64,000 nt of DNA from Octopus vulgaris (lineage: Eukaryota): NCBI GenBank assembly GCA_951406725.2, contig OX597818.1, positions 121,210,001 through 121,274,000 of the forward strand. The letters are read 5' to 3'. This document shows positions 1 to 64,000 of this stretch, piece by piece. The notes below the pieces were generated by a model. It worked only from the letters and a program-made list of their open reading frames with translations. It did no database searches and was not told where the DNA came from. The translations under genes were made by a program, and so were the position numbers. Numbering within the stretch: the first letter of the stretch is position 1; each line of letters opens with the position of its first letter.

Positions 1-287
1 GACATTGTAAGGTGATGTGAGAGGCCAGATTGAGCATAAGAGGTAAAATATTTGGGACACATATGGTTGGTTTAAATGCTAAAGGGTTACAGTAAAGTTT
101 TAATTCATGTCACATGAAATCAGGAACCTCTCATGAGGATTAGTATACAATTATCCAATATATCTTTACCTTTTTAAGACAACAGGTATGGACTATTATT
201 TCTGCTGAGCTTTACCATTGAAAAGAATGACGGTGTTTACTTTGTCGAAAGGTTAGGCAACAACTAACAATCTGATTTATTTTTCAG

Positions 288-492
288 GAGAGCCTTTAAA
301 AAGTGGGAAAAGAACAAAAACCTCATAATTCTTGGAAGTCATTCAAGTAAGAGGTTACCAATTTTTTCCTTCATTGTAAAACATGAAGATGGCAAAAAAC
401 TTCTGCATCATAACTTTGTGTCTGCTGTTCTCAATGATATGTATGGTATCCAAGCTCGAGGAGGCTGTGCATGTGCAGGACCTTATGCAATA
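288..492 (+). CDS. Cysteine desulfurase-like / aminotransferase class V gene, first exon visible in window (gene starts upstream)
   Basis: ttttcag acceptor and gtatgt donor. Translates RAFKKWEKNKNLIILGSHSSKRLPIFSFIVKHEDGKKLLHHNFVSAVLNDMYGIQARGGCACAGPYAI, containing the LND.yGIQaRGGCxCAGPY motif of this family. Confidence 0.9.
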
Positions 493-664
493 GTATGTTC
501 TTCATATTCACTTCAATCAATGTTATACAGTTTATATTTACTTGGCAAGAGGTCACACCTATGACCATAAGAAATCTAGCTGTGATTCTTTTCTTTGTTT
601 TTCATCTATAGAACTACAATATCCAATTTTACTATTTTTCTTAATTTTAAGATAGTAATTGGCA

Positions 665-1081
665 TCTGTGCTAGTGGAGTACTAAGAGTACCATACAAGT
701 GAGATCGTTGCCAGAGCAACAAGCTGGCCTCTGTGCCGATGGCACATTAAAAACACCATTTGTGCTGGTGGCATGTGAAAAAAAAAAACATTCGAGCAAG
801 GTTGTTGCCAGTGCCGCTGGACTGGCTCCTGTGCAGGTGGCACATAAAAAGCACCATTTGAGCATGGCCGTTGCCAGTACCACCTAACTGGCCCTTGTGC
901 CAGTGGCACATAAAAGCACCCACTACACTCTTGGAGTGATTAGCGTTAGGAAGGGCATCCAGCTGTAGAAACTCTGCCAGATCAGATTGGAGTCTGGTGC
1001 AGCCATATGGTTCGCCAGTCCTCAGTCAAATCATCCAACCCATGCTAGCACGGAAAGTGGACGTTAAACTATGATGATGAT
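665..1081 (+). mobile_element. SINE-like repeat, family E (GGCGTTAGGAAGGGCATCC core, (GAT)n tail)
   Basis: Internal ccagtgccggtggcacgtaaaaagcacc repeats; homologous to 9710-10034 and 15563-15870. Confidence 0.75.
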
Positions 1082-1611
1082 AACCAAATTATTTTCAAAT
1101 CACATTTAACTATCAGGTTGCAGAACCTTGTGGAGAAAATTTGTTGGGCTCAGTTCTGTGATTATTTAATGATGACTGTCCAGGGCTTATAACAAAAGAT
1201 GTTTGCCTGAGATATCATGCAGTACGACTGGACCTGAAACCTATTATTACACACTTCACTTTTCACCAATCCTGCATTTCACCCAATTGTCCATTTTATG
1301 TACACACATTCATACACATCACCACCATGGGCATAGTTATCAAGAGAAAGTTTCTGCTATCTAATTCAAAGCCAATGGTCCTGATAGTGTTCCCTCAATT
1401 TCACTGAGTAGTAGCAGGCTTGGTGGAATACCAAGTAGTAGAGGACTTCTATCCCCAGCTAAGACGACTGTCGGAACCTTGGGTTCCATAAGTGAAGCTC
1501 ACTTTGTTGCAAGTCAGAGGCTAGGTGTTTGCCTTGAGGGTAACTTCCTCTCTTCTATCAACTCCAGAAACCCTGAAATATAAAATCATAGCTGTACCTT
1601 GAAATCAAGAG

Positions 1612-2454
1612 GACAGATCCTGTTGTCTACAGCTCTTTCCTGCAATCAGACCTGGACACAATGCAGCAATGGATCACAGACTGGCAACTGAAACTGGCTG
1701 TGGACAAGTGTACCACCATGCATTTTGGGAGAAAAAACCCTGCGTCCACATACTCCCTCCACAACACTGATATCAAGAAATCCTCTTGCGAGCGTGACCT
1801 AGGCATCACTGTCAGCAGTGATTTGCATTGGACAAAGCATATCTCTAAAATTGTCAAGAAGGCCGAGGGTGTCTTGGCATCACTCAGCAAGACTTTTGTT
1901 AGCCGCTCTCCAGCCATCTATTTAAAACTGTATACAGCTATGGTACGACCACACTTGGAATTCGCATCATCAGTTTGGAACCCCTATCTTGCACAGAACA
2001 TTGACCTCCTGGAATCTGTTCAGAGACGTGCAACCAAACGCATACCCTCCATCAGACACCTACCATACTCTGAGTGCCTTGTTTCCCTGGGCATGGATTC
2101 ACTGAAGCTCCGGCATCTGGCGATGGACTTGGTAAACACCCACAAAGTTATCAACCACCTCACCAACAACAACACTGAACACCTTTTTGATCTTCATGTG
2201 TCTAACACACATGGACATACCTACAAAGTCAGAAAACAACACAGCTCCCATGACTTTCGGAAACATTTTTTCACGCTCAGAGTTGCTGAAGCATGGAACA
2301 AACTGCCTGCATCAGTTGTTGACTGCCATGACACTGCATCCTTTAAGGCCCTCATGCTTTCCAAAATCCGCCGAAACTACACCTGATTATACATACATTT
2401 TAGATGAGTTGTAGTGCACCTGAGCACTGTACACAATGTTTTTATTATTAGTAC

Positions 2455-2497
<43 letters not shown>

Positions 2498-2500
2498 ATA
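1612..2500 (+). mobile_element. 5'-truncated CR1-group LINE (RT C-terminus, ORF 1661-2386) with (TTA)n tail
   Basis: ERDLGI, MVRPHLEFASSVWNPY, LESVQRRATK and FFTLRVAEAWNKLP motifs. Confidence 0.85.
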
Positions 2501-3148
2501 CCGGTCCACCCTTAAATCCTCATTGTTGTCAATGACACCCTGTTCTTTGTTGGTAGCGGTTTGTCAGTCTCATGACATTACTAGATTTTAGATGTCAGTC
2601 TTTAGATCATTCACTTTTTTAAAAATTACAATTGGCAATTTGTTGTTCTTAAGAAGACATCTGTTTAACAAAACAGATGAGGCTCTAAAAGCCTATTCTT
2701 TATATTTGTCTATGCCCCTGCATATAATCTGTCCCTGACAAATCTCTCTAAACATCCACCTCTCCCACAGCTCCCCTTTAACACTGGACCCATCTAGTCA
2801 TAGAAACCACGCTAAAACAGTCTTTTGGTTTGCCAGCTCCTTTGGGACCATCCAACTCATGCCAACATGGACAACATGAGATAAGGGTCTGGTATAATGA
2901 CTTCATATTTCAGGGTCTCTGGAGTTGATAGAAGAAAGGAAGTTATCCTCAAGGCAAACACCTAGCCTCTGGCTTGCAACAAAGTGAGCTTCGCTTAAGG
3001 AACCCAAGGTTCCGACTGTAGTATTAGACTGGGAATAGAAGTCCTCTACTACTTGGTATTCCACTAAGCCTGCTATTACTCAGTGGAATTGAGGGGACAC
3101 TATCAGGACCATTGGCTTTGAATTAGATAGCAGAAATGTTCTCTTGAT

Positions 3149-3383
3149 TAAGGCGGCAAGCTGGCAGAAACGTTAGCACGCTGGGCGAAATGCTTAGCAG
3201 TATTTCGTCTGCCGTTACATTCTGAGTTCAAATTCCGCCGAGGTCGACTTTGCCTTTCATCCTTTTGGGGTCGATAAATTAAGTACCAGTTGTGCACTGG
3301 GGTCGATGTGATTGACTTAATCCGTTTGTCTGTCCTTGTTTGTCCTCTCTGTGTTTAGCCTCTTGTGGGTAGTAAAGAAATAA
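3149..3383 (+). mobile_element. SINE family A (tRNA-like head, GCCTTTCATCCTTTCGGGGTCGAT core resembling the Deu/Nin domain)
   Basis: Many copies in the window; TSD agaaatgttctcttgat / agaaactttctcttgat. Confidence 0.85.
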
Positions 3384-3708
3384 GAAACTTTCTCTTGATA
3401 ACTATGCCCATGGTGGTGATGTGTATACATGTGTGTACATAAAATGGACAAACAGGTGAAATGCAGGACAGGTGAAAAGTGAAGTTTGTAATTGTTGATG
3501 ATTAGTCAAAGCAATGTTATAGTTCTCTCTCTGTTAGCTGGACATTGCTTTTCTTTCTTTCCTTTTCTATTAATTAAATTCTAATGCAGTCAGCATCTTC
3601 ACACTTGCCATACTCTAGGCTCTCCTTACACGGCTGTTTTTCTCCTACCAATACTTTCCTTGGTCCTCGCATATTAAAAACACTCATTTAACTGAAAACA
3701 ATATTGTT

Positions 3709-4007
3709 TTGCAGCGTGGAAGGAGTTTATAAGCCAGTTAAGAAACGCACAAAAACCGTTAGATTCACTTCAATATTTAAATTTAATTTGTCAAAATATT
3801 TTCGTCGCTTCGAGACTGCGAACTGTTCACTGACAAAACATTGTGACGAAAATATTTTGACAAATTAAATTTAAATATTGAAGTGAATCTAACGGTTTTT
3901 GTGCATTTCTTAAATGGCTTATAAACACCTTCCACACTGCAATTGTTTTCATTCCAGCACACGATCTCAGAACAAGTCACTCGCTATGCAAGTACATCTC
4001 CGTAATA
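3709..4007. mobile_element. Foldback Penelope-like terminal repeat carrying a minimal hammerhead (3787-3837, - strand)
   Basis: ~100 bp near-perfect inverted arms; same family as 61366-61698. Confidence 0.7.
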
Positions 4008-4069
4008 TTGTTTTGGTATATATAAAAAAAAATAAATTCATAAAATTCTCATTTTTGTTCATATTTCAG

Positions 4070-4137
4070 GATCTTCTAGGGATTTCTGAAGAGCTTTTTG
4101 CAAAATTTTCCTGGTTTTTAAAGGATCATGAGGGTTT
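4070..4137 (+). CDS. Desulfurase-like gene, exon 2
   Basis: tttcag acceptor, gtaagt donor; DLLGISEELFAKFSWFLKDHEG(L); phase 0 to 2 fits both neighbours. Confidence 0.85.
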
Positions 4138-4313
4138 GTAAGTAATATTTTATTATTAGAACTACATGACTAACAAATGGAAGACCTGTTGCTCTGCATC
4201 AATAGATACAGGTCTTTTAGATTTGTCAGGTATCACCTTGGGGTTGAATATCATTTCTAAGGGCTACGATTATTACTAATTTACTGTAAGAGGTTTCTTA
4301 TATTGTGGAGGTA

Positions 4314-4721
4314 TACTCTTTACTCTTTTACTTGTTTCAGTCATTTGACTGTGGCCATGCTGGAGCACCACCTTTAGTCGAGCACATCAACCCCAGGACT
4401 TATTCTTCGTAAGCTTAGTACTTATTCTATCAGTCTCTTTTGCTGAACCGCTAAGTTACGAGAACGTAAACACACCACCATCGGTTGTCAAGCGATGTTG
4501 GGGGGACAAACACAGACACGCAAACATACACACACACACACACACACATACATATATACGATGGGCTTCTTTCAGTGTCAGTCTACCAAATCCACTCACA
4601 AGGCTTTGGTCGGCCTGAGGCTATGGTAGACGACACTTGCCCAAGGTGCCATGCAGTGGAAATGAACCTGGAACCATGTGGTTGGTAAACAAGCTACTTA
4701 CCACACAGCCACTCCTACACC
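4314..4721 (-). mobile_element. SINE family B (CORE-like: ggagtggctgtgtggtaag...ggcaccttgggcaagtgtc)
   Basis: Homologous to 8031-8441, 18775-19184, 41175-41580, 44792-45205 and others. Confidence 0.85.
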
Positions 4722-5118
4722 TATTAGATAAAAATTCAGTTTTAGCTGTTTTCATTTCTATAGACAAGACAACAAATCACTGATGGAAAATTCTAGCTGT
4801 CAATGTCTGTGTATACAACAATTTTATTGTATTTTACTTTTTCATAATTGGGATACCTGTAAGATCCTTTTGGTTCAGTAAATTGTCCATCACCATCAAT
4901 AATGTTTATCTGATGGATCCCCAACATGGAGTAACATAGGACTGACCATGAGGGAACATGTTAGGGAGAAAGATGGGGATAAAAGCAATGGAGGATAGAC
5001 AGACTAACAGACAGAAAACATGGCATTTTTATCAAGGAGGAAAATGAATATTTGTTGAGAAATTTAAAGAAGGGACATTCATAATTTTCTTTCTATTTTT
5101 GTAATAAACTTACTTTAA

Positions 5119-5562
5119 CCCTTTCGTTACCAGCCTGGCCGAAACCGGCTCTGGTTCTGTAGTACAAATGTCTTGTTTTCATAAGTTTTGAATTAAAATC
5201 TTCCACCAGACCTTAGTCACAATTTATGTTCCTAACACTAGTTGAATGCTAACTAAGTTATTTTACTAAATTCTTTGTTATATTTAAAATTAATTGAAAG
5301 AAACACGGAGCATCTTAACAGAAACATGGTAACAAAAGGGTCAACAAATGATTAATTTAACCCTTTCAATATCCACCTGCCTCTGGCTCTGTAGTACAAA
5401 TGACTTGTTTTCATGAATTGTTTTCCCCCCAAACTTAGTCACAATTTATGTTCCTAACATTAGCTTAGTGATAACTAAGTTATTTTACTAAATTCTTCGT
5501 TATATTTAAAATCAATTGAAAGAAACACAGAGTATCTCAACAGAAATATGGTAACAAAAGGG
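5119..5562. mobile_element. Two tandem piggyBac-like MITEs (5119-5340, 5361-5562)
   Basis: TTAA-CCCTTT...AAAGGG-TTAA/TCAA termini; the two copies are mutually homologous. Confidence 0.75.
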
Positions 5563-5880
5563 TTAAAAGCAATATTTTGAATCGCCCCCTGTTAACATTT
5601 TAATTCTGATCACAGTTATCATGATTTAACATCCATGACCTATGCTGGCATGAATCAGACTGTTTGACAAGATTTGATATTCTTTGATATGATTTCTACA
5701 GTTGGATGACCTTCCTAATGCCAGCCAGTGTGTACTAGGTGCTTTTTTTTACCAGCCATGAGCATCCCAGAAGTTGCTAAGTGGCTCACAAGGCTATGAA
5801 TCTTGAGAAGGGTGGGCAGCTTTATGCTAGGGCTTGAGGAATTAAAACATGAGAGAAAGAGACAGAGTACATTTCTTATA

Positions 5881-6075
5881 GAAAAGCTATAAGACTACTC
5901 ACAAGACTCCAAGGCTACTCACAAGACTCCAAGGCTACTCACAAGACTCCAAGGCTACTCACAAGACTCCAAGGCTACTCACAAGACTACTCACAAGACT
6001 ACAAGGCTACTCACAAGACTACAAGGCTACTCACAAGACTATAAGACTTATAGAAAAGCTATAAGGTTACTCATA
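5881..6075. repeat. 20-bp minisatellite (aaggctactcacaagactcc)
   Basis: About 8 tandem, partly degenerate copies visible. Confidence 0.9.
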
Positions 6076-6298
6076 AGTGGGTGAGAATGATCAGGTGGAG
6101 GTGCCAAAAAGATAGTGGTGTCAAAGGATCCTAGTGGACCCTCAAGTTATGAAATGTGCTGAAGTGGGTAAGGACTGACAAACTAGGACTGTGCATGGGT
6201 GGGACATTGAAGGAGTAAATGGCAGGTAGCAAGAGATGGTGGAATTAAAGGGAAGAGGATGTAAGCTACAACTGGGTTTGGTTAACGATGTAGAATTT

Positions 6299-6914
6299 AA
6301 GGTGGCGAGCTGGCAGAATTGTTAACATGCCGGCTGAAATGCTTAGCTGTATTTCTTCTGCCGCTACATTCTAAGTTCAAATTCCGTCAAGGTCGACTTT
6401 GCCTTTCATCCTTTCGGGGTCGATTAAATAAGTACCAGTTACGCACTGGGGTCGATATAATCGGCTTAATCCGTTTGTCTGTCTTTGTTTGTTCCCTCTG
6501 TGTTTAACCCCTTGTGGGTAATAAAGAAATGAAATGTAGAATTTAACAATAAATAGAAGTAAAAAAAACCCAAAAAGAACGAATTTATCTGACAAACAAT
6601 ATTTTAAAATCGAGAACTTCATTTTCCCTTCATAAACTGTTTTTATTTAATCCATAATTCTATGAAATAATTTTCAAATTGAAATCAAGATTTTTTTTTA
6701 ACAACATAGGAGTGGTTGTGTGGTAGGTAGCTTGCTTACCAACCACATGGTTCCGGGTTCAGTACCACTGCGTGGCACCTTGGGCAAGTGTCTTCTACTA
6801 TAGCCTCGGGACCGAAGCCTTAATCGACTTAATCCGTTTGTCTGTCCTTGTTTGTTCCCTCTGTGTGTAAACCCCTTGTGGGCAATAAAGAAATAAAATG
6901 TAGAATTTAACAAT
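6299..6914 (+). mobile_element. SINE A with duplicated tail enclosing a copy of the 7885-8145 region
   Basis: TSD atgtagaatttaa appears three times; the tail is repeated at 6821-6895. Confidence 0.7.
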
Positions 6915-7049
6915 GCAGAGAAACAACTAAAGACTAAATTTAGGTGTTTTTAGTAATTGCCATTTTTATATCATTAATGAAAATGTATGAGGCTAATTTA
7001 GTTGAAATAAACTTTTTTATATATTTATTTTAAAAAATTTTTATTTCAG

Positions 7050-7097
7050 AGAAACAGGATGCAAAAAATGTGAAACAACAACCCTAGAAATTATGAG
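7050..7097 (+). CDS. Desulfurase-like gene, exon 3 (48 nt, phase 2-2)
   Basis: tttcag acceptor, gtaaga donor; (L)ETGCKKCETTTLEIM(R), giving EIMRPGFVR across the junction with exon 4. Confidence 0.8.
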
Positions 7098-7285
7098 GTA
7101 AGAAAAATATTTTTCTTGTACCATTTGTGAATTTTAGCTGTGTTCATTAGGAGAATGTATTTCCTTGATTATGTGACCTGGGTTCTTTTTGTGTGTGTGT
7201 GTGCATGTGTGCGTAAAATGGACAAACTGGAAAAGTGCAAGATTGAAAAGTGGTGTAATTGTTGTCGAGTTTAGTCAAAGAAATG

Positions 7286-7365
<80 letters not shown>

Positions 7366-8030
7366 TGGACATTGAAGTGCCAGAGGGTCCGGGAAGACAA
7401 AAGTCGTATAGGAGAATTATTTAGGGCTGGTTTTCTGGTTTAGGCTGTTATCCGAATCTCTGCTCTTATTGACAACAAAATGTACTGCAATATTTGCTGC
7501 CCAACGGTTGACTGCAGAGCAAATGAGACAAAGGATCTTGTAAAGAAAGGTAATACAGATCGTAGGATACCGCTAGGCAACTCGAGACGGATCCAATCAT
7601 TGCCGTTCGTAAAGAGTGCCGCACGCACGCAATCGTAATAGATACTTGGTCTAAGGGAGGTAACTAGTCTATGCAATGTTTTGATTTCCACGGTACTGGG
7701 TTAGCAAATGAATTCGTTCCTTTTTTAACCCTTCTTGGTACTCCATCGCCAAAACGAGTAGAATTTATTCAAATTTCAAAAGCGATAAACAAAGGTTATA
7801 GAGGACGAATACAGGAAAAAAAAGCTACAAAGCACTACGATAAAAATATTTTTCGTATTAATTCAATTAACTTGGGAAGGGTGTAAAAAAACCCCAAAAA
7901 GAACGAATTTATCTGACAAACAATATTTTAAAATCGAGAACTTCATTTTTCCTCCATAAACTGTTTTCATTTAATCCATAATTCTATGAAATAATTTTCA
8001 AATTGAAATCAAGATTTTCTTTTTAACAAC

Positions 8031-8186
8031 ATAGGAGTGGCTGTGTGGTAGGTAGCTTGCTTACCAACCACATGGTTCCGGGTTCAGTCCCACTGCGTGG
8101 CACCTTGGGCAAGTGTCTTCTACTATAGCCTTGGGACCGAAGCCTTGTGAGTTGATTTGGTAGACGGAAACTGAAAGAAGCCAATC

Positions 8187-8250
<64 letters not shown>

Positions 8251-8441
8251 ATGTGTTTGTGCATCTGTGTTCGTCCCCACAACATCGCTTGACAACTGAT
8301 GCTGGTGTGCTTATGTCTCCGTAACTTAGCGATAGAATAAGTAGTAGGCTTACAAAGAATAAGTCCTAGGGTCGATTTGCTCGACTAAAAATGCGGTGCT
8401 CCAGCATGGCCACAGTCAAATGACTGAATCAAGTAAGAGTA
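8031..8441 (+). mobile_element. SINE family B
   Basis: Full head, internal (GT)/(TA) microsatellite, tail ending caagtaagagt. Confidence 0.85.
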
Positions 8442-8735
8442 ATATAAACGTCTGAGATATTTCAGTCTTTCAGCTATTTTTTCAAAGAATTTACATGTCA
8501 AGTGAAAAAACGTTTTTTGCAAACATTAAAATTTTTTTTGGGATATACGCAATGACTTGCATATTCTTTATAAGTTTTTATAGATTTGAACACAAATATT
8601 CTAATCACTATTGTTTGCCATTGTAATATAAGGACATTGTAATGGAGTATAAACCTAAAATGTGCACTCTCTGGTTACTTTTCACCTGTCTTTGTATCCT
8701 AAACTCTGCAATATTTACATTTACAATCAAGAATT

Positions 8736-9326
8736 AAGGTGGCGAGCTTGTAGAATTGTTAGCATGCCGGGTGAAATACTTAACGGTATTTTGTCTGCCG
8801 CTACGTTCTGAGTTCAAATTCCGCCGAGGTCAACTTTGCCTTTCATCCTTTTGGGGTCGATTAAATAAGTACCAGTTACGCACTGGAGTCGATATAATCA
8901 ACTTAATCCGTTTGTTTGTCCTCTCTGTGTCTAGCCCCTTGTGGGTAGTAAAGAAATAGGTATTTCGTCTGCCGCTACGTTCTGAGTTCAAATCCCGCCG
9001 AGGTCGACTTTGCCTTTCATCCTTTCGGGGTCGATTCAATAAGTACCAGTTATGTACTGGAGTCAATGTAATCAACTTAATCCGTTTGTCTGTCCTTGTT
9101 TGTCCCTTCTGTGTTTAGCCCCTTATGGATTGTAAAGAAATAAGGTATTTCGTCTGCCACTACATTCTGAGTTCAAATTCTGCCGAGGTCGACTTTGCCT
9201 TTCATCCTTTCGGAGTCGATTAAATAAGTACCAGTTATGCACTGGGATTGATACAATCCACTTAATCCGTTTGCCTGTCCTTGTTTGTCCCCTCTATGTT
9301 TAGCCCCCTGTGGGCAATAAAGAATT
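8736..9326 (+). mobile_element. SINE A head-to-tail trimer
   Basis: Three ~190-220 bp units joined at aaagaaata|ggtatttcgtctgcc; flanking TSD tacatttacaatcaa. Confidence 0.85.
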
Positions 9327-9437
9327 AAATATCTACATTTACAATCAATACATAGAAATATTATTGGTTTCAAACAAAAATTTGTTACTTTTGAAAGCAT
9401 TTATGTACTTTTGATTTTACTCTTATTTTCCCAACAG

Positions 9438-9549
9438 ACCAGGATTTGTGCGGTTAAATCTGCCCTATTTTTATGATGACCAGACGATTGATTACATCAT
9501 CGATGCTGTGGATACAGTGGCAACACATGCCTGGAAATTTCTGCCATAT
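9438..9549 (+). CDS. Desulfurase-like gene, exon 4
   Basis: caacag acceptor, gtaagt donor; (R)PGFVRLNLPYFYDDQTIDYIIDAVDTVATHAWKFLPY, the typical RPGF.R / W.fLP.Y C-terminal motif. Confidence 0.9.
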
Positions 9550-9709
9550 GTAAGTTAAAATTGATATTGTAATACTGTGGACAATAGTGTCAGTGTAAAG
9601 TTTAGTGAGGCATTTACTTTGCAAAGATCTATAGATGGAATTGTGATCTAGAATGTCAGGGTTACCATCTAATATCGAAATCGCTAAAAAATCAATGGAA
9701 ATTTTAGTT

Positions 9710-10034
9710 GTGATACCAGTGCCGGTGGCACGTAAAAGAACCATCCAAATGTAGCTGTTGCCAGTGCTGCCCCGACTGGCCTCCATGCCGGTGGCACGTA
9801 AAAAGCACCAACTGATCGTGGCCGTTGCCAGCCTCGCATGGCACCTGTGCCAGTGGCATGTAAAAAGCACCCACTACTCTCATGGAGTGGTTGGTGTTAG
9901 GAAGGGCATCCAGCTGTAGAAACACTGCCAGATCAGACTGGGCCTGGTGCAGCCTCCTGGCTTCCCAGACCCCAGTCGAACCGTCCAACCCATGCTAGCA
10001 TGGAAAGCAGATGTTAAACGATGATGATGATGAT
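9710..10034 (+). mobile_element. SINE-like family E
   Basis: Same core and (GAT)n tail as 665-1081. Confidence 0.75.
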
Positions 10035-10193
10035 TCAGAAGGCTGCAATGTGCTAGTGAGGGAAAAGAGACACAACCAAGTTGAATGTTTAAGAGATGAT
10101 TTATTGATAACATGTGTCTATGTGTGCATCCTGTATACAGAACAATAGACAGGTCGTCTTGAGAACAGCATGTGTATAGGTATCTATGTATGA

Positions 10194-10428
10194 AAGGCGG
10201 TGAGCTGGCAGAAACCTTAGCACACCGGGCGAAATACGTAGCCGTATTTCATCTGCTGTTACGTTCTGAGTTCAAATTCCGCCAATGTCGACTTTGCCTT
10301 TCATCTTTTCGGGGTCGATAAATAAAGTACCAATTACGCACTGGGGTCGATGTAATCGACTTAATCTGTTTGCTTGTCCTTGTTTGTCCCCTCTATGTTT
10401 AGCCCCCTGTGGGCAATAAAGAAATAGG
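10194..10428 (+). mobile_element. SINE family A
   Basis: Full-length; TSD ataggtat(c/g)tatgtatg. Confidence 0.85.
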
Positions 10429-11281
10429 TATGTATGTATGCATGTGCATTAAATACATATAAGAATAGCAATAAAGAAGACAGTCTATGAGAAGTTAAAA
10501 TGTTCATAGACGCAAGAAATGGGAGTATGGGTTTGTAGTCAATTATACATGGTAATTGAAATACTGTGTCAAGAGGCTGCGGTGATGATGTTGAGCCAAT
10601 TGCAGTATGTATCATACGAAGTTGTGGTTGTAATGCTGCTACCTGGGTCACTTGTACAGAAGTTCTCGCAGGATGTATATTCGCTGTTAACCATTGTGAA
10701 ATAATTCAGAAACATTGCCAAGTTGGAACCTGTGTAGTGTTGCTTGAGCTGTGTATGTAGAGATGATGTTGATGACATGATGATGGTGGCGATGAAGAAA
10801 GAAATTGCCGTAATGGCATAAATTTTGCACATGTTGAGATCTTCAGAAATGTTACTCTGGAGCATACTTTCGAGTGTATGATAAAGGAAACCAAAGTCTG
10901 TTATAGATTGAGGCTAATCAAGAGAAATTGTAAAAAAAAAAAAAACATGTCAAATAATATTTTGACAACTTGCTGCAGTTTCAGCAATATTTCCTTTAAC
11001 TATTTTCCTGTTTTTGTGCCACTGGAAAAGTGAAAAAATCAATCAATTAATAATTATTTCCCCAACGAATTGACTAAATGTCATAAACTGCTATACCGAG
11101 AAGTAAATTCATCACTGCTAAACTGCATTAAAATTAATTTGCACAGTATCATTATTTGGGATGAGAACTGGATATCATTTGACAATAATAAATGCTCCAG
11201 GCAATGATAAAAATGTAGACAAGTTTTCAAGCATGAGTGATCATAACACTGTTTGCCTCAAGAATATCTTGAGTGCACTAA

Positions 11282-11474
11282 CTTTGATCTTAGTTTTCGA
11301 CTTCGATCTTAGTCATCGACTTCGATCTTAGTCGTCGACTTCGATCTTAGTCGTCGACTTCAATCTTAGTCGTCGACTTCGACCTTGGTCGTTGACTTCG
11401 ATCTTGGTCGTCGACTTCGATCTTGGTCGTCGACTTCGACCTTGGTCGTCGACTTCGATCTTTGTCGTCGACTT
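11282..11474. repeat. 19-bp minisatellite (tcttagtcgtcgacttcga)
   Basis: About 10 tandem copies with a gtcgac core. Confidence 0.9.
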
Positions 11475-11551
11475 CTTGCTGTCTGATAATATCATAAATA
11501 CATTATAAAGCTAATTTTGATGTTTTTTTTTCTTTTCTCGCTTCTTCACAG

Positions 11552-11710
11552 TATAACTGCAATGCTCATAAAGGTTCTTGGACCCATGAAAAATTTTCCA
11601 GTCACTTTGGTGAAGCTTTTTTTAATCTTGAAGATATTGCATATGAATATGGAACTTTTGTGAACAAAAACAAATATCCAACATCTTTAGATATTAATTA
11701 TGATTTAAAG
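11552..11710 (+). CDS. Desulfurase-like gene, exon 5
   Basis: Polypyrimidine tract plus cacag acceptor, gtaatt donor; YNCNAHKGSWTHEKFSSHFGEAFFNLEDIAYEYGTFVNKNKYPTSLDINYDLK; phase 0-0. Confidence 0.85.
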
Positions 11711-12117
11711 GTAATTTATAATTTTATTGTAATCCCCCCCCCCTCTCTCTTTCTCTCTCTACCTTCTTACAACTTGAGAGTACACCACAAGACCTCTTCA
11801 CTACCATCTTTCCTATTATTTCCAACTGAGGTAACCATGGATCTACCAGACAGCAAGACACTTGCACCTCTCTCTCTATCATATCTTAATCTTTCATCAC
11901 CTGGTATAAAGCCAACACCCTCAGTAGAGAGGTTTTTCCTTGTGAGTTTACTTGGTGACCTCATTCATGCTAGTCACACACAAAGATCATCCAGTTCCAG
12001 CATGGCTGCAGTCAACTGAGTGGAACAAAAGAATACCCTCTATAAAGTGGTTGGCATTAAGGGCATTGAGCAGATACTGGAGCTTAGTGCAGGCACGAAA
12101 AATGGATGATGTGGTAT

Positions 12118-12675
12118 TACAAGGGATTGTTGAAAAATTCCTGGCTTTACTACTTGTACTTGTAGCGACATTCACTCTGGGTGGGTTGAGTCGGGTTCTT
12201 CTACCACCCTCCATGGCAGCCCACACATGACAGTCCTGCGCCAGTTCACTGGAGATAGCAAGCCAGTCACGGTTCCATCGGTGCAGGCTGACCACCTGTG
12301 GTCCCGTGAGCACGGAGAGGTCCTCCTTGATCATCGTAACCCAGGTCTTCAGCTGCCCTCTCGCACGTTTCCGCCAGTTGGGAAGTGGAGTCAGGAGAAG
12401 GACATCATGGCTCAGTTCACCCACTGGACGCCTACATGCATGGCCAAACTACTGCAAGTGCCGTTCCAGAAGGACAGATGGCTTTAAGGGTATTGTGAAA
12501 GTCTTGGTTGGAGGTGCAGACTTCTGAGTTCTTTTATAGGGCTTAGAAAAACTGAAGGACTGCTGCAAGAAGTGTGTGAATCTGAGAGGGGAATGTGTTG
12601 AATAAAATCATAATTAACTGATCCTCCTGTATTTTCTTTTAACCAAAGCCAGGAACTTTACAGCGAACCCTCATA
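12118..12675 (+). mobile_element. Non-autonomous mariner element interrupted by an RTE fragment
   Basis: TIRs tacaagggattgttgaaaaattcctggcttt / aaagccaggaactttacagcgaaccctcata; internal GLEKLKDCCKKCVNLRGECVE* is a mariner transposase C-terminus. Confidence 0.7.
12151..12478 (-). mobile_element. RTE-clade LINE 3' fragment
   Basis: PNWRKRARGQLKTW...SELAQD..WAA; (CAAGTA)n tail; TSD tggcttta. Confidence 0.8.
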
Positions 12676-12777
12676 AAATGCATTTTAACATTTATTCAAA
12701 CAATCTTAGATGTAGGCATAGGTGTGTGGTTTCAGGTTTGATTCCATTGTAAGTCATTTTATGAAAGTGTTTTCTTT

Positions 12778-13112
12778 TACTTGTACATGTGGCAACATTC
12801 ACCCTGGGCGGGTTGAGTCGGCTTCTTCTACCATCCTCGAGGCATCTCGAACCATGGCAGCCCACGCACGATGATCCTGCACCAGTTCACTGGAGATAGC
12901 GAGCCAGTCACAGTCCCATTGGCGCAGGCCGACCACCTGCAGATCCGTGAGCACGGAGAGGCCCTCCTTGATCGTCATAACGCAGGTCTTCAGCTTCCCG
13001 CCCGTGCATTTCTGCCAGTTGGGAAGTGGAGTTGGGAGAAGGAAATCACGACTCAGTTCACCCACCGGACGTCTACATGCATGGTCAAACTACCACAAGC
13101 ATCGTTGCAGAA
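12778..13112 (-). mobile_element. RTE-clade LINE 3' fragment (second copy) inserted in a SINE B
   Basis: Homologous to 12151-12478; ends ...ELVQDHRAWAAMVRDASRMVEEADSTRPG*. Confidence 0.8.
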
Positions 13113-13502
13113 GGTGTCTTCTAACTTTACTTTGGGTCAATCAAAGCCTTGTGAGAGAAATCTGGAAGAAAGAAGTTGTGGTGGGCCTGCTTGGAAAGGT
13201 GCTTTCCTGTTCTAACACCACCTGACCCATAGGTTTCTTTAGCAGTGGCCACTTTATTGTATGTATTCATCCTAGGTCTCTGGTTTAAGAATAATTTCAA
13301 CTCTTCCTTCCACTAATTACGGAACTTCAGTAAATGGTCATGGGTTTGACCCGTCCCTCTCTGACAATAAACAAAAACAAAAAAAAAATACTTAAAGCTG
13401 TACATACCTGCATTGTAATTATTCTATTTTGTGTACTCTAACTAAAAATGTTAAGGGGTATACATTTGTTAACATTTAACACATATTTTTATCTCCTTCC
13501 AG

Positions 13503-13556
13503 GATATTGCTAATGACATGAAGATTATTATCAATTCAACAGAGAAGCTTCTTGCG
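13503..13556 (+). CDS. Desulfurase-like gene, exon 6
   Basis: ccttccag acceptor, gtttgt donor; DIANDMKIIINSTEKLLA; phase 0-0. Confidence 0.7.
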
Positions 13557-13791
13557 GTTTGTTAATCTCCTTTATCTCTTTGCTTAATTTATTTCCATTT
13601 GTTGTGCAGTCCATTACTTTGTCTAACATCAATCATAGAAAAGATTAATTCTTTGGTTTCTTGTTTTTGTAATTTGCTCAGTAGTTCGATTTAGTGACGC
13701 TCAGCTTTTCGCTCTACTTTGTTAGCAACGATACTGTTATTACGTCAAGTATGAAGAAATTCTGCCTTTTAAAAGGAAACCAGTAAATAAA

Positions 13792-14112
<321 letters not shown>

Positions 14113-14532
14113 GTGTAGGAGTGCAGGCTTGGCTGTGTGGTAAAGACAGTTGTTTCCCACCCATGCAGTCTCAGGTTCAGTCTCGCTGTGTGGCACATAG
14201 AATGAGTATCTTCTACTATAACCCTAGGTCAACCAGAACCTTGAAATAGGATTTGGTAGAAAGAAACTAAAAGAAGCCCATTGTATGTATGTACATGTGT
14301 GCATGAGTTCCATTGTCTTGACATTACATTTCTGATTGTAAATGCCATCATGCAAGTGATGTCTTGTTTCCACTCTTCAGTGAAAAACATGTCTGGCCAT
14401 GTAGAAAGACTAACTTGCTTGGAAATAGGTAAGGTTTGGTGGCAGTTTAAACTCAGACTCTAATGTTTGTTTTAAAAAAATACTTTAACAGAAATAACAA
14501 GACACTACAACATGATGTAACAACTTCAGTTA

Positions 14533-14926
14533 TCTCTCTCTATATATAAAGCTGAAGTTGTCTGTGTGTGGCAGGTTAGGTAGCCTTCAACTAACACTAT
14601 CTCCTCCGAGACCCTGCGGTGTAAGTTGACTAAAATTGAGAGTATGATAGAAGAAGGCTTGCTCTTCCTTCTGCAGAAGAAAAAATTCAAATCCGACTAT
14701 GTTAGCACCAAAAATTATTTACATCAAAAAGGTGCTTTTTTTCTATGAAAATTCCTATTTTTCACGATTTTTTGACTGCCGTGTTGCCATTTTTTGGTGT
14801 ATTTCAACCAGAAAAATGTTCACTTAAAGAGAATAACAAGCTGCATAATGCAAAATTTTTATTTTTCAAAAATTCCAATTCTAAAGGGTCAAAACAAACC
14901 CAAGCAACGCCGGGTGATACTGCTAG
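14533..14926 (+). mobile_element. Non-autonomous Helitron-like element
   Basis: A|TC start, subterminal hairpin cccaagcaacgccggg, CTAG|T end; second copy at 26695-27087. Confidence 0.75.
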
Positions 14927-15077
14927 TATAAATATATTTACACAGGTTGAGAAAAAATTGAAAATGTTCTCTGAAGTTTTAGAAATGCCTTCAGAATGAA
15001 TTGCAATTGTGTCTTGTACAAAGTTCAATAGTACAGTATTGCTGCCTTTCAGTTGGCTAAAACCATGTAAAAGTCTA

Positions 15078-15447
15078 TATTCTTTTACTTGTTTTAGTCA
15101 TTTGACTGCAGCCATGCTGGAGCACCACCTTTAAGTCAAACAAATTGACCTCAGAACTTACTCTTTGTAAGCCTAGTACTTATTCTGTTGGACATTTTGC
15201 TGAACCACTAAATTACAATGACGTAGACACACCATCAGTTGTCGTGCAATGGTGGATACATGCGCACGCACACACACACACACACACAGATACATGACTG
15301 GCTTCTTCCAGTTTTCTGTCTACCAAATCCACTCACAAGGCTTTGGTTGGCCTGAAAGTTATAGTAAAAGACATTTGCCCATGCAGTGGGATTAAACCAG
15401 GAACCATGTAGTTGGGAAGCAAATTTCTTACCACACAGCCATGCCTG
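15078..15447 (-). mobile_element. SINE family B
   Basis: Homology to other B copies. Confidence 0.75.
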
Positions 15448-15562
15448 GAATAGAGGAAATTGTGCAAAAAACCTTCCAGATGGGTTGTGCCTGTTCCTAG
15501 CAGGTAGATTCAACTTGCTCCTCAATTTATAACCTCCATCTGGCCATAGCATTTAGACCAGA

Positions 15563-15870
15563 TATCATCATCATCATCATCATTTAACGTCTGTTTTCCC
15601 CGCTAGCATGGGTTGGACGGTTCAACCGGGGTCTGGGAAGCCAGAAGGCTGCACCAGGCTCCAGTCTTATCTGGCAGTGTTTCTACAGTTGGATGCCCTT
15701 CCTAATGCCAACCACTCCGTCAGTGTAGTGGGTGCTTTTTACATGTCAGGCGAGGCTGGCAATGGCCATGATCGGCTGGTGCTTTTTATGTGCCACCGGC
15801 ACGGAAGCTGGTCAAGGCAGTGCTGGCATCGGCTACGTTCGGATGGTCCTTTTTACGTGCCACTGGCACA
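15563..15870 (-). mobile_element. SINE-like family E
   Basis: Reverse complement of 9710-10034 with (ATC)n tail. Confidence 0.75.
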
Positions 15871-16248
15871 GAATTGTGGTCTGGAAATATCTCTGTCCCT
15901 TAATCCTACCATTCTTTGAGCCCACAAGTAATATGTAATACTTTTCCTTCTTTAGCTATATAAGAAAGGAAAATTATAAGCACAGGCATGGCTGTGTGGT
16001 TAAGAAGCTTGCTTTGTAATCACAAGGTCTTGTTCAGTCTAACTGCATGGCATCTTGGGCCTACTTCTATTGCCCTAGGCCATGTGAGTGAACTTGATAG
16101 ACAGAAACCGGGTAGTAGCCTGTTGTACATGTCTGTAACATAGCAGTTCAGTGAAAGTCTAGTACAGTAAATGCCAGATTTAAAAAAAAAAATGTATTGG
16201 GGTTGAAAAGACATTTAAGTGACAATTATTTTTCTTTTTTTTTCCTAG

Positions 16249-16491
16249 ATGCAAGATGACACACACAAAGATAACATTGAAGATCACATCCCCGAGGATA
16301 AAAAGAGTCTGCTTTGGTTTCTTACACCTCGGGAAGCCGCATCATACTTGATCAAAGGAGAGTATTCTTCTATAAATGACGTAGAAAATCCCAGTTCAAG
16401 CGATATGGTCTTTCTACCTCGAACCCTATCTCAGAGAAAACTTAGCATTGACCCAGTCTACCTAAAATCTTGTGAAGCCTTACACAAGTGA
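16249..16491 (+). CDS. Desulfurase-like gene, terminal coding exon
   Basis: Poly-T tract plus cctag acceptor; MQDDTHKD...KSLLWFLTPREAASYL...HK*; the LxWFLxPxEA motif closes this family's domain; TGA ends at 16491. Confidence 0.8.
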   Translation: MQDDTHKDNIEDHIPEDKKSLLWFLTPREAASYLIKGEYSSINDVENPSSSDMVFLPRTLSQRKLSIDPVYLKSCEALHK

Positions 16492-16890
16492 AGTAATTGT
16501 CTTGGCTTTTCTGGTTTTATCGACTTGATAGCAAATCGAGAGAAGAGCAAATCTGAAAGTATTACAAATGGAAAACTAGTTAAAACTAAATGCCATGATT
16601 ATAATTCCTTAACTCATTAGTAGAACAACAATAACCTTCAGATATACTACCACATATAATGGTTTATTCACTGCATGTTATATACTATTTCATGATTAAA
16701 ACTAAATACCACGACTATAATTCCTTAACTCATTAGAACAACAATGGTCTTCAGATATGCTTCCACGTGTAACGGTTTTCTTGCTGCATGTTATACTATA
16801 TCATATATCTTTATCATTAAAAAAATTGCTTTTAAATATTTTCATAATTGTGATTTAATCAAATAAGAGAAAAAGAAACTTTGAAAATGC

Positions 16891-17830
<940 letters not shown>

Positions 17831-18568
17831 AATCTGGTGAAGTTGTCTTAGTTTTCTGATATATTTTATATTGAAAAGGTTTTTTTAAGTATATACGACA
17901 TTTACTATTTATGCTGTCTATTGAATTTTTATCTTTCTGTGTATCTTAATTCTTGTTGTATAATTCTAATATCTGTTTATAATCATTCGTTTTTATACTT
18001 TAGTCTTGTGAAATGAACCGATTCAGTATTTTACCATTCTATTATATAAAGTCAACCCTTCTCCACACATGTTTTTCTTGTTTTTTTTTTTCTGGTCCTT
18101 CCTCAATTATGATGAGGGTTCCAGTTGATCTAATTAACAGAATAACCTGCTCGTGAAATTAACATGCAAGTGTCTGAGCACTCCACAGACATGCATACCC
18201 TTAATGTAGTTCTCAGCCTTTCATACTGAATGTTCCTATGACACGACTGGTCCTTTGAAATAGAAGTATTACTCATTTTTGCCAGCTGGATAGACTGGAG
18301 CAACATGAAACGGGGTCCTTCTGAAGGACAATGTGCCACCGGGAATCAAAACCATGACCTTGCAATGAGGAGACAAAAACCTTAATCACTAAGCTACATG
18401 CTAACATGTACACCAACATGTATTTTCTCAAAGAAGTACATGGCTAATTTAAGCTTTATAGTCATCAATATCCTGGACAATACTCAGTATGTGTCTATAA
18501 CATAATCAGAAATGCAAGTGTTTATTCTTTATAGTTTCAGTTCCATATATTTTTGAATCAAAGGAGGA

Positions 18569-19931
18569 ATGGGACGTAGAAAAGGCCTTAACGATGAAGG
18601 AAAAGTTTGTCATCACCAAAGAAAGTGTTAAAGGCACCTCTCTTCATGTCATTGTGGAGAAGTTAGGTTGTCATGTGGACACGGTTAGACGATGCTTCGA
18701 TTGTGGGACCTCCAAAACTGTGACAGCTAGGAATTTAAGGATTATTGGCTGCAAGTTATGTGGGAAACCTGGACAGGAGTGGCTGTGTGGTAAGTAGCTT
18801 GCTAACCAACCACATGGTTCCGGGTTCAGTCCCACTGCGTGGCATCTTGGGCAAGTGTCTTCTGCTATAGCCCCGGGCCGACCAATGCCTTGTGAGTGGA
18901 TTTGGTAGACGGAAACTGAAAGAAGCCTGTCTTATATATGTATATATATGTATGTGTGTGTGTGTGTGTGTGTGTTTGTGTGCCTGTGTTTGTCCCCCTA
19001 GCATTGCTTGACAGCCGATGCTGGTGTGTTTACGTCCCCGTTACTTAGCAGTTCGGCAATAGAGACCGATAGAATAAGTACTGGGCTTACAAAGAATAAG
19101 TCCCGGGGTCGATTTGCTCGTCTAAAGGCAGTGCTCCAGCATGGCCGCAGTCAAATGACTGAAACAAGTAAAAGAGTAAAAAAGTAAACAAGCAAAGCCA
19201 TTTTCATCGCCTTCAGACTTCATGTACCGAAAACCACCAGAAATTGCATCATCGGGACCATGGCTTCCGAGCCAGAACCTCTGAAACTGCCTCCTTTAAC
19301 GTTCCGTCACAGGAGTTTGAGGCTTCAATGGGCTCAAAGTACATGGCGTTAGACACGAGTTGTATTCTGTTCACTGACAAAACCAGGATGACCCCCGACA
19401 GACCTGACGGCAAGGAAAATGGTTGGGTCTAATTTGGAGATGAGCGTTACCGACGTTTACGATGTCAACAATAGGGTGGAGGAGTCGTGTTGTGTTCTGG
19501 TATCATTGGGAACAGACTTGTTGGCCCAGTCAGGGTACCTGAAGGGGTAAGTGACCACAGCCACCTACAGCAATCTTCTGAAGGAGGTTTTGGATCCCTG
19601 GCTAGATGATATACTGCTGTCACTTCTAAGGAATCTCGTATTCATGCATAGACCACCCAAATATTACTAAGGTTTTATGGCATACAAGGTGAAAGGATGA
19701 TGGTGTGGCTGCGATCATCTCCGGATCTCAAGCCTATCGAAAATATTTAGCCCATCATTAAACAAAATGTTTATGCTGATGAATGTCAATTTACGTCGAA
19801 AGATGTCTTAAGGCTGACCATCAAAACTGCAGAAGACGCAGTCCAACCTGTTACTATTAAGAAATTGACAGATTCCATGACTAGTAGAGATTTTGAAATT
19901 ATCAGTTGAAATGGCGCTCATGTGGCTAAAT
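18569..19931 (+). pseudogene. Decayed Tc1-like transposase, interrupted by SINE B (18775-19184)
   Basis: MGRRKGLTMKEK HTH start, ILFTDKTRMTPDRPDG (cf. FSDE...LDGPDG), GGGVV, SPDLKPIENI; stops and frameshifts. Confidence 0.75.
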
Positions 19932-21325
19932 AATTCATTATGTCAATAAATGTTATAATATTATGATTTTCTGTTAAATATATACTCAATGTATGCTTAA
20001 TATGTATCATTACCCTTCATTTTCTGAAAAAAGTTCAGATGGGTAATTTTCATTCAAAAGCTGATGGTGTGGTTTACCCCAAAAGTGAAGAATCTGAAAT
20101 AAAAAAAAGAAAGGAAGAACGTTACACAATAATGAAAACATAACAATGGTGTTGCCATAATGTGCAAACCAGCTGGGAAAAGTTTTATCAAAAGCGATTC
20201 ACAGAAAACCGAGAAATCCTAAATTTTACTCCTAAGGCATTAGCGTGGTTCTGGGTGTAGTTGTGGAGAATTAAGGGTTGCAAACGTAGCATTCATCTGG
20301 GACGAATACAAGAACCAAGAAATGTTACGAAATTCCAGCGAAGAGAGAATGATTACATATACACATATGATCAAAAGTTGCACAGTAGAAGTAAATATAT
20401 TTGACTTTGAACCACAGTAACTGAAAAGTTTTGCAAGTAACCTGGGTATCTGCAAAGAAAATGGAATCTAAAGATTTGAGAATGTAACAGAGCAGAACTG
20501 AAGTACAAAGCATGAGAGATACGAGTCTCATAGAGGGAGAATATATTGTCTGCGTGTGATGGTTGGATTTACGTCGGACTGGGATTCATAATTGATGGGG
20601 GGGAAAAGTGAGATGAGTGAGAACATCTTTTGGCAGATTTAACATAATTCTTTTGATATGCTTTCAAGATGTTTTGGTTTGTGGTAGGAAAAAACTACAA
20701 TTCATGAGTTGTCTCTAATCATTACTTTGGTCCTTGAATTTGGCCCATCTGTATATCAGAAGTCTTGATAACTTGTGTTTGCTGGGGCAATAATCAAGAG
20801 CGAGAGACCTTATGGGATTACTCTTTCTCCTACAGTTACTTAGTCCTCGTCTTTTCATTGTCTGGTTCTGGGCTTCCGTTGGGAAATATTTTCTTGCTAT
20901 AGACAGTCATGGCTGTATAGTAAAAAGCTTACTTCGCAACCACATGGTTTTGAGTTCGGTTCTGCTGTATGGGTTCCTTGGGCAAGTGTCATCTTGCTTA
21001 AGATCCTGTGAGTGTATCTGGTGTATGAAAATTGAATGGAAGCCCGTCGAAAATACGTATATGTGTGTGTGTGTTTGGGTTCGTCCTCCAACTGGTGCTG
21101 GTTTGTTTGCGTCTTTGAAACGTAGCGGTTTGGCAAAGTAACTGATAAAATAAATACCAAACTGTTAAAAAGTAAATACTGGGGGCGATTTGTAAGACTA
21201 ATATCCTTCAAAGTGATGCCCCAGCATGGCCGCAATCCAATAACTGAAAGAAACAAGATATGATACCCACTGATAAAAGACGGCATCATGTATAAGAAAC
21301 ATTAGCGATACCTGACGCATCAAAA

Positions 21326-22205
21326 AATCATTTCTACTCTAGGCACAAGGCGCAACATTTTGTGAGAAGGGGCCAGTCGATTAGATCTACCTCAGTATGC
21401 AACTGGTACTTGATTTATCGACCCCGAAAAGATGAAAGGCAAAGTCGACCTCGGCTGAATTTGAACTCAGAACATAACGACAGACGAAATACCTATTTCT
21501 TTACTACCCACAAGGGGCTAAACACAGAGAGGACAAACAAGGACAGACACACGGATTAAGTCGACTATATCGACCCCAGTGCGTAATTGGTACTTATTTA
21601 ATCGACCCCGAAAGGATGAAAGGCAAAGTCGACCTCAGCGGAATTTGAACTCAGAACGTAACGGCAGACGAAATACGGCTACGCATTTCGCCCCGCGTGC
21701 TAACTTTTCTGCTAGCTCGCCGCCTTCTAAAATACCTATTTCTTTACTACCCACAAGGGGCTGCACACAGAGGGGACAAACAAGGACAGACAAACGAATT
21801 AAGTCGATTATATCGACCCCAGTGCGTAGCTGGTACTTATTTAATCGACCCCTAAAGGATGAAAGCAAAGTCGACCTCGGCTGAATTTGAACTTAGAACG
21901 TAGCGGCAGACGAAATACCAATTTCTTTACTGCCCACAAGGGGCTACACACAGAGGGAACAAACAAGGACAGACAAGCGGATTAAGTCGATTATATCGAC
22001 CCCAGTGCGTAACTGGTACTTATTTTATCGACCCTGAAAGGATGAAAGGCAAAGTCGACCTCGGCGGAATTTGAACTCAGAAGTAACGGCAGACGAAATA
22101 CCTTATTTCTTTACTACACACAAGGGGTTAAACACAGGCTTGCAGACGAAATACGGCTACGCATTTCGCCCGGTGTGCTAACGTTTCTGCTAGCTTGCCG
22201 CCTTA
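21326..22205 (-). mobile_element. SINE A multimer (about 5 units)
   Basis: Repeated cagacgaaatacc(t)atttctttac junctions; the distal unit has a different tail. Confidence 0.85.
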
Positions 22206-23188
22206 AATTCCCATAAATACTATTAGTTAAATAGGTAAAACTGATTACTTATGGAATCAACAAAGCGACTCTTCAATATACTATCAGCTCCTCTCTCCGC
22301 TTTAACTGCTACTTATTACATCATCTTCAGAAACTGAGATGTACAGATGGCCCCTAACAAAGAATTTGAAGTTATTAGTGAGAGATTGCTTTTATAATTA
22401 TTTTCTTTTGCCAACTCACTGCCCTCACTTCGTTAATAATGGCTTCAAATTTCGATGAAAGAGCAGCAGGTTGAGGTGCATGGGAGGGGGATCGATTACA
22501 TCGCCTCTGGTTTTTATTTTTATCTATTTCTTTATTACCCACAAGGGGCTAAACATAGAGGGGACAAACAAGGACAGACATAGGTATTAAGTCGATTACA
22601 TCGACTCCAGTGCGTAACTGGTACTTAATTTATCGACCCCGAAAGGATGAAAGGCGAAGTGAACCTCGGCGGAATTTAAATCCAGAACGAAACGAGCAGG
22701 AAGAAATGATGCTCCACCGATTCTGCCAGTTTGCCGAATTGTACTTTGGTAAATGTTGAAAATACTGATTATGATGGTTCTTGAGGTAAGTCACAATTCC
22801 CAATTGAAGCCACTTGATGAAGGAAGACATGAACATCACGACATTCCATAACCTGATCCCTAGTAAATATAGAATATCATCGTTTCGCTGGCTTTAACGT
22901 TCTGAGATCAAATCCTGCCGAAGTCGACTTTGCCGTTCATCCTTTCGTGGTTGCCGTTCATCCTTTCGTGCCAGTCGACCCCGGAGGTCGGTGTTATCGA
23001 CTTACCTCTCGCCCCCTGCCACCAAACCCCAGGCCTTGAAGAAATGATTATTCATAGTTTTTTTTCTCGGTAAGACGTTAACCTTTTGAATGTGAATAAA
23101 TAAATAAAATAGGCTGTGCGACACCACATGGTTTCGGTTTCAGTCTCACTGCGCGGCAGATGTCTTCTACAATAACCTTGGGTCGACC

Positions 23189-23281
23189 AATGCTGCCTGA
23201 GTGAATTTGATACATGTGTGGGACTCGTCGTGTAAATACATATATGTATGTGTGTATGTATACATACATACCCCCCCCCCC

Positions 23282-23324
<43 letters not shown>

Positions 23325-23391
23325 ATACATACACACATATGTATTTACACGATGAGTCCCACACATGTATCAAATTCACTCAGGCAGCATT
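23189..23391. repeat. Foldback palindrome derived from a SINE B fragment
   Basis: aatgctgcctgagtgaatttgatacatgtgtgggactc ... gagtcccacacatgtatcaaattcactcaggcagcatt. Confidence 0.85.
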
Positions 23392-23429
23392 ATATATATA
23401 TATATGTGTGTATATATATAAATTGTGTT

Positions 23430-23675
23430 TCCTTCTGGAGCCATGCCAGACTCATAAGGGCCGGTTTCCTGGTTTCAGTGGCGTATAAATTCTCCCATCT
23501 GGACGACACCAAGGTCTACCCGCAGGATTGCTCATTTTTGCCATGTGAGTGGACTGGAGCAATGTGAAATGAAGTGTTTTGCTCAAGAACACAACGCATC
23601 ACCTGGTCCAGGAATCGAAACCACACTCTTACGATCAGGAGTCCAACACCCTAACCACTAAGCGCCGCGCATCCA
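23430..23675 (-). mobile_element. SINE family D (tRNA-derived, CORE-like)
   Basis: Homologous to 52548-53047. Confidence 0.75.
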
Positions 23676-24853
23676 CACACACACACCCACACACGCGCAC
23701 ACACACACACGTATGTATATATATATACGTATATGTGTGTGTCTGAGTTTAACCCTTTCACCACCGATTGACGACTGGTGTTGGTTTGTTTACATCTCCA
23801 TAACTTAGTGGTACGTTAAAAAGGCCAACAGAATAAGTACATAAGTATCAGACCTACAAAAGTAGTTACTGGGCCGATCTGTTTGACTAAGCCCTCCAAG
23901 GCGGTGCCCCAGCATGACCCATAGCCCGTGACTGAGATAAGCAAAAGATAAAAGATCATTTGTACAAAACTCTGAGGATTAAGGACGGTTTTTTTTTTTT
24001 TTATAAATATCCACATTATGTATGTCGGTATGTAGATACGTATGTATTCTCCATGTGGCATTTTCACTAATTGACCGCATTTTTCAGTCTTTCTCAAAAT
24101 CCTATCCTTTAGACTTGCTTCATTCCATAGCCAAATATGTCGGTTGTTTTGCTAAACGCAGATTTTAGTGGTTGAGCGTCACAACACTTAACACAATAGA
24201 CAGCAAAACCGCTAACCTTACTAAGTCAACATAGAGCAGCGGCAGTGGATGAATATTTCCGGTTTCAGTACATTTTCCTTCACTCCAGGCAAACTTGATG
24301 ACATTGTTGTTTTTATTCAGATAATCTTTCGTCGTATTTAGTTTATTTCAATGAAGCATCACTATGTATCTTAGATCATAATATCAATGACCTCTTGCCA
24401 TCTATAAAAGGCTGCCTTCATGAAGGTTGCATATGTTTGGTTTACAGTATTTATTTATTTATTCACATAATGATTACTTGGGAGGTATGAAGTATTTATA
24501 TCCACTTTTTCATGTTCTTGTAGATAAAGGAATATTTTATTTTTTCTCTTAATTTACCGCCCTGTCACACAAACTCCATAGTATTACATTTGGCATTTAC
24601 AAAAATTATTCCCGTTTCTTTTCGTTTCTTTTGGCTAAGTGTGTGATAGGATTCAAGAATTCGGTGTCATACGATTGGAAGATTAGTTCTGACGTGTGTG
24701 TGTGTGTGTATCCCCGGAATATTAATATTTCTAATAAGCTGTTCTTGACAAGAGTGCTGCAATTAATTCGTTCTTGAGATTTTTAGTCAGAACTAGGAGA
24801 ATGTCATTGATTACGAATTAAATTTATTGATTTCGCTACCACCTTTTTGTCTG

Positions 24854-24902
<49 letters not shown>

Positions 24903-25299
24903 ATATCACTCACACACATTCACTCACTCACTGACACATACATATTCACTCACTCACACACACACACACACACACACACTCACTCACTCACTCACTCACT
25001 CACTCACTCACTCACTCACATTCACTCACTCTGTTTGCTGAAGTTGTAAAGAAGACCATCGGCTGTTGCTAGATTCATCGTTCCGGATGAGACACAAACA
25101 TGTCGAAACACCAGTGTTCCAGAATTCAATGCACTAATGAATCTAGTGCGTCATGATCACATATTCGCCGTAAAGGAGAAGCTGTTCTGTGACGTGCACA
25201 ACAGCGATTAGCATATACATGTTTGAATCTGTTGGAGCATATTAATAAATATGCAAATCGTCATGTATTTACAATATTCATTATGTTCGTCAGTCGGAG

Positions 25300-26480
25300 C
25301 GACGTGGAAAGCATCTAGTCATCTTAGGGTCGAGGTGCGTTTTGTGACTGATCAGACCCGGAAGGTTCTCTGGCTGTGCGGACAAGGAATGGTGATAGTA
25401 GTTTAGGATTTGATAGCGCTCATTTTCCTGGCCTGGCTTCTTTGCTTTGCTGCAGCAATTCTGTTAGCGTTGCAAACTTGCTTTACTTTGCGGACAACTA
25501 ATCGTCACTTGCCTCTGCTTTGAGCTATCTGCTTCCATGATGCTGAAAGACCTTAGTAAAGGTTTTAAGGTATTTTTGAAGCGCTTTTTCTGGACTCCCT
25601 GAAAGCGTTTGTTTTGTTAGAGCTTCCATAAAATAGTTTCGCTGGGAGCCGGTAGTCTGGCATGCGTACTATATGGCCTACCCAGTGAAGCTGTGACTGC
25701 ATCAGAATGGTGTAGATGCTGGGTGGACAAGCACGATTGACTACCTTAGTGTCTGGGATTTTATCTTGCCACTTTCTGCCTGGAAGTCTGCTGAGGCAGA
25801 TAGTGTGGAAGTGCTTCAGTTTCCTTGCCTGACGCTTGTTGACCGTCTATTTTTCGCAGCCATAAAGTAAAGATGTGAGAACAATGGCTCGATACACCAT
25901 GGTCTTAATGGCCCAGTGGTTAGGGCAGCGGACTCGCGGTCGTAGGATCGCGGTTTCGATTCCCAGACCGGGCGTTGTGAGTGTTTATTGAGCGAAAACA
26001 CCTAAAGCTCCACGAGGCTCCGGCAGGGGATGGTGGTGATCCCTGCTGTACTCTTTCACCACAACTTTCTCTCACTCCTACTACCTGTTTCTGTTGTACC
26101 TGTATTTCAAAGGGCCGGCCTTGTCACTCTCTGTGTCACGCTGAATATCCCCGAGAACTACGTTAAGGGTACACGTGTCTGTGGAGTGCTCAGCCACATA
26201 CACGTTAATTTCACGAGTAGGCTGTTCCGTTGATTCGGATCAACCGGAACCCTCGTCGTCGTAACCGACGGAGTGCTTCCATGTTTACATCAATCGCTTT
26301 AGCGAGTCTGGCATTTAGTTCATCCTCAAAAACATTTGTGGAGAGTGTGCTTCCAAGGTATGTAAATTCATTCATTGCATTCTGTTGTTGCCCAATGATG
26401 GCAAGTTCAGTGTTAGGCATTACAGGAGTCGATTGATGTATTGCTTCTATCTTCTTTGCACTGATCGCGAGGCCGAAGTT
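25300..26480 (-). mobile_element. Decayed RTE LINE interrupted by SINE C (25903-26281)
   Basis: FTYLGSTLS...ELNARLAKA; WQDKIPD; QSQLHWVGHIVRMPDYRLP; KKRFKNTLK. Confidence 0.8.
25903..26281 (+). mobile_element. SINE family C (tRNA-derived head ggcccagtggttagggcagcggactcgcggtc)
   Basis: A/B boxes; copies at 53840-54223 and 55567-55885. Confidence 0.8.
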
Positions 26481-26694
26481 TTTTTATGAATATTGACTGA
26501 GGCTTGCAATATCAATATTGATAATAATGAAGAAATAAAATTACATTAATATAAACCTGTCGCGCCTCTTAAGAGTTACTAATTCGGTGTCAATTGCATC
26601 CTCAGTGACTGACTTATTTTCACTGTCATTAATGACCTAATTAATTTTCATCTTAACAACTAGACAGAGATGACAACAGGATTTTGTGTTATAA

Positions 26695-27087
26695 TCTCTC
26701 TCTATATAAAGCTGAAGTTATCTGTGTATGACAGGTTTGGTAGCCTTCAACTAATAGTATCTCCTCCGAGACCCTGCGGCGCAAGTTGACCAAAATTGAG
26801 AGTATGATAGAAGAAGGCTTGTTTTTCATTCCGTAGAAGAGAAAATTCGAATCCGACCATATCAATACCAAAAATTATTTACATCAAAAAGGTGCTTTTT
26901 TTCTATGAAAATCCTAATTTTTTTACGACTTTTTAACTGCTGTATCGCCATTTTTCGGCGTATTTCAACCAGAAAAATGTTCACTTAAAGAGAATAACAA
27001 GCTACATAATGCAAAATTTTTACTTTTCAAAAATTCCAATTCTAAAGGGTCGAAACAAACCCGAGCAACGCTGGGCGATATTGCAAG
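26695..27087 (+). mobile_element. Non-autonomous Helitron-like element (copy of 14533-14926)
   Basis: High similarity to the first copy; end decayed to CAAG. Confidence 0.75.
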
Positions 27088-27382
27088 TAAAGAGTAAAGT
27101 TAAAATCAAGGAAAGAATGTTTGGGATATGTTGTTGGTGTTGTCGTTTACCTTCTGTTCCCAGTCGTCTCTGGTTGAGTAGACATATGACAAAAGATATT
27201 TTAGACATGACATGACCAGCCCTTCTTATTTAGTTAGTGTGATCAGAGTGCATTCGGTAAAAGTGTCGCCTGTGATGGGGATTCTATGAAGTTTAAGGGC
27301 ACAAACCTTCTAATTGTGACACGCTTGTTCTTTTCTCTCTCCACTTTCTTCTCTCCCAGTTTTTCTAAGCATAAACCTAATA

Positions 27383-27764
27383 CACTCTTTTACTTATTTC
27401 ACTCATTTGACTGCGGCCATGCTGAAGCACCGCCTTTACTCGAGCAAATCAACACCAGGACTTGTTCTTTGTAAGCCTAGTACTTATTCTATCGGTCTCT
27501 TTTGCAGAACCGCTAAGTTACGGGGGCGTAAACACAGACCCACAAACATACACGCGCACGCGCACGCGCGCATATACGACGGGCTTTTTTTCAGTTTCCG
27601 TTTACCAAATCCACTCACAAGGCTTTGGTCAGCCTGAGGCTATAATAGAAGACACTTGCCCAAGGTGCCACGCAGTGGACTGAATCCGGAATCATATTGC
27701 TGGTAAGCAAGCTACTTACCACACAGACTTTCAAAATTCATCTTCGTGTTAGTTATAATTTTTA

Positions 27765-27830
<66 letters not shown>

Positions 27831-28071
27831 CCATACATAAAGGCGGCGAGCTGGTAGAAACGTTAGTACACCGGGTGAAATGCGTAGCCGTATTTCGTCT
27901 GCCGTTATGTTCTGAGTTCAAATTCCGCCGAGGTCGACTTCGCCTTTCATCCTTTCGGGGTCGATAAATTAAGTACCAGTTACGCACTGGGGTCGATATA
28001 ATCGACTTAATCCGTTTGTCTGTCCTTGTTTGTCCCCTCTGTGTTTAACCCCTTGTGGGTAGTAAAGAAAT
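27383..28071. mobile_element. SINE B (-, 27383-27728) and SINE A (+, 27839-28071)
   Basis: Homology to the family consensus seen elsewhere in the window. Confidence 0.8.
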
Positions 28072-29690
28072 ATATATATAACCACTCACCATGCGGTTGG
28101 AATTAGTTTTTCCTCATTTTAAAGTATGTTCAACCCTTTGTTACAACACACTGCAAAGATGCTCAGCTGAGTACAGTATAGTAAAATAGTTCCATTTAAG
28201 TCGGCTACAGATCATCAGATCAGTGATCAAATGTCGGGTTGGATGCTTTACAGTATTGCAAGTTCTCTTCTAAAACATTTTGAGCTGAAATTAATAATGA
28301 GGGGGTTGAGATAGGGTGAAAGATGAGACTGTCACGTTTCTGCTGCCTCCTCCCCGGGGTATTATCGAAGTAACTAGAGTGAAATAGCTATATATTTAAC
28401 GACCAGATTGTTTCTCGTTTCTCGTCTAGTGTTTCTTCATAAATATTGTTTCTTGTACATTAGACTTTTCACTCAAAATTAATATTTCCTTTTTTTATTC
28501 AAAAAAAAAAAAAATCACCATTTTCATTCCCGCTGTTAATTTTAAAGTAAATAAATATTGAATTTAATGATAAAACATTTTCATCATTCGCTTAACCCTC
28601 TTCCTACGGAAATCAGATATAGCCACTCAAAAATTTCATTACCCTTAACTGCAGAAGCAGCTACCCCTAACTGCAGATATCAATCTATCTTTTATTGAGG
28701 AAAGTCATGTGTGAAACTAGTCTTTGTTGTAATATATCAAGGTTACTGATTTAAAGTAACTTGCAGAAAATACAAATTCTTGTTTTGTTAGATATTTAAT
28801 ATCATTACTGGAATAAGAATGAAATTTAATTTCGCAATTTAATAATTGTTAGGGTTTCAGGTCGAAACTAAAATTTTTCATTTTTAATTTTTTTTCTCCT
28901 TAAATAAAAATATTTCTTTTAAAACAGCGACGAGCAACCATTGCTTTCCCGCAAGGAGAGCAAGTTTATCAGAGAGCGCAGACGTCGTAGCTGTAGTCGT
29001 CATTTGCTGTTTAGGCGTAGAGTTCATGTTTGGAACTTGCAGTTCGACAAACAGATCGATAAAATACGTACCAGGCTTAATAAGTACTGAGGTTGCTATG
29101 ATCGACTAAAACTTTGAAGACGGTGCTCCAGTATGACCATAGTTTAATGATTGAAACCAGTAAAAGAATAAAAAATAGACACAAATAAAACGTTGGTGCA
29201 GCGAATTTTATGCAGGTTCAATGGTGTTATGGTGATCAATTTTTATAGAAGTTCTTCTTTGAATATAATCATGGCGTGGGTGTATGGTTAAGAAGTTTGC
29301 TTCCCAACCATATGGTCTTGAGTTCAGTCCCATTTCGCGTCAGCTTGGACAAGTGTTTTCGACTATAGCTCTGGGCCGACCAAAGTCATCTGAGTGGATT
29401 CGGGAGGTGTAGCTGTAAAAAAGCCCATCGAATGTGACATGTGTGTGCTTTTGTGTTTGTGTCTGTCCTCCCAACCACTTGATGACCGCTGCTGGTTTGT
29501 TTACGTCCACGTTACTTAGCGGCTCGGCAAAAGAAAACGATACGATAAGTACGATAATTAAAAAAAAAATGTAAATACTGCGGTCGATTTGTAAGACTAA
29601 CACATTTCGAGGCGGTGCTGGGCCACAAAAAATTTTTGTGAGGCCTTCATCTAGCCGATGTGGATCTCTTTGTGTATCAATGGTCTAAAT

Positions 29691-30933
29691 CAGTGGTTTT
29701 CAGCCATTTTTGCCGATGGACCCCTTTCATTCATATTTTCCTCTACTGGATCTCCTTTCGATGTATATATGAAAATATCCAACTGCATTTATATAATTAG
29801 ATATTATTAGGAACTGAATAAAAAAAACTGTAGAAATATAAGCTATTTATCTATATAATTATGTTTGTTGTTTGTTTGTTTGTTCCTTCTCGAGCCACTC
29901 TTGGCTCATAAGGGCCGGTTTCCCGGTTTCCTTGGCGTATAGGTTCCCCACCTGGACGGGACACCGGTCCGTCGCAGGTGAGCTGCAAGATGCAGGAGGA
30001 AAGAGTGAGAGAAAGTTGTGGCGAATGAGTCAGCAGAAGTTCGCCATTACTTTATGCCGGTGCTTAGGTGTTTCGCTCATAAATACACACATCGCCCGGT
30101 CTAAGATTCGAACCCGCGATCTCTCGACCGCGAGTCCGCTGCTCTAACCACTAGGCCATGTGCCTCCACTATATGATTATAAATAAGAGCAAAAGAAAAA
30201 AAAATTATGTCAATATGCTGAAAAATAGACTTTATATCGTCCAATCACAATATTTTTCACAATAAATGCACAACGTATTTATAGTGAAAAATATTGTATA
30301 AAGGTCCATTTTTCAGTATATTGGCATATAAATTTTGTTTTCTTTTGCCCTTATTTATGATTGTTCATAATTTTCACCTTAAAAGGTCACCGATTAAAAT
30401 TTTTTTGAAAAAATTTTATCCTTATATAAAAAAGTCTATCTATATAGTACAAAAACTGTATTGCTTGCTTGCATTCTTGCTTGCGTGCGTGCTTGTCAGT
30501 AATTCAATGCAGCCAAACTGGCGCATAATGGGAAAATACTCTGAAAGTAAGGTACCCCTAAAATGTGATTACAAACGGAATAAAACCGTAGATTCCTGAG
30601 ATAATCAGGCTTTTTGTTTTGGTTTGTTTCTACAAATTTAAGCAGCGAAACCTGGAGTTATTGCCCTTTACTGTGAACACCTATAAAAATAGCCAAACCA
30701 GCACATAATGGGAAATACTTTGAAAGTAAGGTACCATTGAAATGTGAATACAAACGGAATAAAACAAGTTTCGCGTAAATCGGACCATACGTTCCCAAGA
30801 TACGCGCTTTTTCGGGTACCTTGAACTATTGGTGACCCAACGGGTCACAAGTAGTCTAGATGCTCATAAATTCTAACAGTAAAATCTCATATGGAATCCT
30901 AAGGGTCACATGGACTCTGGATGAGAACCACTG
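29691..30933. mobile_element. hAT (Charlie-like) non-autonomous element with nested SINE (29863-30168, -) and Helitron-like element (30435-30859)
   Basis: TIR cagtggttttca / tgagaaccactg; perfect 8-bp TSD gtctaaat at 29683-29690 and 30934-30941. Confidence 0.85.
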
Positions 30934-33008
30934 GTCTAAATAGTGTTCTCTTTGAAAGTGAGTTTAATTTTATTTTCTGGAAGCTATCTTTGTTGTATCG
31001 TTGGGAGAGAGTTTGAATCTATTATCTCCCCTTTCGTCAGTCTCACGATCGAGTTATTACTATGTTTTCCACGTTCAGCGTTATTTTATCAATGGCTGGT
31101 CAACTCGATTGGTTAGTAGTTGAAAACCAGGATCTCTTACTCTACCTATTATAACATCATTGAGAAATTGAACTCAGTAATGCAAGCTAATAAAACACTT
31201 GTCAATTATACAGTGCAGTAAGGCGGCGAGCTGGCAGAATCGTTAGCACGTCGGGAAAAATGCTTAGCGGCATTTCGTCCTTCTTCATGTTCGAGTTCAA
31301 ATTCCACCGAGGTTGACTTTGCCTTTAATCCTTTCGGAGTCAATAAAATATGTTCCAGTTGAGCACTGGGGTCGATGTAAACGACTTATCTTCTCAGCCG
31401 AATTAGCTGGCCTTATGCCAAAATTTGAAATCTGTTACACAGTCCGGTAAAAACCAGAGTTTATTGAGAGGATAAATGCTGAGAGACAATTCTTTTGGTT
31501 TTATGTTCTGAGTTCAAATCACGCCGAAGTTAACTTTGCTTTTCGTCTTTCGAGATCGATAAAATAAGTACTTATCTCTTCCCCTAAACTAACTGGTCCT
31601 GTGAAAACTTTCTAAGAATTACACAGTGCTGTTCTGCGGGATCTCTCAAATTACTGAACATAGCTGCCAAATTCCCTCAAATTACATACAGCCATTTAAG
31701 GAAAAAAAAAAAGAACGTACAGGGCAATATTAGTTTCAAATTTTAGCACAAGGCCAGTAATATCGAGGAGTAAGTCGATTACATAGACCCCAGTGCTCAA
31801 CTGGTACTTATTTTATCGAACTCGAAAGGATGAAAAGTCGGCCTCGACGGGATTTGAACTCAGAGCATAAAGACGGACGAAATGCCGCTAAGCATTTTGT
31901 CCGGCACGCTAACTGTTCTGTCAGCTCGCCGACTTAGCATATTGAATGATATTAGTCGCTGATAAAGGAAAATACCGAGTATAACTTGAATGTCATCAGA
32001 GTTTATTGAGAGGATAAACAATAATGGCGTGTTGTTGTTTCTACTCAATGGTGCCTATTTCATCTAGGTGAACTGGACTCTTTGAGAACTCACTGACACA
32101 ACTTTTCACCGACACAACTGTGACACGATATTAACTGCTGACATTTAGTCTGGTTACCTAATATCCTATCAACTCAGCTCTCTGCACTTGTCTTACCACC
32201 GTAGTTTCAGAAATAGGCCTATCAGATGTCACACTTGGAAAAAAAAAAAAAGAACTGGTGGAAAAAATCAAAGCCACTGTAGACACTACGTCTGATTATG
32301 TAATATCCCGTCAACCCAGCCGTCTGCACTTGTTTTGCCACTGCAGCTTCAGAAATAGGCCAATGTGATATGTCACATTACGAAAAAATATCTGTGAATG
32401 GAAATATCAAATCCAACAGAGATATTTTGCTTAGTGGTTCCAAAACTAAATATAGTCATTAATTCTTAGATTAGCATTGAAAAACTTAAGCGGTGGTGAG
32501 AAAGCATGTAAAATCAATGGAGTTAGCTCTGAAGGTGGAAACTATTTATCAGAAATTTCTCTTATCTTTTACTTCAGAAATTTTTAATTCATGGAGGTTA
32601 GATACATAGATAGATTGATAGATAGATGGATAGAAGGTGGGTAGATTGGTAGGTGGATCGACGGTTAGACAGATGGGTAGCTACATAGCCAGAACCTACA
32701 TGTGGCATGTAATCTGTGGATAGCCTTGTTACTAGTTGTAAGGTTAAGTTTAATCACATAAGCACTTGGACAGTGACTATGCTGAGGCTAATGTGAAGCA
32801 CTCCCTTGAAGGGTTTTAATCGAACAAATCGGCCTCACGACTTACTTTTTCGAAGTCTGGCACCTGTTCTATCAGTCTCTTTGACCGAAACGCTAAGTCA
32901 TGAGAACGTAAACAAACCAAAGCAGGTTGTCAAGTGGTGTGGGACAAACAAAAGAAAAAGCACACGTTATATATATATATATATATATATATATGACTGA
33001 CTCGTTTT

Positions 33009-33055
<47 letters not shown>

Positions 33056-33056
<1 letters not shown>

Positions 33057-35639
33057 TAGCAGTAATACCCGTCGTTCATCGGATAATTACTTTTACTCTT
33101 TCTCAGGAGTCACATTCAAAGTATTATTATTATATATAATAGATTTCTCAACGGGGATTTCAGGGGAGAGTTTCAAGGAGTCGCTGGCGATGTATCGTGA
33201 TGATAAAAAATCCGGCCTGCTAAAATTTGGTTAAAGTGATTCAAACTGCAGACTCAACGCAAAATGGTCACATCTAATTCAAAGCGTTAAAAATGTTATG
33301 AAAACAATTGGTATGTGTTCACAAAGTCCAAACGATTAATACGAAAAAACCTTCCAGGCTACATCCCGAAAATTCATTTCTTTGCCGAATTTCTACAATG
33401 TTTACGGCGATTCGTTTTTATATCTTGATTTTTTATTTTTCATGCAATTTACGCATGCTTGCACGCATGGTGAACACAGTTCAAGTCAAACAGCTGACTG
33501 AGTAAAGTTCACTATTCAATGCATGGGATAAGGCCTAAACAAACACATTATCGATTTTTGCACTTGCGAGATGAATTTCGGAACAAAAATAGCGCAGTTC
33601 AATTTTCATTCGCCTAAACTTTAAGTGACCCATTTTTGGTGGTTCTACGATTTGTTGGCTAGGAGATGTGCCGGGAAGTTAAACACACAAAAATCTGGAT
33701 TCGACTGCAGCTTTTGAGGTGTACAAAACTCAACGAGACCGAGCCGTGAAAATTGAAAAGAAAGAACGCTTCAGTTACGAATACAAAATCGCGGCAAATG
33801 CCAGTAGCAATCCAAAAACCTTCTTTGCCCATGTCCAGCGGAATTCCCGCTTGAACAACCAGATTGCAACGTTGGTAGACTCAACAGGCGTATCGATTGA
33901 GGACCCTTATCAACAGAGTCAATTATTTGCCGAGGCTTTTTCAACTATTTTCAAACAAGATGATGGTCGTGAACCCCCTCCATTTGATAGATCGGTACCT
34001 CCAATGCTTCGATTGGTCATCACGCGGGACGGAGTCAAACGTGTTATTCAAGGCCTCGATGTCAACAAAGGTCACGCCCCTGACGGCATACACCCACGGG
34101 TTATCAAAGCGTTGGCTCCGGTCATCTGCGAGCCCTTAACACGACTATTCAATATGTCATTGGTGACGGGTGTTATACCTGCAGACTGGAGAACAGCGAT
34201 AATCTGCCCAATTTTCAAGAAAGGGAGCCGCGAAGACCCGCTTAACTACCGACCGGTTTCCCTTACATCAATTATCAGCAAGATGTTCGAAACCATCCTT
34301 AAGAAAAGTATGATGCTCCACCTCCTTAACACAGCCTCTATCTCTGATTCCCAACACGGCTTCGTGCCGAAGAGATCATGCTTGACCAACCTACTAGTAA
34401 TGGAAGAATTGGTGACGCGCATCCTCGATGATAGTGATGCTGTTGACATCGTTTTACTGGACATTGCCAAAGCTTTTGACTCGGTAAACCACCGCCTATT
34501 GCTTGTCAAGCTTCAAGCATATAGTTTCCATCCGGATATTGTACGATGGGTTGGTGCCTTCCTCTCAGATCGCTCCTTCCAAGTCCAAGTTAATGGTTCG
34601 CGGTCCGACGTCTCCAGTGCGAGCAGTGGCGTGCCTCAAGGTTCAGTGCTTGGGCCCTTGTTGTTCTTAGTCTTCATAAATGACTTGCCCGACGACCTCA
34701 CGCAACACACCCTTCTATTTGCCGACGATATCAAACTGGTCGCTCCTCGCGGTAATATAGAGGATCTTCGTCGATGCCTCCACCAAATTTGGAAGTGGTC
34801 TAACAATTGGGACCTGTGTCTGAACGTGTCAAAGTGCTGTCATCTGCCTGTCGGCTCTACTCCTGCAACTCAACTTGATTTCGAGCCGGATCGTCTGCTA
34901 CTGGAGAGGACCGATCAGGTAAAGGACCTAGGTATCTTGGTGGATTCCTCCTTTTCGCCTTCGGCCCAGTGCGTCCATGCTGCCAACAAAGCACGCGGAA
35001 TTCTGTTCTTGATTCGACGGTCATTCGGAATGCTCACAGCAGCCATATTCCTACCACTCTATGTCACGCTGGTGAGACCCATATTGGAGTATGGGATTCA
35101 AGCCTCTTCTCCTTATCTCCTCAAAGACATACAGCATCTCGAAAGAGTCCAGAAGCTGGCTACCCGCATGGTTCATGGCCTCAAAAATTTGTCCTACGAA
35201 GAAAGGCTGAGGACGCTCGACCTTTATTCTCTTGAAAAACGCCGCCGCCGTGGTGATCTCATTCTCGCCCACAACATCATAAGCGGAAAGTATAACCTCT
35301 CGAAAGAGCTGTTCTTCACTCCTGCTCCAGAGCGTCGGCTGCGGGGTCATTCCGAAAAGCTCTACCTGCGACGATTTCATCTCAATCGAAGGAGAGGAGC
35401 TTTCTCCGTCCGGGTTGCGGATCCGTGGAACAAGCTGCCAGACGAGATGGTGAAGATGCCGACGACCGCTTTGTTCAAAGCCTCCCTTGACCTCAAGTGG
35501 CCTGAACTCTTTACATGAACACCACCCTGTACTTAACTCCATGTCCCCCTACATGGCCTTGCTATTTGCTTTTGAGCCAAATTAACTAACTAACTAACTA
35601 ACTAACACAGATACACAAATTGAGTTTTATATATATAGA
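33056..35639 (-). mobile_element. Helitron-like element split by a CR1 LINE insertion
   Basis: On the - strand: A|TCtatatatataaaac start at 35639, hairpin ccgatgaacgacggg, CTAG|T end at 33056. Confidence 0.65.
33689..35605 (+). mobile_element. 5'-truncated CR1-group LINE with uninterrupted RT ORF (33719-35518, 599 aa)
   Basis: NYRPVSLTS, QHGF, DIAKAFDSV, GVPQGSVLGPLLF, FADD, LVRPILEY and YEERL motifs; (TAAC)n tail; short aacaca TSD. Confidence 0.92.
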
Positions 35640-36059
35640 TATATGACGGACTTCCCCCAAAATCCGAAAAAACGCGGTTGTAAAACCGGTTTTTCAGCCA
35701 TATACCCGATTTAGTCTCTGATTCCTAACACTGAAAACTAACGACCGCATCTCATTGTTTAGCGATCAAAGGCGTTCAAATTGTGACCATCCCGATTTTT
35801 AATATATTTTAGAATATTTGATATTTCTCTTTGTCTTTTTATTAAGTTAGGCTCACGCATGCTTTGGGTTCAGTCGCACTGTATGTCCCATTGGGTAAGC
35901 GTCTTTTATTATAGCCCAAGGCTAAGCAATGCCTTAGCTCGTCCTATATATATATATAAATGACGAGCTTTCATATGGTTTCCATCTACTAAATTCAATC
36001 ACAAGGCATATATAATTGATAATATATATATAATTGATAATAAATATATAATTGATAAT

Positions 36060-36635
36060 AAAACGAGTGGTTTACACCTGGTAGCTTACTAGTAAAGCAC
36101 GGTCACTTTCAGAGTGATCGTTAGGTATATAACAAATGAATGACAGAAGATGGAATATACATGAATACATTATTAATCACAACAATTGCTTCGACACATC
36201 TAGCATCTTGTGGGACACACAAAAACTGGTTCAGGAGTATCCGGTGGTGCAGACGTATCTCGTTGGGTGATAAATAAAAAAAAAAAATCTCGTTAAAATG
36301 ACAGTTCCATAATGCAACTTTTTGTTTTGTAGAGAGAAAAATAGCCAGACGGAGGAAAATTCTTCATATATATAGAAAATCCAAAAATAACACTTTTATC
36401 GCTGGATTAAGTGTTCATTTCTCTTTTCGTTTTCTGCAATTTTATTTTTGGATCTTCTATATATATAAAGAATTTTCCTCCGTCTGGCTGTTTTTCTCTC
36501 TACAAAACGAAAAATTGCATTATGGAATTGTCATTTTAACGAAAATTTTTATTTATTTATCACCCAACGAGATACGCTTGCACCACCGGATACTTCTGTA
36601 CAAGTTTTTGCGTGTCTCACAAGAGGAGTCGATGC
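36060..36635. mobile_element. Foldback Penelope-like repeat (arms ~36200-36390 and 36441-36635) with decayed hammerhead
   Basis: Inverted arms adjacent to (TA)n; hammerhead-like core at 36176-36271 (-). Confidence 0.6.
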
Positions 36636-36925
<290 letters not shown>

Positions 36926-38278
36926 CTTATGTGTCTACTTGTCGCCCCAGCTTCGCTTGACAACCGATGCTGGTGTGTTTACGTCCCCGTAATCAAGCGG
37001 TTCGGCGAAATAGAGCGATAGAAAAAGTACTAGGCTTACAAAGAATAAATCCTGGGGTCGATTTGCTCGACTAAAATGGCGGTGCTCCAGCATGACAGCG
37101 GTCAAATAACTGAAACGAATAAAAGAATTTATGTAGCGAATAGCTTCCATGATTATGGGCCAGGATTCGAAAACTAATCTACGTTTTTCTACCTGTTCCT
37201 TTCCTTTTGTTTTCAACTTTTGCGCTTAGAAATTTATGAGGGTCAGCTGTCACACTTCGATAGGTTCTACTGTTTAAGCTAACATCTTTGGGCTAAAGAC
37301 AGACCAAAATAGATAGCCTCATTATTTTCCATTTTTCTCTGACCTACATCCAGTTTTCCAATATATATAAATGCAGTAACCAAATTCAGTTCTTCCTGCC
37401 TTCTTTCGGCACCGACAGAGGAAGCACTTTATGCAAGGGACTTCACAGCTGTTACCCACTCTGTGTAGATTCTTTTACTCTTTTACTTCCTTTTGTTTCC
37501 ACTACTCTTCTAGCAGTCAACAAAAGATGAATTTAACTTCCCATAGAATGGATAACAGAACGGCAAAAAATTTGTATATTAACAGCTCGAGGAAAGAAGT
37601 TATATCTACATTGTAACGATTAAAATAAAGGGGCATTTCAATTAATGATAGTTCTCTTCTTTCCATTTATTCGGTGCATATGATCGATATATATATATAA
37701 CATTATCGAACACCCATACGCAATGTATGTGTTTTGCTTATACTCCGCCGGTCGGCTGCGATTTGACACGGAGGATGTGACCCTCTCAAAGTACCGCATG
37801 TTAAAACGCCTAAAAACCATAACCATAGACAAGCGAGATAACTCACTCCAAGTCCCATTAAAGAGTGACGGATATCCATGTTTTGCCATTTCTGCGGCTT
37901 ATTAACATCACGTACCTGAACCGGACCGGTGGCATATTTTATAGCCTGTCCATAGCTACATGTAAGTTGGTACAAAAACCATCTGATGGTATGCCATAGA
38001 ACGATGCATACTTAGGAATAAACTGAAATATGAATTAGGAGCAGCACGAATGTTGTAAACAATATCGAACACACATACACAATAATATATATTTTGTGTG
38101 TGTGTGTATGTATATATATATGTATATATATATACATGTATATATATATGTATATATATATATGTATATATGTATGTATATGTATATATATATGTAACAA
38201 AGTGGAGTTGTAAGGTACCGCACGAGTGGAATTATATATGAAAGAAGGTTTGAAAATGCAATTTTAAAAGATGTGTAT

Positions 38279-38326
38279 TTACTTGACCGGTTTCACTTTT
38301 TTTTAGAAAAAGATTGTCAAAAGTAA
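38279..38326 (-). ncRNA. Minimal type I hammerhead ribozyme motif, U3-A8 variant
   Basis: uuacuu UUGACAA u cuuuuu-cuaaa-aaaaag u GAA A-ccgg-U C aaguaa. Confidence 0.6.
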
Positions 38327-38717
38327 CATGTAAAAGCTTTGTTGTGTTAGGTACTGGTTGTCACAAAATATTACAATACATATATACATTCTTTGATAAT
38401 AATAAGAACATGTTAAAAATAGTTTACAAGGGAAAATCTTTGGAAAATATAAAAAAATTTGACGAGTTCATTAAAATATTGGGTGCAAAAGATTACAATA
38501 CATATATACATTCTTTGATAATAATAAGAAAATGTTAAAAACAGTTTACAGAAAGAATTATTAAAAAGTTATAAATTATAAGAAAATTATAAGTTCAAAA
38601 AGGTCACATTTTGGTGGTATATAAATGAACAATGAGGGAGATATATTTAGTTTGAACTGACCTGATTCACCATATTATCGTAATATTACCATATAACTAG
38701 AGTTAAACGAAGTTAAA

Positions 38718-39590
38718 AACCAGAAAAAAGAACAGAAATTATCTGACTGGAAAGAGAAGGCGTTGAATGGTAGATTCCCAAAGATAGTTGAAGCAAATAA
38801 TTGTAGTGAGCCATGGTTATGGTTGCAGAACGGAAAGCTGAAAAGGGAGACAGAGAGTTTGTTAGTAGCAGCACAGAATCAAGCATTTAGGACTAATTGG
38901 ATAAACGCCAAGATAGATAAAGAAACAAGTAGATTCCAAATGTAGGTTATGTAAGTCAAAAGAGAAAAGCGTTACTCATCTAGTAAATGAATGTAGCATG
39001 CTGGCGCAGAAAGAATACCAGAAAATATATGACAATCTAGGGAGAGTAATCCACTGGGAGTTATGTAGAAAGCTAAGATTTTAACATACTGATAAATGGT
39101 GTGAATATGAACCTAGTAAAGTACTAGAAAGTAAGAAATACAAGATGTTGTAGGACTTTAACATTCAGACTGACAGAGTGATAGAAGCTAGAAGGCCCGA
39201 TTTAGTAGTAGTCGATAAAGAGAATAGAAAATACCAGATAATTGACTTTACAGTCCCAAATGATGAAAAAAATCAATATGGAGAGGTCGAGAAAAAATAG
39301 CAAAATATCAGGACCAAGCTATTGAATTACAGAGATTATGGAAAGTGCGGGTAAAATGTATCCCAGTAGTTATAGGTGCATTGGGAACTATCCATAAAGA
39401 TTTGAACAGATGGCGGCTAGAGGAAATAGGCATAAAACCCAGTTTAATACAGCTCCTGAAAACAGTGTTATTAGGGACAGCTAGAATACTTATGAGGGTT
39501 CTTGGCATCTAAGGTTACTTGTTGTAGCCCCCGATGTTAGGATTTTTTCTTTTCCAACAGTCTAATCTGTTGAGTGTATATGAAAATAAT
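38718..39590 (+). mobile_element. Decayed R4/Dong-clade LINE 3' end (zinc knuckle plus restriction-like endonuclease)
   Basis: ETESLLVAAQNQA, CRLC...HLVNEC, DFNIQTDRVIEARRPDLVV, PVVIGALGTI, LLGTARIL; frameshifts; followed by (AAT)n. Confidence 0.85.
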
Positions 39591-39626
39591 AACATCAACA
39601 AGGACAACAACAACAACAACAACAAC

Positions 39627-39673
<47 letters not shown>

Positions 39674-39750
39674 TAATAATAATGATAATAATAATAATAA
39701 TAATAATGATGATGATGATGATGATAATGATGATGATAATGATGATGATG

Positions 39751-39788
<38 letters not shown>
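39585..39788. repeat. (AAC)/(AAT)/(GAT) trinucleotide microsatellite
   Basis: Directly visible. Confidence 0.95.
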
Positions 39789-39979
39789 CTTGGCACAAGG
39801 CCAGCAAGTTCAGGAGAGGTACTAAGTCGATTACATCGACTCCAGTGTTGAAATAATACTTAATTTAGCGACCCCGAAAGATCGATCTCGGCAGAATTTG
39901 AACCCAGAACGTAGTGAGGGGCGAAATACCGCTATAAGCATATCGTCCTGCGTGCAAACGTTTCTGACATCTTGTCACC

Positions 39980-40021
<42 letters not shown>

Positions 40022-40724
40022 TGTGTATGTATGTTTCATGCCACTTGACGACCGGTTCCGTAACATAGCAGTTTAGGAAAAGAAACCGATAGTTTGTTCG
40101 GCAAACTCTTTCAAGACGATACCCCAGCATGGCTGCAGTCCAGTGAATGGAACAAGTAAAAGCCAGTACTTTTCCAGGACAACATTAGCCAGTATGTTTT
40201 TCGCGTTTGATGATTCGGTTGCTATTTCTAGCAGGTCGATACTCACCCGTTGGCTCGACCGCATCTTGTACCTGAATCAGTTATAAAAATGATATCTCAG
40301 CCAGACATCGTACGCTAGATTGACAAAGAAATAAACACCAATATACATATCTTTCTGCATCACTGGCAAAGTAAAGAAACCGATTCTAACTTGAAATCAA
40401 ATCATGTCGTGTCGTCATAGCTTAGTGTTTCAATTCAGTCGTTACAAATGGATATTACATCGCCACACTCGTACAATATCGTCTTTTACCTTCTTTTACG
40501 TGTGTCAGTCATTGGGCTGCGGCGATGCTGGGGCACCTCTTTGAAGGGTTTTACTCGAACGACCCCAGTACTCATTTTTTAAAGTGTGGTATTTATTCTA
40601 TCGCTATCTTAAGCCGAACTGATATGTAAATGTGACGAAAAAAAACCAACAGAGGTTGACACACACACTCCACCCATACATATATACACACACACACACA
40701 CACACGCATGCATACACACATATA

Positions 40725-42259
40725 TATTTCTTTACTACCCACAAGGGGCTAAACACAGAGAGAACAAACAAACGGATTAAGTCGATTATATCGACCGTAG
40801 TGCGTAACTGGTACTTATTTAATCGACCCCGAAAGGATGAAAGGTAAAGTCGACCTCGGCAGAATTTGAACTCACAACGTAGCGGCAGGCAAAATACGGC
40901 TACGCATTTCGCCCGGCGTGCTAACGTCTCTGCCAGCTCGCCGCCTTATGCATACACACATATCGTGCTTCTTCAGTTCTCGTCTATCAAATTTACTCCC
41001 AAGGCATCGGTCAGCCTGGATTATTGTAGAAGGCACTTGCCCATGGTGCCGCGTAGTGGATCTGTGCCCGAAAATACGTACTTGCAAATCGAAATAGATC
41101 TTATTAACCACCTAACCAGCAAGGGCAAGCAAATTCTTGAGTTCAAACCCAATTCTAACATAATTGTCCAGAGCGCAGGAGTGGCTGTGTGGTAAGTAGC
41201 TTGCTAACCAACCATATGGTTCCGGGTTCAGTTCCACTGCGTGGCATCTTGGGCAAGTGTCTTCTTCTACAGCCCCAGGCCGACCAATGCCTTGTGAGTG
41301 GATTTGGTGGGCAGAAACTGTGAGAGGCCTGTCGTATATATGTATATATATATATATGTGTGTATTTGTGTGTCTGTGTTTGTCCCCCTAGCATTGCTTG
41401 ACAACCGATGCTGGTGTGTTTACGTCCCCGTCACCTAGCGGTTCGGCAAAAAGGGACCGATAGAATAAGTACTGGGCTTACAAAGAATAAGTCCCGGGGT
41501 CGATTTGCTCGACTAAAGGCGGTGCTCCAGCATGGCCGCAGTCAAATGACCGAAACAAGTAAAAGATAAAAGAAGATAAAGGTAATGATTGATGCTCAGC
41601 TTGTTGATCGATGCCGCTTCTCGTGTTGTTGCTTGAACCCTGGTTAAACATGAACGAGCAGATCTATAATCAAAAGCAATCCAACCGTGACTGCACCTTT
41701 AAAAATATCTATTACTGCATTTTCTAATGTGTCTTTCCATTTTTAAGACGGTGAGGTATATTTTGGAGGAAAATTTGGCAACTGATTCTGGTAGGTCTTG
41801 CGACTAAGAATAGGTGATTTTGTTGGCTAGCAATTTCATTGATGTTTTGGTTTGGTGTAAAAGTCTGAAATGAATTTGACTGCGTAAAGGACACAGAGAG
41901 CTTGTTCGAGTCACTCTCTTAGCAGTCGAGGAGAGATTTTGGGCGAAATACATTTATTTTTATTATGGAGGGGGAGTGCTAAGCAGTGATAAGTAAAGCC
42001 TCAATGTTATTATCAGTCTGAATAAAGGCGGGGTGCTGGCAGAAACGTTAGCACCCCGGGCGAAATACTTAGCGGTATTTCGTCTGCCGCTACGTTCTGA
42101 GTTCAAATTCCGCTGAGGTCGACTTTGCCTTTCATCCTTTCGGGGTCGATTAAATAAGTACCAGTTATGCACTGAGGTCGATATAATCGGCTTAATCCGT
42201 TTATCTATCCTTGTTTGTCCCCTCTGTGTGTAGCCCCTTGTGGGTAGTAAAAGAAATAA
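40725..42259. mobile_element. SINE cluster: A (-, 40725-40947), B (+, 41175-41580), A (+, 42025-42259)
   Basis: Family homology; TSD atgcatacacacatat around the first copy. Confidence 0.8.
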
Positions 42260-43603
42260 TCCGCTACAGATATATTGTATTATCTATTATATAAAATCCG
42301 TTCTGTGTGTGTGTGTGCGTGTGTGTGTGCGTGAGTGTGTGTGTGTGTCTTCTAGTATCTCCGGCATCCTTCATCCGATTGCGCTCAAATTTGATATGTA
42401 GATACCGACGGTATCAAGGCGTGTATAAGTCTTGAAAAAATTACAAAAATTGATTCCAGGTGAGAATGCGATCGATAAAGCCGTGGGAATGTGCATTTGT
42501 GCGCGCAAGTACATCAGCGTTGCGATCGATACTACATGTACGCGAGAAAAATGCACGTGCAGTTTGCGCAAAAAAACCGGCTGGCTTCAAATAATGCCAC
42601 AAAATGCAGTATATTTAAGAGACCAAAAAAGTAAGATGCAAAAGAGATATTTTCTTCAAACGTGGCATGAAGGAAGGAAAGACTATTTGGTTTCTCAAGA
42701 AGTTTTTCTTTGCCTTAACTTCGTTTAACAAAACCAAAAATTTCATTGAAATAAAGGTATGCTTAATTATTTTTTAATTATTTTTTAATGAAAAGAAAAC
42801 AATGATTGCTTTTTATTCAGCAGATATGATTCAGCACCGTCAATTGGATGGGGGGCGTTTTGCTCGTTTAACCCTATACGTCTCTAAGAGATACTATATT
42901 TGAACGAATACTACAATCAATTTGGTTTTCGGTGATATATCTGCAGTAAGTTCGATACACAGATTGCTATTTTATTCATTTTGAATTGTTTGAATTTACC
43001 TGAATCCTCTATAAATTTCAATACTGCCTTTACGTACAGATGATGAAAGTAAAGTTTCAAAGCAACGCTTGCTTGTTTTATGCTAACAAGTATTGCATTT
43101 CATGAAGTGCCAAACAGAGAAACAAGCGTGGGACCATGTAAGAAACTTACACTTGAGACTCGTATGCGTGTACTGTGTGACACTAAATAAGATGATTCAA
43201 AATCCATTGCTGTAGCAAATGGTATTAAGAAAACAGCATATAATTGGTAACACGGTGATCACGTGTATCGTTGATGTGTCTGTGACAAAGTCAAAACGCG
43301 AAAACGTAAACATAACGAGTCATTTGTTGTGTGGTTAAGCAAATAACCGCAATTAGCATTAAGGAATCTTTGCAAGCGTTCATATTCAATGTAAGGTCTA
43401 ACTGTATCGCAACAGACAATACAGCAAGTAATCTCGATGGAGGAATGATTTCATTAAAGCAGATTTCATTTACAATCAGAATAACGGTCTTTTGATTTCC
43501 AAAACAGATTATCCCCACAAACACATGAAAATTAAACTAAATAATTAATCGATAGATAAAGGCAGCGGAAATAGGGATTGAGGAAATGATTTCATTTGGA
43601 AAA

Positions 43604-44005
43604 TCTTTATATATAAAAGTGAAGTTGTGTGAGTGTCTGTCTCCTACGATCTAGATTCCTAACTACTCCCACATTTTGCGGTGCAGTTTAACCAAAACCG
43701 GGTATCTTATAGTCGTGATTCATATCGAGCCCTTCTGGGTATTAGCGCGCGTCTACGATGAGTCTACGATTAAAAAAAAAAATAAGCATCATTTTTTTCC
43801 ATTTTAATGCATTTTTTTCGCTATTATATAAGGTAAGTAACTCTCTAAAAATGTCTACGATGAGTCAACGATTTAAAAAAAAATTTACCATAATTTTTTT
43901 TCCATTTTTAATGCATTTTTTTGCTAATTTTTGGCTGTAACTCTCTAAAAATGCTTTATAGTTATTTCCCTTACAAACCCGAGCAACGCCGGGCGACACT
44001 GCTAG
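43604..44005 (+). mobile_element. Non-autonomous Helitron-like element (second subfamily)
   Basis: A|TC start, cccgagcaacgccggg hairpin, CTAG|T end. Confidence 0.75.
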
Positions 44006-44791
44006 TAATTAAATAATTTAATTTCCTACGAGAATATTTTATTTGCTTCGATTTTATTTTAATTTATATTTGAAAAAGGTGTAGTAAACTGCACCATTGA
44101 TATTAATTATAGGTAGATCGAGAGAGAGGGAGAGAGAGAGAGAGGGAGAGGGAGAGGGAGATAGAGAGATTACACGGCTGGAATACCTTTGGTTATAAAT
44201 CTTCTCGATCGGGGTTGAGCTGGGGTGAATAAAATCTGATGAAACAGATTTGATGATTACTCAAGAGCATCTTTTAAACATTTTCCCCCCACATCTTTTG
44301 AATTTGGAAGGGTTGCATCTTTGCACACAAAATGATTCCATACAACTGGTCCACGCTAGGGGTAGCTGAATTTATTAAATTTTGTTATGGCATAACTGTT
44401 ACACTTGAATGTTGCTCTAGAAGACTTCGTCAGATATTTGTGAATATTCTTTATAAATTTTTCCTCAACACATATTGGTGTAGAATTGTGATAAACTTTA
44501 AGCACTAGTCTTAAGGGAGCAGCCAAGTTTATTTCATAAATATTTAGTATTTCATTATCAAGTATTATCGAGTGGGATCCTTTGGGAGCCTTTGATATAA
44601 TCTTGACTGCACGTTCTTGTAAAGTATGAGGTTTACTTAAATTTGACTTCTTGACACTAGTACTTTGATTCCTCATGTCGTCAATTCCATATCAACAGAG
44701 AGACAACCGATGTAAACATCAAGTTGCGATGTCTTCCTCTCTCAGAAAGTTGATATTACTCTCCTTCAAAAAAATTTCAAGAAGTCTAGAC

Positions 44792-45205
44792 GTAGGAGTG
44801 GCTGTGTGGTAAGTAGCTTGCTTGCGAACCACATGGTTCCGGGTTCAGTCCCACTGCGTGGCACCTTAGGCAAGTGTCTTCTACTATAGCCTCGGGCCGA
44901 CCAAAGCCTTGTGGGTGGATTCGGTTGTGGGAAACTGAAAGAAGCCCGTCGTATATATGTATATGTGTGTGTGTGTGTATGTGTGTGTGTGTATATGTTT
45001 GTGTGTCTGTGTTTGTCCCCCACCCAACATCACTTGACAACCGATGCTGGTGTGTTTACGTCCCCGTAACTTAGCGGTTCGGCAAAAGAGACCGATAGAA
45101 TAAGTGCTAGGCTTACAAAGAATAAGTCCTGGGGTCGATTTGCTCGACTGAAGGCGGTGCTTCAGCATGACCACAGACTGAAACAAGTAAAGGAGTAAAG
45201 GAGTA
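44792..45205 (+). mobile_element. SINE family B
   Basis: Full-length copy. Confidence 0.85.
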
Positions 45206-45249
45206 AGTCTCTGCGCTACTTGTTTATTTCCTTTATAATCTCCAACCAT

Positions 45250-46430
45250 GCGTTGTCCATGGTGTGGATGAGATGTGAGTCAGATATATATTTGATATAC
45301 TATCTCACTTGACATCCATATTGTATGGATTCAATGCTGTTGGTGTGAGTTCAGTGGACGAGCTCTATGCACATAATTCTATCTCTCCAGGTGATACAAA
45401 GGCTTTTTGGAAACACTAGGTGTTAAAGACTCCAGAATTTTAATGTGCCAATTGTTTGTGGTCGAGGTCTCACATTCATAGACGAAAGTAAAATCATGGA
45501 CTATCCAATAGAGAATCTTCTCGTGATCACTGTCAAGGCTGTTTAGAAAGATTATCTGAGCCTGCCAACGAATATAGAAGCCTGTTTAATGTGGCTTAAA
45601 ATCTTCCCATTGAAGACAGATGGTGAGTACGTCTATAGTACCTGACCCCAGCAATAAAAATGGAATTTCTCCGCACCCCAGAACTTTCATAGAGATAGGC
45701 GCTTGAGCTTAATGATTGGTTTATTGTTATTCAAAGACCTGTTCTGTTATGAGCTTGTTAGTGCCTTGCTGTCTTCTGTTATTGAGAGCGGTTCTTGTCC
45801 ACCATCCAATCGGACACTGATTTCTGCCAGCCTTTGCTCCTTTCTGCGTAACTAGTCATGCAGATAAGGAAGATATTCAATATTACAGCAGACAACAGGA
45901 GCAGTCTTATATACAAGGACATTCTCTCTGTATGGAAATAACGGAGAAAATTCACGAATTTTGGTGAGCAACCAAACTTATTGAGAACAACTCAGAAATT
46001 CGTTGTTTATCGTGTCAAAAGTCTTAGACAGGTTCACAAAAGCAAGGAACAGATCCTGGTGTTGTTTCCTGTATTTCTCTTCATGCTTGTGACGAATGTC
46101 ACATCGACTGCCTCGGCCTCTGCGATAGCTGCACCATAAATACTGTAACATTTTCTAAATATTGATTGGACCAGCCTTTTTACCATAGTCTTTATCAGAA
46201 CATTTCCAGCAATGAGCGGGGTTGCTGCACCCTAAATATTGAAGAAAACAGATTCGTCTCTTTTTTATATAGGCAGTGACGATGTTATCAACCTTTCACT
46301 GTTGAGGATTATACACCTAGTTCCATAATTCTGTGTAGGTGTAAACACCCTCTTCTAAAATCTCTACAGAAATTATGTCCATCCCAGGAGATTTTTTGCA
46401 CACAGTAACATTCATATTTGTAAATGTCTG
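45250..46430 (-). pseudogene. Heavily decayed RTE LINE RT
   Basis: EKYRKQHQDLFLAFVNLSKTFDTIN and KFGCSP remnants; KKSPGMDIISVEIL. Confidence 0.6.
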
Positions 46431-46699
46431 TGTGGGTGCCTTTGCACATAGCCGTGTATGTAAAAATAAATTTGAATCTTCTGGTATGTATGAATGGATG
46501 GATGAACTTTGATACAATCCTTTCTTTTAGAATGTTTTGATTTAACGTTTGCTAAGATGATCGAATTTACAAGAGTTAACATGAACTTCTATTTTGTGTG
46601 TGTCGATGCGCTTTTATAGAAATATATGACTAAGTATGTATGTACAAATTGATAAGTACATCTGTACGTTTGTATTCGTACAGCTATTATGTATTATAA

Positions 46700-47000
46700 C
46701 ATTTAAACATTTGTCTTCAATATATAAACTATCTTGTTGGCAAAAAATGGGTTGTTTATAAATTTTATCTCAGCACATTTAAATGGAAACGCATTTTAAA
46801 AATTCCTTCAGACGTAAAAGATACCTCCATCTTGTTCAGAAGCTTATCTGCTGCTTTTCTACATTTCTTTCTTCAAATGTGAATTTGATATTTAGATGTT
46901 ATCTTCATCAACATTTTAATCATTCTTGAGCTTTTTCCGTGTCAAGTGTAACAGATAAACTATGATCCGTAGTCGGCATTCTAATCCTTGATAACTAATA
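46700..47000 (-). pseudogene. Possible decayed Penelope-like RT fragment
   Basis: ...EKAQE*L...HLNIKFTFEE..EKQQISF...KIYKQP resembles PLE HPNIKFTxE..LPFLD..VYRKPT. Confidence 0.4.
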
Positions 47001-49539
47001 TTCGAATGATCTACAGATGGCAGAAGAAACCTGCGTAAAGTCTAAATCTTCTCATGTTTCTAAATCCAGTTTACTGTACTATTTACGGGCATCAAGTTAT
47101 CAAGTATTTTGTGCTGCTATTTAATCATTTCTGTCTGTATTTTGCCTTTTTTTTTTTATTCTTTTCTCTAAACTTTGTTTGCCTCATTCAACGATCTTAA
47201 CAAGCGCCTTTGAAGAAAGCGACTGTCTCTTTGTATTTAAAGACGTTTTGTTGTTAAATGTCATATGTAGATATTGTAATTGTCTACTTATACTTAACAT
47301 TGTTATTATAAGAACATAAAGGGCCTGGATGACTTAGAGGTTTCGGGGTGAGTACCGAGCGACATTAGAACCAACTATAAGCTAAAGAATGATGAGTCAA
47401 TGACTCATAAATGTTGTACTTCTCTTGTATGTTTGGTTAGGTTTGCATCATGAATAAACAAGGACTTCTGGAAGGTCATTCTAATGTTTCTACTTTGATA
47501 AAGAACGATTTCAGCTAGATATCTAGGCTGTCCCAAAAACTAACGCCCGATTTCTAGCTAAATGTGCATTCAATATTATACTCAAATTGTGAGTTACTTT
47601 TGGGACGTCCAGTAGTATGTGAATAAAATATTTCTGCTGCGGTTGCCGTTGCAATAGGTAATGCCAGATTAGATCGTCAGTTTTGATAAGATTTTATTGT
47701 TTAGCCTCGGCTCAGCCCCGATCGAGTAGACTTATAATCAAAGGTGTTCCAGCCATGACTATCTCGTCTTCTTTCAGCCAAAGATTATGTAAGAGTATTT
47801 CTTTTTTTAAGAAGGTTAGTATGTAATTTCTTGCAAGTCAAGAGGCAGATTTCAGTAGACATATGACTTCTTATTGAGAAAAAATTTAAGTTTGCCTAGG
47901 CATATTAATCTTCGCCTTAATTCTCATGACAACAGAAAGAAAGAAATCAAATGTAAATTCAGTCCATCTAGCCGTTGTTTAGCCCCAAGTGACCTCTGAA
48001 AAAGTTAGCCTGCATTCGATTTCTTTTTAGTATTGAATCTAGTACCACATCTAAAGTGTCCTTTCTTCTCTTGAAAGTATGGTATTTGATGGATATTTAG
48101 CTGTTATTTCAATCCGGTCGAAGGACTATAGAGCTTCTTTCGTTGAAACACACACGCTCTCTTTCTCTCAATCGACCTATAATTAATATGAATGGTGCAG
48201 TTTGCTACTCCTTTTTCAAATATAAATTAAAATAAAATCGAAGTAAATAAAAATATTCTCGTTGGAAATTAATTTATTTTCCAAATGAAATCATTTCCTC
48301 AATCCATGTTTCCGATGCCTTTATCTCACGAATAATAATTTAGTTTAATCTTCATGAGTTTGTGGGGATAATCTACTTTGGAAAACCAAAAGACCGTTAT
48401 TCTGACTGTAAATGAACTTGCTATTTTTAGCAACATTAAAACGTTTTAAAATTTGTAAATAAAATTTTTTAAATGACATTGCGTAAGTGCTCCTCTTACA
48501 GACCGTGATGAAAACAGACGATACATTTTTGCAAAAATCCTTCTCAATAATCCTTCTCCAGCCTGAATAGTGCCTTCTCAATAATGAAAAAAAAACTTCA
48601 TTCCATTCCCATGAACTTTTAATTGTCTTCTTTGTGCGTCACACTTTTTTTAATGTAACTTTTTATTATTTTAATTTGATATACAGCCAGTGAAATAAAA
48701 AAAAGAAGTAAAAAAAAAGGTACTCAGGACTAACAGCAGAAAGGAGGTAAGAGGCCTGCGCCTATTGTTGATATCGCTTTCCAGAATATCTGCAGTTATT
48801 ATCAGATCTTTAAGGAAATTCAATACGGTATCTATAAAGCTATTTGCACTTTAAAACAAACAAGGATTTTAATAGAAATACCATCTTAAATTATTTATGG
48901 ATTATACAGGAGATGGGGCTGAGGACATGAGCTTCGCTGGCCCTCAATGACTGGTGACCTATATGGCTTTAACACTTTGTCAACTACAGGAGTTAGCGGT
49001 GACTATTAACGTTGATATTTTTTTATGGATAACAGTGGTTCAAAAAACATTATTCGAATTTTATGAACTGTACAGAACTCAAATATCATGAGGGCGTAAA
49101 TCACCGTTGTTATCATCATTGTAGTTCTGCCTTCCATAGAATATTTTCTGTGGAAATGGAAGCCATTTAAGCTTGTATAATACGAAATACAATCTGTAGA
49201 AAAACCATAAATAAATAAAAAAGAAATATATAAATGGCGGTATAATAGACATTTGAACACTTTTTAACTTGTATTATCGTGAACTTCCGCAGTATAGAAT
49301 GAATAATAATATTTGTTCTATACCGCGGGAGTCACCGATGATACTTATGCTGTAAAACAATGTTTTTTAAAAATGCATAATTTATAATAAAATTAGATGG
49401 CTGGTGCAAAAGAAAATATGGCACAAAATGGACTGCTGGGTACACAAAATGATAATATTCATCTGTAATTCAATGTCTCTGGAAATTTGTAGGTAGGAGG
49501 GGATTGTTTAAGGTTAATTTTTGTGGAGCAAATAATTTT

Positions 49540-49945
49540 CTTTTTTCTTTATAGCCCACAAGGACTAAACATAGAGGGGACAAACAAGGACATACATTGG
49601 TATTAAGTCGATTACATCGACCCCAGTGCGTAACTGGTACTTAATTTATCGACCCCGAAAGGATGAAAGGCAAAGTCGACCTCGGCGGAATTTGAACTCA
49701 GAACGTAACGGCAGACGAAATACCTATTTCTTTACTACCCACAAGGGGCTAAACACAGAAGGGACAAACAAGGACAGACAAACGGATTAAGTCGATTATA
49801 TCGACCCCAGTGCGTAACTGGTACTTATTTAATCTACACCGAAAGGATGAAAGGCAAAGTCGACCTCGGCGGAATTTGAACTCAGAACGTAGCGGCAGAC
49901 GAAATACCTATTTCTTTATTACCCACAAGGGGCTAAGCATAGGGG
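49540..49945 (-). mobile_element. SINE A multimer (headless, 2+ units)
   Basis: Junction cagacgaaatacctatttcttta occurs twice. Confidence 0.8.
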
Positions 49946-50031
49946 CTACATAAATGTTAAGGATTGCGATGCAATCAATTCATTTACTGTATTATATGGG
50001 CAAAGGTAAAATGTTTTACCACAAATTCATA

Positions 50032-52092
50032 ATGCAAGATAAGAAAATGGAGAAATACATCTAAATTAAATATCAATTACCAGATAATACTCAATCACAT
50101 ACTTTATTAAACCACCACATAAGAAACTATAGGGTTAAACATAAAAAAGTAGAGCAAAACTGTACATAAAGGAGTATACATAAAAAAGTGTACATAAAAT
50201 GTAATGTTATACAATAAGTAGATTATATATAAGAGAATATAAATATAAGTAAATATAAATATAAATATAGAATACATCTTACAGCTGTTTCGGCCATGTA
50301 GATAAGTATGTTTCATTTTACTCATATTAGCCTTTTATGGTAGGTCAATATGTAGTTATAAATGAGACATTTACAAAAATATCATAAGGCCTCTTCGGAG
50401 ATTATGTGATATAAATCAGTCTATATATATATACCTATATGGGTGCGGGTACATACCCATAATACATCATATACATATACATATGAGTGCATATACTCAC
50501 ACTCTTATACATATAAATACATACATATACATAATGATATAAATAATATAAATTAGTAAACATACATATGTTCCACATTCAATGTTACAGTTTTTCAACT
50601 TAATATTGTGATAATAAACATACACATATTAATACTGTGAGTCAATAGTACATTATATTAATTCCTACTAATTTCTAAAGTGTCATTAAAGTTAGCATCA
50701 TTATCATTGTCAATACCATTAATGCTACCAATATCATCATTCATATTATTATTAATAACGCTAATACTAGAAAAACAATTTATAGATTCCATTATTAGCA
50801 ATATAGTCACAATAGTACTACAATACCATGTAAAGTGTTAAATATCCGCATACACATACGAAGTATGAAGTACAAGCATTCTGTTTACACTACGCAAGGA
50901 TCCATAGTTGCACATATGTACGTCCGAGTTCAAGTTTGTAATGTTCCTTATGACATAAATACCACATTGGATTTGAATTTAAATTATCATTGTCTTCCTT
51001 ACGGTTGGTCTGCCGAGAGTCGCCAAACCTCCACCACACCGCACAAGAAAAACATACACATACACATCCAACCCTGAATCCACACATCCATACAAAAACT
51101 CACACACTCATGCACACACACATGAATACTCCCCGACACATCCACACATATTACTAAATTACAAAATATATGTCTGTCATCGCGTGGCTTATAGATAAAT
51201 CAGTGCAGGCATGGGAAGCTATAGCAGCGTCCATACATTCACACACACACTCACACGCACATCCGCACATACCCATAAACATTAATACACTCTCATATAC
51301 TGTGTCCGAGAACATTCGCACATACACATATACATACTTAAATATATATCTGCGCACTCACACGTATAAGAAAAACCTATACTTATATCCACCCATGAAT
51401 AAATATTCGCATATACATATACACATATCTAAATACGCACCTGCGTACTCATATGTACAAGAAAAACATACACCCGTATATCCACCCATGAACATACATA
51501 TACATACAAAAACATACATACACATACATACATATATGCACACACCTCGACACCTCCACCCATATTCACTAAATCACAAAATATATGTCTTCCCATCAAA
51601 GACGTATATATACATACGCAGTATATGTATATATTTATATGTAATAGTGTGAGTATATGCACTCATATGTATATGTATATGATGTATTATGGGTATGTAC
51701 CCGCACCCATGTAGGTATATATATAGACTGATTTATATCACATAATTTCCGAAGAGGCCTTATGATATTTTTGTAAATGTCTCATTTATAACTACATATT
51801 GACCTACCATAAAAGGCTAATATGAGTAAAATGAGACATACTTATCTACATGGCCGAAATAGCTGTAAGATGTAATCTATACTTATATTTATATTCTCTT
51901 TTTTATATATATTCTACTTATTATACAACATTACTCTTTTATGTACACTTTTTTATGTACACTGTTTTGCTCTACTTTTTTATGTTTAACCCTATAGTTT
52001 CTTATGTGGTGGTTTAATAAAGTATGTGATTGAGTATTATCTGGTAATTGATATTTGATTTAGATGTATTTCTCCATTTTCTTATTTTGTAT
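50032..52092. mobile_element. Large foldback (arms ~50032-50530 and ~51621-52092), Penelope-like, each arm with a hammerhead motif
   Basis: ~480 bp inverted arms; hammerhead cores at 50276-50402 (-) and 51745-51871 (+). Confidence 0.7.
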
Positions 52093-52547
52093 ATATATAT
52101 ATATGAATCTGGTTGATAGTTTCCGTCTACCAAATTCATTCACAAGACTTTTGTAGTTCCGGGACTAAAGAAGCAACTTGTCCAAGATGCCGCACTTTGA
52201 GACTGAACTCCAAACCTCGTGGATGCAAAGCGAGTTTCTTAACCACACAGACATGCTCGCGCTATGAATAAAAATTTAATGACCCAAAGATAGTAACTAG
52301 GTTTCGATTCTGGTGTAAAGCTAAATCATTTCATATATGAATGAGGATATAGAAATTATGAATTGGGAAAACTGAACCGAGATTAACTGCCTGGAATGGC
52401 ATTTTTAACAAGTATTTGGTACTACATTAAGGTAACAAGAAACTAAAATAATTCATTAGCTTTAACCTTTTGCCTGTCCTGTGCATCACTTGATACACTG
52501 GATATATTTCCTTGGGGTTCATATATCATATATAAATATAAATAAAT

Positions 52548-53047
52548 GCACCCTTTTAAAGCCTAGCCAGGCTCATGGGCCCGGTTTCCCGGTTTCAACG
52601 GCGTATGTGTTCCCCAGCTGGACGGGACGCCAGTCCATCGCAGCGTTACTGATTTTTGCCAGCTGTGTGGACGGGAGCAACGTGAAATGAAGTGTTTTGC
52701 TCAAGAACACAACGCGTCTCCCGGTCCAGGAATCGAAACCACAATCTTATGATCATGATGGTGACAGCCTAACCACTAAGCCACGCGCCTCCACTAAATG
52801 TTCCTTCTCGAGCCATGCCATGCCCATAAGGGCCGCTTTCCCGGTTTCAGTGGCGTAGAAATTCCCAACCTGGACGGGACACCGGTCCGTCGCATGATTA
52901 CTCATTTTTGCCTGCTGAGTGGACTGGAGCAACGTGAAATGGAGTGTTTTGCTCAAGAACACAACTCGTCGCCCGGTCCAGGAATCGAAGCCACAACCTA
53001 ATGATCATGATGCTGACACCCTAATCACGAAGCCACGTGCCTCCACT
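52548..53047 (-). mobile_element. Two tandem SINE D copies
   Basis: Both end ccacg(c/t)gcctccact (the tRNA-like head on the - strand). Confidence 0.8.
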
Positions 53048-53839
53048 ATATCATATATACTTACCCTATTTTTATCAAACACCGAAGTAACTTGGGACTT
53101 ATGAAAGAAAAGCTTTAAATTACTCAGAACATATGAAAGAAGAACTAACTAAAAGCTGAAAATATGTATGAACGTTTAGGACAAACTTATCAATTTTGGA
53201 CAGGAAAACAGTTAGAAACTTATGAACATGTTTCAGCGAATCATCTTCAACGACTGCGAACATTTTAATAGTGATTTGGTGTTATGGAAAGTATTTCAGA
53301 GTATATGGGTTAGCCTTAATTATATATCATTGCCAAAAAGCTTTTTACATTGTAACCAGATGTGAAATCAACAATATTGGATTCAAATTTTGGCATGAGG
53401 CCAGCAATTTCTAGGAATTATCAAATCAATGATATCGACTCCAGTGTTCAATTAGTACTTATTTTACTGCACCCAGAAAGGAAAAGACGACCCCAACGGA
53501 ATTTGAACTCAGAACCTAAAGACAGACAATGCCGCTAGGCATTATTCCGGCGTGTTAACTATCCTACCAGCTCACCGCCTTAGCAGTGTATATATGATAT
53601 TGATTTCAAATTTTGGCACAAAGCCAGCAATTTCTGGGGAGGGTATGAGTCAGTTACATCGTCCACAGTACTCAGCAAGTTTTTATTTCATCGATAGGAG
53701 GAAAAGCAAAAATTGACCCCCGACAGAATGTGAATTCTAATCGTAAAGATTGATGAAATGTCGTTAGGCATTATTGTCTGGCGTGCTAACGATTCTGCCG
53801 GCCTGCCGCCTTAACAATATATGCGATATTAGGACGATG

Positions 53840-55038
53840 TAGAGGCGCAATGGCCCAGTGGTTAGGGCAGCGGACTCGCGGTCGTAGGATCGCGGTTTCG
53901 ATTCCCAGACCGGGCATTGTGAGTGTTTATTGAGCGAAAACACCTAAAGCTTCACGAGGTTCCTGCAGAGGGTGGTGGTGAACCCTGCTGTACTCTTTCA
54001 CCACAACTTTCTCTCACTCTTTCTTCCTGTTTCTGTTGTACCTGTATTTCAAAGGGCCAGCCTTGTCACACTCTGTGTCACGCTGAATCTCCTCGAGAAC
54101 TACGTTAAGGGTACACGTGTCTGTGGAGTGCTCAGCCACTTACACGTTAATTTTACGAGCAGGCTGTTCCGTTGATCGGATCAACCGGAACCCTCATCGT
54201 CGTAACCGACAGAGAGCTTCCCATTAGGACGATATAAGGCGGCGAGCTGGCAGAAACGTTAGCAAGCTGAGCGAAATGCTTAGCGCTATTTCGTCTGTCT
54301 TTACGTTCTGAGTTCAAATTCCGCCGAGGTCGACTTTGTCTTTCATCCTTTCAGGGTCGATTAAATAAGTACTAGTTACGTACTGGGGTCGATATAATCG
54401 ACTTAATCCGTTTGTCTGTCCTTGTTTGTCCTCTCTGTGTTTAGCCCCTTGTGGGTAGTAAAGAAATAGATATTTCGTCTACCTTTAGGTTCTGAGTTCA
54501 AATTCCACTCAGGTCGACTTTTTCTTTCATCCTTTTGGGGTCGATAAATTAAGTACCAGTGGCGTACTGGGGTTGATCTAATCGACTGGCTCCCTCCACA
54601 AAAATTTCGGGCCTTGTGCCTAGTGTATAAAAGGCTATTAGGACGAGGTTTATATTTTTCACATCCCACAGAAATATGTTGATATAATCTTTTTTTTTTT
54701 AATCTATGAATAAACATTTTAATATTACTTAACTGGGTGTTTTTCTCGGCTACAGCGAAGGTAACCAAAAGTAGTAAACCACAGAAGCCGACATGACGAA
54801 CACTAAGGCGGAGAGCTGGCAGAAACGTTAGCACGCCGGGCGAAATGCTTAGCAGTATTTCGTCTGCCGCTGCGTTCTGAGTTCAAATTCCGCCGAGGTC
54901 GATTTGCTTTTCATCCTTTCGGGGTCGATTAAATGAGTAACAGTTACGCACTGGAGTCGATAAAATCGACTTAATCCGTTTGTCTGTCCTTGTTTGTCCC
55001 CTCTGTGTTTAGCCTCTTGTGGGTAGTAAAGAAATAGA
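53840..55038 (+). mobile_element. SINE cluster: C (53840-54223), A dimer (54237-54625), A (54804-55038)
   Basis: Family homology. Confidence 0.8.
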
Positions 55039-55469
55039 TATGACCAACATACCATCTACAAATTATTAATAAATTATGTTAATTTCGCTTTATATCGGTA
55101 AAAATTAAATGCAAGCAGAAATTCTCGTTTCACGCCTTAATTGAATATTCAAATGACTTAAGCAGTATTAAAGTACACTCAGTGAATTAATTTTTGTCAT
55201 GTGTTTTCTAGGGCGGGCGCGCGTGTGCGTGTTTGTGCGTGCGCGTGTACGCGCACATATACAAAACGTAAGTTTATTTACCCACATCTGTACATGCATG
55301 TATCTGAGTGAATGTGTGCATGTACTAACACAGGCTTTACGTAAAGCATGTTATACATTTATACACACACACATATGTATGTATGAATGTATGTATGTAT
55401 GTATGTATGTATGTGCATATATAAATTTTTGCATGTATGTATATATATGTAAATATATATGTATGTAGG

Positions 55470-55516
<47 letters not shown>

Positions 55517-55566
55517 TATGTTTGTATGCATGTATTTATATATATAAATATATATATATAGATATG

Positions 55567-55885
55567 TGGAGGCGCCTTGGCCCAGTGGTTAGGGCAACGG
55601 ACTCGCGGATTCAGTTCCCAGACCGAACGCTTTGAGTGTTTATTGAGCGAAAATACCTAAAGTTCCACGAGGCTCTGACAGGGGGGGGGGTGAACCCTGA
55701 TGTACACTTTCTTCCTATTTCTTTTGTACCTGTATTTCAAAGGGCCGGTTGAATCTCCCTGAGAACTACGTTAAGGGTACACGTTTCTGTGAAGAGCTCA
55801 GCCACTTGCACGTTAATTTCACGAGCAGGCTGTTCCGTTGATCGGATCAGCTGGAATCCTCGTCGTCGTAACCGACGGAGTGCCG
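55567..55885 (+). mobile_element. SINE family C (deleted copy)
   Basis: Homology to 53840-54223. Confidence 0.75.
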
Positions 55886-55988
<103 letters not shown>

Positions 55989-56049
55989 TGTATTAGTATA
56001 CATGTATATGGGTATATGTATGTATATGTATATAAAGTACATATATGCA

Positions 56050-56104
<55 letters not shown>

Positions 56105-56441
56105 ATGTATTGGTTTGTGAGATAAATTCGTTCGTTTTTTTTTAACTTCATTCATTTTAATTCTTTTCGATGTTATTAAAATTAACACGAAAATTATTTT
56201 TATCGGTGTGTTTAAAGTTCTTTAATTTTTCTTTTCGTCTTTCTCTGCAACTTTCTTTTATAGTTTTTCAGATATTAATAAATTTTACCTTTTTCCAGAC
56301 ACATGACGACGAAGTACCAAGTAGAAAAAAGAAAACGAATTTATAGTGACACACTCCAACTCTCTCCCACCTCTCTCAACCCCTGTCTCTTTCTCTCTCT
56401 CTCTCTTTCTATCGCTATATATTTATATATGTATACATACA

Positions 56442-56477
<36 letters not shown>

Positions 56478-57087
56478 TATGTTCTGAGTTTCTTTTTGCT
56501 CCCATTCGTTCTCTCACTTTCTTCACCCTCCCTCATTGCTTCACTCTATCACTCCCCCTCTTTCTCTAAGATGTAATGCACGCACTTCCGCTCTGGTTCT
56601 ATTTATATTATGGCAGAACTTCGGAAATATGACGAACTTACCTGGAAAAAGAGAAAATGTTCTTCCACTATTCTTTGTATTAGGAATAGACAAACTCCTT
56701 CGAGAAGCGGACCGAATGAGACATGGCTCATCATCAGGGGAGCCACACTACTAAACATTTACAAGGTGATTTTTCGTTACGTGTGCCATGAAGAAAGTTT
56801 CGCGCTCGGCAGTTTATCTATGACACGACTACAGTGGTGCACGAAACTTAACTTTTGGATAATAACTCTAGGGTTGTTTTAAAATATGTTTTACTTAACT
56901 GTAGATATAAATAGAGAACAGACAATATATATTTTCCAGAGCTGCGAGGTTAAGAAACTCACTTTACTATCTCGTAGTTTCAGGTTCAATCCCACTATGC
57001 AACACTCTAGGCAAGTGTTTTCTACCATAGTCCTGAGATGACAAGACTGTGAGTAAATGTGGTTGACAACTAAATAAAATCTAAAAG

Positions 57088-57138
<51 letters not shown>

Positions 57139-57340
57139 TAGGCACAACTTCATAAGCCAGCCCCATGCTCAATTCGTCCTGTCGAAAGACCCTTGTCCTA
57201 CGTCCTGGTTTTGTTTTGTTGTTTATTTTTTATACTTTATTTTTACCGTTATTGTTTTTACGTTTTTGTATTCTTATTGTTGTCACGTATTCTGTATTTT
57301 TGTTCGTGTACTTCGTTCGTTTTCCGTCCTCGTGTTGTAT

Positions 57341-57487
57341 ACATTCGAAGCTTTCTTCCAGGGGATCTAATGCACTTGGCTTAGATTTCCCGTGGCGGGC
57401 TGCCCATATCGGAGCAATCTCAAGATTAATCAGCCGAAATTGCTAAGATGATCTGGTTCTTGACTGATGACTGAGGGCTTCGAATGT
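57341..57487 (+). ncRNA. Candidate rearranged (permuted) hammerhead ribozyme, copy 1
   Basis: ggcug...agcaaU C ucaaga uuaau cagcc GAA Auugcu...ucuuga CUGAUGA, enclosed by a 15-bp helix (57341-57355 / 57473-57487). Confidence 0.65.
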
Positions 57488-57565
57488 CCCGTCCTGTGGT
57501 TCTTGTGTCGTCTCTGTGGCGTTTCATGTTCTTGTCCATGTCTGTAATTATTTTTACTGTTTACC

Positions 57566-57593
57566 TATATATATATATATATGTATATATGTA

Positions 57594-57632
<39 letters not shown>

Positions 57633-57677
57633 ATATATGTATATATATATATATAAATATATGTATATATATATAAA

Positions 57678-57717
<40 letters not shown>

Positions 57718-57970
57718 TATGTATATATATATGTATATATATATATGTATATATATATATGTATATATATATATGTATATATATGTGTATATATATATGT
57801 ATATATATATATGTATATATATGTGTATATATATATATATATGTGTATATATGTGTATATATATATATGTATATATGTGTGTGTATATATATGTATATAT
57901 ATATGTATATATATGTGTATATATATATATGTGTGTGTGTGTGTATATACATATATGTATATATATATAA
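57566..57970. repeat. (TA)n/(TATG)n microsatellite
   Basis: Directly visible. Confidence 0.95.
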
Positions 57971-58024
57971 TACAAAAAGGGAAAAAACATCCAAACAGAC
58001 GATAGAAAGAAAACAAGGACGGGT

Positions 58025-58167
58025 CATTCGGAGTTTTCTTTCCTCAGTCAAGTTCCAGATTATCTTTGCAATTTCGGCTGGTTATACTCGAGATTGCTCC
58101 AATCTGGTCAGCCCGAAGGAAAATCTATGCTAAGAGCACTAAATTCTTTAGAAGAAAGCCGAGAATG
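58025..58167 (-). ncRNA. Candidate rearranged hammerhead ribozyme, copy 2 (left arm of foldback ~57975-58480)
   Basis: ggcug a ccagauu gg agcaaU C ucgagu auaac cagcc GAA Auugc aaagau aaucugg a acuuga CUGAGGA. Confidence 0.65.
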
Positions 58168-58239
58168 TATACGAAAACAAGGACAAAAAACCGGAGGAAT
58201 GGTACTTCTCCGTTTGTATCCGTCCTTGTTTCCGTATAC

Positions 58240-58380
58240 ATTCGCTGCTTTCTTCTAAGGAATCTAGGGCTCTTAGCATAGATTTTCCTTCGGGATGGCC
58301 AGATTGGAGCAGTCTCGAGTATAACAAGCCGAAACTGCAAAGATAATCTGGAACTCGACTGAGGAAAGAAAACTCCGAAT
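58240..58380 (+). ncRNA. Candidate rearranged hammerhead ribozyme, copy 3 (right arm)
   Basis: agcagU C ucgagu auaac aagcc GAA Acugc...acucga CUGAGGA; compensatory changes versus copy 2; stem II weakened. Confidence 0.55.
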
Positions 58381-58507
58381 AACCCGTCCTTGTTTTTTCA
58401 TGTCCCTTTCTGTGTCATCCAAGTATCTGGATGTTTTGTTGTCGCCTGTTGCGTTCTTGTCCCATTTTTGTATTCTTTTTTATATACATATACACACGCA
58501 CGCACAA

Positions 58508-58644
<137 letters not shown>

Positions 58645-58931
58645 TGTACATATGTATATATATATGCAATAGATTTCTTTTACTTTCCGTCTACCAAATT
58701 TACTCACGAGGCGTTGAGCGGTCTAAGGTTTCTGTAGAAGATACTTGCCCAAGATGCCACGGAGTGGAACTGAACTCAAAACTACACGGCTTTAAAGTTT
58801 GCTCTTTAACCACACAACCAAGCTCGTACCTATATAATCTAGGATTTCTCTATTGCTGTTCGATTTCTCCCTCTCACATAAATTTAGTTCGTCCGTCAAG
58901 CACCACCTGAAAGTATTCTAGCACTGCCAAG

Positions 58932-59094
58932 TTGTACCTGCTATTTTTTCTGTCTCGGCTTATTAATTTCATTTACCGCGAAAATTGTAGAACACATGCA
59001 AAAACAATGTAGAATTCTTAAACAAATATTTCTTCCATGGCAATCTAGCTTAAGGAATGTTATGATATCGTAGGCTATACAATAGCAGGTACAA
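58932..59094. mobile_element. Small MITE-like element
   Basis: 14-bp TIR ttgtacctgctatt / aatagcaggtacaa. Confidence 0.5.
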
Positions 59095-59214
59095 TGCTTA
59101 AAGGCGTATAAGTATCTGTGAACATATGCATGTGTGTGAGTGAATGTGTATATGTATGTGTGTGTATGTATGTATGTATATGTATATATGTATGTATATG
59201 TAGAAGTATGTATG

Positions 59215-59281
<67 letters not shown>

Positions 59282-59469
59282 GTATATACATAAACATCTA
59301 TCATATGTATGAACTGCGCTATAACTTAGAGTGTGCTTGTTTTTCGGATTTATATTTTACCGACGATATACATACATGCATACATACATACATACATACA
59401 TACATACATGCATACATATATACATAGTACATACTCGCACACACACACATATATATATGTGTGTGTGTA

Positions 59470-59694
59470 CAGGGGCGCCCAAAAGTAGGTTTGCAGTTTT
59501 CACGTAAGCACTTTAAATTTCTTTTAAAACATTTTATTACATTGAACATTATATCATACAAACTGAAAAGGGAGCTTGACAAATTTAACTAAATTAGCAT
59601 AGAATAATGGTTTCATATGTTTTATTATCAAGAACTAAACTGTTAAAATATGAATGCGAAAGAGAGAGCTGAATAACTGTAAACCTACTTTTGG

Positions 59695-59702
<8 letters not shown>
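59470..59702. mobile_element. Tc1/mariner-like MITE
   Basis: TA-cagggg..gcccaaaagtaggtttgcagtt / aactgtaaacctacttttgggc TIRs. Confidence 0.65.
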
Positions 59703-59756
<54 letters not shown>

Positions 59757-60768
59757 TCTTTTATTTGTTTCAGTCATTTGACTGCGGCTATGCTGGAGCA
59801 GCAACTTTAGACGAGCAAATCGACCCCAGGACTTATTCTTTGTAAGCCTAGTACTTATTGTATCGGGTAGCTTTTACCGAACCGATAAGTTACGGGGACG
59901 TAAACACACCAACATTGGTTGTCAAGTGATGGAGGGGGAACAAACGCAGACCCACAAACACACACACATTCATACATATACATATACATACGACATGCTT
60001 CTTTCAGTTTCCGTCTACCAAATCCATTTACAAGGCTAAGCAAGTTACTTCTGAGCCGAAATACCCCGATCTAGTCTGTAGATGCCAGACCAGCAAGGGG
60101 AAGCGGCTGACCTCCCCTGTTCGAAGGTTATAATGGACACATGTTCGTGTGTCACATAGCTAGCTAGAGGCGATGGCCTCTTGGAGCTAATCAACGGCAG
60201 CATTCGTCCTATTTGCTGCCATGTTAGCTTGGCGATAACTATTGATATCCAGTACCGCTGCCGCAGTCTCCTTTAGAGAGATTTATATATATATACACAT
60301 ACATACAAACATATATACACGCAGGCATGGATGTGTGCTAAGAAGCTTGCTTCCGAACAATACGGTTCCAAGTTCAGTCCCATAGTGTGACAATTCGGGC
60401 AAGTGTCTTCTATCATAACCTTCGGCCGACCAAACCCTTCTATATATGCGCAGGGGTGGCTGTGTGGTGTGGTAAGTAGTTTGCTTACCAACCACAGATT
60501 ACCGTGTTCAGTCCCACTGTGTGGCATATATATATATTTGTATGTCTGTGTTTGACTCCCCACCATCGCTTGACAACCGATGTTGGTGTGTTTACGTTCC
60601 CGTAACTCAGTGGTTCGGTGAAAGACACCAATAGAATAAGTACTAGTCTTACAAAGAATAACTCCTGGGGTCGATTTGTTCGACTAAAACCCTTCAAAGC
60701 GCTGCCCCAGCATAGCCGCAATAAAAAAAATGAACGAAGTAAAGGATAAAACGGTAAAAGATACACAA

Positions 60769-60824
<56 letters not shown>

Positions 60825-61128
60825 TGGCCGGTAGGGGGCTTTCTTGCTAACTAGATGCCTCGTTGTGATGCAAGAAAATATCAAGAAAGCTGGCTGTTCA
60901 GGTTTGGTTATTTTCGCCAACCACTCAACGTACACTGTGCTCTTTATTTAGTGCCAGCTGCCTGTAAACAAACAATAATAACTGTCCGTCTTATCATTTG
61001 TATTATATATATTCCATTATAGTTTTATTTTATATTTTGATACCTACTTTCTCTCATTGCATGTATGTGTGCGCGCGCCTGTGTGTGTATGTGTATTGCT
61101 ATACATACATAATACATACATACATACA

Positions 61129-61159
<31 letters not shown>

Positions 61160-61243
61160 GTGTGTGTGTGTTTATATATATCTATTTATATTATGTATGC
61201 ATGTATATATGTATGTATAATGAATATACATAAATAAGTATAT

Positions 61244-61275
<32 letters not shown>

Positions 61276-61365
61276 GATATATATATATATATATATAGAT
61301 ATATATATACATATATATGTATATGTGTGCACAATGTATATATATATATATATCTATATATAAAT

Positions 61366-61698
61366 AATTGCAGCGTGGAAGGTGTTTGTAAGCCATTTAA
61401 GAAACACACAAAAGCCGTTCGATTCACTTCAACATTTAAGTTTAATTTGTCAAAATATTTTCGTCGCTAAAATCCGCGACCTGTTCACTGACAAAAATCC
61501 GTGCTGCATCTCAGTGAACAGGTCGCGGATTTTAGCGACGAAAATATTTTGACAAATTAAACTTAAATGTTGAAGTGAATCGAACGGCTTTTGTGTGTTT
61601 CTTAAATGGCTTACAAACACCTTCCACGCTGCAATTGTTTTCGTTCCAGCACACGATCTCAGATCAAATCACTTGCTATGCGAGTACATCTCCGTAAT
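61366..61698. mobile_element. Foldback Penelope-like terminal repeat with G3-C8 hammerheads (61446-61495 -, 61511-61552 +)
   Basis: Essentially perfect ~125-bp inverted arms within (TA)n. Confidence 0.75.
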
Positions 61699-61719
61699 AT
61701 ATATATATATATATATATG

Positions 61720-61797
<78 letters not shown>

Positions 61798-61915
61798 TAT
61801 GTATATGTGTGCACAATGTATATATATATATATATATATCGCCATGTTGATTCGCTAACTTCTGCACGCATTTTTTTCTCTCTCCTTGTTTCTCTCCGTG
61901 TTTCTTTTCTGTGTA

Positions 61916-61953
61916 TCTTTCTGTTGAAGAGCGTAGGCTCGAAACGTAAAAGA
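61916..61953 (+). ncRNA. Minimal hammerhead-like motif (U6 variant)
   Basis: ucuuu CUGUUGA a gagc-guag-gcuc GAA A-cg-U A aaaga. Confidence 0.45.
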
Positions 61954-62049
61954 CTTGTTTTATTTATATTCCTGAGCGCCATACTAATACAATTGTTTGT
62001 TTGTATTCCACCTGCCTTCGTCTTTTGTTTATTTTCATAAAGCTTCCCG

Positions 62050-62099
<50 letters not shown>

Positions 62100-62144
62100 G
62101 TATATATAGATATATATACATATATATGTATATGTGTGCACAAT

Positions 62145-62611
62145 GTTGTCTGCTCTTTCAGTTGAGATGTCCAGTCTCTCGGTTATCTGACGACATGATA
62201 TTCAGCGATCTTGCATTATCATACCACGAGCAAAGTCAACGTTGTCCTTAGTGGTTGCAGTTGGAGGTCTCCCTGGACTGGGGTATCATCTTCCACACTC
62301 TCCCTGCCACGCTTAAATTCGTTTACCTAACGTTTGACAGTTGCATATAAAGGAGCATTGTCTATTAAGGTTCTCACCATATCTTCATGGATTTCTGATG
62401 GAGTCATGCCTTTCAAATGAAGGTTATTTATTACAGCACGATACTCAGTTTTCTCCATTTTCCTTGTAACCTCGACACCTGTTTATTCAAAAATCTCAAC
62501 AAAAAAAATAAATAAATAAATAAAAATTAAATGTCAGAATCATGAAAATGAGCAAGAATACTCCGAATAGACTGCACTTACTAGAAAAAAAAAGGTTTCA
62601 TACACCCCTCG
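62145..62611 (-). pseudogene. Mariner transposon 5' fragment (ATG at 62458)
   Basis: MEKTEYRAVINNLHLKGMTPSEIHEDMVRTL...ATVKR*VNEFKRGRESVEDD; TIR TA-CGAGGGGTGTATGAAA. Confidence 0.8.
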
Positions 62612-62835
62612 TATAAATGTTGCCAAAGTAACGAAGCTAAAGCCACTTGACCAAGATTGACCTTGAACTCTGCTGTGCGTGTACACTGAATTTTAACGTT
62701 CTAGCTCAGTTCTGCTGTTTACAGCAGTGCTTGGAAGTAACGTGTGTAGTGTGGGTTCGTCGCATTGACCATAACAGTAAGAAGTTAAGCAGAGAATCTG
62801 CGTGAGATTTTGTCAAAAGCTTGGCGATACCTGCT

Positions 62836-62880
<45 letters not shown>

Positions 62881-62986
62881 TGTGTATAAAGTTAATCCAA
62901 ACATGAAAACACAAAGAGAAAACACAGCAACGCGAGGACGTGGAACAAGTATAGTGTGTTTGGACGCTCAGGAAAGGAAAGAAGGA

Positions 62987-63025
62987 ACATTTAACGTTTC
63001 GAGCGGAGCTCTTCGTCAGAAACAT
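62987..63025 (-). ncRNA. Minimal type I hammerhead ribozyme motif with canonical core
   Basis: auguuu CUGACGA a gagc-ucc-gcuc GAA A-cg-U U aaaugu. Confidence 0.65.
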
Positions 63026-63088
63026 AGAAAAAGGAAAGATCCAAGGGAGGGAAGACGGAGGAAAGAATCGCCAACGATACACACGCGG

Positions 63089-63130
<42 letters not shown>

Positions 63131-63192
63131 TCACCATGATAGATCGTTAGCCACTACACACATTTTTTTCTCTCCTTGATTTTTCTGTGTCC

Positions 63193-63228
63193 CTTTCTGT
63201 AGAAGAGCGTAGGCTCGAAACGTAAAAG
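63193..63228 (+). ncRNA. Minimal hammerhead-like motif (U6 variant)
   Basis: cuuu CUGUAGA a gagc-guag-gcuc GAA A-cg-U A aaag. Confidence 0.45.
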
Positions 63229-63317
63229 ACTTTTTCTATTCCTGAGCGTTATACAAATACATCTGTTTGTTTTGTACACCACCTGTCTTCGTCTTTTGTT
63301 TTTTTCGTAAACTCTCG

Positions 63318-63392
<75 letters not shown>

Positions 63393-64000
63393 CATACACA
63401 TATGGCTAGCTCAGTTTTTTTCTTATTATTCTGCCTGTGTATGCTCATTTTCACTTTTTCTTAGTACTGCCAGAATTGGCTGTTCATAAAATTTTAAAAC
63501 TTATCGCTAAGGCAGCGATTTCCACTTCTTGGAAACCTCTCCACGCCTTACCTTTTCCCCTCTTATTTTGTTTATCTCTGCAACTATCTTTACAATATTT
63601 TTATAGCTTTTTCTCCCACTTTTATTTTTAAATATTTCTTTCTATTTCTTTCTTTTATTTTTTTATATTGCTTTCTTTCTTCTTTTTTTCTTCTTTCTTT
63701 CTCTCTCTTTCTTTCATTTTTTTTTCCTTTCCTTTCTCCTGTGAATGTTGTTCATTAAAAACGTGTCACTGGATGCTTTCTTATTTCATATTCTGAGAAT
63801 TATCTATTTCAGAAGTGTAAACCAAAGTACTTAGCATACATAGAACTGTTTCGTGTTTTCTATTGTCGAAAAACTGGGTGGTTGGTGGGTGGGTGTAAAT
63901 GAGACAGTGGTGGTGGTGGTGGTAGTGATGGTATTAGATGAGAAAGAGGAAGTTGGGGAGGGAGAAGGTTGTTGTTGTTGTTGTTAGTGGTGTGATGGTA

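Follow-up and report, generated by a model that had tools for sequence, protein, structure and literature searches.

A putative hammerhead ribozyme opened between A9 and G10.1 in Penelope-like tandem repeats and Naiad tails of Octopus vulgaris

The window analysed here, i.e., the whole stretch of 64,000 nucleotides of Octopus vulgaris DNA (contig OX597818.1, positions 121,210,001 to 121,274,000 of the forward strand), carries three copies of an RNA motif from two repeat families, A (copy 1) and B (copies 2 and 3). A first-pass annotation had described them as a non-circularly permuted hammerhead with its chain break between A9 and stem II. The features of the locus, in window positions, are listed below.

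57137..57571, forward strand: 5'-truncated copy of a young family-A unit (positions 85-519 of the 780-nt tandem unit), inserted in (TA)n
57181..57190, forward strand: conserved GUC-GAAA-GAC hairpin motif upstream of the ribozyme, common to families A-D and G
57341..57487, forward strand: putative ribozyme copy 1, intact, including basal helix P0 (57341-55/57473-87)
57358..57395, forward strand: hairpin P0b, directly 5' of G10.1, absent in family F
57398..57402, forward strand: stem II 5' strand (G10.1 = 57398; partner 57431-35), covarying across families
57404..57413, forward strand: helix IV 5' strand (57404-10) and non-bulged strand G-G-A of the predicted kink-turn (57411-13)
57414..57425, forward strand: block S, with a stem III strand (57414-18), C17 (57419) and a stem I strand (57420-25)
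57431..57443, forward strand: block G, with the stem II 3' strand (57431-35), G12-A13-A14-A15.1 (57436-39) and the stem III strand to 57443
57444..57456, forward strand: bulged strand of the predicted kink-turn (3-nt bulge 57444-46, GA 57447-48, U 57449) and helix IV 3' strand (57450-56)
57458..57470, forward strand: stem I 3' strand (57458-63) and CUGAUGA (57464-70); after A9 comes P0, not stem II
57971..58205 (ends approximate), reverse strand: copy 2, a 5'-truncated family-B element; ribozyme 58167-58025, C17 at 58092, core and stems intact
58202..58482 (ends approximate), forward strand: copy 3, a 5'-truncated family-B element; ribozyme ~58239-58380, C17 at 58314, stem II broken

The hammerhead core is complete in each of the three copies and runs in the order IIa-IVa-[IIIa-UH-Ia]-[IIb-GAAA-IIIb]-IVb-[Ib-CUGANGA], with C17 at 57419, 58092 (reverse strand) and 58314, and CUGANGA at 57464-70, 58047-41 (reverse strand) and 58359-65, in copies 1, 2 and 3, respectively; a check by coordinates thus found all the proposed core parts in place. 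Also as proposed, this order lies outside types I, II and III, the blocks following each other as S-G-C with stems I and II crossing. The pattern GCCGAAAYTGC-N14-24-GACUGANGA matches three times in the window and never in 100 shuffles, a comparison that rules out chance occurrence of the window motif. In copy 1, stem III pairs 57414-18 with 57439-43, stem I 57420-25 with 57458-63 and helix IV 57404-10 with 57450-56, GAAA occupies 57436-39, and the predicted cut falls at 57419/57420. Some details of the initial description had to be amended: stem III of copy 1, drawn with 6 bp, has 5 bp, A57413 and U57444 being assigned to the kink-turn; the helix IV strand ccagauu applies to copies 2 and 3, but copy 1 has CCAUAUC/GAUCUGG with one mismatch; and the stem I strands pair, but with a G-U in copy 2. 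The stem II given as ggcug/cagcc holds for copies 1 and 2, whereas copy 3 (58293-97/58326-30) reads GGAUG/AAGCC, two substitutions that leave 3/5 pairs and a duplex of -0.5 kcal/mol and mark it as a decayed member of a family with majority GGCUG/CAGCC.

Copy 1 is intact and young, the stretch 57137-57571 being 100% identical over 435 nt to the unit at another locus (L011). Copies 2 and 3 are probably relics; they lie head-to-head at a GTAC palindrome as an inverted pair with arms 93% complementary, so that an RNA spanning both would be one long hairpin. A second conserved block (window 57160-57195) precedes the ribozyme by ca. 60-155 nt in families A-D and G and contains the GUC-GAAA-GAC hairpin; B-D and G have a GCC-loop-GGC hairpin ahead of it, and prediction gave no stable joint fold. 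Elsewhere in the window are minimal type I hammerhead remains of other Penelope-like families, one with an intact core (62996-63019, reverse strand) and two with mutated CUGANGA (61921-61945 and 63197-63221, forward strand), as well as open frames of 611 and 264 codons (33683-35515 and 1592-2383, forward strand) resembling pieces of LINE reverse transcriptases.

Judged from the sequence, stems I and II would be pseudoknots across the long hairpin formed by stem III and helix IV, and the chain would enter and leave between A9 and G10.1 via helix P0. Within the core, the stem II strand comes first at the 5' end, and the bases after A9 pair with the 5' flank and not with this strand; in each of the eight A-G groupings, a stem II strand placed 0-2 nt after A9 would make no more than 1/4 of the pairs. 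Both observations agree with the earlier proposal that the chain is broken between A9 and stem II and that a basal helix, P0 in copy 1, closes the break. The extra 5' hairpin proposed alongside it corresponds to P0b but is optional, the junction at A9/G10.1 being four-way with P0b in families A, B, D and G and three-way in family F. In family B the A9|P0|P0b|G10.1 junction can be closed without a linker; in family N P0 is poorly defined, and in copies 2 and 3 the predicted P0 extends over part of CUGANGA. When the core and the stem I/II strands were held free, the nested scaffold of copy 1 kept the active pairs available at 5.7 kcal/mol above the minimum free energy (MFE). The MFE fold differs from the active fold in every isolated copy folded, by 5.7-13.3 kcal/mol with the two pseudoknot helices uncounted. 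At A9/G10.1, a single additional base is accommodated by a viroid hammerhead. Our literature search found no experimental precedent for a helix at this position, and the accessible portions of PMC10162972, PMC544870, PMC3088659 and PMC13725137 hold nothing on one.

Kink-turns follow a consensus of a 3-nt bulge and then tandem G-A/A-G pairs between two helices. The matching pattern, three bases and GA after stem III opposite GA on the other strand, occurs in families A, B, D, F, G and N; both GA pairs are present in 6/6 family majorities, and 426/444 of their letters are conserved in B, D, G and N. With this G and A pattern in place, a predicted kink-turn, new here, would join stem III to helix IV. 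Helix IV, seen earlier as a bridge, is accordingly better described as the I/II interaction helix of type SGC with a kink-turn joint to stem III.

Family A comprises 2260 candidates (40/40 scored matches 100% identical), arranged as a 780-nt tandem unit whose 3' end is fixed at unit position 519 into (TA)n and whose 5' ends vary. Family B is older (1656 candidates, 90-94%); some of its copies carry a tail of ~35 nt beyond the TATA end, and full monomers begin with the same sequence. Together, A and B make up a multi-thousand-copy, (TA)n-targeting tandem repeat. A core-only pattern gave 75 genome matches vs 1 control match and led to further families, C-G, with tandem periods of 777-785 (A), 775 (D) and 629-674 (F) and an overall unit of ~630-790 nt. 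No coding ORFs were found in the repeat units A-G or their flanks, and an apparent fragment of a Penelope-like element (PLE) at L011 was rejected as a coding piece, having no Pfam match. The insertions have a fixed 3' end, 5' truncation, partial tandems, an inverted truncated copy and a tail of 30-40 bp, traits that the accessible text of PMC8557442 describes for Penelope-like elements (3' end, truncation, tandem or inverted copies, tail). The initial assignment to a Penelope-like terminal repeat thus stands as regards a Penelope-like repeat, but these are non-coding tandem units whose autonomous relatives are Naiads. One array is of mixed composition, a family-D dimer (period 775) being followed 615 nt on by a family-F motif (L110/L120). 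A unit end joined to a unit start was also seen in one contig from four contig-only sequencing runs, which tandem DNA would fit as well as a circle; the RNA status of these runs is a guess, contigs cannot show ends, and we give the observation no evidential weight.

Since the window copies represent just two families, the three of them provide little covariation alone, and the earlier appeal to covariation among them is to be replaced by the genome families, which do covary. We compared 126 of 159 distinct copies, excluding loci L061-L106, which had been selected on a mutation at 15.2, and three small groups (C, E and G2). Over the core region, the majorities of families A, B, D, F, G and N are 51-81% similar to one another, and in 6/6 of them stems I and II are fully paired (5/5 positions) with differing sequences, stem II being GGCUG/CAGCC in A, B and F, GGCCU/AGGCC in D, GGGCA/UGCCC in G and GACACC/GGUGUC in N; stems I, III and IV vary between families in the same fashion. 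The mean number of pairs out of five with the family's own partner vs another family's was 5.0 vs 3.3 for stem II, 5.0 vs 3.47 for stem I, 4.83 vs 3.1 for stem III and 4.67 vs 2.43 for helix IV; as the families are related, such pair counts are non-independent events. The hammerhead core (C3-U4-G5-A6-N7-G8-A9, G12-A13-A14, A15.1-U16.1, H17 and G10.1-C11.1) is present in 6/6 majorities, and only N7 (U, G, A) and H17 (C, A) vary in it. Thus CUGANGA and GAAA, whose loss would have spoken against the proposal, are retained. In families B, D, G and N, eleven core letters are 97.2% conserved against 93.5% overall and 81% for N7. Within family B (n = 31) the pair 16.2/15.2 is GC in 13 copies, AU in 13, GU in 2 and AC in 3.

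A further alignment, A5, held 23 hand-picked A-G copies, mostly those nearest their own family majority. Family N, which MAFFT misaligned with A-G, was left out of it for that reason and treated by anchors. Here 87.9% of the cells were paired, with two-sided change at 15/23 pairs; the paired fraction and the covariation score were reached by 0/500 shuffles, and slid partners gave 13-46%. The count of further pair types showed no excess over shuffles (491/500), and helix IV was paired in only 71% owing to register shifts. Stems I-III flank the core and covary.

An RNA cut at the predicted site and copied from the TATATA 146 nt downstream is expected to leave genomic copies that end at U1.1. We therefore looked for (TA)3 within 30 nt upstream of the stem II 3' strand, and among the matches listed (100 of 5185) read by eye the 27 loci of one contig (C1). 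The 5' ends lay at or 3' of U1.1 in 25/27 of these listed loci, 4 of them exactly at U1.1, and ran past it in 2 (p = 2.6e-7 vs a flat spread). Reverse-strand loci numbered 723 vs 104 for a like pattern over the 30 nt upstream of the site, i.e., ~48 vs 3 per nucleotide, each listed locus appearing once, the control window lying upstream only and the two patterns differing. An independent sample of 43 A-G copies was collected with a pattern lying 3' of the site, three chance matches being discarded; here the first 13 nt 3' of the site contain 10 ends, the second 13 nt contain none and the 27 nt after that contain 2. The picture is less clear-cut for family N (n = 34), where two copies stop 3' of the site, one stops at it, and two that scored as stopping 10 nt upstream resemble internal deletions. 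TA microhomology is available in the AU-rich I/II linker. We consider that the pile-up of 5' ends may be an indirect sign of cleavage in vivo. Most copies run through the site, which suggests that uncut multimers or re-ligated circles also serve as templates. For an Anolis PLE, the accessible part of Frangieh et al. 2024 reports uncut RNA as the main template, internal initiation and a protein-assisted ribozyme, and the role of the ribozyme in Penelope-type transposition is described as unclear in the accessible text of PMC8557442.

According to the accessible text of Eckert et al. 2023 (PMC10085705), the hammerhead can be split into blocks C, G and S, assumed to be uninterruptible, which gives six possible orders; known alignments hold at most 1-2 inserted nucleotides at A9/G10.1, types SGC and CSG come from RefSeq, metagenome and metatranscriptome searches (CSG from two sequences), and a direct link of stem III to the I/II helix is hard to square with the crystal structure. 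The octopus layout resembles SGC/CSG as described there in its cyclic order S-G-C, the short stem I-to-II linker and an extra helix, here helix IV, joining the other, free I/II strands. It differs in having each of the three links between blocks closed and its ends within block C, between A9 and G10.1; in the kink-turn joint between stem III and helix IV; and in its thousands of copies in an animal genome. Block C is not intact, as no stem II strand follows 0-2 nt after A9, and the circular C-G-S order without a I-III pseudoknot of types I, II and III is not found either. Ending inside block C, the layout is none of the six types set out in that text. The predicted layout is thus an S-G-C circular permutation opened inside block C; it passes every sequence test of a hammerhead and appears to stand outside all six named types. 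The question of novelty raised by the initial annotation has a divided answer, as the opening inside block C lies outside the published types but the S-G-C cycle itself is published. We found no description of the layout in the accessible literature; the supplements of Eckert et al. could hold related variants. It is plausible that the kink-turn answers the geometry problem of the stem III to I/II helix link. Rfam returned no match at gathering in the window and no ribozyme among 117 weak matches in five loci, as anticipated by the earlier remark that standard descriptors would miss this arrangement.

Type I hammerheads in the pLTRs of canonical PLEs share the core and likewise sit close to the 3' end of their Penelope-like element, but the octopus layout differs from them by its non-circular order, full-length stem III and extra helices IV and P0. 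Non-LTR retrozymes are, in the accessible part of Li, Clavereau and Pollet 2026 (10.64898/2026.07.22.740005), non-coding tandem units with one hammerhead each, proposed to be non-autonomous PLE derivatives. The octopus repeats are likewise non-coding tandems with one hammerhead per unit, of a length within the 51-972 bp range given there; however, those hammerheads are of type I, which the octopus ones are not, and were found with type I descriptors blind to the octopus layout.

Naiads are reported to be without canonical hammerheads, eight being marked "half core" with no structure given in the accessible text of Craig et al. 2021 (PMC8557442). Part of the 54 consensus records in its supplement was read by eye, and nine of the Naiad consensi read carry the split layout, with unrelated stem sequences, in four phyla.

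Naiad_Ovul and Naiad Obim (molluscs): split layout, with kink-turn
three Acropora Naiads and one Clytia Naiad (cnidarians): split layout
Naiad-2_Movir, Naiad_Plae and Naiad_Bfor (remaining records among the nine; the phyla include an acanthocephalan and a ctenophore): split layout

Naiad_Ovul, marked HHR_half_core, has the same layout and kink-turn in its 3' UTR and shares the (TA)n target, truncation, tandem and inverted copies and tail; families A-G differ in being non-coding and are only 51-55% like the Naiad motif. By the same reading, the junction of Naiad_Plae has no linkers, stem I of Naiad_Bfor is only 2 bp, and the cnidarian, ctenophore and acanthocephalan versions are without the kink-turn. 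Type CSG, published from two sequences, was seen by eye in six other Naiad records (PMC10085705, PMC8557442), two Pristionchus, three Nippostrongylus (all five nematode) and one that by file order is the spider Naiad_Sdum; in this probable spider record a single U is inserted between A9 and G10.1. In the part of the supplement covered, a different conserved 3' motif, starting GGCGGGUG or GACGGGUG, occurs in one Clytia, a bivalve and hemichordate Naiads (PMC8557442).

A motif taken from the octopus Naiad consensus in print is matched exactly 187 times in the genome and never in the control. Among loci with Naiad reverse-transcriptase (RT) remnants (RVT_1 below cut-off, E 2e-4), 5/7 have an N ribozyme 1.0-1.9 kb downstream (one only partial), and among more distant RT loci an N-like motif is present in 6/12 and an A-G motif in 0/12. 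No intact Naiad was found among 140 RT matches, the longer ones nearly all having stops, and a more distant partner could escape; nor did we find an A-G-type ribozyme behind an ORF, families A-G showing no GIY-YIG and RT ORF upstream of the tail. The locus L220:854-3502 (forward strand) holds an open frame of 883 codons with RVT_1 and, at its C-terminus, a weak GIY-YIG match, i.e., a near-intact canonical PLE beside a Naiad tail, and at L259:519-675 an inverted pair of truncated family-B copies is nested in a Naiad RT remnant. As the link between A-G and Naiads rests on shared architecture, kink-turn included, and TA target, we consider their relationship likely. The layout probably explains part of the "missing" Naiad ribozymes.

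Taken together, the earlier interpretation is supported overall: the sequences argue for a non-circularly permuted hammerhead with its break between A9 and stem II in a Penelope-like repeat. With a probability of roughly 0.8, we regard the motif as a cis-acting hammerhead of new topology, residing in non-coding, retrozyme-like tandem retroelements of the Penelope class and in Naiad tails. The kink would bring helix IV back to the stem I and stem II tips, replacing the usual loop I/loop II contact, and the RNA would cut itself 3' of H17, which is 57419 in copy 1. Reverse transcription by a Penelope-type enzyme may then start ~146 nt downstream, at the TATATA site and on a nicked (TA)n target, so that cut templates would yield short copies ending at the cut and uncut multimers or re-ligated circles would yield read-through copies and tandem arrays.

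It seems unlikely that the motif is a hammerhead-derived RNA signal that does not cut, e.g., a binding site for a retroelement protein, with the pile-up produced by RT drop-off and TA microhomology. The difference between MFE and active folds would fit such a signal, as would the many junctions on AT/TA letters of the linker and the comparison window that lies upstream only; however, the stems change fully while all catalytic letters are kept except N7 and H17, the latter being G in no case; the 5' ends show a sharp step at U1.1; and the upstream window also offers AT microhomology, yet has far fewer loci. L7Ae/Snu13-type proteins bind kink-turns, and a U-U at 3b/3n characterises box C/D kink-turns. 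The U-U at 3b/3n in families D and N, together with the alternative P0 pairing that hides the core in B, could point to a hammerhead cutting efficiently only with help, whether in dimers or in trans between tandem units, from a kink-turn-binding protein or from a protein of the element. A protein-assisted PLE hammerhead (Frangieh et al. 2024) and dimers of minimal PLE hammerheads are indeed known from the accessible literature. We hold this to be quite unlikely, as the stems are full length and close within one monomer, and the cnidarian, ctenophore and acanthocephalan versions do without the kink-turn.

The S and G blocks and CUGANGA do stand in SGC order, and in family N 3/4 loose pairs are possible after a shift of 1-2 nt, so one might read the motif as the published type SGC, with stem II made from the bases right after A9 and the upstream GGCUG incidental. 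This is very improbable given that the upstream strand pairs 5/5 and covaries (CG/GC, UA/CG/AU, GC/UA/AU/CG), and the canonical SGC reading was ruled out by the missing stem II pairs after A9. As for a chance resemblance within a repeat family, it would be in keeping with the lack of an Rfam ribozyme match, but covariance models cannot score the rearranged order, and the excess of core-only matches over the control, the covariation in four helices and the recurrence in four phyla make it exceedingly improbable.

Returning to the cis-acting hammerhead, a more far-reaching reading is possible, although we see it as doubtful: a seventh hammerhead layout, opened inside the catalytic core and active in vivo, which along with CSG would be the unrecognised ribozyme of many Naiads across animal phyla, made protein-gated in the octopus by its kink-turn and processing a 780-nt circular RNA that is still active and enters the genome through rolling reverse transcription. 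The layout contradicts the explicit assumption on which the "six possible" hammerhead orders are based, as one helix, even two, would be hung between A9 and G10.1, and the kink-turn suggests how stem III may be linked with the I/II helix, a geometry that the accessible text of Eckert et al. called unexplained. The step in 5' ends would provide a genome-only readout of ribozyme cutting in Penelope-type transposition. Moreover, orders invisible to descriptor searches offer a possible answer to why Naiads, among the most abundant retroelements of invertebrates, seemed hammerhead-free.
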